Source: Nitrosopumilus sp.
Lineage (GTDB): Archaea; Thermoproteota; Nitrososphaeria; Nitrososphaerales; Nitrosopumilaceae
DNA length: 64,000 nucleotides
NCBI GenBank assembly: GCA_965207445.1
Contig: CBDBLX010000001.1
Span: 57,041-121,040, forward strand
Reading direction: 5' to 3'
Shown here: positions 1 through 64,000 of the stretch, piece by piece
Numbering within the stretch: the stretch's first letter is position 1
How the letters are laid out: the number at the start of each line of letters is the position of its first letter
Program-made: the position numbers and the translations under genes
The notes under the pieces: model-generated
The model's input: the letters and a program-made list of their open reading frames with translations, nothing else
Databases searched by the model: none
Told to the model about the DNA's origin: nothing

Positions 1-1
1 A

Positions 2-688
2 ATTCATGGAAACGAGTCTACTCATTTTGAGATCAAAGGTGGAGAAGGAGACGGCAACGATACAATAGATCCCATTACGATAAGAATTCTAGCAAAGCCC
101 ACACCAACAAACAGTAGCAACAATACCAACACAAGACAAGCCATTCTAGGAGTCGACTCTAATGCCAAATTGTACACGATCATTGACAAGGACCAAGTAT
201 CAGTGGCATATAATGAAGGCGAGATAATAGAGTGCGTGCCCACTCGCATACAAGGCAGAAGTGTCACGCTAGACTCTAGCTCGTATATCAGAAGCATAAG
301 TAGTGAGAGTACAGATGAGCAAGCAACAGCAATAATGCCGACATTAAAAGATGTGCTAACACCCATACTCGATATAAAACCAGACGGCGGAATATACTGT
401 ATTGGTTGCGTCTTGTTTAATGCACCTGATATGCGAGAGATACTGACAAAAAATGGCGATACAATACGTATGGCTGAAGTTGGAATCGGAGATGGTTCTG
501 GTGAGGGTGTGATCAAAGCATGGAGAAACCAATCAACATTGTTTGAAAAATGCAATGTAGGAGACAAATACATCATAACAGGCATTAGAGCGCAGCAGGG
601 TATGGGTGAGGGTATGGTAGACCTGACGTTGACTGAATACTCTACGATTACACCAGAAGCATCTGTGAGAGAAGAGACACCACAGTAA
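2..688 (+). CDS. OB-fold single-stranded DNA-binding protein (RPA-like), 5'-truncated by window edge
   Basis: Frame of ORF 170..688 stays open back to position 2; C-terminal OB-fold pattern (REILTKNGDTIRMAEVGIGDGSGEGVIKAWRNQ). Confidence 0.75.
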   Translation: MHGNESTHFEIKGGEGDGNDTIDPITIRILAKPTPTNSSNNTNTRQAILGVDSNAKLYTIIDKDQVSVAYNEGEIIECVPTRIQGRSVTLDSSSYIRSISSESTDEQATAIMPTLKDVLTPILDIKPDGGIYCIGCVLFNAPDMREILTKNGDTIRMAEVGIGDGSGEGVIKAWRNQSTLFEKCNVGDKYIITGIRAQQGMGEGMVDLTLTEYSTITPEASVREETPQ

Positions 689-700
689 TGCTCAAAATCA

Positions 701-3544
701 CTAGTCCCAAAATCCACGCGTTGTGACATACTGTCTTTCTGCCTCATAGATCTGTTTGAAGAGATTATCTTCATCATCACTTATCATATTACGCAATATA
801 CGCGTAGCAGTATCAGCACCGATACCGTGCCCAGAGATGACCATTACAGCAACTTTACCAAAGGATTCTACGAGAGATGCCACTTTCCAAGCTCGATCAA
901 ACTTTTTCTTCTCCTCAAGGGTAATTTTGATTCCACCAACTCTTTTGCGAATGATACCAGACAGATTAATGTCAGAGTAATATGATGCCGTAATCTGTCC
1001 ACTACGACAGTGCGGACATTTCAATTTACCTATTATATCACACGTCTCTACAATCCTCTCCCATTTACCACATCGCATGCATATCATACGATGTTTAGTA
1101 TGTGTGATTCTGTTCTTGATGGAATCTAGTATGCGCTTGTCAAGTACAGCAGGTGACGAATAATATCTAGAGGTATGGTCTAGTATTGGAACTGCCAATT
1201 TTGAGAATCCATCTGTCGCCTCATTCCAATGTACCAAAATCTGGCCATTTTTAATACGATCAAGTATCATTTGGCATCCGTCGAGATCATACTTGTCATG
1301 AAATAGTTCTCGGAGTGCTTCTTTGACTATTGGTGTGTTTACATATTGATTGTACAAAAAGCGAGCAAACCTACGCTCATACATGTCACCTCGTCTTGTA
1401 GCACCAAATTTTTTTGCAGCACACCACACACGCCAATTAAGATTGTGAGTGCCTACAAGTGATGTGCCTATCACTTTTGGTAGGTCATAGTCATCTTGCA
1501 ACAAACGTAACAGTAAGAGTTCAGATATGCGTATAGATGATGAGGATAGAACGATACGATATCCATCTGAGCGAGAGTCTACTCGTGAATTTGAGAGTGC
1601 AGACAACATTGATGATAATAGTATTGCTAGAGTTGCATTGATACGACTTCCAAAACAGCAATGTAGTATGATAATACCTTGTAGTTTTTGAGATTCGACT
1701 ATAATACTACTATTTCCATTATTAATATAATTTTGATCAGTACTTTTTTGATCAGTAGAGTCGTAATTAGTATTATTATGAACAGTATGATTATGTTTAG
1801 CATTATGTTCATCCATCAAAGGAATGTCAAATGTTATCTCATCGAACACGTGATTCTGAGCAGTAACTTTTCCATCTTTGATCAATCCACGTAGCTCACC
1901 CACCCTATACGCAGTCTTGTAATCAATTGGCATCGTCTCCCCCTCCCAATAAGGAACTGTCTTTGAAGCCGCACCTGACATATGTGGCCCAAGCGGCTCG
2001 ACATTTACCGTAAATGACTTTTCATCCACATGTAGTATTCGCCACTGTGAACCACGAAGCACAAAGATGTTGCCTTGCTCACCATGATCACCAACAAACC
2101 TTTGATCAAGTGTTCCCATCCTTTTTCTGCCCACAGTATCAAATACCTTAAAGCGCAACATATCAGGTATAGTAGAGAGATTCTCAAAGTGATATGTAAT
2201 GTACCGTCCACTTTTGATAAATGTCATATTTTCACGATCATATATAATGAGTCTACTCTGATCAAGTTGTTCTAGTACTTGGGAGAATGTCTCTAATTCT
2301 AAGTTGTGGTATGGATATGCCTTTTTTATCATATCTAGTGCTGCATTAATTTTTATCTTGTGTGAGCCTGCTTGAATAGACAGTCCTATCATGTGGTGTG
2401 CCAAGACATCAAGCGCATTGAAATGCAGGTGTTGTTGTTCAATTGAGCCATTGTGTATGCGCTCTAAAATTGACATTGCTTCTAGCTCATCATCAGCACT
2501 GTTGGTTATGATTAATCCACGCGCAGAATCCCTGTTATGCCTGCTGCGGCCTATTCGTTGAATAAACTTTGAGACTTGCCGAGGAGAGCCATAATGAACA
2601 ACCAACTCTACAGAGCCAATATCAATTCCTAGTTCAAGTGAGGAGGTACAGACTATAATACGCAGTCCTGTGCCCTCACGCAACAAGTGTTCTGTATCCT
2701 CTCTGACACTTTTTGATAATGAACCGTGGTGCAACTCGACTGGTGTTGTGGCTATCTCTTTTAGTACAGACGCCAAAAACTCAGCTTCTCCTCTAGTGTT
2801 TGTAAATAGCAAGACAGGGGAGTCTAAATTGTACTCTTTGATACGATCATATATTGCGCGCGCAATATCAGATATTGAACCACTCTCATACACGATATCA
2901 ACATCATACTGGCGTAGCGTTCTGTCTTGTATGACACGACAGGGCCTATTCGTACCAGAAACAAACTTTGCAGCATCAGAAATATTCCCGACAGTAGCAG
3001 ATAATCCAATACGTGTTAATGGATGACGTGCATTTAATTCGAGTCGTTCTAAACTCAAAGAGAGTTGAGAGCCACGCTTGTTTGATAGCATCTCGTGGAC
3101 CTCATCAATTACAACCCACTGTAAACTTGCAAGTGGCAACAACATCTTTGGCTGTGAGAGTAATACTACTAGTGTCTCTGGAGTTGTGATTAGTATATCA
3201 GGTGGATTCTCTGTAATCTTTTTGCGCTGACTCTGGGGCGTATCCCCATGCCGGATTCCAATTGTAAGATTGCAATTTTTAGCATATGTGGTTATACGAC
3301 GAAAGACGTCCTTGTTTAGAGCACGAAGTGGTGTGATGTATAATATTTGGATGCCATCATGTTTTGTTTTTTGTAGTGATTCTGATACTATAGTGAATAT
3401 TGGAATTACAGAGCATTCGGTCTTGCCTGAGCCGGTGGGTGCCACAACCAAGCAGTCACGTTTTTGAAGTATGAGAGGAGATGCTTTTGATTGTATAGTA
3501 GTTAGTCTCTCAAAGCCAAATTTTGCAAAAAGAGATTCAATCAC
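701..3544 (-). CDS. lhr: Lhr-like SF2 DEAD/DEAH-box helicase
   Basis: APTGSGKT, DEVH, SAT, QRIGRS motifs; C-terminal CxxC pairs. Likely start is GTG 3544, overlapping the upstream stop (ORF track extends to 3721). Confidence 0.9.
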   Translation of the reverse strand: MIESLFAKFGFERLTTIQSKASPLILQKRDCLVVAPTGSGKTECSVIPIFTIVSESLQKTKHDGIQILYITPLRALNKDVFRRITTYAKNCNLTIGIRHGDTPQSQRKKITENPPDILITTPETLVVLLSQPKMLLPLASLQWVVIDEVHEMLSNKRGSQLSLSLERLELNARHPLTRIGLSATVGNISDAAKFVSGTNRPCRVIQDRTLRQYDVDIVYESGSISDIARAIYDRIKEYNLDSPVLLFTNTRGEAEFLASVLKEIATTPVELHHGSLSKSVREDTEHLLREGTGLRIIVCTSSLELGIDIGSVELVVHYGSPRQVSKFIQRIGRSRHNRDSARGLIITNSADDELEAMSILERIHNGSIEQQHLHFNALDVLAHHMIGLSIQAGSHKIKINAALDMIKKAYPYHNLELETFSQVLEQLDQSRLIIYDRENMTFIKSGRYITYHFENLSTIPDMLRFKVFDTVGRKRMGTLDQRFVGDHGEQGNIFVLRGSQWRILHVDEKSFTVNVEPLGPHMSGAASKTVPYWEGETMPIDYKTAYRVGELRGLIKDGKVTAQNHVFDEITFDIPLMDEHNAKHNHTVHNNTNYDSTDQKSTDQNYINNGNSSIIVESQKLQGIIILHCCFGSRINATLAILLSSMLSALSNSRVDSRSDGYRIVLSSSSIRISELLLLRLLQDDYDLPKVIGTSLVGTHNLNWRVWCAAKKFGATRRGDMYERRFARFLYNQYVNTPIVKEALRELFHDKYDLDGCQMILDRIKNGQILVHWNEATDGFSKLAVPILDHTSRYYSSPAVLDKRILDSIKNRITHTKHRMICMRCGKWERIVETCDIIGKLKCPHCRSGQITASYYSDINLSGIIRKRVGGIKITLEEKKKFDRAWKVASLVESFGKVAVMVISGHGIGADTATRILRNMISDDEDNLFKQIYEAERQYVTTRGFWD

Positions 3545-3797
3545 TTGATTTTTTGACTTTGTTTTGGTTGCTGGATTTTGACTTTGTTTTGGTTGTGATG
3601 TTGTCTGAGGTAGTGTTGTTGTCTGAGGTGCTAATGGTTGTTTTTTCTTTTCCAGATGTGTGTTCTCTTTTTTTGACTTTTCTATCAGAGTCATTAATAG
3701 GGCTTGTTCTTGCTCGCTCATATAGAATTGCTCCTACCAGCCCAGCAGCAAACAACACAGTGCATATAATTGGAATATAATCAAATATTTCTGTCAT
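3537..3797 (-). CDS. small membrane protein (single N-terminal TM helix, low-complexity tail)
   Basis: Hydrophobic IPIICTVLFAAGLVGAILY segment; stop overlaps the probable lhr start. Confidence 0.6.
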   Translation of the reverse strand: MTEIFDYIPIICTVLFAAGLVGAILYERARTSPINDSDRKVKKREHTSGKEKTTISTSDNNTTSDNITTKTKSKSSNQNKVKKSSD

Positions 3798-4239
3798 GTT
3801 AGGGTTTTTGATAACTACCGTTAAAAATCTTAAGATTGACCAGCAATCTTGTAACTATTTTACGGCATGAGTAATAAAGCAACTAAAAAATCGCAATGAC
3901 GCGTGACTTTAATCTGTGTTAGAATTTGTGAGTGTCATCATATCAAACATAATTCCTCTCAAATGGTATTGTAAGCTCAAAAAAAAAGAATCAAAATTGA
4001 TCTCAATTATACAAAACACACAAGTGTAAAAATACACCAAATAGTTGGACATAAAATTAGAGTAAAAAATACAATCTAAAAAATATTATATGTCTACATT
4101 TAATATATATTTAATATACATTTAATATATATTCAACACACATGCACAATACTCATAATCATTTCTCACTAAACCAAACATCAACAAACTTTACCAGTAA
4201 CCGTTCAACCCCCCCCCCCCCCCCCCCCACCTCACACTG

Positions 4240-5017
4240 TAACACTACACAAAACTGCCCAGTACAATTGTCTTGATTGTGGTGCAAAATTTCAAGCTAA
4301 AAATAACCTTCCACCAAACGGTCAGTTCGATTACTCTGTAATTCGCTATGTGGCATATCAACTCTCGCACAGAAAGACTCCTAAAATATTTCACAAGATT
4401 TTAAGAACCTGTACAAACTAGACGTTTCTGATACGACAATTCGTAATATATACGACCGTCAAACTATACTGCTAAAACCCATAAGAGATGGTTTCATGGC
4501 TGAATTAGAAAAATCACAGTCAGTAATCATGAATGAGACCGAATACAAAGGTGAGCCCAAAAGATGGATAATGGCAGTTAGAAACGATGACACCGTAGCG
4601 TACCTGCACTCTCAGAATCGTAGTACAACAGATCTCATAGCACAGGCCGAAAACTGTATTGGTGCAATAAGTCGAGATGGATACCGCGGATATGATACTG
4701 TATTTCCAAATCACATAAAACAGCGCTGCACACAACACATTGTGCAGGAGAGTGGAACCATTTCAAATCGTAGTGAACTTGAATCTGCTACCAATTTGTA
4801 TAATGAGTTGAACAAAAAATTTATCGCGTTGCGCAAATGGACTCGTGGCAACTACTCTTTAAAGAGTAGGCGTTCATATGTTACAAAACTTCAAAAATGG
4901 TTGTGTGGTATAATATCTAGATACAAAAAAAGCAGGTATGAAATAATGAAAAAGTTTGGCACCACACTAGAAAACACAGCGCCCGAACTATTTACATTTG
5001 TTTTGTATCCAATTATA
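4240..5017 (+). pseudogene. IS66-family transposase remnant, interrupted at 5017 and resuming at about 6698-6900
   Basis: YNCLDCG zinc-finger relic, ISRDGY and QRC motifs, ELFTFVLYP; continuation TTNLGEQSMKPV lies beyond the nested IS. Confidence 0.8.
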
Positions 5018-6688
5018 GAGGTTGGTGCGTAATTGACATTTGGCCTCCTGTGACCCTTCTGTGAGCTTGGTTTATTGCACATTCAATCTACAAAAGACTG
5101 AAACCTATCTATAGTGCGTTTCGTTTTTGAATATGCATGTGTGTTTTAGCAGACAGATTATAGAACATAAAACGTGCAAGTGTGATAGCAGTCACTATCA
5201 TTGGTATGATGGAATTTTTTGCCCTTTTTCATGAGCGCAGATAAATCTGTTCAGGACGTTGATGTTCCATGCAATCGATAGTATTTTACCAAACCGCTTT
5301 TGATTTTTGGCCAGACGCATACGACAGTGTAGCCTGTGATTCTTTGTCTCTTCTGCTCCAAATATTGCCTCGATAAGTGCGCGTTGTTTGTATGCATCTT
5401 GGTCAAAGATCTCCGCTGCTTTTTTTCTGCTTGGTTTACCACGGTTTGTATTACCTGCGCCATCTGTATGATTGCGCTGCTTTATGTTCGGTTTCATGTT
5501 TGCATTGAATATTATCTCACAGTTTTGATCCGAGTCATATCCCTTGTCTCCGTTGAATAAGCGTTCTTCAATCTGTGTATAGTTTTTTACGAGAAAGCTG
5601 ACCATATATGGAAGCATTGACGTGTCACTCACATTGCTTGGAGTTGTGTATGATGCAAGTACGATCTGGTGTCCGGTTATCGCAGTAATGTGATATTTTA
5701 GGTACGTCTTGATGCGTGTCGGCTCAAAGTCTTGTAGTACATGATTAGGTCTTTCTTGTTTTTCGTACCTGTCAGTCTCTACCCCACTACTGTCTATCCC
5801 AATCGGAGCGGTAGGTCCTTTTTTTACGTCTTGTTTACCGCTCTCAAAATCCTCGGATCCGTGCGTAAGTATGGACTCTTTGTCTTTTATCGGTACCGGA
5901 TCTGTCCCAGATTTTTCAAGTTCATCTAGACACATATTGGCAGTATATGCTAAAATAGAATCAAGCCAGTCGAGATCAATTGTTTGCATATGTTTGGTTA
6001 CCCAACTATAATCAGGCTTCGTCTCGTCAACCCATTCATCATGCATATGTCCAAGCTCATTTACCACGTCACGAAAAGGAATATTTTTTGCAACTTTTAA
6101 AAGACACAAAAAATCCATCTTGTCACGAGAGTGTACCGGCTTGCATCCTCTATTTGTTTTCTTTTCCTTGCACGGATGTGGGTTTTTTCGTATCGCCGAC
6201 AGCAAGGTCTTGCGCATAAAATCCGGCTCAGATTTGCGTGCCTGTTCGTAATACTGCCAATAACCTTCGCGTCGCTTGTGCTGCTCTGTCACTATACGGT
6301 CTGCTTCCATAATCTGTTCTTATTTGAGACCCACCCACTAAATTTACACAAACAACAAGCAGGCGCCACATTCATCACAAACCATGCATTGTAATGGGCG
6401 ACATTCTGTGTAGTATAGCATGTTGTGGCAACCCACCATATGTCGTCGTTCCACCACACTTCACAAACGATACGTTGATAACATTGGCTAGTCAACGTTG
6501 TTTAGCATCCCCTCTGTTATTATCACAATTATTCAATTGGGATGCCCCTATAAGTAACTTTTGGTATGCGCGCAGATACTTTTATATATGAGCTTATTAA
6601 ATATATGTACATAAAACTCTGGCGATATTTGCAGATGGCTTTGCAAGTACGGTGCAGGTGGCGATTTGATGAATTACGCACCAACCAC
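5018..6688 (-). mobile_element. nested IS (IS4/IS5-superfamily DDE), 1671 bp
   Basis: 17-bp TIR GAGGTTGGTGCGTAATT / AATTACGCACCAACCAC (1 mismatch); 9-bp TSD CCAATTATA at 5009-5017 and 6689-6697. Confidence 0.85.
5198..6310 (-). CDS. DDE transposase (IS4/IS5 superfamily)
   Basis: IDSSG, DKGYD and YKQRALIEAIFG motifs. Confidence 0.9.
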   Translation of the reverse strand: MEADRIVTEQHKRREGYWQYYEQARKSEPDFMRKTLLSAIRKNPHPCKEKKTNRGCKPVHSRDKMDFLCLLKVAKNIPFRDVVNELGHMHDEWVDETKPDYSWVTKHMQTIDLDWLDSILAYTANMCLDELEKSGTDPVPIKDKESILTHGSEDFESGKQDVKKGPTAPIGIDSSGVETDRYEKQERPNHVLQDFEPTRIKTYLKYHITAITGHQIVLASYTTPSNVSDTSMLPYMVSFLVKNYTQIEERLFNGDKGYDSDQNCEIIFNANMKPNIKQRNHTDGAGNTNRGKPSRKKAAEIFDQDAYKQRALIEAIFGAEETKNHRLHCRMRLAKNQKRFGKILSIAWNINVLNRFICAHEKGQKIPSYQ

Positions 6689-6697
6689 CCAATTATA

Positions 6698-6900
6698 CCA
6701 CAAATCTTGGAGAACAGTCAATGAAACCTGTAATAGGTCAGAGGAACAGTCGTCTGCAGTTGAAGAGTGACAAGGGGCAGAAAATCTCTGTGTAATATTT
6801 AGTTGTGTTGAGACGTGGAAGATGCGTGGACTAAATGTTTAGTAGTTGTGTAAAACTATTGGTCCATCGTCTGATGATATATCTTAAAAATATATGATCT
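6698..6900 (+). pseudogene. IS66 transposase C-terminal remnant
   Basis: TTNLGEQSMKPV..QRNSRLQLKSDKG; near-identical to the reverse complement of 58460-58670. Confidence 0.75.
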
Positions 6901-7404
6901 TGTTATTATGCCAAAATAGGTTGGTTCATACCACAAAATCCATGGGCGACACACCACCTGCTTCCATGTCTGTGGCAGGCAAATGGGTGGAGTCGGCCCG
7001 ACGGTTGTTGTGTAGAGGCGCTTCCATGTTTCTCTAGTTACGCATGTCTACGCAGTGCGTCCCGAAATTCGCGTGCTGTCAAGTTGGTGTGTGATGGTGT
7101 ATCCGTAAGTACATACGAACTTGACGCTCCCTCCCACCAACCAACTCTGTTTCCTAATTGTACCTGTAGATACACCATTTGTCATCCGACAGAGACTCGG
7201 CAGGCGTCATGAGGCGAGTTAGAAAACAAAGATTCCCTACCAAATAGTTTACAAAGAGTAGATGCGGTAGAAAAATTTCACTATCCTGCAAGAATGGTAA
7301 TCGGTAGGAACAACACTGTTATCGACAGTTAATGCAAGGATCTTCAAAAGACACTCCGGATTTGGAAAGACCTCCTTATATAACGCAGGATGCGAGGATA
7401 TACA

Positions 7405-8211
7405 ATGACTGCAAAACGTACAAAAACAGCTTTGATTCTATGCATGCTTGCAACGTTTGCTATGGCTTCGGTGCAATATACGGCTGCAATTAGCAGTGAC
7501 ACGCCGCAACACGTTGATGATTCCCGGATGGTTACTTTTCTTGACAATGTGATTGACAAAACCGGAACAACCATAACCGAACACACGCTTGATGACTCGT
7601 CTGTTGTTACTGTTACAAATACCGTAACGCCTACAGGGAGTAACACGTACATAGTACAGTCGATAGCTGCTTATCGTGGTGTCACTATTAACAACGAAAC
7701 CATTACAGTTACGGAGAATGCCGACAACACGATCCATATGATCAACGAAAAGCACGGATTTAATGTCGTGTTTGGCCGTGGGGACAGTAGTGGTTTTAAT
7801 GAGCATGGACAGATACAGGTACGCAACTCAAAAACCATTCACCCCCTAGGTAGTGGAAGTTCGGACATATCAGGCGCCAAAGTGGATCTGTATGATAGTG
7901 GCTACAAGGCAACGTGGGAGGAACTACTGCGCTTGGAAGACCGTTATGAACAGTGTAATCTTAGAGATTACGAGACTTCCGCAGTTGTATTAGGCAACGA
8001 CTATTCGACAACTGTCCACTGGAACTTTGATCAGTTTTATTTCCATTGGTGCATACTAGGACACTCTGTAGACAACGGTGAAATATCGTTCCAAGGAAAC
8101 ACGTATGAGTGGTCTGGAAGCAGTAACCGAGCAGACTATCGCGACTTCTCGCACGGGTCAAACACGGGTTCGTTCAGAGTAGAGGCTGACGCATGGTATG
8201 GAAGCTGGTAA
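7405..8211 (+). CDS. secreted protein of unknown function
   Basis: Signal-peptide-like MTAKRTKTALILCMLATFAMA; TATA-like TTATATAA just upstream; beta-rich, Trp-rich C-terminus. Confidence 0.75.
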   Translation: MTAKRTKTALILCMLATFAMASVQYTAAISSDTPQHVDDSRMVTFLDNVIDKTGTTITEHTLDDSSVVTVTNTVTPTGSNTYIVQSIAAYRGVTINNETITVTENADNTIHMINEKHGFNVVFGRGDSSGFNEHGQIQVRNSKTIHPLGSGSSDISGAKVDLYDSGYKATWEELLRLEDRYEQCNLRDYETSAVVLGNDYSTTVHWNFDQFYFHWCILGHSVDNGEISFQGNTYEWSGSSNRADYRDFSHGSNTGSFRVEADAWYGSW

Positions 8212-8521
8212 GTTCCATCTACTCCCTTTATTTTCTTGGAAGTTCTTTGCACATTGTGCGGTTTTCATCACTAGTATTGGCTGGTCGTTCTATCTAGTTC
8301 AAATGGCATTTTTGGCGGTCAGTGGATCATTCTTTGATCTGGAATATTATCTTACATCCCGTCTTGGCCATGTAGATTTTATATTAATCTACGCGACAAT
8401 AACATTTCTCGTAATATTCGGATTGTTCAAAAAGAACATGCTAAAAAAAAATATGTCTTTTATTTTGATTTGTGTGGCTGTGGTTCTTAATCTCGTCTTA
8501 AGGTTGACTGTTATGGCATGA
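8198..8521 (+). CDS. small multi-TM membrane protein
   Basis: 107 aa, about 3 hydrophobic segments; start overlaps the end of the upstream gene. Confidence 0.65.
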   Translation: MEAGKFHLLPLFSWKFFAHCAVFITSIGWSFYLVQMAFLAVSGSFFDLEYYLTSRLGHVDFILIYATITFLVIFGLFKKNMLKKNMSFILICVAVVLNLVLRLTVMA

Positions 8522-9225
8522 ATTCGGCCTTTGGTACCCTGTGGGGGTAACAAGGTGGTTTCCTTATGCTGTTCAGCGCTCTCAAGAGGTGATCATGATG
8601 TCGTTGCGGACATCTCTCTGTCCGATGCCTCCAATCTCCTAGATTTTGTCGTTAGCGTCCGTGTACCAGTTTATACAGGGACTAAAGTCTGCATGATCTG
8701 CCTACTTGTTCGCACGTCTACGGGTCACGCAGACTTTACAGTCCATCCTGTAGTGATTGACATAGGTTCACGCCAATTGCCACTTCTCAGTCGTTTGGAT
8801 GTTGGTCTTCTGTTGCTGACTAACGTACCTAGCGCCTCAATCCACTTCTCGCAGAGTTCGAATTGAGACCAACTCGAACCCATCTGGCAGGATTAAATCT
8901 TACTTTGCCCCGAACCTGCATGTTGACAGGCACGAATCCGGATGGCAAAATTCGAGCTGAAACCGATTCGAAAAACGTGATAGCGGGCCTAAAGGTGTTC
9001 GGACCCCAATTGGGGTGCGAATACCCAACACATGACGGCAGAAAGCGAACCGGGACGCTTACAGTATACATACCCCTTTTTCATTTGTGTATGTATTTGA
9101 TCTGATTGAGTTTAAGCATTTATCAAGGGCGTGTGATACACTGTACACTGCAGTGCGCAAACCAACTTCTACATATGATTGCGTCTTTGTGAGATGTTCT
9201 GCGTCTCCGGGCTGGATTTAGAAGC

Positions 9226-9306
9226 GTAACCGTTCAACCCCTTCCCAAATTTTGGCACAAATTCACCGCCTAACGTCTGGCGCAGGTACAGGGGTGGAAC
9301 GGTTAC
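9226..9306. mobile_element. 81-bp IS66-type MITE, copy 1
   Basis: 16-bp TIR GTAACCGTTCAACCCC...GGGGTGGAACGGTTAC; near-identical copy at 22547-22627. Confidence 0.85.
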
Positions 9307-10151
9307 ACTTTACCATACTCAAAGGTTTGTATACCAGACGTTAAAATTTTATATGAAAATATAGCATCAGCATCCTTTTTAGAATTAATATTATGATCAT
9401 GATATGTAGTAACGGTTTTCTGTTGATTAAAATAATTATCATATATGGCACACGATACATACCCATACAGCTGTTTTTTTTGTGCAACAGTATCTTTTTC
9501 ACTTATCAAATGTATCTTTATGTGTGAAAAGAGATCAACTTCTGCGGCCATATTCTCGACCTCTTTGTCATCAAAGACACGTACCATATTACTAGTCATT
9601 ACAGTCACACCATAATGTACTGCAAGTCTTGCCAAATTGCGCATATATCTGAAAAATTTTTGACTCTTTTCTCGCAAATCTCCATACCGGCTGTATTCGT
9701 ATGAAAACAAATCAGTCAAGCTATCAATCACTACCAGATCAAAAGGACAATTACCATAAAGTAATTTTTCTACCAATCTCATCTGCTCTGATACACTCTG
9801 CACTCTGGCAACAGATATTGCATCAAGTATGTCAGTTATACTATTGACATGTTGCTGTTCGGATATCTTGTCATTTTGGCCGTTATTTTGGTTGAGACTT
9901 GTTGCCATCTCCATTATCCTCTCTGGCCTAAACGTACCTGCAGTATCCACATACAACACACGTCTGCGCTCACCATATATGGCAAACCTACAAGCAGCCT
10001 GCAGTAACATCTGAGTCTTACCAGTACCGTGTCTGCCAAACACATCTACAATAACACCAGACGGAATCCCACCTCCAAACATATCATCCAAAACATCCAC
10101 ACCAACTGCAACAACACGTCTACTAGTTGATCTATCTGTCAATTCGATCAC
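9303..10151 (-). CDS. radB: RadA/RadB-family recombinase paralog
   Basis: LDDMFGGG, Walker A GRHGTGKT, YVDTAGTFRPERI, Walker B LVVIDS. Confidence 0.75.
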   Translation of the reverse strand: MIELTDRSTSRRVVAVGVDVLDDMFGGGIPSGVIVDVFGRHGTGKTQMLLQAACRFAIYGERRRVLYVDTAGTFRPERIMEMATSLNQNNGQNDKISEQQHVNSITDILDAISVARVQSVSEQMRLVEKLLYGNCPFDLVVIDSLTDLFSYEYSRYGDLREKSQKFFRYMRNLARLAVHYGVTVMTSNMVRVFDDKEVENMAAEVDLFSHIKIHLISEKDTVAQKKQLYGYVSCAIYDNYFNQQKTVTTYHDHNINSKKDADAIFSYKILTSGIQTFEYGKV

Positions 10152-10200
10152 AAAACTGATCTACACAGCACAACACATAAGGCTTTTATTCAAGACTTTC

Positions 10201-10470
10201 ATGCACAAATCAAGTGAAAAATTAGTGTCCCAGACCAATACAGCAAAGAGACCATTGACTACTCTACAAAAAAACACAAAGAGACTAGTCACAGTCAGGC
10301 TAAAAAATGAAGTAGAATACAAAGGCAGAATGAGCAACATTGATGCATACATGAACCTAATCATGGTTGATGCTGAAGAGTTGCACAATGGTAAAACAAT
10401 AGCAAATTACGGCAGAGTTATAGTTAGAGGAAATAACGTACTGTTCATAAAACTAGAAGATGAACTATGA
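10201..10470 (+). CDS. Sm/Lsm-like archaeal RNA-binding protein
   Basis: Sm1 (VTVRLKN..YKG..IDAYMNL) and Sm2 (VIVRGNNV) motifs. Confidence 0.92.
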   Translation: MHKSSEKLVSQTNTAKRPLTTLQKNTKRLVTVRLKNEVEYKGRMSNIDAYMNLIMVDAEELHNGKTIANYGRVIVRGNNVLFIKLEDEL

Positions 10471-10485
10471 CTCGAGGCATTAATC

Positions 10486-11649
10486 ATGGCCAGTTTCCTA
10501 TTCACCTCTGAATCAGTAACAGAAGGTCATCCAGACAAGATATGCGACAACATATCAGATGCATTTGTAGATGCATACCTGCAACAAGACCCAGATGCTC
10601 GAGTTGCAGTAGAGACACTCGTCACTACGGATTTTGTAGTTGTGGCAGGCGAGTACAAATCAGACATAGCAAATGTCGATGAGACAACACAAGAGAAACT
10701 AGTAAGAGATACCATCAGAGAGATAGGATATAATGACAAGAGTCTAGGGTTTGATGCAGACACCTGCCAAATAATACTCAAAGTACACCAACAGAGTCAA
10801 GATATCAGCATGGGCGTGACGGCAACGTCTCGGCGAGAGCAAGGTGCAGGAGATCAAGGGTTGATGTTCGGCTATGCCACAAATGAGACACCAGAGTTAA
10901 TGCCAATGCCAATTATACTTGCACATAAATTAACAAAGAGACTCTCTCAAGTCCGAAGAGACAACACCATACCATGGATCAGACCAGATGGTAAATCTCA
11001 AGTCTCTGTACAGTATAAAGACGGCAAGCCCACAAGTGTTGATGCAGTTGTAATATCAACACAACATGCAGATGACATCTCACAACAAGTTATCACCCAA
11101 CAGATCACAGATGTGGTGATAAAGCCCGTGCTAGGGGACATGTACAATGACAATATAGTAATACACATCAATCCTACTGGCAGATTCGTGACGGGTGGTC
11201 CCAAAGGAGACACCGGTCTTACAGGCCGCAAGATAATAGTTGATACGTATGGTGGATTTGGAAGACATGGTGGGGGGGCATTTTCAGGCAAGGACCCATC
11301 AAAGGTAGACAGGTCAGCATGTTACATGTGCAGATATATTGCAAAAAATATTATTGCAGCAGGAATTGCTGAGAGATGTGAGGTTCAGATTGCATATGCA
11401 ATCGGAGTGGCAGAGCCAGTCTCACTTTATGTCAATACTTTTGGAACAGGTCGCATTACAGATGAGAACATAACAAAAATGGTAAGGGAGAACTTTGATA
11501 TGAAACCAGCGGCCATAATATCAAAATTAAACCTCAAACACATATCATACAAGAAGACAGCATCATATGGTCATTTTGGTAGAGACGAGTTTACGTGGGA
11601 AAAGACAGACATGGCACAGACATTAAGGCAGTATGCCGACAGTCTCTAA
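10486..11649 (+). CDS. metK: S-adenosylmethionine synthetase (bacterial type)
   Basis: [28 protein letters not shown]. Confidence 0.97.
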
Positions 11650-12642
11650 CTGTTTTACAACAGAAAATAGAGTAATTCCAGTAGTTTGTGATATTTTGGT
11701 ATGATCACTGACAAAGCCGCCTGCAATCACACCTAAATCATCGACTCCAAATATGGTATCAGTTTTACTACTATGTGATAACGCTTTTTTATACAGTGCC
11801 TCCATAGAGACTGGATTTATCTCCACATCATATGCTTTAGCAAGCAAAGACATGTAAGTGAAAAATGGTATGCAGTCCGGACCTACCAAATCAAGTGTTG
11901 TACTAAAAGTAGTGTTTTCAACAAGTTTTTTGATTGCCCATATTATTATATTTGTCACATCATCTATATGAATTGGCTGTATGAGACTGTTGCAATTAAA
12001 TATGTCAAGTGGCTCTTTTGTGCCAGATATTTTGTGCTTGTGTACATATGAGGATAGATAATCCATGCGTCGTCGTTGTGGTGCAATGGTGTGCTGCTGC
12101 CCCCCTACTACATAAGATGGGCGAAGCACAACATGATTTAGTTTTGATTCAACAACCACACATTCGGCAGCATATTTGGCAGCAAGGTATGCAATTGGTG
12201 TGTGCAAAGACGCACCCAGTCCACTCATATGTACAATGTTCGGTATACCGGCTCTCTGTGCCAAAAATACTGCAAGTGATGCTGTACGAACAATAGAGTC
12301 TTCGAATCTACATAGAGCCGATTGCCTGCCATTGCCTGCAAGATTTATCAGCACATCAAAGTGTCTGATAACAGACAAGATATTTGCCAAACTTTCATTT
12401 GGTGTAATATTGCACTTTTCATAATTATCGAGCCGGGAATCATTATTATCTAATTCATAATACTTGTAATCATCAGGATTAATGCGCTCAAAAGAATCAG
12501 ATCCATGATATAGAGGCTCAAGTGTCTTGTGCGATAGTGTGATTATACAAACATCTTTTAAAAGTAATGAGGTTTTGAGTTTGTGGTATAAAGCACTACC
12601 AATGAAACCATTTGCACCTATAATGGCAACTTGCGTACTCAC
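11623..12642 (-). CDS. NAD-dependent epimerase/dehydratase (SDR) family protein
   Basis: GANGFIG Rossmann motif, YxxxK (YLAAK), LRPSYVVG. Confidence 0.85.
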
Positions 12643-12720
12643 ACAAATAAGATGATCATTGTAGTTTTAAGTGTAATCAACATAACACAAACAAAAATAC
12701 TACTAGACGTAAGATATGAT

Positions 12721-13920
12721 ATGCACGAGGAAAAAAACAAGATATTAAATACAGTAGATGATTATATAGAAGGAAGAGTCCAACTCACCCAACAGATACT
12801 TGATCAATATAACAACAGTGTACAAAAAGACGGACAGCGCACAGGGTATACAACTGGTAGTTGTGCTGCTGCTGCTGCCACTGCTGCACTAAAAGCCATA
12901 CTAACGGCAAGGGCCACATATGGCATATTGATATCCTTGCCAAAACAACGCCGACTCTTAATACCAATCAAAAAGTGCGTCTTTGATGATAGTTCTGCTA
13001 CATGTACAGTAATCAAAGATGGAGGAGATGATCCTGACGTCACTCACGGGGCCGAAATTATAGTCAGACTCGAATTAACTGATAACACAAATATCATAGA
13101 GATTACAGGTGGAGAGGGAGTCGGAATAGTCACAAAGCCCGGACTCGGTCTCACACTCAATGAATCTGCGATCAATCCTGTACCAAAAAAGATCATAGAA
13201 GAGAATCTTAGAGCAGAGATACCATCTAATATGCTAAACACATATGGCATAAAGGCCACAATTATAGTGCCAAAAGGTAAAGAATTAGGACCTAAAACAG
13301 ATAATCCACGACTAGGAATAATAGGTGGAATCTCAATACTAGGAACAAGTGGCATTGTCATACCATTTTCTACTGCATCATACGCAGCATCAATCAGACA
13401 AAACCTAGATGTGGCAATTGCAATGGGTGAGGATGTAGTTGTGCTGACTACGGGTGGCAGAAGTGAAGAATTTGCAAAAAAAGCCATTGCAGATTTACCA
13501 GATCACTGTTTTATTCAGATGGGGGACTTTGTAGGATATTCTGTTAGTGAGTGCGCAAAGAGATCAGAGCACATCAAACAGGTGTATGTTGTTGGATTTA
13601 TAGGTAAATTAGCAAAGATGGCAAAAGGTGTGAGACAGACACATGTCAAAGGCTCAAAGGTAGATACAAAGTTTCTTGCAAATTTGGCGCAACAAGTAGG
13701 AGCAGACCACCATACCATACAAATGGTATCCAAAGCAAATACAGCAAGACACGTATTGGAGATTATATCAGAAACCAAACACGCAAAGCGGTTCTTTGGG
13801 ATTTTGTGTCACAATGTGTATGAGCATATGATAAAACATGCACGATCTGAGAAAATTCCAATTCAAGTGTTACTCTTTGATTTTGATGGTTGTGTGTTGG
13901 CAAAAGCAGATGGTAATTAA
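12721..13920 (+). CDS. cbiD: cobalt-precorrin-5B C1-methyltransferase
   Basis: RTGYTTGSCAAAA, KDGGDDPDVTHG, GGISILGTSG. Confidence 0.95.
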   Translation: MHEEKNKILNTVDDYIEGRVQLTQQILDQYNNSVQKDGQRTGYTTGSCAAAAATAALKAILTARATYGILISLPKQRRLLIPIKKCVFDDSSATCTVIKDGGDDPDVTHGAEIIVRLELTDNTNIIEITGGEGVGIVTKPGLGLTLNESAINPVPKKIIEENLRAEIPSNMLNTYGIKATIIVPKGKELGPKTDNPRLGIIGGISILGTSGIVIPFSTASYAASIRQNLDVAIAMGEDVVVLTTGGRSEEFAKKAIADLPDHCFIQMGDFVGYSVSECAKRSEHIKQVYVVGFIGKLAKMAKGVRQTHVKGSKVDTKFLANLAQQVGADHHTIQMVSKANTARHVLEIISETKHAKRFFGILCHNVYEHMIKHARSEKIPIQVLLFDFDGCVLAKADGN

Positions 13921-13975
13921 TTGTACAGTTTGACACTTTCACAAGGTATTTTATAAAAATCATTTTACGACACAT

Positions 13976-15064
13976 ATGGCAGGCGACAATAATATAGCAA
14001 TATTGGCAATTACAAAACATGGTATTAGCACTAGTCTAAAATTACACAAATATTTTCCAGAATGGATAGTATACGCACCAGAAAAATTTGCAGCTACATA
14101 TGAGTGCGACAAGCGCGTGAAATGGTATACTGATACAACATCACACATGATACCTCAAATCTTTGGCAAATACAACGGTATGATATGCATGTTCTCACTT
14201 GGAGCTACCATACGATTAATTGCGCCACATATGAAAGACAAAAAGACGGATCCGGCAGTCTTGGTGATAGATGAGATGGCCAATTTTGTAATCAGTGTAT
14301 TGTCAGGACATATTGGTGGCGCAAATTATTTGGCAAAGACAGTTGCACAAAAGATAGGCGCACAAGCAGTAATCACTACGGCAGCTGATGTCAAGAATAC
14401 CATACCAGTAGATATGGTGGGGCGAGACCTCAAATGGGTCATACAAGATGACACTCACATTACAGCAGTCAGTGCACATATGGTCAATGAAGATAAAATT
14501 GGCATATACCAGGATGCAGGGACTGGCATCAAAGAGTGGTATAATAAAGAGTTGCCAGCAAATGTTCACATTTATGAGACACTTGATGAGATGTACAAGT
14601 CAGATGCAGTAGCATATCTTATCATAACTGACAAGATAATCATCAAACCAGATATTAGCAAACCGACTGTAGTGTATAGACCCCCCACACTAATAGTAGG
14701 AGTTGGATTGCACTATAACACAACAGCACAGACTATCATAGATGGCATTACACATACATTTGAAAAGTACAGACTTGCAAAAAAGAGCATTGCAAAGATC
14801 TCTTCTATGAAAAAACCTGTTGATATACCAGGGTTAGCACAGGCAGCAAAAGAACTCGACGTGCAGTTATTATTGCATGAAAAGGATAGATTGGCAGAAA
14901 TTAAAGTGCCAAATCCATCTGATACTGTAAAATCCTTTGAGGGTACGGCAAGCGTATCAGAAGCATCATGTATGATATCATGCAATATGGGTAGTTTAAT
15001 AGTAGAGAAACAGAAATTTCCACCAGACTTGACAATAGCAGTAGCAAGGGAAGAGGCGGGGTGA
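13976..15064 (+). CDS. cbiG: cobalt-precorrin-5A hydrolase
   Basis: DKKTDPAVLVID, SVLSGHIGGAN, SVSEAS. Confidence 0.93.
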   Translation: MAGDNNIAILAITKHGISTSLKLHKYFPEWIVYAPEKFAATYECDKRVKWYTDTTSHMIPQIFGKYNGMICMFSLGATIRLIAPHMKDKKTDPAVLVIDEMANFVISVLSGHIGGANYLAKTVAQKIGAQAVITTAADVKNTIPVDMVGRDLKWVIQDDTHITAVSAHMVNEDKIGIYQDAGTGIKEWYNKELPANVHIYETLDEMYKSDAVAYLIITDKIIIKPDISKPTVVYRPPTLIVGVGLHYNTTAQTIIDGITHTFEKYRLAKKSIAKISSMKKPVDIPGLAQAAKELDVQLLLHEKDRLAEIKVPNPSDTVKSFEGTASVSEASCMISCNMGSLIVEKQKFPPDLTIAVAREEAG

Positions 15065-15846
15065 TGATGAACAACAACAACAAAAGACGTGGCTTGTTAC
15101 TAATTGATAGAGGAAGTCGTGAACGTGAAGCATCAGAAGAACTAGAGAGTATTTGCGCAGGTGTAAAAGAGAAAGGAAATTATGAATTTGCAGAGTACTG
15201 TTTTTTGGAGGTAGAGCCACCATATATTGAGGATGGTATGCTAAAGTGCCTCAAGCCAAATATAATAGACACACTAACTATTGTGCCATACTTTTTGTAT
15301 CCTGGCAAAAAGGTCAAAAACGCAGTAACAGATGCCATATCATACCAAGACAAGACAGACATCAAACTGCTAGTCACAAGGGCAATGAGTATGCACAGCA
15401 CATTAATTGATATCGTGTATAGCCGTGTTGCAGCAGCACTGCAAGACAACAATATCACAGCACCAGATTCAGAGATAGATGTAATGATAATAGGGCATGG
15501 GAGCATGGATCCGAATGCTCAAAGATCTATGGATTATATAATAAATGGTCTCAAAGACAGATATCGTAACATTAGTAGGTGCTGGCTTGAGATAGAACAG
15601 CCAGACATATTTGCAGGAATAAAAAAGTGTGAGGCAGACTGCCCAAATGTACTAGTTGTTGTGTTTTACTTTTTGCATGAAGGCGCACATGTTAAAACTG
15701 ACATAAATAGTGACTTGTTGCCAGCACTTGAAAAATCAACTATAAAAAATGTATACATTACAAAACATATAGGCACAGATGAACGAATAGTCGACCTAAT
15801 AGTAGAGAGAGCCAAAGAGGTAGAGTCAGCAATTGTCACAGACTAA
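15061..15846 (+). CDS. cbiX: sirohydrochlorin cobaltochelatase (two CbiX domains)
   Basis: FLEVEPP, VPYFLYPG, GHGS, LHEGAHV. Confidence 0.88.
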   Translation: MMMNNNNKRRGLLLIDRGSREREASEELESICAGVKEKGNYEFAEYCFLEVEPPYIEDGMLKCLKPNIIDTLTIVPYFLYPGKKVKNAVTDAISYQDKTDIKLLVTRAMSMHSTLIDIVYSRVAAALQDNNITAPDSEIDVMIIGHGSMDPNAQRSMDYIINGLKDRYRNISRCWLEIEQPDIFAGIKKCEADCPNVLVVVFYFLHEGAHVKTDINSDLLPALEKSTIKNVYITKHIGTDERIVDLIVERAKEVESAIVTD

Positions 15847-16486
15847 CAGGGGCCAGTCAATTGAAGATGAAAGCATGCGCATCATCGACTCTGAAATTGA
15901 TGGTAAGAGCATATATGGTGAGAAAGAGTGGAAGATAGTAAGGCGTGTGATACATGCAACAGCAGACTTTGATTTTGCTACAGATGGCAAGATCATATTT
16001 TACCACAATGCAGTAAAAAGTGGCATGCAGGCACTCAAAAATAGATGTAATATCATAATTGATGTAAATGGAGTGATAGGTGGACTCAACAAGCAAAATC
16101 CAAAAGACTTTGGAAACGAGATAATATGTAAGATATCAGACCCTCAGATAGCACAGATGGCAAGGGAAATGTCTCTGACTAGATCACAGACTGCCATGCG
16201 CATGTTAGCCGACGAGATGAATGGTGGTATAGTAGCAATCGGCAATGCACCTACGGCACTCAGAGAGGTCATAAAGATGACAAGGGAGAAAGTTACAAAA
16301 CCAGCGCTAGTGATAGGCATGCCTGTGGGTTTTGTTGATGCTGCAGAGTCAAAACACGAATTATCAACACTGCAAGATGATAATATACCATTTATTACAA
16401 ATGTAGGTAGAAAGGGAGGGAGTCCGGCCACATCTGCTATAATAAATGCCATGTATAAGATGATCAGAGAAGAAACTGCAAATTAA
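15833..16486 (+). CDS. cbiC: precorrin-8X methylmutase
   Basis: RRVIHATADF, IGNAPTAL, GMPVGFV, GRKGGS. Confidence 0.95.
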   Translation: MSQTNRGQSIEDESMRIIDSEIDGKSIYGEKEWKIVRRVIHATADFDFATDGKIIFYHNAVKSGMQALKNRCNIIIDVNGVIGGLNKQNPKDFGNEIICKISDPQIAQMAREMSLTRSQTAMRMLADEMNGGIVAIGNAPTALREVIKMTREKVTKPALVIGMPVGFVDAAESKHELSTLQDDNIPFITNVGRKGGSPATSAIINAMYKMIREETAN

Positions 16487-16639
16487 AATGGTATATGGTA
16501 TTGAAATTTTATGCCATGTATTGCGATACCATTACGATTGCATTACGATGTTATATTACCACATTATATTATCATATTATACTATCATATAATACATATA
16601 TACAAATCAATATACTAAAAATTATTTATAAACATTCAA

Positions 16640-18169
16640 TCAACGTCTCTTGTATGTCTTTGAGTTTTCAACAAACATGTATGCAAATGCCGACATATCA
16701 AAGTACAAATGTCCATATGCTGCAAGTGTATTATACATCATAATACCATCTCGATATCTCCATATTCCCATATTGCGTGATTTTACCTCTTCATCACTAT
16801 TATGAAAATACGAGGCACGATATTCATCATCCGCATTATCTAATATCATACATAATTTGGCATCACGTGGAACATGAATCATCTTTGAGTAATGAAACTC
16901 GTGTCCCCTGAACGCATGTTTTTTACCACCCGTAATTGGCGTATACGAATCAATCATACCTTTAGTATATCCCAAGACTGGCCTTTTTGTCATTACAACA
17001 CTGGGATCAAATAGTCCCACCATCTTGTGCTTTGTGCCTTTCTGTGTTGTGATATCTTTGCAAAGATACATCAACCCACCACACTCAGCATATATTGGAG
17101 CCTCATCTTCTGCTGCGCGTTTTATTGATTTCATCATTGATTCGTTACGCTCTAGTTGCTCTGATAGTATCTCTGGAAAACCACCTCCAATGTATACACC
17201 ATCGCATGCAGGTAGTTTCTTATCTGACACTGGACTAAAAAATATCAACTCTGCGCCCTCACGATATAATGCATCCAAGTTATCCTGATAATAGAAATTA
17301 AAAGAGTTATCCAATGCCACTGCAATAACTGGTTTATTACTATTTTTGGCCTTGTGCGGTATGGTACGTGGTTTTAACGATGAGAGTCCCAAATGTTGCG
17401 GTATGGTACGATTAATTTTTTTGCGAGTAGTAGACGTTTGATTAGAAGATGCCATATGAGACAGAGACGGCGGCAAGGGTCGCACACACGAAGATAATAA
17501 ATCCAGTATACGGCTTGTATCTAATTTTATAGACTTTGCAATATCTTGTATACGCTCTTGCAATATAGTATGGTCTATAGTAGAGTCTAGTCCTAGATGC
17601 CGCTCTTTTAATTTCAAAGACTCGTCTCTGTGAATTGTTCCCAATATTGGAATATTCAAATCACTAAATGCATCCCAACAAATATTTTGGTGTTTGTAGC
17701 TTGCTAATCGGTTCAATATTACACCCATGATTCTAGAGTTTTTTTTGAATGCCTTGAATCCTAAAGCAACAGCAGCTACTGAGCGTGCAGCCTTTGAGGC
17801 ATCAACAACTAGTATGACAGGTGAGCGTGTGATTGATGAGACTTGAAAAGTACTAGCAAGATCAGTTTTGCCATCATGTCCATCATAGTATCCCATTACT
17901 CCCTCAATTACAGATATGTCCGAATTTTTTGAGTGAGTGAGAAAGCTCTCCAGTAACCTATTTTTACTACCCATAATCCAAGTGTCCAAATTATGTGCAG
18001 GACGTCCTGCTGCTACACCCAGATATAACGGATCAATATAATCAGGCCCAACTTTAAAGGGTGATACAGTAAATCCTTTATTTCTCAACTCGTTGATTAT
18101 AGCACATGTGATGGTGGTCTTACCGACACCACTTGATGCGCCTGCAATAACCAATCGTTTATTGCTCAT
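16640..18169 (-). CDS. cbiA: cobyrinate a,c-diamide synthase
   Basis: SSGVGKTT, FKVGPDYID, EGVMG, AECGG, GHEFHYS; start set to ATG 18169. Confidence 0.95.
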   Translation of the reverse strand: MSNKRLVIAGASSGVGKTTITCAIINELRNKGFTVSPFKVGPDYIDPLYLGVAAGRPAHNLDTWIMGSKNRLLESFLTHSKNSDISVIEGVMGYYDGHDGKTDLASTFQVSSITRSPVILVVDASKAARSVAAVALGFKAFKKNSRIMGVILNRLASYKHQNICWDAFSDLNIPILGTIHRDESLKLKERHLGLDSTIDHTILQERIQDIAKSIKLDTSRILDLLSSCVRPLPPSLSHMASSNQTSTTRKKINRTIPQHLGLSSLKPRTIPHKAKNSNKPVIAVALDNSFNFYYQDNLDALYREGAELIFFSPVSDKKLPACDGVYIGGGFPEILSEQLERNESMMKSIKRAAEDEAPIYAECGGLMYLCKDITTQKGTKHKMVGLFDPSVVMTKRPVLGYTKGMIDSYTPITGGKKHAFRGHEFHYSKMIHVPRDAKLCMILDNADDEYRASYFHNSDEEVKSRNMGIWRYRDGIMMYNTLAAYGHLYFDMSAFAYMFVENSKTYKRR

Positions 18170-18218
18170 GTGTATGTATGATAACAATTCTAATAATATC
18201 TTGTTGTTTAGAATGTGC

Positions 18219-18767
18219 ATGGGAAAAGATGATGGACTAGTTATAGTGTATACAGGTGGTGGTAAAGGCAAGACTACAGCGGCACTCGGAATGGCATTAC
18301 GTGCAGTAGGACATCAAAAGTGTGTATGTATGGTACAGTTCATCAAGGGGTCGTGGAGTTATGGTGAGATGTACTCTTCTAAATTATTAGAGCCACAGTT
18401 TGAGATGATTGCAGCAGGAAAAGGTTTTGTTGGGATTATAGATGATCACAGTCCCCGAGAAGAGCACCAAAAGATTGCAAGGCAAGCATTAGAGTTGGCA
18501 AAAGAAAAAATACAGTGCGGCAAGTATGATATTGTGATATTAGATGAGATAAACTATGCAATTGACCTAGGATTGGTAGAATTGACAGATGTGCTTGATG
18601 TTATAGATGCACGTGGTGGTGGTGATAGTAGCACTACAACAATAGTACTAACTGGTAATCGCGCCCCCAAAGAGATCATTGAGCAAGCAGACTTGGTGAC
18701 AGAGATGAAGGAGATCAAGCATCCATTCAAAAAAGGAATAAAGGCAAAAAAGGGTATCGACTTTTAG
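18219..18767 (+). CDS. cobO: cob(I)alamin adenosyltransferase
   Basis: VYTGGGKGKTTAALG, QFIKG, ILDEI, KHPF. Confidence 0.95.
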   Translation: MGKDDGLVIVYTGGGKGKTTAALGMALRAVGHQKCVCMVQFIKGSWSYGEMYSSKLLEPQFEMIAAGKGFVGIIDDHSPREEHQKIARQALELAKEKIQCGKYDIVILDEINYAIDLGLVELTDVLDVIDARGGGDSSTTTIVLTGNRAPKEIIEQADLVTEMKEIKHPFKKGIKAKKGIDF

Positions 18768-18801
18768 AAACTGTTTAATGTGCCCAAGACAACATAGCTA
18801 C

Positions 18802-19632
18802 ATGTCTACTGCCACAACAACAACAGATGACAATGTACCAGAACAAGGCGAAATTGTAATTGCGACTGTCACAAAAGTGATGGATCATGGAGCATACGTG
18901 TCACTAGACGAATATGATGGAGTACAGGGATTTTTACACATCTCAGAGATTGCACCAGGATGGATACGCTCTATTAACAAACATGTCAAAAATGGCGAGA
19001 AAAAGGTACTAGTAGTCAAAAAGGTAAATCCCCACAGAGGTGATATTGACTTGTCACTCAAGCAGATCTCAAAGGATCAAAGAAAGCAGAAACTCAAAGA
19101 GGTAAAGAGGTACGAAAAGGGCAATACACTATTACAAAATGTACAAGACAAGCTAAATCTGAGTGAGGAGGACATTACAAAATTAGAGGACAAGATATAC
19201 ACAAAGTTTGACTCTGTGTATGATGCGTTCATAGAGATAGGGCGTAGAGGTGAGGGTGTAGTTGAGAATATGCAAATTGATGATAAAATTGTGCAAGTTA
19301 TGTTAGATGTGGCATCAAAAATCAAACTACCATCAGTTGAGATTAGAGGAGTAATGGAGATAACAAGTAGTAGACCCAATGGTGTAGAGGTGATAAAAGA
19401 GGTATTACAAGGTGCTGCTGCAATATCAGATAACAAAGACAGTACAACAGAAAAGACAGAGATCACTTATTTGGGTGCGCCAAAATATAGACTGTCAGTT
19501 ATATCAGAGGATTTCAAATCTGCTGAAAAGTCACTAAAACCAATAGTAGTAGAGATTCAGTCACGTATCGAAAAGAAAAAGGGCACATTTAGTTTTACGC
19601 GAGAAGAGTCAAAAAAGACGAGGGATAACTAG
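18802..19632 (+). CDS. eif2a: translation initiation factor aIF2 alpha
   Basis: S1 domain (GAYVSLDEY..GFLHISEIAPGWI), YLGAPKY. Confidence 0.95.
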   Translation: MSTATTTTDDNVPEQGEIVIATVTKVMDHGAYVSLDEYDGVQGFLHISEIAPGWIRSINKHVKNGEKKVLVVKKVNPHRGDIDLSLKQISKDQRKQKLKEVKRYEKGNTLLQNVQDKLNLSEEDITKLEDKIYTKFDSVYDAFIEIGRRGEGVVENMQIDDKIVQVMLDVASKIKLPSVEIRGVMEITSSRPNGVEVIKEVLQGAAAISDNKDSTTEKTEITYLGAPKYRLSVISEDFKSAEKSLKPIVVEIQSRIEKKKGTFSFTREESKKTRDN

Positions 19633-19805
19633 TGCGTTTTTTATTGCGTAGATGTGTCTCATGCAAAAAGTACACATTAAAAGTCAAATGTCCCACATGT
19701 GATGCAGATACAGTGTCAGCACATCCTGCCAAATATTCACCTGATGACAAATATGCCAGATACAGGCTAGCATCAAGATACAACTCTGAGAGTAAGGGTG
19801 TATAG
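19632..19805 (+). CDS. nop10: H/ACA RNP protein Nop10 (absent from the ORF track)
   Basis: GTG start; MRFLLRRCVSCKKYTLKVKCPTC...HPAKYSPDDKYARYR; canonical position after aIF2 alpha. Confidence 0.92.
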   Translation: MRFLLRRCVSCKKYTLKVKCPTCDADTVSAHPAKYSPDDKYARYRLASRYNSESKGV

Positions 19806-19852
19806 TTCACCGATTAATCACAAATACGGTGTAAAAATAATTATATGTGTAT

Positions 19853-20323
19853 TTAATCAGGAGAGTATTTACCACACAATTGCGCGCTAGCCAGTATATG
19901 TGGTTTTATTGCATCTTCTAACTGTTTTTTTGTTGTAGTGACGGGAAGATCAAGTATTGCATCCAAGGCATAAAGCGTAAAGATGTAAGTGTGTTCTTTG
20001 TCAGGGGGTGCGGGTCCACCATACCCAGTAGTTCCAAAGTCCGTGACACCTTGTATTGAGCAGTTAGGCGCAGAGTTCTCTTTGATTTGAGTCGTATCAG
20101 GTAGGATATTCCAGACTATCCAATGAGACCATACTTTGCCTGCAGGTTTCATAGCATCAGGATCATCCATTATCAGAGCAAGTGATTTTGCATCAGAGGG
20201 AATACCAGTGAATGAGAGTTGTGGACTATGATTGTCGTTTTTGTATCCATGTTTTTTTGGAATCTGTCCATTGTTCTCAAACGCATCACTTGTTATTGTG
20301 ATATGTGTCATATATGATATCAC
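19853..20323 (-). CDS. YbhB/YbcL (PEBP-like) protein
   Basis: MDDPDA, HWIVWNI, GYGGPAPP, HTYIFTLYALD. Confidence 0.92.
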   Translation of the reverse strand: MISYMTHITITSDAFENNGQIPKKHGYKNDNHSPQLSFTGIPSDAKSLALIMDDPDAMKPAGKVWSHWIVWNILPDTTQIKENSAPNCSIQGVTDFGTTGYGGPAPPDKEHTYIFTLYALDAILDLPVTTTKKQLEDAIKPHILASAQLCGKYSPD

Positions 20324-20361
20324 AGAGTACTAAAATTAAGGGTTTCTTTTATTAAATAGCA

Positions 20362-20751
20362 TCATACATGAGACTCTAAAACAATATTATCATTTGAAAA
20401 TGACATTATTGTGCACCCACACCCTACAAGTATTCGTTTTAGCTGTCTGTCCATTGTCGCTACTATGAGATTACCATCATGTCTTTGCGTGTAAGAGATG
20501 ATTGCATCATCTGCATTAATAATATTGTCAGATATCGATATGGTTTCAAATCCTTTGATGTATGATAATGTCTGTTTTGCATCTTCTTGCTTGGTATCGT
20601 TGTGCTTTGATATATGAATTAATTCGTCTAAAACTACACGTGGGACTACAAACGATACATCACCTATCTCTTGGCCTAGTCTGTCAATGTTTCTGATTCG
20701 CCTAGTGGCCAGATGCATCAAAAAGCTAGTATCACATATAATATCAGTCAA
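20362..20751 (-). CDS. PIN-domain protein (Fcf1/Utp24-like)
   Basis: ICDTSFL, VLDEL, ADDAI, VATMDRQL; follows aIF2 gamma as usual in archaea. Confidence 0.85.
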   Translation of the reverse strand: MTDIICDTSFLMHLATRRIRNIDRLGQEIGDVSFVVPRVVLDELIHISKHNDTKQEDAKQTLSYIKGFETISISDNIINADDAIISYTQRHDGNLIVATMDRQLKRILVGCGCTIMSFSNDNIVLESHV

Positions 20752-22021
20752 CTATACCTGCGCCAATCAGTCTCCACCGATCAGCTATCCTCCTGCTGAT
20801 TGCAACACGGCCGCCCTCAAATACACATACAGGGCGCTTTAACTCGACCTCTATCACATTGTTATCCCCACCTACTCGCAAACGCGTTACCTGCCCAGGT
20901 ATGGGCGCTGTTCCAATATTCAAGCGCAACATTTCACCTGTCTGAATGGGTTTGATCTTTACATCCTCCGTAGTACCTACTGCTGAATCAAATAGACTGA
21001 TTGACATTTTTAGCACAGTTGTACTCTGAGGGAGTGTATCAGGATGACCAATAACAGATCCTATGAAAGAGTCGCTGCGCGTCATGGATGGGTCTAGTTT
21101 AGTGCCAATTGCAACAAGTCCACCAGGTTTTACTGACTCTACAGTACCTGCTCCTGTTCCTAGTGATGTGATCTCAGTAATTAGTGGCGTGTACTGTCCT
21201 TTGCGTTTTTCAGATATTATACCCGGTTTTATCTCGATCTCATCGCCCACATTAAATACACCCTGAGTTAAACTGCCGCCTATCACACCACCCTTTATCT
21301 TGTTTATACTAGTACCAGGACGGTTCACATCAAATGAGCGCAATACATGCATTACAGTGTTTTTGCTCTCATCACGGTCAGGTGTCTGGATAGTGGACTC
21401 TATTGCGCCAATCAACGCATCAACATTAAGTGATGATTGTGCAGACACTGGAATTATGGGTGGATTTTTCACATGTGTTTTATCTAGAAAATTTACAATG
21501 TCTTTGTGGTTTGCCAAGGCGTCTTGATATGTTAATAGATCTACTTTGTTCTGTATGACTACAATCTGTTTTATTCCTAGTGTTTGAAGTGCTAGCATGT
21601 GTTCTTTTGTCTGAGATCTTGGAACGTGTTCATTTGCTGCAACCAAAAGGAGGGCGCCATCCATCAAAGCAGAACCAGATAACATATTTGCCATCAAACT
21701 CTCATGTCCCGGACTATCAACAAAACTCACTACTCGGGTAAGTTCACTATTGTCGCTACAGTGATTGCATTTAGAAGTGGTAGAGTACCCACCAGGCTCA
21801 TCACAACTAGCACACTTGTAAAATGCCGCATCAGAGTATCCCACACGTATAGTTATGCCTCGCTTTAGTTCTTGGCTGTGCACACTAGTCCATGAACCAG
21901 TAAGTGCTTGAATCAAAGTGGTCTTGCCATGATCAACGTGTCCGGCCGTTCCTATGTTTACACAGGGCTGATAGCCGAATTTTTTTATGTACCAATCAGG
22001 GAGTGTGTCACGCCAATGCAT
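20744..22021 (-). CDS. eif2g: translation initiation factor aIF2 gamma
   Basis: GHVDHGKT, RGITIRVGY, DSPGH, QNKVD, WRLIG. Confidence 0.97.
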   Translation of the reverse strand: MHWRDTLPDWYIKKFGYQPCVNIGTAGHVDHGKTTLIQALTGSWTSVHSQELKRGITIRVGYSDAAFYKCASCDEPGGYSTTSKCNHCSDNSELTRVVSFVDSPGHESLMANMLSGSALMDGALLLVAANEHVPRSQTKEHMLALQTLGIKQIVVIQNKVDLLTYQDALANHKDIVNFLDKTHVKNPPIIPVSAQSSLNVDALIGAIESTIQTPDRDESKNTVMHVLRSFDVNRPGTSINKIKGGVIGGSLTQGVFNVGDEIEIKPGIISEKRKGQYTPLITEITSLGTGAGTVESVKPGGLVAIGTKLDPSMTRSDSFIGSVIGHPDTLPQSTTVLKMSISLFDSAVGTTEDVKIKPIQTGEMLRLNIGTAPIPGQVTRLRVGGDNNVIEVELKRPVCVFEGGRVAISRRIADRWRLIGAGIVD

Positions 22022-22117
22022 AGTAAAAGTCGTGAATTATAGTATGTTAAGTTTGTTTTGGAAGAAGGGTATTTTATGGGTGTTTTTGTTTTTGTATGAG
22101 ACAAGTAAATTTGAGAC

Positions 22118-22498
22118 TTAGGATTTATCATCAGGGCTTTCTTGTTTTTCTTCTGGGAATTCTCCATCATACCTACAGTTAATCTGGTAAATCTCTTCGG
22201 ATACTGTATTTCCACGCATAAGCTTGCGGACACGTTGTCCTTTTTCTGCTGCTTGCAATCCTACACCCTTTGAGAGTAGTACATACTTTCTAGCAGCCCC
22301 GTGTATGTCATTGCGCATAGGCACACCAGATTTATCACTACCACCTGTCAGTATGATCTTGCCAGATAACCCAACTATAGTAGCGTCAGTTTCTGCTCCT
22401 AGTTGAAGTCCTAGTAAGGGAATAGCATCAGAGTCCTTTAGCTCTTTTGAGATCGATTTTCCTTTAGAGTCAGATATGGTCACTTTGAAATTTGCCAT
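22118..22498 (-). CDS. rps6e: 30S ribosomal protein S6e
   Basis: LTGGSDKSGVPM, RKLMRGN. Confidence 0.95.
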   Translation of the reverse strand: MANFKVTISDSKGKSISKELKDSDAIPLLGLQLGAETDATIVGLSGKIILTGGSDKSGVPMRNDIHGAARKYVLLSKGVGLQAAEKGQRVRKLMRGNTVSEEIYQINCRYDGEFPEEKQESPDDKS

Positions 22499-22546
22499 AT
22501 ATATATTGAGAATAGAAAGCTAATAATCCTTTGCTTCAACTGGTTC

Positions 22547-22627
22547 GTAACCGTTCAACCCTTTCCCAAATTTAGGCATAAATTTACCGCCTAACGTCTG
22601 GCGCAGGTACTGGGGTTGAACGGTTAC
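22547..22627. mobile_element. 81-bp IS66-type MITE, copy 2
   Basis: GTAACCGTTCAACCC...GGGGTTGAACGGTTAC; matches 9226-9306; no TSD visible. Confidence 0.85.
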
Positions 22628-22677
22628 AGATATAGCAGAGTCAACATATTTTTAACACATAAAAAAATTACAATATT

Positions 22678-22818
22678 GTGCAGATAGACAAACCAGACGA
22701 CGATGTAATTAAATGCCCCATATGTGACAACATTATGACAAACATGCAAGCCTGTCATTTACATTGTAGTAATTGTGGTGCCCATATGGACTGCTCAGAC
22801 AAGGGAAGTTACTGGTGA
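22678..22818 (+). CDS. small CxxC zinc-finger protein (46 aa, absent from the ORF track)
   Basis: GTG start; ..KCPICDNIM..CHLHCSNCGAHMDCSDKGSYW. Confidence 0.7.
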   Translation: MQIDKPDDDVIKCPICDNIMTNMQACHLHCSNCGAHMDCSDKGSYW

Positions 22819-22992
22819 CTAGAGTCCTGGACGGTCAGGTATGTAGTCAGCTGACATGTTAACTGCCAAGTCCTTCATAATCTCCAAATATTCATCATAC
22901 TCGCGCTCAAATCCACAATGCGGACACGTCACCTTTGTGACATTATCATCCAATATAGCAACACCGCCGCACTCTGGGCATTTTGCATCCAT
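22819..22992 (-). CDS. small zinc-ribbon protein (57 aa, absent from the ORF track)
   Basis: MDAKCPECGG..VTCPHCGF..EYDEYLEIMK. Confidence 0.75.
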   Translation of the reverse strand: MDAKCPECGGVAILDDNVTKVTCPHCGFEREYDEYLEIMKDLAVNMSADYIPDRPGL

Positions 22993-23044
22993 ACATCATA
23001 TTAACACTGAAGATATTTAATCATAAGTAAATAAAACTAGTTAG

Positions 23045-23118
23045 GCGGAGTTAGTTTAGCCCGGTATGACGTCAGCTTCCCAAGCTGAAGGCCGCGGGTT
23101 CGAATCCCGCACTCCGCA
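23045..23118 (+). tRNA. tRNA-Gly (CCC)
   Basis: Acceptor stem GCGGAGT/ACTCCGC, anticodon arm TCAGC-TTCCCAA-GCTGA, T-loop GGTTCGAATCC; CCA not encoded. Confidence 0.95.
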
Positions 23119-24102
23119 TCATGCCAATTCCTTGATTGCTTGTTCTATAACGCCTCTATCTATTGCATTTGGTAGATATTTCAGATACAATTTCAAGTCA
23201 TCACTTGCCTCTTGTCTTTTGTTTAGCTTTTCCATCAAGTATGCACGATTCTTGTATATGCGCGCAGAGCGTTTTTCATTTATTTGAATTGCCTTTGTAT
23301 AAGATGATATGGCTTGCTCAAATTTGTTGCCTTTGAGATAATAGTTGCCAAGGCCATTATGTGCCAAATACGCATTGTCATTTATTTGAATACATTGTTC
23401 ATAATACTTTACACATTCTGGATTATTCTGCTCATTGTATAGAGCCCCCAACATTTGCAGTGCCGTCACGTTTTCAGGGTCCATTTGTAATGCTTCCTGT
23501 AAAGATTTCGTAGCGCTAGGTTTGTCACCTAATATCATGGCGCGTTCTGCATCAAAACACAACCTACACGCAACACTCATCTGTGCAGATATTCTCATAG
23601 GTAGTTGAGATAACGTATCTGATGGTGCCACAATTATCATCAGTCTACCCTCCTCAGACCATTGTACATCAAACGTATCACTTGGTATGGCGCCCTCTTG
23701 CTGCTCACCTTGCGCCGTACCTTGTTGTACATAATGAAACACCATACCTGCATCACTATACCCAGAGACAACAGATGCATGTTGTGTTATTTCTGGATTG
23801 CCAGGAATACCAGGCAAGATAACAATTGGTGGAATGCCAGCATCAACTACAGTTTTCAATCCCTGCATATCGGTGTGCAGCATTACACACGACAGACCGT
23901 GTCGCTCTGCTAACTCGACACCTTCAATTATAATACTGCCATCAAACCCCGGATACCTTTTGGCAGTCTCTACTGCTTCTGATACTGGTAGTGAGACATT
24001 CCAGTACGAGGCCACCACATTAATGGGTAATGGTAATGACACTAGCTCTTCTGTCACTAGTGGTAAAAACAACACATGATCATCATTTTCGTCTGTAGAC
24101 AT
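23119..24102 (-). CDS. TPR-repeat protein with N-terminal peptidase C39-like domain
   Basis: GIPPIV..HASVVSGY segment followed by TPR helices (ALQMLG..Y, AHNGLG..Y, IYKNRA). Confidence 0.75.
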   Translation of the reverse strand: MSTDENDDHVLFLPLVTEELVSLPLPINVVASYWNVSLPVSEAVETAKRYPGFDGSIIIEGVELAERHGLSCVMLHTDMQGLKTVVDAGIPPIVILPGIPGNPEITQHASVVSGYSDAGMVFHYVQQGTAQGEQQEGAIPSDTFDVQWSEEGRLMIIVAPSDTLSQLPMRISAQMSVACRLCFDAERAMILGDKPSATKSLQEALQMDPENVTALQMLGALYNEQNNPECVKYYEQCIQINDNAYLAHNGLGNYYLKGNKFEQAISSYTKAIQINEKRSARIYKNRAYLMEKLNKRQEASDDLKLYLKYLPNAIDRGVIEQAIKELA

Positions 24103-24181
24103 ACAGTATACACAAAAAGTGAGTTATTAAAACATGTTTACTATCAGGATGTCAATACGTGTAATTATCATCATGACACCG

Positions 24182-24291
<110 letters not shown>

Positions 24292-24294
<3 letters not shown>

Positions 24295-24846
24295 CAACTT
24301 ACAAAACCGCTCAATCATAAAGCGGCCATCTCTGCTCATCTCAGGATGAAACTGCATCCCATACACACCATCCCTATTCACATGTTTGATTATCTCGTAT
24401 GCACATGCATCAGACCCCCCCACCACCTCCAACACATTAGGCAATCGACTTATCTCATAACTATGACTCTCATATACACTCACTATACCCTTGTCAACTA
24501 TCGGCAGATCTTTGTAAACACTCACTATATTATGTGTATTTTTTTGCGGCGTATCGGATCGTTTTATGGTGCCACCTAGCGTCAATGCTAGTATCTCTGC
24601 ACCATAGCATATTCCAAGCAATCGTACATCATGATATATCGCATATTTGATAACCTTAGAGTTGACCTTGTTGACCAATCGATCGTTGCGTTTGCGGCCT
24701 GATAACACTATTCCACTATACACAGACAATGTTTCCAAGTCAAGATCAAATGGTTTTATGCGTCTATACACAACATTCAAACAATCCAACAATACTGCAA
24801 GTTCGTCTGTGTAAGATGAGCCGTTATCAACAATTAGTATGGTCAA
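24292..24846 (-). CDS. class I glutamine amidotransferase (GMP synthase A-like)
   Basis: VDNGSSY, GICYG, ESHS, QFHPE. Confidence 0.88.
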
Positions 24847-27758
24847 TTAACTCCGACACCTACTGATACATAGTACACCTCAGGTATCCCATCTTTAATC
24901 AGTATCGTACCAATGTTAATTACCGTGTCACTGTCATCATCCAAATTATTCGCATCCCACACCAACACACGATTAGTCCGCGGCACGATATAATCATCGA
25001 TGAACTCTTCTAGCGCCTCTATGGTCTCTTCTCGGTCCCGATCAGTGTAAAAGAACAGTTCATTGACATTAAATGACAACGGTACTGCCAAAGATGTAGG
25101 TCTTGACACCTCTAGTTCAGCGTCCTCAAACACCTGCAGCACAATATCAATTCTATCTTCTAGCTCTAATTTAACAAAGCCCTCAGTATCATTACCATCA
25201 CCACCACTAACACCAGATGGCTCAACACCAGAAACCTTGCTCAGATACGCCTCAAATGCGTCTTCTTGCGTGTCCCCTAACCCTACAAAATACTCACCAT
25301 TAAACGCAGCACCAACAGCAGCTATAGTTCCCAACTGGGCCACTACACCACCGGCACCTGCAGTATACACAGGTATGAAATACACATCATGCTCACCTAC
25401 ACGATACAAGATATTATCCCCTATTCGGGGTGTTCTCAATAACGTCTTTAGTTGCGCAAACTCTGGGTCTCTATCAAGCGCCTCCTTTACAGCAGTGGGC
25501 CCTATCAGTTTGGTAGTAGAATTAAGCGGTACTTCATAAAACTGTATATTACCCAAACGCGACAGATCATTTTCCACTACGATATATCCTGCTAGATTCC
25601 TGCCTTGTGAGCCCCTCAACTCTAGTGACAACAATCCCAAAAATTCCGTCTGATTAAACCCAGGAGGTTTTGCCTCTACATAATACGTATCTAGTCCTGC
25701 AGGTATCTCATAAAACTGATTTGCTTGGATAAACGTCTCTACATCAGTCACGTGATAAATGTTGTACATTTCAGTCTTCCAATTAAACAACTCTACTGGA
25801 TATCTGATCTGCTCCTCTAGCCATGCAGGCATCGGACTGAACTGATCTGCGTATTGGGCAGCAAACATTTCAGTAAAAAAGTCATCACCGGTCTGTAATA
25901 GTTGTATATTCCCATCATACGAGTCAACTAGCGCATATCCGACTAGCCTAAGATATGGATTGCCAATTGACCACGGTACATTCTGAGTATCAAATCCGAT
26001 AATAAGCGGAATCAACCAATACGAGTTTGTGCCATCTGTAACAGGTAGCGAATCCAATTCTTTTCCAAACAAGTCATACAAAAAGTACGGATACAGCACT
26101 TCCATGCGATGATTAACGTCCTTGTATCTCATAACATGTACTGATTCAGCTGGAAACTGAAGTAAAAAGTTCGGCTCAAATATCCAGCTAAATGGAGGTC
26201 CAACATCCAAGCCACCTACCCCAGAGTACATCGCCTCCCCCAACTCTGCGCTCTCACCAGGACCCCTAGAAGTCGGGTGTCCAGACCACGTTGACTCAAA
26301 TAGTCCACCCTCTCCATAGTATATCTCACGTTGCTGGAAGAACTGATTACTGTCAACTATCTGACCATCAGTTGCCTCCAAAGTCAAAAACCCATCAGGT
26401 ACATGCGTATACACAAGATGCTCATTATACCATCGATTATCAGAACTCACAGATGATGGCAGTATAGGTTTCATCGATGCAGTCCAGTACAAAGTATCAT
26501 CAAATCGCAATATGTCATTGTCCTCAAAGTCAACATACGGTATCAGACCAATCTCTGGCTTTAGTTTTGCAAAGGCGGCCTCCCAATCCCACACGCGTAT
26601 GACATCAAGTACATCTGCATTACTCTTTACATAGCCATCAATGTTATTTGGCGAGACGGGCCGCAACTGTACATCATGGGTCACTTTGTTAATATCATCA
26701 AGCTCACCCAAATATCTATTCACACTAATCTGCTGAGCGGTATAGGGGCCCAAATATTCTATTTTGCGCGCGTCAGCTATTGTATCATTAACTTCTACAA
26801 AGATAAACAGAGCAACACCAATGGCCAAGATGGTCAAAAAGCGTATCCACACATCACGCTTGAACATGTGAGTTAAGACACGCGCGCGTATACGATCTAC
26901 TACAGAAAAAGCAACAAGCGCAAGACCAATTATCAAGACGCCACCAATTTCGTATTTGGTGTTATAATCAATCTGGTTTGTAAAAAACATGTTAAAGCCT
27001 GCCCACAAGACAGCAATTCCAACCAAGCCTTCTATAGTGGATACATAATTCAAATATCGAGGCTTGCCACTATTAGAGTCCTGAACAAAGGATGTTACAA
27101 CATGAATCATCCTATGAACACCCACATACAGTATAAGACGCAACCCAATAGCAGCCAAGATAGGCGGTATCAAAACTACAAGTGCAGGTATCATCGGAAT
27201 TACACTCTCAGTAGCATATATCACATCAGTAGGCGGAGTTACAAATGGCAACGTAAAGAGAATAGGTAGATTCTCAACACCTAACATATTACCGTCTACC
27301 AAAAATGCAACTGCACCAAACCCGAACATTATATTTGCAAAAAATGCACCAAACAGCAACACCTTTGTTATCTGCCATACAACAAACTGCAAAACACTAA
27401 GCTTGTAATCAGCATAACTTTCCAGACTATCAGATATAGGCTCTTGGACTGGAGACGTTCTAGGACCACGTGCCACAAATGCAAATGTGGTCTTTATAGC
27501 ATACCAGAACATCGATGACCTACCTAACATGTTAACGCGCACCAAAGCTATGGCAGCTAGTATGAGCGAGGACACCAAAGTATAATACAAAGGTCTAGTA
27601 AACTCTTCATCAAACTCTGAAAAGTTCATGTAAAGTACCACACCTTGGTTTCCCACCACGATCAGCGTAGCTATTGCAATTGCAGCTACGACTATAAGCC
27701 TCAGATACTTGCTAGTGTCAGCCGGCGGGGTCGGTTTATCAGTAGTTGCGCTATACAA
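24843..27758 (-). CDS. UPF0182-family membrane protein
   Basis: Multiple N-terminal TM helices; HLVYTH, EIYYGE, VDSYDG, IRYP, YHVTD motifs. Confidence 0.85.
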   Translation of the reverse strand: MYSATTDKPTPPADTSKYLRLIVVAAIAIATLIVVGNQGVVLYMNFSEFDEEFTRPLYYTLVSSLILAAIALVRVNMLGRSSMFWYAIKTTFAFVARGPRTSPVQEPISDSLESYADYKLSVLQFVVWQITKVLLFGAFFANIMFGFGAVAFLVDGNMLGVENLPILFTLPFVTPPTDVIYATESVIPMIPALVVLIPPILAAIGLRLILYVGVHRMIHVVTSFVQDSNSGKPRYLNYVSTIEGLVGIAVLWAGFNMFFTNQIDYNTKYEIGGVLIIGLALVAFSVVDRIRARVLTHMFKRDVWIRFLTILAIGVALFIFVEVNDTIADARKIEYLGPYTAQQISVNRYLGELDDINKVTHDVQLRPVSPNNIDGYVKSNADVLDVIRVWDWEAAFAKLKPEIGLIPYVDFEDNDILRFDDTLYWTASMKPILPSSVSSDNRWYNEHLVYTHVPDGFLTLEATDGQIVDSNQFFQQREIYYGEGGLFESTWSGHPTSRGPGESAELGEAMYSGVGGLDVGPPFSWIFEPNFLLQFPAESVHVMRYKDVNHRMEVLYPYFLYDLFGKELDSLPVTDGTNSYWLIPLIIGFDTQNVPWSIGNPYLRLVGYALVDSYDGNIQLLQTGDDFFTEMFAAQYADQFSPMPAWLEEQIRYPVELFNWKTEMYNIYHVTDVETFIQANQFYEIPAGLDTYYVEAKPPGFNQTEFLGLLSLELRGSQGRNLAGYIVVENDLSRLGNIQFYEVPLNSTTKLIGPTAVKEALDRDPEFAQLKTLLRTPRIGDNILYRVGEHDVYFIPVYTAGAGGVVAQLGTIAAVGAAFNGEYFVGLGDTQEDAFEAYLSKVSGVEPSGVSGGDGNDTEGFVKLELEDRIDIVLQVFEDAELEVSRPTSLAVPLSFNVNELFFYTDRDREETIEALEEFIDDYIVPRTNRVLVWDANNLDDDSDTVINIGTILIKDGIPEVYYVSVGVGVN

Positions 27759-27911
27759 AACTGTATATCGTATCTGTTTGTTAAATTAATGTGTTGTTAG
27801 GTTTGGCACAGTAATAAAATGTTCAACTAAAATGTGCACTTGTATGTATGATTTTCAATAAAATAGGCAAAATCACTAAAATTTCACCATACATGGTAAT
27901 TAATCTCAACA

Positions 27912-29063
27912 TTATGGTATATGGGCAAGTCCTTTACATAGTAGATAGGCAGCAGCATATTTTGGTAGAGTAATTTTTTTGTCATGTTTGTATGATCCAA
28001 GTACCGTGTCTCGCAGACGGAACCGAAGTGGACAATCATGCACAACCACATCAACAGTATCACTAGTATCAATCACAGCATCCACATATGGATCAAATGT
28101 ATCTATATCAGAGCAGGTCATCTTTATCATCGAACTCTTGCTGTTTATGGTGTGCGGCATTCTAAATATACGATGCACATCCATCGTAACTCCAGAATCT
28201 ATCTTTATGCCAATATTATTAATGGCATCATTAACCATACCTTGAAATCTAGCATACCTAGAGTCACCATCTAGTTTATCAAATTCTGATAATATGTTGT
28301 TGCGGCCTTTTTTAGAGACAAACACATATTTTGCAAACTTGCCGCGCCAACCACGCTCACCAATATTAGGAATGTATTGCTTTTCAAATTTAGATCTGCT
28401 CACTCCCATAGATTCAGGTAACAGTCCTCTGAGTGTGATATAATCGGCTAGTTCTGTACGCGCACTAGCATCTAGTTTCAAAAAAGGCCCATGTAAAACA
28501 TGTACATGATAACCCTCATTACCAGAAAAATATATTGTAATTACATTTGGCGAGATGCCCAAGTCATCACACAATATGTCAACTAGTAGTTTGATCTGCT
28601 CTTTTGCGCCTGCCATGCATTTTTTGCACGGCAGTGATACTGGTTTTGTGTTGATATTTTCCCCACATGTGTCACATGTAATTTTAGTAGATGCAGCATT
28701 GCACGTATGGCACACATAAAACACATGATTTTTGCGACAGGGCAACTGCAAGTCTTTGGCATCAACATCAAATATCAAGTCAGCGCCCTGCCAGTCTTTT
28801 TCTGTCAATGGCATATTTGGGAATCTGTAATATGCATTAGAGCAGTAGACATCAGATGGCGTGTTGCGCAAAAAGAATATATTCATATTTTTTTTATCAC
28901 GTATTTGGATATGTCGCATCATGCCAATATTTCCAAGCGTTTGGTATCCAAACTCGCGGCGTTGTATGTGTGTAGGGTGGGGTATGTCATCTGTATGATC
29001 ATAGTAGTATTGCTTGAAGAATGATTCAAGAAATTCAATATCAGGCGGATTCAACTTTATCAT
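27912..29063 (-). CDS. priS: DNA primase small (catalytic) subunit
   Basis: RREFG, ADLIFDVD, FSGNEGYH, IDSGVTMDVHRIFRMP. Confidence 0.93.
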   Translation of the reverse strand: MIKLNPPDIEFLESFFKQYYYDHTDDIPHPTHIQRREFGYQTLGNIGMMRHIQIRDKKNMNIFFLRNTPSDVYCSNAYYRFPNMPLTEKDWQGADLIFDVDAKDLQLPCRKNHVFYVCHTCNAASTKITCDTCGENINTKPVSLPCKKCMAGAKEQIKLLVDILCDDLGISPNVITIYFSGNEGYHVHVLHGPFLKLDASARTELADYITLRGLLPESMGVSRSKFEKQYIPNIGERGWRGKFAKYVFVSKKGRNNILSEFDKLDGDSRYARFQGMVNDAINNIGIKIDSGVTMDVHRIFRMPHTINSKSSMIKMTCSDIDTFDPYVDAVIDTSDTVDVVVHDCPLRFRLRDTVLGSYKHDKKITLPKYAAAYLLCKGLAHIP

Positions 29064-30105
29064 CTTTTGTTGTGTTTATCTTTTTTCTGCCAAACTGCAT
29101 AGGTGAAATAATTCCATCACATTGAGGTGTAGCGTGACACAAATTTTGTGTGCGTAGTTTGTCACAAGAAGGACATATGTATTTTGTAGTGGTGCCGAAT
29201 TGACCTGACAAGTGATTTAACTGGTACATGGTGGTTTTTTCATTATAGTCAGGCGCATTTTTAAACAGAGGTGCTATCTGTTGCACCGTCTGATTTCGTC
29301 CAAGTAGAAAAGTCGCCAACATGAATCTACCAGAGTGAGGTAGATTCTCGCCCCGTTCAAGTACAGAGATTGCGTGTTTGATGCATGGTGGGTACTCACC
29401 TGTGTGCTCGTATTTTGGGGTGAGTTGATCAGCGCATGTACTTAGTTTTGAGACTATCTTTTCTAATCCAGGTATCATGTCTGGTGTAGGTGAATTTTTG
29501 ATACGAGATATGATGTATGTTGTGAGTGCGTGACGTATCAGGCGGACTGTCTTATCAGGTGTTAATGCTACGTATCCTTTTACAACTTGCCTGTTTACCA
29601 GTTTCCACTCACGCTCATGAAATACTGCAGAGTGTTTGAGATATTCAGATATGCGTATCAAATAGTAATCATTGCGCTGTGTGATCTCCATACCAAACAT
29701 ATCAATAAAGATGAGGCGTACTAGGTTGTATCGCATGGTGTTATTATGTATGATATTGAGATCATTTTTGAGATGCTCTTCTGCACGTCTAGCTTCACTT
29801 AGCGCAAATCGTTGTATTAGTGTGTGGCGTTTTGTTAGTTTGATGAGTACAATGGCAATCAAAAATGAAAGTATCTCTACATCAAACATTTGATCCTCAG
29901 AAAAGGTGGTCTTGTTATTATGCTCAGATCTGTACACTTTGCCCTGAGTTGCCGTCATTACACGCTCATATGCTGTTTTTACTATAATCTCAAGGGCAGG
30001 GTCAGTACCAAATTGAGATATCTCAAAACCATAATCCTGAAGGTATTTTCCAGCACCAGTCATAAATGGGTATTTTGCCAAATCATCACGACCCAATATT
30101 AGCAT
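29041..30105 (-). CDS. priL: DNA primase large subunit
   Basis: YPPCI, NLPHSGRF, CPSC..C..C Fe-S ligands. Confidence 0.93.
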   Translation of the reverse strand: MLILGRDDLAKYPFMTGAGKYLQDYGFEISQFGTDPALEIIVKTAYERVMTATQGKVYRSEHNNKTTFSEDQMFDVEILSFLIAIVLIKLTKRHTLIQRFALSEARRAEEHLKNDLNIIHNNTMRYNLVRLIFIDMFGMEITQRNDYYLIRISEYLKHSAVFHEREWKLVNRQVVKGYVALTPDKTVRLIRHALTTYIISRIKNSPTPDMIPGLEKIVSKLSTCADQLTPKYEHTGEYPPCIKHAISVLERGENLPHSGRFMLATFLLGRNQTVQQIAPLFKNAPDYNEKTTMYQLNHLSGQFGTTTKYICPSCDKLRTQNLCHATPQCDGIISPMQFGRKKINTTKDDKVESA

Positions 30106-30383
30106 ACTATTGCATCAACAAACACATACATAAAATGCACGACTATATCAGTTGGAGAGGTTGTAATTAGGTATGGTTGTTATTCTTTTTTTTGAGAGTT
30201 CTCATCAAATCATAAAAAGTATTTACAAATCATATTATATTTTAATGATCATTAGATATAATATTCCCAAAGCCTACGATCATGGCAGACTGGTATCTGA
30301 GATGAAATCTGGAATTAACCATAATTCATATGAATATAATTGCACAGATACGCGCTCAGGGCAGCTTGTAAAAAGTTACTATT

Positions 30384-31250
30384 TTACAGAAATTTTTGCC
30401 CAGGCGTATGAGGATAATTTATGGCAACAATCTCCATACTGTCATTTTGTGTTGTATATTGCAGTGATCGTCGCAACGCCACATAATATGTCTCAAATTT
30501 CATATCTGACAGTCCCAAGTCATCAGGGCTGTTTTGTTCTGATATCATGATACGATTATCTCTGCGTGTAGCATCTACAAACTGCAAGAAACTCTCAGTT
30601 GTCGGAACCTCATTGTAATGTGAGTTGGGATTGTTCATGTATGGCGGGTCCAAATACAAAAACGAATTTTTAAGATGTTCAAATTCTTCGAATCTCTTGT
30701 TTGTTATTGTTATGTTTTTTATGCTCTTGCTAATATTGTGCATATGTCCATTTAGCAGATCAGGGCAGCGCGTATTTTTACGCATGGGTACATTAAATCT
30801 GTTTTTTCGATTAAAACGAATCTTACCACTAAACGCATTTTTTGCCAAGTATAGAAATTGTCCTGCGCCCTTTACACCATCAGTTAACGAGTCCTCTGCA
30901 CGTACCGCTAGATAATACTCATGAGATGATCGACTTTTGTGTTTGTTGTATTCATGTATAAGTTGATCAATGTCATCACGCACACATGTCATAAAATTAG
31001 TCAGTACAGGGTTGTTGTCATTATATGTGATATCACTCAAAGGCCCAAAACGAAAAGAACAGTATATGGTAAACGCCCCAGAGCCACCAAACAGGTCATA
31101 GATTTGTTTGCCATATTCATTTGGCATCAAGTCATCAAATATGTGAGTGAAACCAGATTTGTTTCCCACATATGGTAACAGGTGACACTTTTGATTCTTA
31201 TTGTTTCTTACTTCATAGTGTGGTGCCGATAACAATAATAGTACACACAA
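30384..31250 (-). CDS. Dam-like (D12 class) N6-adenine DNA methyltransferase, orphan
   Basis: LPYVGNK, DLFGGSG, FNVP, LYLDPPY; start uncertain. Confidence 0.88.
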   Translation of the reverse strand: MCVLLLLSAPHYEVRNNKNQKCHLLPYVGNKSGFTHIFDDLMPNEYGKQIYDLFGGSGAFTIYCSFRFGPLSDITYNDNNPVLTNFMTCVRDDIDQLIHEYNKHKSRSSHEYYLAVRAEDSLTDGVKGAGQFLYLAKNAFSGKIRFNRKNRFNVPMRKNTRCPDLLNGHMHNISKSIKNITITNKRFEEFEHLKNSFLYLDPPYMNNPNSHYNEVPTTESFLQFVDATRRDNRIMISEQNSPDDLGLSDMKFETYYVALRRSLQYTTQNDSMEIVAINYPHTPGQKFL

Positions 31251-31308
31251 GTTTCCTAATTTGTAATTTTTGATCCGGGTTTAAATTATCATAATAATAC
31301 CAAAAGAT

Positions 31309-32160
31309 ATGCAGATAGGATGCCACGTCTCTATATCAGGCTCACTTGCAAATGCAGTCGATAATGCTACTAGCCGTAATTGTACTGCATTTCAACTATT
31401 CACACACAATCCACGGGGATGGTATGCAAAAGACTTGGATGAACAAACAATAGAATCATTCAAGACAAAACTAGAGCAAAGTGACATTAATAGTAATGCA
31501 GTGTGTGTACATATGCCATATCTGCCTAATTTGGCGTCACCAGATGATGTAAAATTTAAAAGGTCACTGGCATCACTAAAAGATGAAATACGCAGGTGCT
31601 CTTTGCTTGGAATACCATATGTTGTAACACATCTTGGCAGTCATATGGGTACTGGTGAAGAGGCAGGTATAAACAGATTAGAAAAGGGATTAAACGCCGC
31701 TGCAAAAGATACACCTGATGATGTTATGATACTCTTAGAGAATACAGCAGGCCAAAAGAACTCTGTGGGCGCTGATCTGAAACAGTTAGGGGAGATACTT
31801 TGTCGTTGCAAGCCTGCAAAACGATTTGGCGTCTGTTTTGATACATGTCATGCATTTGTAGCAGGGTATGACATGAGAACAAAACAAAAAGTAAATGAGA
31901 CATTTGCAGAGTTTGACAAGCATATAGGACTAGATAGACTACGAATAATTCATCTCAATGATGCCAAAGGTGAGTTAGGCTCCAAGCGCGACAGACACTA
32001 CCACATAGGGTTAGGTGAGATAGGGGAGAGGGGATTGGCAGAGACCATAAAGATTGCAGTTCAAAAAGGCATCCCGTTGATTTTAGAGACCCCAATTGAT
32101 GAGAAGAGAGATGATAGAGGAAACATGGAAAAAGCAAGAGAGTTGTTTGCGACGGTTTAA
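31309..32160 (+). CDS. nfo: endonuclease IV
   Basis: HMPYLPNLAS, LENTAG, CFDTCH, HLND, DRH, ILETP. Confidence 0.95.
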   Translation: MQIGCHVSISGSLANAVDNATSRNCTAFQLFTHNPRGWYAKDLDEQTIESFKTKLEQSDINSNAVCVHMPYLPNLASPDDVKFKRSLASLKDEIRRCSLLGIPYVVTHLGSHMGTGEEAGINRLEKGLNAAAKDTPDDVMILLENTAGQKNSVGADLKQLGEILCRCKPAKRFGVCFDTCHAFVAGYDMRTKQKVNETFAEFDKHIGLDRLRIIHLNDAKGELGSKRDRHYHIGLGEIGERGLAETIKIAVQKGIPLILETPIDEKRDDRGNMEKARELFATV

Positions 32161-32189
32161 TTATAATTGATTTTGTGAGATGATAATAT

Positions 32190-33689
32190 ATGATAGATTA
32201 TGAACAAGTAGTAAAACTTGCACTAGAGCGCGGTTTTTACTTTCCAAGTTGTGAGGTGTACGGGGATGCACAAGCAGGATTCTGGGAGTATGGGCCATCA
32301 GGTGTTGCACTAAAAAATAAATTTCTAGAGTTGTGGCGACGTGAACTTCTCAGAAGAGACTCGATGATGGAGATCGACGGCTCTCAGATAATGTCAGGTT
32401 CAGTATTTGAGGCATCAGGGCATTTGGCAAGTTTTGCAGATCCTATCATTAAATGCCAAAAATGTGGGCTGACAGCAAGAGCAGACAAGACAATACAAGA
32501 GATAGCAAACATTACAGTGCCCGAGTCAGCAGAGCCTGGAGAGTTTGATGATATCATATCAAGATATGACATACGGTGTCCCAAATGCAAGGGTGAATTT
32601 ACAAAAACTGAGCGATTCAATATGATGTTTAAAGTAGGAATTGGTCCTGAGCAAAGGGAAGCTTTTTTGCGCCCAGAGACGTGTCAGTCAATATTCGTCG
32701 ACTTTCCCAGATTATACAAGTCGATGAGAGGTACATTACCAATAGGAATAGGGCAGATAGGTAAGAGTTTTAGAAACGAGATTGCACCAAGACAAGGTCT
32801 GTTGAGATTGCGCGAGTTTTATCAAGCAGAGATTGAAGTATTTTGTAATCCTCAACGACTCGATGAGGTACCAAATTTTGCAGAGGTGGCAGATGTAGAG
32901 TTAAATTTACAGTTGGACTCTGATGATGATGGTGGTGGTGGTGGTGAAGGTGGTGGTACACAACATACTGTAACATGTGAACAAGCAGTAAAAAATGGCT
33001 TTTTGCCAAATAAATTGATCGCATATTATTTGGGCATGTTAACTGAATTTTATCAAAAAACCGGAATTGACATGTCATATAGTAGATTTCGTAAATTGGG
33101 ACAAAAAGAAAAGGCGTTTTATGCACAAGTCGCATTTGATTTTGAGGTCAAGACCTCGACTGGATGGCTAGAGTTAGTTGCGTGTAATTACAGATCAGGG
33201 CACGATCTGCAAGGACATGCTGATAAAAGTGGAGAAAAATTTGAGGTGATCGACTGTGAGCAAAAAGTATTGCCACATGTCTTTGAGATATCAATGGGCA
33301 TTGATCGCAGTTTGTACACCATACTAGAGCATAGTTTGTATTTTGACAAAGAGCACGAGAACAGAAAGGTATTGTCATTAAAGCCGTATTTGGCGCCAGT
33401 ACATATTGGTGTCTTGTCTCTAGTCAAAAAAGATGGGTTGCGTGAAAAGACAGATGAGATATATGGTATGATAAAACGAAAATGTGACGCATTTTTAGAT
33501 CATTCTGGTGCCATTGGTAGACGATACAGGCGACTAGATGAAGTAGGGGCCCCGTTTGCCATAACAGTCGATCATCAGACATTGCAAGACCAAACTATCA
33601 CAATTAGAATGCGAGATAGTATGGAGCAATCAAGGATTAGTATATCACAGTTAGATGAGTTTGTAGCAAAACGTATTGCATATCCATAA
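32190..33689 (+). CDS. glyS: glycyl-tRNA synthetase
   Basis: SGH..F.DP, LRPETCQ, FRNEIAPR, RLREFYQAEIE, IGRRYRRLDEVG. Confidence 0.96.
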   Translation: MIDYEQVVKLALERGFYFPSCEVYGDAQAGFWEYGPSGVALKNKFLELWRRELLRRDSMMEIDGSQIMSGSVFEASGHLASFADPIIKCQKCGLTARADKTIQEIANITVPESAEPGEFDDIISRYDIRCPKCKGEFTKTERFNMMFKVGIGPEQREAFLRPETCQSIFVDFPRLYKSMRGTLPIGIGQIGKSFRNEIAPRQGLLRLREFYQAEIEVFCNPQRLDEVPNFAEVADVELNLQLDSDDDGGGGGEGGGTQHTVTCEQAVKNGFLPNKLIAYYLGMLTEFYQKTGIDMSYSRFRKLGQKEKAFYAQVAFDFEVKTSTGWLELVACNYRSGHDLQGHADKSGEKFEVIDCEQKVLPHVFEISMGIDRSLYTILEHSLYFDKEHENRKVLSLKPYLAPVHIGVLSLVKKDGLREKTDEIYGMIKRKCDAFLDHSGAIGRRYRRLDEVGAPFAITVDHQTLQDQTITIRMRDSMEQSRISISQLDEFVAKRIAYP

Positions 33690-33922
33690 CAAAAAATACA
33701 TATAAAATAAAAGATCATTTATTAGTTATTCCAAATAGAAATTTGGTTTTATTTGTATAGACCTTTTGCACAATCAACATATTATAAGAAAAAATCAAAG
33801 TAAATTTCAATAAAAAATCATATTACTATATGATATATGATAGATGGAAAATAAATAAAAGCAAGTCCGGGTAAAATGAATCCTTAATTACTGCTCAGAG
33901 ATCAAACTTTAATTTTTTCTCT

Positions 33923-34122
33923 TTAGAATCCAAGTATACGGTGGTTAACTAGCCCCGATATAATCTGCAAGATACGGTCAAGAGAGTCATCAAATTTAAT
34001 GTATATATTTCGCAGCACTGAAAAATGTTTTAGTTTTCCTATTGCATGCTCTATTTTGATTCGAATTTTACTGATGGACTTGTTGTGTTTTTTTCTCATT
34101 TTCTACCAACTCTTTTTTTGAT
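33923..34122 (-). pseudogene. IS5-family (DDE_Tnp_4-like) transposase C-terminal remnant
   Basis: Hand translation: KKELVENEKK (frameshift) HNKSISKIRIKIEHAIGKLKHFSVL...GLVNHR. Confidence 0.7.
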
Positions 34123-34577
34123 TCCTCCACGTGCAAATGATTTCAATGTGACTAGTGCATATTCTGTATTTTCTTGTAATTCTGAGCTTTTATACGAACG
34201 GCCACGAGTTACAGTAATCATGTTGTTCAAATACACAGGGTTATCTCTACTAGTAACATCTAAAGATGTTTTATCTTTGAACAGTAAAATTTTCTGTGCG
34301 TTTACAATTTTTTTAAATTGATCATCAATTGTTTTTAGATCTATTATATCTACACTAAAGAAGATCAGAATCGTCAAATTCAATACTCAGGTTTGTCATG
34401 GTGTTGTGGTCTATGGGTCGTTCACCCTCCACGGCAAGATCCAGATCTGAGCCATCATGTGTTGTCCATTTAGATCTGCTTCCAAATACCCATTCTGACA
34501 TCTGGCTCAAGATGTCTTTGAAGAATATCGCACACCATACTCATGTGATTCGGGGATATGTCGATTGAACTAGTCAA
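34123..34577 (-). pseudogene. MNT-HsdS fusion pseudogene (frameshifted MNT plus truncated TRD1)
   Basis: Relic WVFGSRSKWTTHDGSDLDLAV with two frameshifts; 34123-34289 matches 50324-50490 with one mismatch. Confidence 0.85.
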
Positions 34578-35001
34578 CAGACGTATTCATCTCCTTGAGG
34601 TGGGCCAAGGTATATTGTGCATCCTGCAGAAAATCTACCACACCTTCAAAGATCTCTTGTGCCTTGTCCTCATTGTATGTGTGACTGGTGGTTCCACGAC
34701 TTTCTCTGTATTTGCGCCAAACGGTCACATCAGAACATACAAGATTCTTGCCATATGCTTCTCGTATAATTCTGTTAAAAGTCATATCGTTAACTGTTTT
34801 GGGACTGGGTGTAGTTTCTATCAAATATCGCTTGATCATTTTAAATGTAAGTTCATATGTAAATTCAAAGGCCAGTATGGTGGCCGAGCGCAGGTGTCTC
34901 TGCAACACAACATCATTCCTAGTTGCCTCTCGCTTGTATATGTCCAAGGACTCTTCTAGTTGGGCCACTGCTCTCTCCAATGGTCCAAGATCAAGACTCA
35001 T
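34570..35001 (-). CDS. HEPN-domain protein (HI0074-type), putative RNase toxin
   Basis: AFEFTYEL, IIREAY, RGTTSHTY (Rx4H). Confidence 0.9.
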   Translation of the reverse strand: MSLDLGPLERAVAQLEESLDIYKREATRNDVVLQRHLRSATILAFEFTYELTFKMIKRYLIETTPSPKTVNDMTFNRIIREAYGKNLVCSDVTVWRKYRESRGTTSHTYNEDKAQEIFEGVVDFLQDAQYTLAHLKEMNTSVD

Positions 35002-35174
35002 ACGCCATCCTCCATGCCTGCAAACCCCAAGTCCATTATATTTTTTGTGATGAATTTGTCCAGTTTCCGCGCTTTAGACTGTTGTTTGCCTAATTCGGCT
35101 GCCAGCCGCCTCATCTTTTGCTCAAACGACTCACCATCACCTTCCTCCTGAAGTGCAACTCCTACGTAACGTCC
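34998..35174 (-). pseudogene. orphan HsdM C-terminal fragment
   Basis: GRYVGVALQEEGDGESFEQKMRRLAAELGKQQSKARKLDKFITKNIMDLGF; its stop overlaps the HEPN ATG. Confidence 0.8.
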
Positions 35175-35187
35175 CTATTGTTATATA

Positions 35188-35619
35188 ATGATTGACGTCT
35201 TTACGCGGGTCTGGGTGAGATACACCCTAAGCACTACTACCAATGCAACTGCCGCTGTAAAGACGCTACTTGATGCACTGCATAGGCATCCCAAAGCAGA
35301 TCTTACCAAGCTCACGATACGTACTGATCATGGTAGTCAGTATACGAGTAAAGAATTCAATTTAACCATTAGTGCGCTGGATCTAAAACATGAATACATG
35401 AGATACAAGACACCACAGCATAACGGACATTGTGAATCATTTCATGGAAAACTTAAATTCGAATATGTATGGCCAGCATATCCGGAATCCTTTCAAGAAG
35501 CAGAGAAGATCATACTGAGAGCATTTGTTGATTATAACAAACGACGTCTCCACTCTGCAATCGGATACATGCCGCCAGCAGAATTTGCATCCAAATGGGA
35601 AGAGGCAGAAAACTCATGA
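35188..35619 (+). pseudogene. IS3-family transposase, integrase-core fragment
   Basis: IDVFTR, RTDHGSQY, PQHNGHCESFH, YNKRRLHSAIGYMPP; N-terminus missing. Confidence 0.85.
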
Positions 35620-35714
35620 CTGGCGATCTCTCGATTTTTTCTCAAAAAGCGCTCTCAATTCATAGGGGTCCAGCTCACGATCTTGATAATGAACAATAAC
35701 TTTTTGAATTTTGT

Positions 35715-37703
35715 TTATTCGTCTCTTTTTTGTGTTTGTTGCTTGTACCCTATATCTTTGATCTGACTCTTTCCAGATGGCAACACTCTAACAAAGTCAT
35801 CAAGATGGATTATCTTTGTTATGGTCTCATTTACATTTAGAAATTCTGTTCTAATTCGCTTGGCGGCCTCTGCTAGATCAAAGCCGTGTGGTTCGATAAT
35901 CGCATATATCACACAATGAGATATGATGGGTTCTGGGGGCCCACATATCAATATATAATCATCATTATGTTTGATAATTCCAACTGCCAATCGCAACGTT
36001 TGAGCACGAATCAAGTTGCGTTGCCCCTGTATAGTAAATGATCCTTTTGGAAGAAATTGGCCTGTTGGTGCAGATTTTTTTACTTGGTCAGGATGCACCC
36101 AAAATGCACTCATGCCATACATTCCCTCTTTCCATGCCCTGCTAAAGCATACAGTTGCATGTGCGACCTCATTCATGCTTACATCAGAAGGCGATACGGC
36201 ATCTTTGAGTATGAAAAATGGCGATCCATGAACCTCTGCATGAAACACACGGTCATCTTTTGACATCTGCTTTCTGATAACAGCAGAGTTTGATGCAGCA
36301 TCACGTCCGCCTACTGCAAGAGAGCCATCAGATGTCAAGAACCATCTATACCTTTCAAACCAACTCTTTTTGCGTATCTCAGAGGCTAGTTCATCGGCTT
36401 TGCTACGATCAGATTCGGCAGTGTTTTGTAGTTTGGCAAGTTTGCGTTGTGCCTCTTGCATCGATTTTTGTATGGCAGGTGCCGCTTTTGCCTGATGCTT
36501 TGCCTCATCAAACAGTTTGGATGCTACTGATTGTAGTGAGGTTTCCATGTTTACGTTTATTTTTTTATTATCAGATATTAAGATTAGATGCGCACCCTTT
36601 TCTTGAATTATGCGAGCGTTGCACTGTTCTAATGCAGGGGTTATTTGCGCATCTGACATTGACAGTACACCTTGAGACGCAAGGCTCATCAGTGATCGCG
36701 CCAATGCACTGATAGACTCTGATCGGTCCATTACAAGACGTATGGCTTTTTCCTGCTCGATAATCTTTGTCTGTAGATCTTTTATTCTAGTTGCAGAGTG
36801 TGATGTTTTGACATCTCTTGCCTTTCCAATTAATGATTCTGTGAATATTTTATCTAGTCCTGCCATAAAGGTCGACACAGACACTATTTTTTTACTAGAT
36901 TCAGAGTCAGATGTATCTGGAATTATATCTTTGATTGGAATGGCCTCTGATTTGTCACCATCATATATTATGGCAGGTCTATGATTGCCATTTATGATAT
37001 CAGAGACTAGTCTTTGAATAGTAGAAAATATTGTATTTACTTGTTCTGTGTTTAGTTGTTGTCCGATAGTTCCAGATTTGATATTTGATATGTACAGTAT
37101 GCCTTCTGCATATTTTTTTGGCAAGCCTAGTGAGCGGCCAATCCATCTTGCAACTGCCATGTCGGTGTCTTGTAATTTGTTAAAATGATGCGCAGAGAGA
37201 TTTAAAATATCAATTGTATTTTCTGCATCATTACCAGAGATGGCGGGAGGTGGCATATACACAGATCCAACATTTAATGTTCTGTGTCTGACGTTTACTG
37301 AACGCATCAGTGCAAGTATCTTCATATTTTGCTCATCACATAAGATTACATTACCATCACCGAATAATTCTACTACCAAGACGTAATGATTATCGAACCC
37401 TTCAAACGTAAGATAGACAATACGCTCAGCACCTATCTGTTTAATACTCTCTAGTCTCATGCGCAAAAGGTTGCTTCGCAGACGCCGCTGCATCTTGTTT
37501 TCTTCTATCTGGCTTAGTTTAGTTGATGTTAACCATATGCCAAACACAGAGATCATTAAAAACAAGTCGTCTTTGGTGGTGTGATGTAGCTTGAAGAGTA
37601 TGCTGTCGCGTGTGATGCCATAGATGTTATTGACATAATAGCCGTCTAGTTGATCAGAGATATGATCTACAATAAAACGAAGTTCTATTCCAGCAAGGGC
37701 CAT
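35715..37703 (-). CDS. rqcH: NFACT/FbpA-family ribosome quality-control protein
   Basis: ELFGDGNVIL, WFERYRWF, GGRDAASN, FHAEVHGSP, LPKGSF. Confidence 0.9.
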   Translation of the reverse strand: MALAGIELRFIVDHISDQLDGYYVNNIYGITRDSILFKLHHTTKDDLFLMISVFGIWLTSTKLSQIEENKMQRRLRSNLLRMRLESIKQIGAERIVYLTFEGFDNHYVLVVELFGDGNVILCDEQNMKILALMRSVNVRHRTLNVGSVYMPPPAISGNDAENTIDILNLSAHHFNKLQDTDMAVARWIGRSLGLPKKYAEGILYISNIKSGTIGQQLNTEQVNTIFSTIQRLVSDIINGNHRPAIIYDGDKSEAIPIKDIIPDTSDSESSKKIVSVSTFMAGLDKIFTESLIGKARDVKTSHSATRIKDLQTKIIEQEKAIRLVMDRSESISALARSLMSLASQGVLSMSDAQITPALEQCNARIIQEKGAHLILISDNKKINVNMETSLQSVASKLFDEAKHQAKAAPAIQKSMQEAQRKLAKLQNTAESDRSKADELASEIRKKSWFERYRWFLTSDGSLAVGGRDAASNSAVIRKQMSKDDRVFHAEVHGSPFFILKDAVSPSDVSMNEVAHATVCFSRAWKEGMYGMSAFWVHPDQVKKSAPTGQFLPKGSFTIQGQRNLIRAQTLRLAVGIIKHNDDYILICGPPEPIISHCVIYAIIEPHGFDLAEAAKRIRTEFLNVNETITKIIHLDDFVRVLPSGKSQIKDIGYKQQTQKRDE

Positions 37704-38009
37704 TATAATATTCGTAATATACGTAAATTAAACTCCTTGCCAATTATGATTATCTGCTAGACTGTCAGTCTAGTTACAAACACGTCTCCAAACAAGTCTG
37801 ATATTTGTTATATTTGCATAATAAAATTAAAAGTTTGAAACGAGTTTGCAGAGATGACAAGTACTCAGTCTAATCCCAAAAACATGTCACAGCATATTTG
37901 GTCCAATTTTGGTATCACGTGTGATATTACGATCAGATGTAGATGATTAAAAATAGTTAAACAACACAAAAGGTATTAAACAAGGCATAGGGAATACACG
38001 CTAGATTAC

Positions 38010-38507
38010 TTGGCAAAATTCAAAAAGAGAAAATCAAATCCGACGGTAACAAAAGACGGCAAAACCACAAAACAAGACACGTCTGATATACCACCTACTG
38101 AACATGTAGATGATGAACGGCCAACAGTAAGGCCACCACCAGGGCCTCCACCACCACCCATTGATCCACCATTCTCAGAGGCAGAAAGGAGTGAAAAAGA
38201 CCGCAAGCTCAACCAACTGTTCTGGTTGCGCATAATAGTTTCAGTTTCAGCAGGAATAGCTGCCACATTTGTCTTTGAGGGTATTGAGGGAGAAGAGCGG
38301 AGATGGGCATCTATTGCATTTATGATTATACTGTTTATTGCCACGATTATAGTAGCAAAGAGCATGAAGATGCAGCTGCCATCATCTGATAGAAAAAAGA
38401 TCGTCACACAAGCACTTGGCAGCTACGTATTTTTGTATTTGTTCACTTGGATTGTATCATATACTCTAGTGAACCTGGAGAATGTACAAAATGGAATCAA
38501 TCTCTAA
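38010..38507 (+). CDS. hypothetical membrane protein (3 TM, Pro-rich N-terminus)
   Basis: Three hydrophobic segments. Confidence 0.7.
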   Translation: MAKFKKRKSNPTVTKDGKTTKQDTSDIPPTEHVDDERPTVRPPPGPPPPPIDPPFSEAERSEKDRKLNQLFWLRIIVSVSAGIAATFVFEGIEGEERRWASIAFMIILFIATIIVAKSMKMQLPSSDRKKIVTQALGSYVFLYLFTWIVSYTLVNLENVQNGINL

Positions 38508-39168
38508 AAAGATTCCAAAAGAGGCAATAGGGAATCACACTTACTGGGGTTCGATGTCACCTGGCATTCCTGATGAGTACTTTGAGAGGACAGAAAATGT
38601 TCCCATCACAAAACAAGAGATACGTAGTATAATCATCAACAGAGCAAGACTCCATTCGGGTAATTGCATATTGGAGGTAGGAAGTGGTTCGGGTTCTGTC
38701 ACAGTCGAGGTTGCAATTCAACTAGGCCCAAAAGGAATCGTCACAACAATTGATCATGATGAAAATGCAGTTAAACTTACAAAAAAGAACCTAGTAAGAT
38801 TTGGATTTGATTACATGACAAAAATAGTACATGGTGATGCAGTAGATGTAATAACAAAAAAAGAAGAAGAAGATGAACCAGTAACAAAGTACCAAGCAGT
38901 AATTATTGGTGGGACGGGAGGAGACACTGCAAATATCATAAAGGCGTGCTCTGATCAATTGATCAAAGGTGGTCGAATGGTAATCAGTACAATACAGATA
39001 GAGACACTAAGCGCAGTACTAGACACATTATACAACATGCAATTCAAAGAGATAGATGTGACACAAGCTACCATATCAAAGAGTCGTAAGACATCAAGTG
39101 GTACCATGATGCTTGCTCGAAATCCAGTCACAATAGTATCTGCGACTCAAAATTCAGATACTAGTTAA
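38491..39168 (+). CDS. cbiT: cobalt-precorrin-6B C15-methyltransferase (decarboxylating)
   Basis: PGIPDEYF, PITKQEIR, VGSGSGSV, MLARNPV. Confidence 0.92.
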   Translation: MESISKKIPKEAIGNHTYWGSMSPGIPDEYFERTENVPITKQEIRSIIINRARLHSGNCILEVGSGSGSVTVEVAIQLGPKGIVTTIDHDENAVKLTKKNLVRFGFDYMTKIVHGDAVDVITKKEEEDEPVTKYQAVIIGGTGGDTANIIKACSDQLIKGGRMVISTIQIETLSAVLDTLYNMQFKEIDVTQATISKSRKTSSGTMMLARNPVTIVSATQNSDTS

Positions 39169-39291
39169 GATGAGATTAAGAATAATCAGGTCCGGGTGCG
39201 ATCATAATGTTACCAATCAAATGTTGCCAATCAAATGTGCATTAACATTAGATTAATTTAGATTAAAAATAGGTTGCCACACACCAACATT

Positions 39292-40035
39292 ATGGCAGGT
39301 TTGATAGGAATAGGTGTAGGTCCTGGTGATGCAGAGTTATTGACCATCAAGGCAGTGCGTGCAATACACAATGCAGATATTATCATGTGTCCAGCATCTG
39401 CACCTGACAGAGACAGTATAGCATATTCTATCGTCTCAGATGTGATAAATGACAATCCGACTCAAAAAAAAAATAAACAACAAAAAGTTATAAAATTAAT
39501 TTTCCCAATGACAAAAGATCGCAACATATTAGAAGAGACATGGCGTCGTAACGCAGAGATCATGGCTCAAACAGTAGCAACAGGTAAGAATATTGTATAT
39601 TTGACAGTCGGTGATCCGTATCTGTACAGTACATGGATATACATGCACAGGCACTTGCGCGCCAAGTATCCAGATATGAGTATATCAGTAATACCGGGTA
39701 TCGTGTCAATGTTTTCGTTTGCATCAAAGGTAGGAGTCAGTGTCGCAGAGGGAGCAGAGAAAGTGGCAGTAATTCCTTCTTGTTATGACATGGCAGGCGT
39801 CAAAGAGATAGCTAGACATGCAGAATCAATGATATTTCTCAAAGATGGTAGATACTTTGATCAAGTGATACAAGTATTACGTGAGTCTGGATTTGGTCCA
39901 AAGTCGATATTTGCAATAGGTCAATCACTAGGAACAGAACAAGAGATAATACAAAAGATGACATTAGATGAGGTAGACGATGCAGATTTAGGCTCAAGAT
40001 ACTTTTCGATATTGGTGGTCAAGCGTGTCAACTAA
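39292..40035 (+). CDS. cbiL: cobalt-factor II C20-methyltransferase
   Basis: GVGPGDAELLTIKA, FPMTKD, VGDPYLYST. Confidence 0.92.
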   Translation: MAGLIGIGVGPGDAELLTIKAVRAIHNADIIMCPASAPDRDSIAYSIVSDVINDNPTQKKNKQQKVIKLIFPMTKDRNILEETWRRNAEIMAQTVATGKNIVYLTVGDPYLYSTWIYMHRHLRAKYPDMSISVIPGIVSMFSFASKVGVSVAEGAEKVAVIPSCYDMAGVKEIARHAESMIFLKDGRYFDQVIQVLRESGFGPKSIFAIGQSLGTEQEIIQKMTLDEVDDADLGSRYFSILVVKRVN

Positions 40036-40804
40036 TAAAAAAGAGGTATATTTTGTTGGATGTGGTCCAGGCGATCCTGAACTAGTCACGATAAAGGCGC
40101 AAAAACTGATCAAAAGTGCCGATGTTATAGTGTACTCTGGCTCATTGATTCCACCACAGATCATCGCAATGGCAAAAAAAACGGCAGAATTGCATGATGC
40201 AGCAAAGATGATAAGAGAAGAGATATTCGATACGTTATACCAAAGTGCAATTAAATGTAAGATTGTGTTGCGTCTGCACGACGGTGATCCTGCCATATAT
40301 GGTGCCATCAAAGAACAGATTGATGCATTACATAAAAAAGAGATACAAACCAAAATCATACCAGGCGTCACATCATTTTTAGCATCAGCGGCTGCTTTGG
40401 GTACACAACTCACACTACCAGGTGTCACACAAACCATGATAATCACCAGAGCCGAATCACGCACCAAAGTACCAGATGCCGAATCCATATCAAAGTTAGC
40501 AGCGCACAAGGCAACTATGATATTTTATCTTAGTGTACACTTATTAGATGAGATTGTATCAGAATCCATCAAAGGAGGTTACAAAAGTACTACACCTGTT
40601 GCTGTGATATATCGTGCAAGTTGGGATGATCAAAAAGTGATTAAAAGTACATTAAATGACATTAAACAGAAAACAAAGGATGCTCACATTACGAAAACTG
40701 CAATTGTGATTATCGGTGACGTGATAAATCCAGAGTCGTACGAATATTCTAGACTGTACGACAAAGAGTTCAGCCACGGATATAGAAAGGCAATAAAAAA
40801 TTAA
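40025..40804 (+). CDS. cbiF: cobalt-precorrin-4 C11-methyltransferase
   Basis: GCGPGDPEL, RLHDGDPAIYGAI.EQ, SRLYD..FSH. Confidence 0.95.
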   Translation: MSTNKKEVYFVGCGPGDPELVTIKAQKLIKSADVIVYSGSLIPPQIIAMAKKTAELHDAAKMIREEIFDTLYQSAIKCKIVLRLHDGDPAIYGAIKEQIDALHKKEIQTKIIPGVTSFLASAAALGTQLTLPGVTQTMIITRAESRTKVPDAESISKLAAHKATMIFYLSVHLLDEIVSESIKGGYKSTTPVAVIYRASWDDQKVIKSTLNDIKQKTKDAHITKTAIVIIGDVINPESYEYSRLYDKEFSHGYRKAIKN

Positions 40805-41010
40805 ATCGTACACAAACCCTCACATGACACATGATTAATTTATTATTTTAAAAACAGTAACGATAGTCAAGTTATCATAAATAGAAACAATTTTTTCCAC
40901 CTACAAATATTCATTGTAAGTTAAAAATCTACATAAAAAATTATGATTCAATATAATCGTAATCATAATCAGCATCGTAATCATAATAATCAAAATTATA
41001 ACAATAATAA

Positions 41011-41796
41011 TCAAAATTTTTGCACAGTTTTAATAATTCCAAGTTTCCTCAAATTATCTTGCAGTATGTCATAATTACCAGTAGCATATATCTCTAAACT
41101 ACCCTTGTCTGATTTTTTATACGGATATTTTATGGATATTAATTCTGCCACATTGCGTGCAGGATTTAAAAATTTTACAAGAGGAAACTCTTTTTGCAAC
41201 AGGGGTGACAAAAACGGTAAATGTGTACTAGACAGTGTCATTGTATCAATATCATATTTGGATACGACAGGTGTCAATGTCTTACGTATCAAAACACGAC
41301 ACGACTGCACACATTTCAAAAACAAGCCAGACTCTACTGCATCAACAAGTACAGATGCATCGATTCGATGAATTGTAATGTTGCGTATATCATGCAGTGT
41401 ATATTTTTTGATCAGTTGATCTAATCCTGCACTCTTTATACTAGATGCTGTTGCAAGTATACCAATGTTGCAAGTCTGAGATAGTTTGATGGCACTCTCA
41501 AGTGGAGGCCTCACGCCCATCACATACACACCTTTGCAGTATCCATCATCAATACCCAAGACCATAGTAGGTGTATTTGAAGCAATTACAATCACGTCGG
41601 GATCAAAACGTTCTTTGATATTTTGTATAGTGGTGTGTATGATCTGCTCTAGTTGCTCTTTTGATTTTATACCATATGGAAAGTTCATTGTATCAGCAAG
41701 ATAGATGATCTCGCTTGTTTTGTTCATCTTTTTTAGCTCTCTTATCACCGATAATGAGCCTAAACCAGAGTCAAAAACCACAATTCTAGTCACCAC
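41011..41796 (-). CDS. glutamate racemase (MurI)-like protein with Ser at both catalytic Cys positions
   Basis: FDSGLGSLSV, D..NFPYG.K, but ASNT and SSTHLP. Confidence 0.85.
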   Translation of the reverse strand: MVTRIVVFDSGLGSLSVIRELKKMNKTSEIIYLADTMNFPYGIKSKEQLEQIIHTTIQNIKERFDPDVIVIASNTPTMVLGIDDGYCKGVYVMGVRPPLESAIKLSQTCNIGILATASSIKSAGLDQLIKKYTLHDIRNITIHRIDASVLVDAVESGLFLKCVQSCRVLIRKTLTPVVSKYDIDTMTLSSTHLPFLSPLLQKEFPLVKFLNPARNVAELISIKYPYKKSDKGSLEIYATGNYDILQDNLRKLGIIKTVQKF

Positions 41797-41884
41797 AATT
41801 AGTGAATTTGGTTTGAATAATTTAGTTTTTTAGCCAAAAAAAACTGACTAGCGTCGTTAAGTACAAACTTTATGACAAGGTATT

Positions 41885-42544
41885 ATGGCAAGTAACTTCG
41901 ACAAAAACTGGGCTAGACCAGATACCCGAAGTGTAGCTGACAAATTTCGTGATGCTACAAGGCCGCAGGGCCCGCTCAAGCCTCGAATCCAGACTGCAGT
42001 TAATGGGTTGCAAGTTCAGATCACAAAGATGGACAGCATGCTCAAGAAACTTGGTGAAAAGGATCAAAAGCTATTTCAGCGGGTCGTCGCAGCCATGCAG
42101 CAGCATGACAGTGCAGCTAGTAGGGTTTACTCTAACGAGTTAGCAGAGGTACGTAAAGTTACAAAGATGCTAAGCAATATGAGGATGGCACTCGAGCAGA
42201 GCCAACTCAGACTGACCACCGTTCATGACTTGGGCGACGCCATGGTAGCACTCCAGCCGGCAATGTCCACTATGAAGGGACTAAAGTCATCGCTTGGAAA
42301 GTTCATGCCAGAGGCCGATTCAGAGCTCAATGCAATGACGCAGACGCTCAATGGTCTTATGATGGACTCACTTGCAGGCGACTCTTTTGGTATGGAATCA
42401 GATGTATCCAACGAAGAGACAGAAGAGATATTGCGACAAGCATCGGCAGTTGCAGAGCAGCAGACCGCTCAGCAGTTCCCATCTGTACCTTCGACTACAG
42501 GATCTTCGTCCCAGATGACAAGCACATCAAACTTTGTTCCGTAA
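41885..42544 (+). CDS. cdvB: ESCRT-III/CdvB paralog (Snf7 family)
   Basis: Coiled coil; YSNELAEVRKV, ALEQSQLRLTTVHDLGD; which paralog is uncertain. Confidence 0.85.
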   Translation: MASNFDKNWARPDTRSVADKFRDATRPQGPLKPRIQTAVNGLQVQITKMDSMLKKLGEKDQKLFQRVVAAMQQHDSAASRVYSNELAEVRKVTKMLSNMRMALEQSQLRLTTVHDLGDAMVALQPAMSTMKGLKSSLGKFMPEADSELNAMTQTLNGLMMDSLAGDSFGMESDVSNEETEEILRQASAVAEQQTAQQFPSVPSTTGSSSQMTSTSNFVP

Positions 42545-42660
42545 TAGGAACAAGTATTTTTCTTTTTTATTATTTTTATGTTATGATCATAAATTGTAAT
42601 CATATGTATTAATATTAAATATACATTTATTATGATTCATAAATATATAATGACAAAAAA

Positions 42661-43833
42661 TTATTCCCAAACATTTTCACGAAATGTGAGTTTTTTGTTG
42701 AGTATAAAGTTACTAAATGCACCTATAGTAATTGCAATGAATAGTGCAAATGGATATGACATACCATATGTGTCCACCAACCAGTACACAACGCCAAGTT
42801 GAACAGCAGCACCTAGTGAGCTGAAGACTGCAAATCGGCCATACTGCGATAGTGTTCTTCGGAGTCCAAAGTCGGGATCCTCAAATGTCCATATTTTGTT
42901 GAGTATAAAGTTAGTTGAGAGTGACGTTATAATTCCAAGCACGTTTGCCTGAAGATACCAAAAGTCAGCAACGCCAGATGTGAATAGTGTCGACACCAAA
43001 TAATTGATTAAAAATCCTGATGCGCCTACCGTAAAGAATCGGGCAGCCTTTGAGAAGAACCTTACTGACTTTCGTTTTTCTGTAGGTTCATCTCGTAATT
43101 TTTTACTCTTGTATAGCTTCCATACAGCATGCAGATATTCGACGCCCGTCTTGTATATGGATGCGTCTAGTTTACTCTCACCTAATTTACGATTCACAAA
43201 TGTATACGGTATCTCTTTGACAGTAATGGTTTTGTCTGCCTTTACTAGTAACTCTAACAAAAATTTATACCCCAAGGCATCAAATGTCAGACCATTTATG
43301 ATATTTCGCTTAAATACAAAGAATCCTGACATAGGGTCTTTTGTCTTTACACGCAATCCTAGTTTGGCAATCATAGCACCACACTTGCTTATGATCTTGC
43401 GCTTCATAGTCCAGCCATATGTATTGCCACCTTGCACATATCTTGAGGCAATAACTAAATCACATTGGTACTGTTTGATAGTCTCTAAGAGACGCGGTAT
43501 GACTTGAGGGGGGTGTGAGAAATCAGAGTCCATCACTACAATAATGTCTGCTTTGGCATTTTGAATGCCATTTAGTATCGCAGATGCAAGCCCGCCCTGT
43601 TTTGCTTTACGATGTATTATATTGACAGTATCCTTTGCAAATTTTCTTACATTTTGGATATAATCATCTACCATACGACCCGTCCCATCAGGTGAATTGT
43701 CATCTACGACAATGGTCTCTGCTAGAATACCTTTTGGTATGTTTTCACGTATTGACTTTAGTATTGATATGATGTTTTGTGACTCATTGTATGTTGGAAG
43801 TATTATCGATACTTGTGGGGAGGAAGTGGTCAT
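42661..43833 (-). CDS. GT2 polyprenol-phosphate mannosyltransferase with C-terminal GtrA domain
   Basis: PTYNE, VDDNSPDGT, MDSDFSHPP, DPMSGFF; C-terminal RFFTVG..NFILNK.WTF. Confidence 0.9.
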   Translation of the reverse strand: MTTSSPQVSIILPTYNESQNIISILKSIRENIPKGILAETIVVDDNSPDGTGRMVDDYIQNVRKFAKDTVNIIHRKAKQGGLASAILNGIQNAKADIIVVMDSDFSHPPQVIPRLLETIKQYQCDLVIASRYVQGGNTYGWTMKRKIISKCGAMIAKLGLRVKTKDPMSGFFVFKRNIINGLTFDALGYKFLLELLVKADKTITVKEIPYTFVNRKLGESKLDASIYKTGVEYLHAVWKLYKSKKLRDEPTEKRKSVRFFSKAARFFTVGASGFLINYLVSTLFTSGVADFWYLQANVLGIITSLSTNFILNKIWTFEDPDFGLRRTLSQYGRFAVFSSLGAAVQLGVVYWLVDTYGMSYPFALFIAITIGAFSNFILNKKLTFRENVWE

Positions 43834-43896
43834 TGTATACTAGTTTACATGAATGAATATAAGGGTAATAGATGATCAAGTTAGACTCAATATGAC

Positions 43897-43963
43897 GTAA
43901 GCGTTCAGGTCTAATTATTGATGATCATAGGCAGGCACGCCTGCATGGGTCAATTAATGATAT
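43897..43963 (+). repeat. IS66-type end, left arm of a 67-bp inverted repeat
   Basis: GTAAGCGTTCAGGTCTAATTATTG...GGGTCAATTAATGATAT; inverted copy at 52001-52067. Confidence 0.85.
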
Positions 43964-44118
43964 TGCAGAGGATAATCGCGTGAATCAATCTCTATGACTG
44001 ATATGATCATTCAAAAATAACTCTATCAAATACATCGCATACACGATATTCGATATGCAGACAAAGATGTGACCAAATACACATATGTGATTTTATTATT
44101 GTGTCCAAAGAGCTTGGT

Positions 44119-44610
44119 TCACACCATTTTTTCATATATCTGTATGTTATGTCGGATGTATAACAAGTAACTCCAGCTACATTTTGAGCAACATAAAGTA
44201 TTTCTCTTAAAATCTGATCGTGTCTTGAATCCCTTCAAGTACTCTGCAGGTAATTTATGCGCATCAGTAATTACAATACCACCAATCTTTAGAAATTTTA
44301 TTGCGTCCAAAAATATTTTCTTTGAATTACGATGAATACTATTGAGTACGTTGACACATATTACAACGTCTGCCTGTCCAATATAGTCATCTATATCCGC
44401 AGCCTCTTTTGTTATAAACTCATCAAGACGTGATTCAACAGTTTCCTTCGCATGGGGATCAATTCCAATGGCATATACCCTGACATTTTTTGTAGCGAGA
44501 CATTCTTTGCATCCTGTGAGCGCAATTCCAGTAGAACACCCCACATCAATTACGACAACTTGGTTATTTGTCCGAGCAAAATTCTGATGAATGTAACTTG
44601 GAATTCCCAT
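44119..44610 (-). CDS. small class I SAM-dependent methyltransferase, 5' end cut off by an IS
   Basis: VIDVGCSTG, GIDP, ADVVICVNVL, LKIGG; original start probably TTG 46044. Confidence 0.8.
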   Translation of the reverse strand: MGIPSYIHQNFARTNNQVVVIDVGCSTGIALTGCKECLATKNVRVYAIGIDPHAKETVESRLDEFITKEAADIDDYIGQADVVICVNVLNSIHRNSKKIFLDAIKFLKIGGIVITDAHKLPAEYLKGFKTRSDFKRNTLCCSKCSWSYLLYIRHNIQIYEKMV

Positions 44611-44634
44611 TCCATCATATCGTGACTTCCATGT

Positions 44635-46025
44635 CAGTAGTTCGCAATGTGCTCAATTTTTAATGATCTTATTTCTAATTATGCAGTGCGACAGATTTAC
44701 AATGGTAAGGAACCACCGTGCTCCAATTCCCACCGAAGCAGTCTTCTGATTGAACCGGCAATTGAATCTACAAACGCATCCATTGTGAATAATTTTTCAT
44801 CTACAAGTCCGCCGTAATTTTCGTACCTTGCCATTACCCATAAACCATATAATAACATTCCAAAAAATATCAACAGTAATCGAAGCTGCAAGGCGTTGCT
44901 AGTTGTCTTTGGAGTCGTGTTTTTTATCACTCTGTATCCCGTCTCTATTATCCAGCGCTTGCGATAAGTCTCTGGGATGGTTTTGATGAGTTTGCTTTTG
45001 CTAGTGATTTTCATATTTGTGGCAAATGCCACATACTGATCGACTGTTTTATCAGTTTCTTTGGCATTATTTTTTTTGACGACAAGTAATGTGAACTTTA
45101 CTGCTTTTTTGTTTTTATCACGCATCTCAATGACTGATGCAGTTTTTCTCTTTTTGTTGTGAACTTCTAAAATATATTTTTGTATGCGCTTATTTTTAAT
45201 TGCCGGCATTATGAAAGACAGGCGCAAGCGCAAAAGTTCATCTATGCATGCAACATTGTAAAAACCCCGATCAAAGAGGCCAAGTTCCGGACGTGCATCC
45301 TCTCGAATTAATTTTTCAATGATTTTACGCATGACTGTGACCATTTTATCCTTACTGGTCACACGATGTGCAAACAAAGGTATGTTACCTGCTTGATTTA
45401 CCATTTGTGCTGTCATAAATGAATGAAATCTCGCAGTACCATTTTTGGGCTTTGTTTTTAGCATCTCAGGTTTGAGTGCCTTGCCATAATATTCCCATCC
45501 GGTCATATCAATTGCAATAGTACCGCCTTTTTTGAGCATGTTGTGTTTTTTGGCATTCTTGAGCATTGCTTTGACATTCTCGTCACCCCATTGTTTTACT
45601 TTCTCTAGATCTGCACTCTTTAGGCATTTGAGCACAGTATTTTCAGATGGTATGTTTATGCGCTCGCCTTTTTTAAAATAGTTAGCCTCATTGCGTTTTC
45701 TTTTGTGTGTTGCTGCATTTACGCACATGTTGTTGAGTGACATGGTGACAAGTGTACCAAGATAATCATCCACCTCATACGTGTGGTTATATCTGGTTGA
45801 TATGTCTAGTCCGAGATCGTCGAATCGTTTTCGTAAAACTTTATAATTTACTTGTCCTAATTCATATTGATGTTCTAGTATCTCATTTTTCATACTTAGT
45901 CAGAGATACTAGAATGTTCCCATATATTATACTTTCTATTTGATCTGATCAAATATGATCATCAACGTTCAACGACATTGCGGATTATTCAAATAAAATC
46001 ATATAAAACACATTGCGAACTACTG
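44635..46025 (-). mobile_element. ISH3/IS4-family insertion sequence, apparently complete (1391 bp)
   Basis: Perfect 17-bp TIR CAGTAGTTCGCAATGTG; 4-bp TSD ATGT. Confidence 0.92.
44697..45893 (-). CDS. ISH3/IS4-family transposase
   Basis: IAIDMT, FDRGFY, YRKRWIIETGYRVIK. Confidence 0.92.
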   Translation of the reverse strand: MKNEILEHQYELGQVNYKVLRKRFDDLGLDISTRYNHTYEVDDYLGTLVTMSLNNMCVNAATHKRKRNEANYFKKGERINIPSENTVLKCLKSADLEKVKQWGDENVKAMLKNAKKHNMLKKGGTIAIDMTGWEYYGKALKPEMLKTKPKNGTARFHSFMTAQMVNQAGNIPLFAHRVTSKDKMVTVMRKIIEKLIREDARPELGLFDRGFYNVACIDELLRLRLSFIMPAIKNKRIQKYILEVHNKKRKTASVIEMRDKNKKAVKFTLLVVKKNNAKETDKTVDQYVAFATNMKITSKSKLIKTIPETYRKRWIIETGYRVIKNTTPKTTSNALQLRLLLIFFGMLLYGLWVMARYENYGGLVDEKLFTMDAFVDSIAGSIRRLLRWELEHGGSLPL

Positions 46026-46046
46026 ATGTGTTCTTGAGTCTCAATT

Positions 46047-49000
46047 TCATAAATTTCCAGTCCAATTTTTTGCTATGACTTCAGCTTGGCTCAAAACAGT
46101 GTCAGTTGCCTTTTTGGTCTTGTCAGGTGGATATCCGTGCCTTCGCAGTACTTTTTTGACCTTCAGCCGGATGGCCGCCTGTACACTTGCCTTTTGAGTC
46201 CAGTCTATCGTGACGCTCCTTCTTATCATACTTGTCAGTTCTTCTGCAATTGCCTTGAGCACCTCATCTCCCAAGACCTTTACCGCACTGTCATTGACTT
46301 CTAGCGCATCATAAAACGCAAGCTCATCCTCGTCCAGGTTCAATGTTTCGCCTCTATCCTTCTCCTCTCTAATCTGCCTTGCAATTTTGACAAGCTCATC
46401 TATGACCTCGCTTGTGCTGATCCTCTTGTCGTTGTACTTTTGTATGGTACCCTCCAGCATATCGCGGAAAGATTTTCCCTTGATGATATTTCTTTTTGAG
46501 TATGTCCTGATCTTTTCTTCCAATATCCTTCTAAGGGCTTCGCGCGCCAAATTCTTCTCAGGGGATTTTTTTATGTTTGAAAGAAATGTATCCGACAGTA
46601 TGGACACTTCAACATTCGTGTTCCCCGCATTGCCAATTACATCGATTATTTCATCTGATATGATAGCCTTTGAGATGATCTGTTTTATTCCGGCATCAAA
46701 TCTGTCACGGTTTACGCCTCCGTGCCCCGTAGTCTTTGTGATTGCAATCTTTATGGCCTCAAAGAAACCCACCTCATCTTTGATTTGCATGGCCTCCTCC
46801 CTTGGTAGAGCTATGGAAAACGCCCCCCGTAGCAGAGGGAACTCTTTTTGAAATCTCTCTTTTTTGCCAGGCTCCTTTAGTATGTGATCCACAGTACGTG
46901 ACATGAACGGCACGCGCCTCTCGGGCTTGAGGTTAAAGAATTCCATATAGTCAAACCCGTGAAACATGCTCTTTATAACATCATATTTTTCAAGCATGAT
47001 AGATACCGCATCATCCTGCACGTTGGTTGGCTTACCACGGCCGCCGTTTGCAGTATAGTTTGACATGGCATCCATCATCTCTCTGCTCATGTCCATGTAA
47101 TCCACAATCAGACCTCCCTCCTTGCCCGGGTAGACCCTGTTTACTCTTGCCACAGCTTGCATCAAGGTGTGGCCGTCCATCCACTTGTCCAGATACATCG
47201 TATGAAGAGACGGCGCGTCAAATCCGGTGAGAAACATGTCCCGTACTATGATGATTTTGTGCACTCCATTGGGATCCTTGAATCGGTCACCGACTGCTTT
47301 TCTTTTCTGCTTGTTTCTTATGTGCTCTTGCCACTCCTTTGGGTCAGACGCAGAGCCGGTAAACACCACCTTGATTATCCCTTTGTCATCGTCTTTGTGG
47401 TACCAATCGGGGCGCCGTTTCACGATCTCGTCGTGCAGTTCGACGCATATCCTTCTGGACATGCATACAACCATTGCCTTGCCTTCAAGGACAGAATCCC
47501 TTTCCTCATAATGTTTAATGATGTCATCTGCAATCTTCTTGATGCGCGCTGGAGCCCCTATCAGCTTTTCCATACGGGACCATGTCTTCATTGCCTTTTC
47601 TTTTTCATCTGGTTCACCCCCTTCTGTCACAGTTGCAAAGTCGTCATCAATGTGAAGACGCTCAGTAGATTTTATGTCAACTGGCACAAACTTGTTCTGA
47701 TAGTAGATCTTGACGGTAGAACCATCCTCTACTGCCTGCTGCACGTCATAGATGTCTACATAATCTCCAAAGACGGCAGGAGTTGAATGATCCTTTTTTT
47801 CAATTGGCGTGCCGGTAAACCCTACAAAAGAGGCATTGGGTAAGGCATCTTTTAGATACTTGGCGTAGCCGTATGTGATAAACGACTTGTCGTTTTTGTT
47901 TATTATCTTGGCCGCGAATCCGTAATGGCTTCGGTGGGCCTCATCTGCAATGACCACTATGTTGTCTCTCTTTGACAGGACCGGATGCTGGTCTCGATTA
48001 TCGGGAAGAAATTTTTGTATAGTTGTAAACACAATACCACCTGATGCAACACGTAACATATCTGACAGGTCCCTTCGAGCTTCTGCTTGCACGGGCTTTT
48101 GTCGAAGTATGTCATGGCACCTGCCAAACGTACCAAACAGTTGTGAATCAAGGTCGTTTCTATCCGTAAGTACAACAATGGTGGGGTTGTCCAGACTGCG
48201 CACTAGTTTGCCTGAGTAAAACACCATCGTCAGAGACTTTCCAGATCCCTGCGTATGCCATATCACGCCTGCCTTTTTTGTGCCGCCGCGTGCCTTGATT
48301 GTAGACTGTATGGCCTTGTTGGTAGCCCAGTACTGGTGGTACGATGCAAGCTTTTTGGTTGTTTTTTCATCTTTTTCAAATACGATAAAATTGCGTATGA
48401 TATCCAAGAGCCGATGTTTCTCAAACATGCCGCGCAACAAAATTTCAGCCTTGGAAAGTCCGTCATCTGTAGTGCCACCATCGATGGTCTTCCACTCCAT
48501 GAATCTCTCTTTGCCAGATGATATTGTTCCTGCCCTGGCCTGCAGGCCGTCACTTATTATGAGAATTTCCAAGTATCTGAACAGGTCGGGAATCTTTTCC
48601 ATGTATGTTTGAAGTTGATTATACGCAGACCAGATATCTGCATTTTCACTTGCCAAATTCTTTAGCTCCATGATTACTAACGGTATGCCGTTCACAAAAA
48701 ACAATACATCAGGTATACGTGTATCATTTCCTTCTATAGTAAATTGATTGATTACAAGAAAGTCGTTATTATTGATTTTTTTATCATCAAACTCACAAAG
48801 CCACACCTTTTCATATCGCTCGCCTGATTCAGTTTTGACAAGAACATCCACACCATCAACTAACATTTTGTGAAATGATTCATTATCAACAATTGGTGCA
48901 TGAGATGAGTTTTGCAGGACCTGCTTTATTGCATCGTCTATTGATGATTCTGGAATGGTGGGATTGATTCGTTGTAATGCCATCCGTAGTCTGTTCGTCA

Positions 49001-49139
49001 ACACTACTGATTTGCGATCGTCACGTAATGCTGATCTGCCTTCAGGATGATATTCCTCATTGTTTCCATGTATTATTTCGTATTCAAGTGATTTTAATAC
49101 AAATAGAACATATTTTTCTACATCTAATTCTGAAATCAT
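46047..49139 (-). CDS. hsdR: type I restriction enzyme R subunit
   Basis: [20 protein letters not shown] nuclease motif, [32 protein letters not shown]. Confidence 0.97.
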
Positions 49140-50782
49140 TTGGTTATTTTCCCTCCTCTGTTAACTTTAATTTTTCCTGACATTAATTTTGGTAAAATTG
49201 TATCTCTTAAATTAATTAGTAAATTAGATTGAATATTGTTTTGAATCCATCTTTCAAGTGAATGTTCAAAAACATCATTTATTGCATAAAGAAAATCATT
49301 ACTAGGTATAACACATTTTACTTCACTTAAATGATGACGTTGGATATGTCCCATTGTCGTAGCTTTATCTTTTGCAATACTTTGGAATTGTTTTAAGTGT
49401 ATATTTAACCACAATAAATAAAACCATTTTGGATAATTGTGTGAGGTCACTTTAAACAGATGTTGATTTAATGCTGCACGTCCACCACACCAAACTTTGA
49501 CAAGTAAACTTCCTGACCATGAAAAAACAACATCACCATTATTAATAATGCATTCAGACGCAATACTTTTTTTGGACCATTCTTTACCATCAGTGTATCC
49601 ATTTCTTAATTGTGCTATTTTTAAAACAGGTAATCTATCTTCATTTTTTTCGGGTCTGTGATTTTGTAATGCGAGTCCATTTCTGAAATCCGCTATTTCA
49701 TCAAGAGGTTTAATAGACCACCCTTCTGGAATCATGCCTAGTTCTGAATCTACCAATGTATCTGGAAATAAATCATAGGCAGTTGATGGCAATCCTGGAA
49801 GTGATTGCCCTCGTTTCCAGCGACCATCCATCTTGGCACGGACAGGTTCAAAATTTACAAACCATGACTTGAACAGTGTACGGGTCATTTCTTCAAGCAT
49901 TTTGTTCATTTGTCGATTTATCTCTATTTTGTCATCCAAAGTTTTCAGTATGTGTGAGATAGTTTGTTGTTCCTTTAAAGGCGGCAAAGAAAATTGAAAC
50001 GTAGATATGGCATTACGAGATAAGTGCAGTACCGTAGTTCCGGTTACAAATGATTTGATGTGGTTTACATATTCGTTAGATAAAAGCAAATAGTAAAGAT
50101 AATTAGAATCTAGTTGAGACTTATCAATGACGCGTATTATTGCTGCATCAAGTGAAGCAACTAACGTACTATAATTAGTGTCCATTGGTACAATGGCAGG
50201 TCTTCCAATCACATCGGCATTTTGAGTGATGTCTGTCTGAGCAATAACTATATCATTTGGACGTATAATCTGTTCTGTACTGAATGGTCCAATATATGGT
50301 TTGAGTCCATCACGGCGATAACCTCCTCCACGTGCAAATGATTTCAATGTGACTAGTGCACATTCTGTATTTTCTTGTAATTCTGAGCTTTTATACGAAC
50401 GGCCACGAGTTACAGTAATCATGTTGTTCAAATACACAGGGTTATCTCTACTAGTAACATCTAAAGATGTTTTATCTTTGAACAGTAAAACTTTCTGAGC
50501 ATTTATAATTTTTTTAAAATTATCACTAACATTTTTCAAATCTACAACATCCACAGTGTATGGAAGGTTAGAATCATCAAACGCAACATCAAGTGCAGTC
50601 ATGGTTTTATGATCTATGGGTTTGATATTTTCTATGGCAAGATCCAAATCTGATGCATCAGTTGTCTCCCACTTGGCTCGACTTCCAAATACCCAAATCT
50701 TTGTATTTGATGGTAGATGCTTGTGTAAAATGTCCGATACCATATTTAAATGATCAGGATTTATGTCTATGGGATGTGTCAA
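49136..50782 (-). CDS. hsdS: type I R-M specificity subunit with N-terminal minimal nucleotidyltransferase (MNT) domain
   Basis: aa 1-100: FGSRA..SDLDLA..VDVVD; then TRD1, PPLKEQQ..LDDKI conserved region, IPEGW, TRD2, [12 protein letters not shown]. Confidence 0.92.
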
Positions 50783-50795
50783 ACAATTTCAACTC

Positions 50796-51368
50796 TTAGA
50801 TTTTAATTGATCTCTTTTTAGCACTGTCAAATTTGATGCCTTTGTTACTTTTAATTTTTGAAGTGTGTTTTTTAATTTTAGATTTCGACTTGGATATTTT
50901 ATTTTCTAGTTTACTATTCTTTGTATTGCTTTGAGTTGTAATGGGTGGAGCGTGTTGAATCTCTTGTAAACGGGCCAGCACATAACGTGCCTCATTTAGG
51001 AATTTTGATACTGATTCAAAAACTGCTTGTGCCTTGACTTCGTCATACGTGTGACTGGTTATCCCACGATTTTTACGGTATTCCGTCCAAACCACAACAT
51101 CAGAATTTGTCAGATTTTTTGCATATGCTTCACGAATAATATGCTTAAAACTCATAGAGTCAACTTCGTGAGGATTAAACAATGATGTGTATAGGTGTCG
51201 TTTTAACATTTTAAGTGTTAATTCATATGTAAATTCAAAAGCTTGTATGACTGCACCGCGCATGTGTATTTTGTATTTTGGTTTTTCTTGTATTAGTTCA
51301 TAGTATGCATCTAGTGCACTTTCAAGTTGGTTAATTGCCTTTATCAACGATGTAACATCAAGACTCAT
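50796..51368 (-). CDS. HEPN-domain protein (HI0074-type), putative RNase toxin, with basic C-terminal tail
   Basis: IQAFEFTYEL, IIREAY, RGITSHTY. Confidence 0.9.
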   Translation of the reverse strand: MSLDVTSLIKAINQLESALDAYYELIQEKPKYKIHMRGAVIQAFEFTYELTLKMLKRHLYTSLFNPHEVDSMSFKHIIREAYAKNLTNSDVVVWTEYRKNRGITSHTYDEVKAQAVFESVSKFLNEARYVLARLQEIQHAPPITTQSNTKNSKLENKISKSKSKIKKHTSKIKSNKGIKFDSAKKRSIKI

Positions 51369-51531
51369 TGTTTACTCCGCTTTATATCAAATTCTAGATT
51401 TTTTATGTTTTATGTAATTGCAGCATCTAGATTTTTGGATTTTGTTTGGAGTTCGCCCCACTGCAATGTTAATTGTTGCATTTTTTCCTCAAAAGATTCT
51501 TTTTCATCTGATCGGGATTCGACACCTACGT
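51365..51531 (-). pseudogene. orphan HsdM C-terminal fragment
   Basis: VGVESRSDEKESFEEKMQQLTLQWGELQTKSKNLDAAIT*NIKNLEF; final stop overlaps the HEPN ATG; cut by the IS end at 51532. Confidence 0.75.
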
Positions 51532-51697
51532 CAGTAGTTCGCAATGTGTCAATTTTTAATGATCTTATTTCTAATTATGCAGTGCGACAGATTTACTATG
51601 TCAAGTAACTACCGTGCTCTAATTCCCACCGAAGCAGTCTTCTGATCAATCCGGCAATTGAATCCATAAATAATCCATTGCAAATAATTTTTCATCT
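51532..51697. mobile_element. truncated end of the ISH3-like element
   Basis: Diverged copy of about 44635-44800. Confidence 0.85.
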
Positions 51698-52000
51698 CAG
51701 TAGTTCAAAAAGTAAAGCAGTGTTTGAGTCCGGATTCAGGTACATTGTCACCACATGTCGCGTGTCAGGTCAGTGACACGATTGTGAGATAGAAAACACA
51801 TGTATCGTACAGATGAACAGGCGGGTTTGCAAGCCCGATTCGGCGCGCCACAACATGATGTGCGCAGGCGGAGCCCCGGTTTTTATCTTCCTGTGATTTG
51901 GCACGTCGTATTTTGTATTGTGCTTGCGGTATTTTTGAGGCAAGATATCACCTGATGTCTTCCAAAAACCTTCGTGACACCGTCACTTTTTGAACTACTG
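51698..52000. mobile_element. 303-bp MITE / deletion derivative of an ISH3-like IS
   Basis: TIR CAGTAGTTCAAAAAGT / ACTTTTTGAACTACTG. Confidence 0.8.
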
Positions 52001-52067
52001 ATATCATTAATTGACCCGTGCAGGCGTGCCTGCTTTTGATCACCAATAATTAGACCTGAACGCTTAC
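52001..52067 (-). repeat. IS66-type end, right arm of the 67-bp inverted repeat
   Basis: Reverse complement of 43897-43963 with a few mismatches. Confidence 0.85.
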
Positions 52068-52185
52068 GGTTCGAATGCTATTGTAGTATGCAAGCACGTT
52101 TGTGTGGGATCCAAATTGAACATCTTGACCGGCTTGAATGTATACTTAATATGTTGATAAATAGAACGTCGTCACGAACCATAGA

Positions 52186-53772
52186 ATGGCACAGACAAAA
52201 TCCAAATCCACATCGGGAGGGGCAGACACAAATCGTTCTACCGATACAGATCTACTCGGATTTGAAGAGAAGATGTGGAAGGCCGCAGACAAGCTCCGAA
52301 GCAACATGGACGCAGCAGAATACAAGCACGTTGTACTGGGCCTGATATTTCTAAAGTACATCTCTGATGCGTTTGTGTCTCTCCACGAGTCACTGAAGAA
52401 AGACCCCGATTCTGATCCAGAAGATCAAGACGAGTATATTGCTAAAAGAATCTTCTGGGTACCCAAAAAGGCACGATGGGACTATCTTTCGGACAATGCA
52501 AAAAAGCCAGAGATAGGAGAGTTGATCGACAATGCAATGCAGTCTATCGAAAAAGAGAACTCATCCTTGCGCGGAGTCCTGCAAAAGGACTATGCACGGC
52601 CCAGCCTCAATAAACAGAGGCTTGGAGAACTAATAGACCTGATAGGCACCATAGGTCTAGGAGACAAGGAAAGTAGAAGTAAAGACATTCTTGGACGCGT
52701 ATATGAGTACTTTTTAGGTCAGTTTGCAGACGCAGAAGGTAAAAAGGGTGGACAGTTCTACACACCACGAAGCATTGTCAAATTATTGGTAGCGGTTTTA
52801 CAGCCATACAAGGGCAGGATTTTTGATCCATGTTGCGGATCAGGTGGCATGTTTGTCCAGAGTGAGAAATTCATCAAGGCTCATGGTGGAAAAATTGGAA
52901 ACGTCTCAATCTACGGGCAGGAGAGCAATCCCACCACCTGGCGCTTGTGCAGAACAAATCTCGCCATACGCGGAATAGAATCCAACATGATTAAATGGAA
53001 TGGACAAGGTAGTTTTGTACAAGATGAACACAAAGATTTACGAGCAGATTTCATACTTGCAAATCCGCCATTCAATGACAGTGACTGGAATGGACATCTG
53101 TTGCAAGATGATGTCAGATGGGCGTATGGCGTGCCACCTGTAACCAATGCAAACTATGCATGGATTCAACACTTCATAAACCACTTGTCACCTGCAGGAA
53201 CGGCAGGATTTGTAATGTCAAATGGTTCAATGTCATCTAATACAGGTGGTGAAGGAGAAATTCGTCAAAATATCGTAGAACGAGATCTGGTAGATTGTAT
53301 GGTCGCACTGCCCTCACAATTATTCTACAACACAATGATTCCGGCCTGTCTGTGGTTTGTAACTAAAAACAAGAAAAAAAATACCCAGTTTAAAAATCGT
53401 CAAAAACAGGTACTGTTCATTGATGCTCGCAACATGGGTGTGATGATTGATAGGCGACATCGGGAGCTAACAGATACAGACATCACTAGAATTGCAGATA
53501 CCTACCATGCTTGGCGCAATAAAAAATTTAACTCTAAATACAAAGATGTTGCAGGATTTTGCAAATCTGCATCGGTATCAGACATAGAAAAACAAGATTG
53601 GGTGTTGACGCCGGGTCGATATGTTGGGATTAAAGAAGAAATTGAAAATGAAGAAGAATTCGAAACAGAAATGTTCAAACTTACAACAGAATTGTCTGTA
53701 CAATTTCAACAGAGTAAAAAACTTGAAAGTGAAATAAAAGGTAATTTAAAAAAAATTGGATTTGAAATCTAA
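52186..53772 (+). CDS. hsdM: type I R-M methyltransferase subunit
   Basis: [36 protein letters not shown]. Confidence 0.97.
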
Positions 53773-53870
53773 TGGAGCAAATGCATACAGTGGATACTAA
53801 AAAATCCATAGACAATGTATCAAAAATTGTTGGAGGCAGAGTCATATCTACAAAAAACTCAAGAGAGTAG
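53772..53870 (+). pseudogene. probable hsdS 5' remnant
   Basis: ATG overlaps the hsdM stop; KKSIDNVSKIVGGRVISTKN resembles a TRD start; premature stop, then an IS end. Confidence 0.5.
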
Positions 53871-53893
53871 ATTCGCGTAATATTTAGTGATGT

Positions 53894-54078
53894 CAGTAGT
53901 TCGCAATGTGTTTTATATGATTTTATTTAAATAATCTACAATGTCGTTAAATGGTGATGATCATACTTGATCAGATCAAGTGGGAATTGGAGCACGGTAG
54001 TTACTTGACATAGTAAATCTGTCGCACTGTATAATTAGAAATAAGATTATTAAAAATTGAGCACATTGCGAACTACTG
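53894..54078. mobile_element. 185-bp MITE derived from the ISH3-like element
   Basis: Both ends of 44635-46025 joined, with TIR CAGTAGTTCGCAATGTG. Confidence 0.88.
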
Positions 54079-54373
54079 GTCACCGGTATGAGTATAAGAT
54101 TGGCCGGGACGATACTGATGTCATCGTTATGAGTCAGAGGCTTTGAATACTTCAACAATGGCAAAAAGCGAACGGGACGCTTACAATCCTGTCACTCATT
54201 TTTTACATTAATTCATCGGTTCTGTTACAATTCATGATCTAGTCTAAAACTACAGATAGGTCACAAATTGGAAGCAGTTCTAATTTGCTTCACTACGTAT
54301 AATGTCTTTGTAAATCTACAGGAGACATTTTCTACTGTCGATATCCTACTGTCTTGCCAATGGTCCGTTAAAA

Positions 54374-55876
54374 TTAGGCCAAAAGCAGAAAGAGTGACGC
54401 CGGAACCATCACATATTCTGAAGAAACGTCGAGTCGATCTTTGGATATTACTAGACCCTTGCCACGCGTCTTGTTCAGAACTCTATACATGCCGGCTAGG
54501 TCACGTCCCGGCCTGTTTCGATATTTTACTTCTATCGGCACCACCATCTTGCCACCGTCGTCATATACAAAGTCAACCTCATGACCATTCTCCATGTGGT
54601 AAAAGATTCTATAGTGGTGGTCAAAATTTTGTTTGTTGGGGCTGGCATTAAAGGCCAATCTTGTCAGATGGTTGGCGACAATACCCTCTATCAACACACT
54701 TTTGTTTTCGCTTGCATCAAGGTATTCTGATGATGCGTCAAAGTAGCCCCTAGATGCAGTCCATCCATTGAACATGTGAAAGAAAAACGGATCGACAAAG
54801 TAGATTTTTTTATTACGGTGAAACATAGGGCTCCTGCTGTCCATATTGTATCCATATATTGTAAGCAAAACGAAGAGGTTTGAGAGTGTCTGCACAGAGT
54901 CCTGTACCGTCTTGGGGGATCCGACATCTGCATTCTTGGCCATGTTGTTCCATGATGCATGGCTTCCTTGTGACTTTACAACCTCCTTACCAATGCGTTT
55001 TAACAGATTATTGTCCCTGCCAAGCCTTGACCACTCCCCCATGATGCTATCCATGTATGTACTGTACACGTTTTCGCGAATAGGCAAAGACGATGCTTGG
55101 GCATTTACGACAAAAGGAATTCCTCCACTGTACATGTATTTGGACAAAAGATCGTCTAACAAGTGTTGATGCATGTGAGTGAGATCCATTGCACGATCTA
55201 CTTCACCATTTGCCAGTTTGCCAAATGTTGTAAACCGATCCTTGGATCTGAGAAAATACGAATCCACAATCGTTCTTATCTCCGAATCCATCGCACTGGC
55301 ATACTCTGCAAACTTTAACGGAAGAAGAACTTTGTCGTGAGGTTCTGTTGTGCTTCCCCTTCGCCCGGGCAGCCGTTCAATTGATCTCTGCAGGTCTATT
55401 GCATCAGAACCCGTCGCCATGATGGTACTGTTTGCAATACTGTTTCTATCCTTCAATCGTTTTATACCCTTTTGCCAGTTTGGGATGGTCGATACCTCAT
55501 CTAGAAAGATGTAACGCCTCCCTTTATCCCACATACGACGTGTTAGTCTATTGTAAGACTCTACTACGTCGACCAGCTCACTCGGAGTCTTGCACAGATC
55601 AAATGAATAGTAGAGTATGTTCCAAGGAGATGTTCCTTTCTTCAAGAATTCGCGTATCTGTAGTTTTATCAGGGTGGTCTTTCCAATCTGGCGTGTTCCC
55701 CTTAATGTATACACTACAGGATTGTCGGGCTCAAAATCATAGGTTATCTTATGCATTATTCTCGGTACAATTTGCAACTTTGATCTCATCCACATTGTTA
55801 TCTCCGGATCATCGTCAACCCAGTCAGAACCTCTCCACCATGGATTGTCCCTTATGATGTCGCCATCTGCAACCAT
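54374..55876 (-). CDS. AAA_14 ATPase with DUF4143 and C-terminal PD-(D/E)xK-like domain
   Basis: NPWW, GTRQIGKTT, FLDEV, TGS, KKIYFVDP, EVDFV..PIEVKY. Confidence 0.88.
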   Translation of the reverse strand: MVADGDIIRDNPWWRGSDWVDDDPEITMWMRSKLQIVPRIMHKITYDFEPDNPVVYTLRGTRQIGKTTLIKLQIREFLKKGTSPWNILYYSFDLCKTPSELVDVVESYNRLTRRMWDKGRRYIFLDEVSTIPNWQKGIKRLKDRNSIANSTIMATGSDAIDLQRSIERLPGRRGSTTEPHDKVLLPLKFAEYASAMDSEIRTIVDSYFLRSKDRFTTFGKLANGEVDRAMDLTHMHQHLLDDLLSKYMYSGGIPFVVNAQASSLPIRENVYSTYMDSIMGEWSRLGRDNNLLKRIGKEVVKSQGSHASWNNMAKNADVGSPKTVQDSVQTLSNLFVLLTIYGYNMDSRSPMFHRNKKIYFVDPFFFHMFNGWTASRGYFDASSEYLDASENKSVLIEGIVANHLTRLAFNASPNKQNFDHHYRIFYHMENGHEVDFVYDDGGKMVVPIEVKYRNRPGRDLAGMYRVLNKTRGKGLVISKDRLDVSSEYVMVPASLFLLLA

Positions 55877-55913
55877 GCACTGTACTACTAAGTAATTTAT
55901 ATAAGAATTGTCA

Positions 55914-56087
55914 TCACACTACTAACTTAGTTATATACTAACTATCCTCACACTACTAACTTAGTTATATACTAACTATCCTCACACTACTAACTTAGTT
56001 ATATACTAACTATCCTCACACTACTAACTTAGTTATATACTAACTATCCTCACACTACTAACTTAGTTATATACTAACTATTCTCAC
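55914..56087. repeat. 5 x 34-bp tandem repeat
   Basis: Unit TCACACTACTAACTTAGTTATATACTAACTATCC; four exact copies plus one with a single change; no spacers. Confidence 0.95.
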
Positions 56088-56473
56088 GAGGCTGTCAAGT
56101 TACAGGAACAAGAATCCGCCGGTTAAACGCGTGACATGGAACAAGATCAGACTGCTTTCAGCGGTAAGATCGCTTGAGTCCATTTCCAATCGTCAGTCTT
56201 ACAGTAGGATCTAGGTTGTCAAGACTCAGTAGCGCCGCATCCGCATAAATTGATTTTCATATGGTATGTGGGTGTAGAGCAGTCATGCCCAGCCACGCAA
56301 ACCCCTTCAGACTGTAACTATTTTGCTTTTTGAAGCGCACACATAAAGTAAAAGATCATGCGTATTTTTCTGATTATAATGATCTCAGCATTATATATTC
56401 ACATATAATCAATTGACAATGATAACGCATAGTTGATTATAATATGCAGATGGGCACAAATGATTCTATAGTT

Positions 56474-57393
56474 TTAGCCGAGTTTGCATGCCTTGCACAG
56501 TATATCAAAAAAGATCTCACCTCTGATCTTACCTGTTGCAAGCAGTGTGAACAATATTGAGTTGGCCTCCATACCACGAGACGTTCTGTTTCCATCATCA
56601 CCACCATCATTTTTTATGGATACAAATACGCGATTAGTTCGTTCAACATCATTGTTGTCTGGCGGCACACCCTTTATGTGTAAAAAGGTGCTCATGTTGT
56701 ATCCTTTGCATCTCAATCTCTTTTTTTTGAATCGGTTTATTATGCCCTCTTTGTCACCGTCCCAATCTTTTTCCTTTGTCCAATCATTGTTCATTAGTTG
56801 GCGCAGTTGGCTGTCCAAACAATGAGGCCACTTGTCGTATGTGAGGATCGTCTATTTCATCTGCGTCATAGAATCGTTTGAATATTTGAACTAACGTGGT
56901 GAGAAATCAGTGCTGCACCTTTTGGATTCACATATTTGATGTCTTTTTTTGGCAGTCGAGTCTGATGTGCCAAACACATCTGATGTATTATTCCAATGTG
57001 ACTCTATGATGGATTAGAGTCGTGTCGTACTAGTCCCTTGTATTTTGGCAGGAATTTTTTGAGGGTGGATATTGTTTTGTCATCAGTTACCTCTATTAGA
57101 CAGCAGTCGTCTCCGAGCGCAATCAAACCGCACGCACGTTTTTTGTTTGCTCCAGGCCAGTCAAATTCATCACAGCCTAACTCGTTTTTACTCAAAATTT
57201 TTTAAACCAAAATTATCATAGTATATAATCATAAGAATTTAAGTGTCCACTTCAAAAAGCAAAATAGGTACACATTTTGGGCATTTTCTTTCATATTGGG
57301 TTTATCATTCAGATTTACATAAATTCGATCACAATAACGATAGATATTGCTGTATATGTATGCATACTTACAGAATAGGGGTTTAACTGTTAC
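56474..57393 (-). pseudogene. degraded IS66-family element
   Basis: GVPPDNNDVERTNR motif; end GGGGTTTAACTGTTAC at 57378-57393 matches the GTAACCGTTCAACCCC end at 14/16. Confidence 0.8.
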
Positions 57394-57401
57394 GTGTCCC
57401 T

Positions 57402-57680
57402 TTACCCGCGTTTCGGGTACTTTGGGCGTCCGGCCCTCAAGCTTGCGTTCTGGTCGGAAAGGTCCCTCAACCTTGCAATCAGGTGAACCACATAGTCCGC
57501 CATTCTTTCGACGCCCTCCCGGTCCATGTCGGTCATCATACGGACGAGCTGCTCGCGTATTATCTCAGGCTGGACCACTGGCCCCTCGCCGGGCATGACC
57601 TCAGTCGCCTTGAAGTACTCGTACGGAACCGGCGTCTTTGACGTTTTTTTCGTCGATTTCGCGGTTTTTTTCTTGTTCAT
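57402..57680 (-). CDS. hypothetical protein (GC-rich; possibly a mobile-element fragment)
   Basis: 92-aa ORF 24 bp downstream of the secreted-protein gene. Confidence 0.4.
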   Translation of the reverse strand: MNKKKTAKSTKKTSKTPVPYEYFKATEVMPGEGPVVQPEIIREQLVRMMTDMDREGVERMADYVVHLIARLRDLSDQNASLRAGRPKYPKRG

Positions 57681-57704
57681 GGCAGTTCAAAAAAGTGAAA
57701 GGGG

Positions 57705-58361
57705 CTATGCCCAGAACCAGCTCCAACTGCCTGTCTGCCTGCCGTCATAGTCCGCCGTGACGTGGACTATGTAAAGGCCACCAAACGTGACGCATTCCAG
57801 CGGGTACTTGTCTACTGGGGGCACCTCCAAGTTGGCGTGGCACCCGGATCCGTCCCAGACGTTCCTGATGTCAAGGTACACATTGGTTTCCCAGCCGTGC
57901 TCCTCGCAGTTCGGGGAATCTCCGGACGTCAGTATGCTCGGGAACCACTGGTCGACACGGAGGTTGATGTTGCCGTCATAGTCAACCTTGTAGTGCCACG
58001 TCTCGTTGGCATCGTCACATCCCTTGTTGACCCCGTACATGTTGAACAGGTCCCTCCACTGGGTGCTCTGCTGCTGGGTGTCGCTTCTCGTGGCCTGTGT
58101 CGTCTGGACGTCGGAGACGTCATCGTGCAGCCTCTGGAGCACGTCCTGCTGCTCGGACTTTAGGCTCTCCCTAATCTGCTCGTCTTCGGTCTGCTGTATC
58201 TGCGCTTCCAGGGACTGCACTTGCCGTATCAGTTCCTTTTTTTCACTGTCTGACAAGCCTGTCGCTTCCTCGGCCACGGCACGATCCATTGCGCCAAGCG
58301 GCAGGATCATTGTGGTGATTATGGACGCGAACAATGCAGTCTTTACGTTTCGCAAAGTCAT
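57705..58361 (-). CDS. secreted protein of unknown function
   Basis: Signal-like MTLRNVKTALFASIITTMILPLGA, coiled coil, domain with 4 Cys, Trp-rich end; visibly GC-richer than the backbone. Confidence 0.75.
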   Translation of the reverse strand: MTLRNVKTALFASIITTMILPLGAMDRAVAEEATGLSDSEKKELIRQVQSLEAQIQQTEDEQIRESLKSEQQDVLQRLHDDVSDVQTTQATRSDTQQQSTQWRDLFNMYGVNKGCDDANETWHYKVDYDGNINLRVDQWFPSILTSGDSPNCEEHGWETNVYLDIRNVWDGSGCHANLEVPPVDKYPLECVTFGGLYIVHVTADYDGRQTGSWSWFWA

Positions 58362-58459
58362 TGAACGGGTATGATGGTATCGTCTACTTAAGGCTTCATG
58401 CAAATCTGAATATTCATACCTGTATTTTCGTGTGAGCCAACTTATTGTGGCATAATTAT

Positions 58460-58820
58460 AAGATCATATATTTTTAAGATTTATCATCAGGCGATGGGCC
58501 AATAATTTTACACAATTCATCCCAGACATTGTACACGCAGCTTCCACGTCTCAACACAACTAAATATTACACAGAGATTTTCTGCCCCCTTGTCACTCTT
58601 CAACTGCAGACGACTGTTCCTCTGACTTGTTACAGGTTTCATTGACTGTTCTCCAAGATTTGTGGTAGAGTAGACAAATGGATACAAAACAAATGTAAAA
58701 AGTTCGGGCGCTGCGTTTTCTAGTGTGGCGCCAAACTTTTTCATTATCTCGTATCTGTTTTTTTTGTATCTAGATATTATACCACACAACCATTTTTGAA
58801 GTTTTGTAACATATGAACTC
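58460..58820 (-). pseudogene. IS66 transposase C-terminal remnant
   Basis: Reverse complement matches 4872-5010 joined to 6696-6900. Confidence 0.85.
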
Positions 58821-59393
58821 CTCTTTGGGTTTGACCCAAACTCTTTGGATGCAATAACGAAATCACATATTTGTATTTGGTCACATTTCTATCTGTATAT
58901 TGAGTATAGTGCATGCGATGTATTTGAGTAGGCGTTATTTTTGAATGGTCATATTAGTCATGGAGTTTGGTTCACACATAAAATTTATAGACATTGCCCG
59001 TATCAATACATACATGAGCAAAGGTGGAGAAGTGGCACGTCGTTTAAAAGACAAACTACCACAACATGCAGATGATCTGGAATACATTGCGCTCAATTTT
59101 GATCGCACAGAACAGCTTTTGAAGGAAGCCGATGAACGATGGGACAGTCTAAATGCAGGTACAGCATAGTTTAATCGGGAGGTTTTTTAAAAGAATTTTA
59201 AAAAGCAAATCACATTTGTTTCACAAGTGTGCAAGACCCAATACAGAGCTAAATTACGATTTTTTGAAGAAAAACGTCGCAAAACTAAAGGTAAACGTTG
59301 GATTTTATTAGAAAAAGTGATTATATTTCAAGGGTGAATATTGCCATGATTATCCAGATTAAAAAAAGTATTAAAATGATCTAATATTGAGAT

Positions 59394-60059
59394 TTACTGA
59401 TTAGAATTTTTGTCACCATTTTCTCGGTAAAATTTACAATCATCACATATCTGGCATACCCCACACATAGGTGAGACGGGCTTGCAAATATTCTGCCCAT
59501 ACATTACAAACGTGTCGTTTATACGCAACCAATATCGTTTGGGTATCAAATCCATTAGCGCTTGTTCGGTATCTTCGGGTGTCTTTGTATTTACAAGTCC
59601 TAACCTATTTGATATTCGATGTACATGTATGTCAACTGGTATGGCAGGCCGCTCAAATGCATACACTAAAACACAGTTGGCAGTCTTGCGCCCTACACCG
59701 GGTAATGATACAAGTTTGTCAATATCATCTGGTACCACACCACCATATTGTTTCTCTATAATCTTGGCAACATCGATAATTCTACGCGCCTTTACATGAT
59801 AAAACCCAATAGGCATTACAATACGCTCAACGTCTTTTATTCGAGCAGTTGCAAGTTCTTTGGAATTTGTATATCTGGCAAAGAGTTTCTTGACTACCTT
59901 TGTAGTGTTCTCATCTTTTGTACGCGCAGATAAAATTGTCCCAATCAGGATACTAAATGGGCCTCCGGTCTCTGCATCATGTAGCTCTCTGAGCGCAGTC
60001 ATTCTAGGAGGTTTGACGGCGTTCATAGTCTTTGTCATGCCATCAAGTATCTTTTTCAT
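59394..60059 (-). CDS. nth: endonuclease III
   Basis: HhH LPGVGRKTAN, VDIHVHR, C-x6-C-x2-C-x5-C. Confidence 0.95.
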   Translation of the reverse strand: MKKILDGMTKTMNAVKPPRMTALRELHDAETGGPFSILIGTILSARTKDENTTKVVKKLFARYTNSKELATARIKDVERIVMPIGFYHVKARRIIDVAKIIEKQYGGVVPDDIDKLVSLPGVGRKTANCVLVYAFERPAIPVDIHVHRISNRLGLVNTKTPEDTEQALMDLIPKRYWLRINDTFVMYGQNICKPVSPMCGVCQICDDCKFYRENGDKNSNQ

Positions 60060-60109
60060 GCATATAGTATTCATGCAAGTGTTATATCTGTAACATTTAG
60101 AGTACACGT

Positions 60110-61282
60110 ATGGAGTTAACAGAATCAGAAGAAAGGACACTTGCAGGTGAGAGTGGTGAGATTATGCAGATGGCTTATCGCATACTAGTTGCAACTGGCA
60201 AGGCAACTGATGCAGACAGACTAGTACCCGTACAATGGGCACATCTATCAGGTGTCAACTATAATACCATAGGAGATGCAGGTGAGGAATTTCTAAAGAG
60301 TTTAAGCCACAAGGGTGCCAGGGTGCGTGTAAAGACAACATTAAATCCTATGGGATTTGATGCTGACAGTGTATCTAGGTATGGATTAGATGATGAGTTT
60401 ATTGCAAAACAAGAGTCAATAGCAAAATCATACACGATAATGGGCGTGACACCGTCATTCTCATGCATACCATATGAGATATTCAAGATGCCTATCAAAA
60501 ATTCACAAATAGCATTTGCAGAGAGTAATGCTGCAATATATGCAAATTCATTTGATCATTTAAAAACGAATAAAGAAAGTGCATTTAGCGCACTTGCAAG
60601 CGCCATAACTGGAAAGAGTCCATACTCTGATCTACGACGTGATGAAGAGTCAGATGAAATACCAGTTGTGCGTATGAGGATAAAAGAACCAGATGAGCTA
60701 GCATATGGGATGCTCGGATACTTTGCAGGCAAAGCCACTGATACGTCAGTAGTTGATATATCAGGCGTCTCGTCATCTGCAATGGATAGACGGCAATGCA
60801 AAGCTATGTGCGGGGGCATGGGAACATCAGGTACCTGTGCAAAGTTTCGGTTTGTGAGTAATAATGATAAAAAAAATGTAGAAAAGATAGATTTTGATCA
60901 TGATGCAATGCAACAAGTCAAAGACGAGTTAAACACAGCAGAGAATGGAGATGCGGTCATACTTGGCAGCCCACAGCTTGGATTATGGGAGATAGCAGAT
61001 TTAATCAAACGACTGAAGGGCCGCTCATTTCAAAAGAGATGTATGATATTTTGTCCTAGAATAGTAAAAGAGCAAGCACAAGAACAGATTCAAGTGTTAG
61101 AAAAGGCAGGATGTGAGGTCATGGCAGATTGTTGCGCGTGTCTCTCGCCACTAGTTGAGACAGATGATATAGATACCGTGACTACAAATAGTATCAAGGG
61201 TGCGTTTTATCTTAACAATGCAAGTGGTGTTGGAGTAGAGTTGAAATCATTATCTGAAATCCTAGAGGACGAGACTGCATAA
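60110..61282 (+). CDS. aconitase X large subunit (phosphomevalonate dehydratase large subunit)
   Basis: AHLSGVNY, TTLNP, SCIPY, AESNA, CCACLSP, TNSIKGA. Confidence 0.88.
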   Translation: MELTESEERTLAGESGEIMQMAYRILVATGKATDADRLVPVQWAHLSGVNYNTIGDAGEEFLKSLSHKGARVRVKTTLNPMGFDADSVSRYGLDDEFIAKQESIAKSYTIMGVTPSFSCIPYEIFKMPIKNSQIAFAESNAAIYANSFDHLKTNKESAFSALASAITGKSPYSDLRRDEESDEIPVVRMRIKEPDELAYGMLGYFAGKATDTSVVDISGVSSSAMDRRQCKAMCGGMGTSGTCAKFRFVSNNDKKNVEKIDFDHDAMQQVKDELNTAENGDAVILGSPQLGLWEIADLIKRLKGRSFQKRCMIFCPRIVKEQAQEQIQVLEKAGCEVMADCCACLSPLVETDDIDTVTTNSIKGAFYLNNASGVGVELKSLSEILEDETA

Positions 61283-61713
61283 TGAATCATACAATTATTC
61301 AAAAACCCCAAAAATGCAAAATTCTAGTAAGTGGTAAGACTGATGGCATCATACTACAATCACACACGCCAATAAACTTTCTAGGCGCAGTGAATAAAAA
61401 GACTGGTTTGATCACTGATAAAAAACACGAATTATATAAAAAAAGCATTAAAAATGTCATACTAGTATTTCCGTCGGGGGCAGGGAGTAGTGTTGGAGCA
61501 TATACCATATACTCTATCAAAGCAAACAAAGTAGCCCCACATGCTATGATATGCCAAAGAGCTGACTTGACAATTGCAACAGGGTGCGCCGTTGCAGATA
61601 TTCCACTTTTAGTCATTGATGATGATAATATATTGAATATGCTCAATACAGGATCACACGTCACACTAGATACAGAGTCAGATGATTTTATTACATTAAC
61701 AAATGATGATTAA
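61282..61713 (+). CDS. aconitase X swivel subunit (DUF126)
   Basis: INFLG, LVFPSGAGSSVGAY. Confidence 0.88.
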   Translation: MNHTIIQKPQKCKILVSGKTDGIILQSHTPINFLGAVNKKTGLITDKKHELYKKSIKNVILVFPSGAGSSVGAYTIYSIKANKVAPHAMICQRADLTIATGCAVADIPLLVIDDDNILNMLNTGSHVTLDTESDDFITLTNDD

Positions 61714-61870
61714 ATGTTATAATGATGATCATTAAAATAATCAGTATTAGGGTAATATGTAGTATCAATCAAGACAGATGCAGTCTTTGTTAAAGTCCAT
61801 TTACAAAACAGTCAATCTCAATAAAATGATCAAAAATTACTATACAAAGTAAAAAAAAGACGTCACAAGA

Positions 61871-62593
61871 TTATCTCTTTTTTGTCAAGTATAGCGCACC
61901 CACAATAATTCCTATCCCTGCTGCCACATAAAATGGAAATAATGCAAATACATTTTGAGAAGGATCACCTGATAGAAATTCGACTAGAACAGTACCAGAT
62001 GCCACGGCAGGCGGGTCAGTTGATCCCTCCATTCCATGTGTAGAAAAAGATACAGGTGCAAACAACCCAATATCCAAATTAGATACTACAATTCTTGCGC
62101 CATTGTTTACAGTCATACCAGCACGCTCCGTATATGACACGATGACTTTAGCCTGCGGATACCACCCACGCTCTAAATCTTTGTGAATTATTATATATCC
62201 TTCATCAGGCGTCTGTACTGCTACCCAAAACCTATAATCTGGATTTGCACCCATTCCAATTTCTACAAACTCGTCTTGTGTCTCTTTGTCATATAATCTA
62301 ATTACGGCGTTTCCATTAGGATGCGCATATATCAAATCATTATCTATTGTAGCTTGCCAGCTTATGATATGGGATTTTTCCAGATCTTGAATCGGGGCAA
62401 CGCGCAACACACGGTTGAACTCGGATGCATCAATAGTAATCTCCTCTATGGTAAGAGACGGATTCTTGATATCTGTGTCAGTGTCTAGTTGTGTGTTATG
62501 CTCAGTAGCAACAGAATCAGGTATGGCAGATAAAGCTACAAGTGTGAGGGCGATAGCACTAGTAGTAATGTAAGATGATACCAAACGTGACAA
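61871..62593 (-). CDS. hypothetical exported, membrane-anchored protein
   Basis: N-terminal signal, C-terminal TM helix plus KKR. Confidence 0.7.
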   Translation of the reverse strand: MSRLVSSYITTSAIALTLVALSAIPDSVATEHNTQLDTDTDIKNPSLTIEEITIDASEFNRVLRVAPIQDLEKSHIISWQATIDNDLIYAHPNGNAVIRLYDKETQDEFVEIGMGANPDYRFWVAVQTPDEGYIIIHKDLERGWYPQAKVIVSYTERAGMTVNNGARIVVSNLDIGLFAPVSFSTHGMEGSTDPPAVASGTVLVEFLSGDPSQNVFALFPFYVAAGIGIIVGALYLTKKR

Positions 62594-62685
62594 TTATCTC
62601 ACATGAAGTTTCTTTCTCAATTAATTAAATTGTACTTTGCGTTGTTCTTGACAAAAATTAAATAATCAAATCCAAGAGAAAGATC

Positions 62686-62940
62686 ATGGGATTACCGCCA
62701 TATACGCATGTTCCAAAAGAGGCTTGGCCTAGCTGGACATGGTATGCAATTGAATTTGGAATTGTACTTGCAGCATCCATGCTAGTATCACGCGAGATTA
62801 CAGACTCTTTTGAGGAACTAGCACCTGATGTGCAAAACTATGTATTCATGGGAATCGTTGGATTGATATTTTTGGCATGGTATATTGGTCTGCGACACTT
62901 GCTGTTTAGAAAAAAAATCTTGAGAAACACATACGAATAA
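62686..62940 (+). CDS. small 2-TM membrane protein
   Basis: Two hydrophobic segments. Confidence 0.7.
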   Translation: MGLPPYTHVPKEAWPSWTWYAIEFGIVLAASMLVSREITDSFEELAPDVQNYVFMGIVGLIFLAWYIGLRHLLFRKKILRNTYE

Positions 62941-62960
62941 TCGAATGAATGAATGAATAA

Positions 62961-63737
62961 TTAATTCATATATTTAGTCTTGTCAACAATACCCGCACCT
63001 ACAAATGAGCGCTTTCTATTCATACATGATTCACACACACCACATTGTAACTTTTGATTCTCGTAACAACTCCATGTTTCATATATGGTGTCACCCAACA
63101 CATCTAATCCATATTTGATTAAATCGTTTTTTGTGAGTCCAGCAATATACGGAGACCATATCTCTATTTTTTTGCGCAAGCCAGACTTTATGCCATCGGA
63201 CTCACCAGCATTCAGCGCAGATTCTAGTTTTCTGGTAAACGGTGGTCTACAATCTGGATAATGTGTATCACCTGTATGTGCACCATACGCTACACAAGAC
63301 GCATCGATTGAAAATGCCCATGCAGTAGCAATTGATAAGAATATTGCATTTCGAATAGGAACAACAATAGAGTACTCGAACTTGCCAGGCATCTTTTTGT
63401 GTGCAACGCCAGTCAAGACGTTTGAGTTGCCATACAACTGTTTCATAAAACTAATGTCTACAATTCGGTGTTGTTTTAAATTGAGTTTTTTTGCCAGTGT
63501 CTTGGCACAGCGTACCTCACGATTTGCTTTTTGACCATACACAAACGTAACACCATACACATCATCGTATCGTTGATTTAGCATAGACGCCACACAAACA
63601 GAGTCTATACCGCCACTAAACACAACCACTGCTGCGGTGGGGGTAGTTGTGGGGGTAGTTGTGGTGCCAACAGACGATCTCACATCATCATCATCATCAT
63701 CACTCTTTATACGAGCAGACAACTTGTCACCGCCCAT
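62961..63737 (-). CDS. queC: 7-cyano-7-deazaguanine synthase
   Basis: FSGGIDS, VPIRNAIFL, YPDCRP, TWSCY..CGVCESC. Confidence 0.95.
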   Translation of the reverse strand: MGGDKLSARIKSDDDDDDVRSSVGTTTTPTTTPTAAVVVFSGGIDSVCVASMLNQRYDDVYGVTFVYGQKANREVRCAKTLAKKLNLKQHRIVDISFMKQLYGNSNVLTGVAHKKMPGKFEYSIVVPIRNAIFLSIATAWAFSIDASCVAYGAHTGDTHYPDCRPPFTRKLESALNAGESDGIKSGLRKKIEIWSPYIAGLTKNDLIKYGLDVLGDTIYETWSCYENQKLQCGVCESCMNRKRSFVGAGIVDKTKYMN

Positions 63738-64000
63738 TTTTATTTGAAATTATCTTTGCATTTCTTGCTATCTTGCAAATTTTGGTCTGGGATTCCACAT
63801 TTGCAGACTTGAATCCTTTATACATCGCATCTGCTATCTTGCGCTTTGTCTTTGAATCTGCATCAACCATTATCGCAATAACAGATGGTCCAGCACCACT
63901 AATCATTACCTCTTTTGCGCCAGCATCAAGTGCATATTTTTTAACAGTATCAAAGCCAGGTATCATGTGCTTTCGTGCAGGCTCTGCGATTACATCAGTA
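63727..64000 (-). CDS. thrB: homoserine kinase, 3' part (runs off the window)
   Basis: DVIAEPARKHMIPGF..VK..AL..GA...ISGAGPS. Confidence 0.85.
   Translation of the reverse strand, partial: TDVIAEPARKHMIPGFDTVKKYALDAGAKEVMISGAGPSVIAIMVDADSKTKRKIADAMYKGFKSANVESQTKICKIARNAKIISNKNGR

Follow-up and report, generated by a model that had tools for sequence, protein, structure and literature searches.

The 64,000-nucleotide stretch of Nitrosopumilus sp. DNA analyzed here (the window) contains a type I restriction-modification (R-M) specificity gene, hsdS, that is fused in frame to the coding sequence of a minimal nucleotidyltransferase (MNT) domain, and the gene for a HEPN protein lies directly upstream. 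With moderate confidence, and judging from sequence comparisons, we interpret this arrangement as a HEPN-MNT toxin-antitoxin (TA) pair of the HI0074/HI0073 type (type VII-like) that was captured between hsdM and hsdS and whose antitoxin gene became joined to hsdS. Control of the toxin would then depend on hsdS, an arrangement likely to stabilize hsdS and hsdM.

Toxin genes have long been noted inside R-M and CRISPR loci by comparative genomics, and a coupling of immunity to suicide has been proposed. Here, the predicted antitoxin is present at the locus itself, as a domain of the specificity polypeptide. Through this fusion, growth of the cell may come to depend on an intact defense system.

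Organization of the locus

The genes and gene fragments that bear on this interpretation are the following.

50796..51368, minus strand: HEPN gene, 190 aa, HI0074 family, predicted toxin
49136..50782, minus strand: MNT-HsdS fusion gene, 548 aa, TTG start
50483..50782, minus strand: MNT domain, residues 1-100, with G33 S34, D45 x D47 and D78
50450..50476, minus strand: disordered linker between MNT and TRD1, residues 103-111
49136..50449, minus strand: HsdS body, residues 112-548 (TRD1, helix 269-309, TRD2, helix 495-535)
46047..49139, minus strand: hsdR, 1030 aa, overlapping the fusion gene by 4 bp
about 51389..51592, minus strand: C-terminal remnant of hsdM before the HEPN gene, ~68 codons (tblastn)
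51532..51700, no strand assigned: IS fragment (transposase C-terminus and end) that truncates hsdM (blastn)
52186..53772, plus strand: intact hsdM, 528 aa, divergent from the fusion operon
44697..45893, minus strand: IS transposase (DDE_Tnp_1), directly downstream of hsdR
34570..35001, minus strand: HEPN2, intact, 143 aa, HI0074 family (PF08780, 8.7e-27), in a second, decayed cassette
34099..34566, minus strand: MNT-TRD1 pseudogene of the decayed cassette; MNT has a frameshift and a stop, and TRD1 is cut by an IS
35022..35174, minus strand: C-terminal remnant of hsdM upstream of HEPN2 (tblastn, E 4e-6 to 3e-12)

The first-pass annotation had placed a HEPN gene with the motif RGITSH 13 bp before a single 548-aa open reading frame, and the two genes are separated by exactly this gap (50783-50795). 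It had also described the locus as a TA system built into a type I R-M enzyme. The fusion stands, but at this locus the type I genes do not form a complete, colinear operon: the cognate hsdM is truncated by an IS, and the single intact hsdM in the vicinity is on the plus strand. The hsdM remnant next to the HEPN gene was detected by tblastn with the hsdM products of loci L007, L015, L017, L059 and L079 (E 5e-5 to 9e-10). By blastn, the IS fragment matches both the IS at 44633-44802 and the ends of IS elements in C2, a second contig of the assembly, and its contig depth is very high. The intact hsdM and its counterparts in the fusion operons are members of one family (phmmer, 1e-107 to 1e-219, 11 loci).

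Contig C2 carries a second allele in which HEPN, MNT-HsdS and hsdM are intact and hsdR is reduced to 76 codons and debris. Retention of the module beside a decayed hsdR is consistent with a stabilizing role. The alleles P0001, P0002 and C2 differ by shuffling of their TRDs. An allele breakpoint falls within the HEPN gene, which suggests that the C-terminal half of HEPN may co-evolve with MNT. HEPN2 is intact in both strain alleles (window and C2) beside a broken MNT, and its product may be tolerated, silent or covered in trans. The window copy is archaeal, was acquired among IS elements and is partly eroded; no tRNA genes that could serve as island borders are present in 25000-64000.

Integrity of the fusion frame

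The fusion frame is real and not an artifact. As the first-pass annotation had anticipated, similar architectures exist in databases: 97 of the 120 homologs listed have the NTase Pfam domain, and 96 of these also have Methylase_S. P0002 has the same N-terminus, linker and TRD1 as the window fusion. Within the assembly, the C2 allele encodes a 542-aa protein with the same architecture, and the junction DNA of the decayed paralog at 34099-34566 is nearly identical. A check of the junction near 50480 against reads had been suggested. In Logan contigs from four runs, the segments 49778-50353, 50324-50490 and 50461-51252 are matched with 0 differences and no indel is listed within 49100-51500, although all four runs derive from one sample, probably the source, and their support is not independent. 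No RNA data set is among the sequencing runs listed.

Domains of the fusion protein and of HEPN

The first ~100 residues of the fusion form an intact MNT. They match PF18765 Polbeta (residues 19-103, 1.7e-10, 41.3 bits against a cut-off of 26.9) and the H. influenzae protein HI0073 (PDB 1no5, E 1.2e-15, residues 5-105). The motif GSX10DXD is complete (G33, S34, x10, D45, L46, D47) and is accompanied by a third aspartate, D78, within VDVVD. G33, S34, D45, D47 and D78 are invariant in all 35 aligned fusions. The NCBIfam model MntA_antitoxin (NF047752) gives the fusion 42.3 bits, below its cut-off of 60.

The remainder of the protein is a complete two-TRD HsdS whose gene overlaps hsdR, as first described. 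PF01420 Methylase_S matches in two stretches (1.6e-24), and the PADLOC Specificity_I models span residues 116-541. Both TRDs and the conserved helices are present, with hsdR and hsdM nearby, the colinear hsdM being only a remnant. An AlphaFold2 model of the fusion has a mean pLDDT of 87.3 (83-93 for MNT), and residues 103-111 fall below 50 between two confident modules. Both the length and the sequence of this linker differ among the 35 aligned fusions. Free HsdS from an internal start at Met120 was considered and rejected; alignment A1 has no conserved Met at that column. The TTG start of the fusion gene is present in both the window and C2 alleles.

The HEPN protein carries R101-x4-H106-x-Y108 (RGITSHTY), which is the RX4HXY motif of type VII toxins. 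It passes the TIGR01987 model for HI0074 (79.5 bits, cut-off 55.8), matches PF08780 NTase_sub_bind (1.3e-27, 96.7 bits, cut-off 31.8) and resembles HI0074 (PDB 1jog, 1.5e-20) and a HEPN toxin (PDB 8xdj, 2.4e-8). PF08780 is its sole domain, with no N-terminal ABC ATPase of the PrrC/RloC type; PADLOC gives no match, and residues ~140-190 are a Lys-rich tail. R101 is invariant in alignment A2 (39 sequences), where H106 and Y108 are at least 90% conserved. Among the 13 HEPN proteins adjoining fusions, R and Y are kept in all and H is kept in 12. With RX4HXY and GSX10DXD both intact, HEPN and MNT constitute a cognate pair of the HI0074/HI0073 type. A prediction of the complex between MNT residues 1-112 and HEPN residues 1-140 returned a score of 0.01 (mark 0.32), which carries no weight for or against.

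Distribution of MNT-HsdS fusions

By sequence, the MNT-HsdS fusion is widespread across many bacterial phyla. Most of the closest relatives of this MNT are fusions, although annotation names them just 'restriction endonuclease subunit S'. A search with MNT only returned 3260 cluster representatives at E<=1e-3. Among the best 150 of these, all 89 that are at least 400 aa long match an HsdS profile built locally from alignment A1, as do 20 of the 42 representatives of middle length, giving at least 109 fused forms.

A search for MNT and Methylase_S fusions with an adjacent HEPN gene had been proposed. Eleven of 80 HsdS-related genome loci carry MNT, and in all 11 a HEPN gene of the HI0074 family is directly upstream (detected by phmmer in ten and by Pfam in L007). 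Each of these loci has the gene order hsdM, HEPN, MNT, HsdS, with the last two fused in eight. For example, Zymomonas mobilis pZMOB01 has a full operon in the order hsdM, HEPN, MNT-hsdS, cargo and hsdR. Overlaps of 4 bp between genes are typical of the fusion operons. On the MNT tree, fused and short forms require 10 label changes, compared with ~68 in shuffles. Free HEPN-MNT pairs on TA-rich plasmids and a split arrangement in Acetobacter represent intermediates of the proposed capture and fusion.

No MNT relative was found in viral contigs (two scans) or in phage records (tblastn), and a blastn comparison of the HEPN-MNT DNA with plasmids gave no match. The earlier statement that no characterized system has this fusion agrees with the literature searched, since no description of it was found in the available portions of sources that included PMC3710099, PMC3632139, PMC2701414, PMC12839542 and PMC4621449. 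Figure 5 of PMC3710099, which bears the label RM_TRD, may depict a related neighborhood.

Proposed mechanism

A studied HEPN-MNT pair has the motifs RX4HXY and GSX10DXD and employs tyrosine AMPylation, according to the available part of PMC11586414. By analogy with homologous pairs in other bacteria, the MNT domain would use ATP to AMPylate Tyr108 of HEPN and thereby block the RNase. Since the toxin gene is upstream and HsdS, through its N-terminus, is the sole source of the antitoxin, control would need continued synthesis of HsdS from its full-length start. If the 5' part of hsdS were broken or its synthesis stopped while HEPN was still made, new HEPN would stay unmodified and growth would halt. 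The likely pay-off is stabilization of the hsdS/hsdM core in a system without addiction of its own. Growth arrest behind restriction is a possible second pay-off.

The covalent nature of AMPylation limits what such a switch could do. Because the modification is covalent, toxin that already carries it would not be freed simply by loss of HsdS. Loss of the whole operon would likewise leave old toxin neutralized, such that classical post-segregational killing is not obvious. Other observations sit uneasily with the proposed explanation: the MntA_antitoxin cut-off is not reached, HEPN is not of the DUF86/HepT family, HEPN2 stays intact beside a broken MNT in both strain alleles, and the cognate hsdM is destroyed in the window.

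The slot between hsdM and hsdS in related operons also holds unfused TA cassettes, namely Phd-PIN, YafQ, MqsA-like and MntA/HepT. Their presence favors a general stabilizing or back-up role for TA genes at this position. It also indicates that a physical tether is not needed for a TA pair to reside there, and the occurrence of unrelated unfused TA and defense cassettes in the same slot means that the fusion may add nothing.

In a stronger form of the proposal, which is possible but doubtful, the tether itself would be functional. Type I complexes in many bacterial phyla would come with their own AMPylating antitoxin, which would keep a HEPN RNase latent on the complex. Growth arrest at the RNA level would follow if the complex failed, was sabotaged or ceased to be made. 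If so, an antitoxin would for the first time be seen within a core immunity subunit, and the hypothesis that couples immunity to suicide would have a direct molecular embodiment.

Alternative explanations

An unlikely but serviceable account is that the fusion is a neutral product of read-through. A selfish HEPN-MNT cassette might occupy a permissive slot, and loss of one stop codon could have joined it to hsdS in a form that is tolerated and has no function of its own. MNT is indeed the last gene of the cassette and overlaps the next start, consistent with the 4-bp overlaps of these operons, and in metagenomes the cassette runs from HEPN to MNT in 74 of 80 loci and in the opposite order in 0. 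Other fusion partners of this MNT are YhcG/DUF1016 and PDDEXK_2 nucleases and an HTH. Separation occurs too: Acetobacter has HEPN, MNT, hsdS and hsdR as split genes, a fission is found in L080, and free HEPN-MNT pairs are found on TA-rich plasmids. Viewed from the HEPN side, free-standing pairs make up 42 of the 55 loci judged. The MNT tree requires at least three supported changes between fused and short forms. However, fused forms account for 109 or more of the best 150 MNT representatives. Fusions have lasted over many phyla despite changes in TRD1 and the linker, and one that is simply tolerated should more often have reverted or become scattered.

It is decidedly unlikely that the module is a guard of the kind represented by PrrC. 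In such a system, which the first-pass annotation put forward with R-M integrity as the possible sensor, MNT would attach a latent HEPN to the M2S or R2M2S complex, and anti-restriction proteins or disruption of the complex would release it to cause abortive infection. The module does lie inside a type I operon, like prrC (available portion of PMC3710099), and, through the fusion, every complex that contains HsdS would have exactly one antitoxin per HsdS. The hsdS-hsdR interval of related operons holds cargo of the abortive-infection type (Abi_C, SIR2+HerA, RhuM and Schlafen), and a studied HEPN-MNT pair is reportedly controlled by complex formation in addition to AMPylation (PMC11586414, as available). 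Nevertheless, the proteins have no ATPase or other sensor domain, and no route is known from binding of a DNA mimic at the DNA groove to the N-terminal tether. In addition, the slot is shared by unfused TA cassettes, the pair probably works without HsdS in its split and free forms, and the C2 allele retains the module without hsdR.

A third, very unlikely, alternative is that HEPN and MNT regulate rather than kill. They could adjust how strongly or when HsdS and HsdR are expressed, for instance to delay restriction in a new host or to limit hsdS rearrangement. The pneumococcal tvr genes, as described in the available part of PMC6265443, offer a precedent in which TA homologs in a type I locus repress a recombinase gene without addiction. 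The weak TTG start kept in both alleles and the shuffling of TRDs would fit such a role. Against it, conservation of the RNase and transferase residues resembles that in toxic pairs, the cassette has no recombinase, and no RNA target is evident.

The chance that a missing stop codon or an indel in assembly or sequencing wrongly joined two genes is negligible, since, despite the presence of two strain variants of the region and the TTG start codon, the same frame recurs in listed homologs, the C2 allele, the annotated pZMOB01 and eight genome loci, and the junction is bridged without differences.

Implications

Even on a modest reading, capture of the pair with its antitoxin joined to HsdS could explain the upkeep of type I systems that are not addictive. 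It also bears on the deletion or swapping of hsdS that is done to improve strain transformation. The design offers an experimental handle in its linker and DxD motif, and its presence on Zymomonas mobilis pZMOB01 places it in a tractable bacterium that is not a pathogen.

Comparison with known systems

The closest relatives by sequence are HI0073 and HI0074 of H. influenzae (1no5, 1jog; TIGR01987). Both halves of the window pair are members of these families, and free-standing relatives likewise encode HEPN first. In the window, HsdS has the HI0073-like half as its N-terminal domain, such that the pair no longer consists of two small adjacent genes, and it resides inside a type I operon. The window HEPN also has a Lys-rich tail of ~50 residues.

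HepT/MntA of Aphanizomenon is reportedly a studied type VII pair. The Shewanella HEPN/MNT pair is another (available part of PMC4621449). The window pair and HepT/MntA have in common RX4HXY with its acceptor tyrosine and GSX10DXD (PMC11586414, in the portion available). In contrast, HepT is a DUF86 protein and its MNT is encoded first, whereas the window toxin belongs to PF08780 and is encoded before the antitoxin. The window antitoxin also misses the MntA equivalog cut-off and is fused to a DNA-recognition subunit of 436 residues.

PrrC-EcoprrI had been put forward as a precedent for an RNase controlled by a type I complex. The parallel holds for location: its HEPN RNase gene is in a type I operon and is proposed to be a second line behind restriction (available portions of PMC3710099 and PMC3632139). 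It does not hold for mechanism. PrrC has its own ABC ATPase and no MNT, and what keeps it silent is a non-covalent association with the R-M enzyme instead of a fused transferase. Its gene, moreover, is positioned after hsdS.

Two other systems place TA genes inside type I loci. Pneumococcal tvrAT was considered as a possible HEPN/MNT pair and ruled out; it is phd-doc (PMC6265443, as available) and consists of separate genes. The type I locus of Picosynechococcus PCC 7003 has MNT followed by DUF86 in the same slot as the window pair, but these are separate genes, with no fusion to an R-M subunit.

The HEPN and MNT-HsdS locus

Three adjacent genes in the window encode a putative HEPN toxin, a fusion of a minimal nucleotidyltransferase (MNT) domain, the putative antitoxin, to a type I specificity subunit, and HsdR. 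The features discussed here are listed below, the first three from the ORF table.

50796..51368, minus strand: HEPN gene, 190 aa
49136..50782, minus strand: MNT-HsdS gene, 548 aa, TTG start, 13 bp after HEPN
46047..49139, minus strand: hsdR, 1030 aa, sharing 4 bp with the MNT-HsdS gene
52186..53772, plus strand (opposite to the locus): sole intact hsdM; the hsdM genes of fusion operons belong to its family
34099-35174, minus strand: decayed cassette (hsdM C-terminal remnant, intact HEPN2, broken MNT, cut TRD1)

The first-pass annotation had described a HEPN gene ending 13 bp before a single 548-aa ORF that joins an intact MNT to a complete HsdS and overlaps hsdR, and each of these points holds. 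The 190-aa ORF is a HI0074-family 'nucleotidyltransferase substrate-binding' HEPN (PF08780, 1.3e-27; NCBIfam TIGR01987, 79.5 bits, cut-off 55.8). The N-terminal part of the fusion is a Pol-beta-type MNT (PF18765, aa 19-103), and the remainder is a complete type I specificity subunit (two PF01420 stretches; PADLOC Specificity_I, aa 116-541). Pfam, NCBIfam and PADLOC identify the 1030-aa ORF as HsdR. The motifs read at first pass are present: RGITSHTY in HEPN, and a 15-residue motif (letters not shown) and VDVVD in MNT. The closest solved structures are HI0074 for HEPN (1jog, 1.5e-20) and HI0073 for MNT (1no5, 1.2e-15), followed by an experimentally studied HEPN toxin/MNT pair (8xdj, 2.4e-8; 8xeh_E, 0.0075).

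The window HEPN has a Lys-rich, low-complexity C-terminal tail (residues ~140-190; window 50796-50950), as does its allele on C2, the other contig of this two-contig assembly. A length of 172-195 aa is shared by 14 listed proteins, the window's own among them (P0241-P0254); relatives mostly end at 140-149 aa.

Reality of the fusion

The fusion is real. A nucleotidyltransferase Pfam domain is present in 97 of the 120 top-ranking full-length homologues listed, 96 of which also contain Methylase_S. A profile built in this analysis finds MNT in 99 of the same 120, N-terminal every time. G33, S34, R35, S44, D45, L46, D47 and D78 are invariant in 35 aligned fusions, and the linker and TRD1 vary freely. 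In an AlphaFold2 model (mean pLDDT 87.3, pTM 0.70), residues 103-111, at pLDDT <50, connect two confident modules. Logan contigs of four runs bridge the MNT-TRD1 junction with no differences or indels; this is not independent support, because the runs share one sample, probably the source of the assembly. The junction DNA of the decayed cassette is nearly identical to that of the intact gene.

Among the aligned proteins, P0063 and P0087 have a further MNT-like segment, placed in tandem ahead of the HsdS body (alignment columns 200-300). In P0040 and P0426, a portion of HEPN runs on into the reading frame of MNT.

Distribution of fused and free pairs

Of 80 genome loci collected via HsdS motifs, 11 carry an MNT of the fusion type. 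A HI0074 HEPN ORF, for which the first-pass annotation had suggested looking, lies directly upstream in all 11 (10 by phmmer, L007 by Pfam), with hsdM ahead of it every time. Downstream hsdR is found in nine; one locus ends early and one lacks hsdR within 6 kb. MNT is fused to HsdS in eight and occupies a separate frame or gene in three. The annotated Z. mobilis plasmid pZMOB01 has the order hsdM > HI0074 > 'subunit S' (the fusion) > hsdR, and an Acetobacter ascendens plasmid the split form HEPN > MNT (100 aa) > hsdS > hsdR. Free-standing HEPN > MNT pairs also occur on plasmids, on Z. mobilis pZZ6.01 among other toxin-antitoxin (TA) genes.

An MNT-only query (110 aa) against 1.84 billion cluster representatives matched 3260 at E<=1e-3. 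The best 150 of these comprise 89 of at least 400 aa, all matching the HsdS profile, 42 of 151-399 aa, of which 20 match it and some others start a TRD-like segment and appear truncated, and 19 of at most 150 aa. Within this MNT clade fusion is much the most frequent state, a fact not readily accounted for by a neutral accident.

In 80 metagenome loci surveyed from the HEPN side, MNT is directly downstream of HEPN in 74 and upstream in none. Fusion state could be judged in 55: 42 are free pairs, nine are HsdS fusions (hsdM upstream in eight, one too close to a contig end), three are PD-(D/E)xK nuclease fusions and one is an HTH fusion. In L152, L164 (an identical protein), L153 and L174, the same MNT stands behind a HI0074 HEPN, joined to other DNA-targeting partners. 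Partners other than HsdS include a YhcG/DUF1016 PD-(D/E)xK nuclease (hsdM or hsdR nearby), PDDEXK_2+DUF4351 and HTH.

A FastTree phylogeny built from MNT domains, 97 fused and 109 short, requires 10 switches between the two states, at least three of them forced by supported branches, compared with ~68 for shuffled labels; it is indicative only, because HsdS similarity was the basis for sampling the fused rows.

The hsdM-hsdS slot

In 75 loci with hsdM upstream on the same strand, the space between hsdM and hsdS is empty in 52, holds the HI0074/73 cassette in 11 and shows larger gaps in 12. These gaps contain a HepT-like gene, YhcG nucleases, a MqsA-like HTH with a SecB-like protein, Phd+PIN, YafQ, a TIR protein, AAA_14 with Schlafen, and a radical SAM protein (other cassettes at L002, L023, L026, L036, L042, L060, L068, L070, L072). 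An unfused MNT > DUF86 pair occupies the slot on a Picosynechococcus plasmid (L183). Between hsdS and hsdR, related operons hold Abi_C, SIR2+HerA, reverse transcriptase, RhuM and Schlafen genes. The variety of inserts marks the slot as a site where TA and defence cassettes in general can settle. This makes a generic TA role, either stabilisation or back-up arrest, more likely than a role dependent on the tether, such as the possible sensing of R-M integrity suggested at first pass.

Strain alleles and genome setting

The window is part of the 121-kb contig. Its stretch 31000-53779 has a colinear counterpart on C2 (96-98% identity), except for a replaced block, 43975-51015, which on C2 corresponds to L096 (C2:104173-106449). 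There, HEPN (192 aa) is 64% identical to the window's, and MNT-HsdS (542 aa) 39% overall and 57% in MNT, with different TRDs; only 76 codons and debris of hsdR remain. Contigs of both alleles are present in one sample. The protein P0002 joins the window's MNT-TRD1 to the TRD2 of C2; TRD shuffling is therefore under way in this population. One allele breakpoint falls inside HEPN, and thus its C-terminal half travels with its MNT.

Remnants of the hsdM C terminus, cut by IS elements, precede both window cassettes, so the ancestral order hsdM > HEPN > MNT-hsdS > hsdR held here too. The host is archaeal; window genes marking it include the primase large subunit, a Snf7-like gene and NFACT. The fusion is absent from all 40 other related genomes searched and every atlas cluster of this architecture is bacterial, so the locus was probably transferred from bacteria.

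Copies and fragments of one IS (DDE_Tnp_1 transposase) flank the locus at 44633-45893, 51532-51700 and just after 53772. Summed contig depth over fragment 51536-51700 is 700-2100, versus 4-30 for genes; the sample therefore probably contains multiple copies of the element. An AAA_14/DUF4143 ATPase (54374-55876, minus strand) matching PADLOC candidate family PDC-S01 adjoins hsdM; this family also occurs inside the slot of L070. Nearby are a D12-class N6-adenine DNA methyltransferase (30384-31250, minus) and a small SAM-methyltransferase-like ORF (44119-44610, minus).

Proposed mechanism

Judged from sequence, catalytic and acceptor residues are retained in both partners. Companion HEPNs keep R in 13/13, H in 12/13 and Y in 13/13; across 39 aligned HEPNs, R101 never varies, and conservation is at least 90% at both H106 and Y108. 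In studied HEPN-MNT pairs, as described in PMC11586414, the RNase is blocked when MNT AMPylates the RX4HXY tyrosine. By analogy, MNT would AMPylate this Tyr here and shut off the RNase. Breaks or stops in 5' hsdS would then leave newly made toxin unmodified, because the toxin is encoded upstream of an antitoxin that is made solely as the beginning of HsdS.

A stabilising role fits the C2 allele, in which hsdR is lost while HEPN, MNT-HsdS and hsdM are intact. However, a simple addiction model is opposed by the covalent nature of AMPylation and by the decayed cassette. Its HEPN2 is intact (143 aa, RGTTSHTY) and looks like an orphan toxin gene, whereas its MNT has one frameshift and one stop, and the start of TRD1 is cut off by an IS. 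An intact HEPN2 beside a broken MNT in both alleles requires silence or cover in trans, perhaps by the intact MNT-HsdS. Taken whole, the mechanism in which an AMPylating antitoxin fused to HsdS controls HEPN in a stabilising role has, in our estimate, an even chance of being correct.

Comparison with known systems

The first-pass annotation anticipated similar architectures in databases, and they are indeed there, named 'restriction endonuclease subunit S'. No description of the MNT-HsdS architecture was found in the literature searched, which for PMC3710099 covered the text. The HEPN-first order departs from the generalisation in section 14 of PMC3710099 that MNT is almost always the first gene, and is a trait of this subfamily. 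The locus is a variation on two known kinds of system, type VII TA pairs and HEPN genes embedded in R-M operons.
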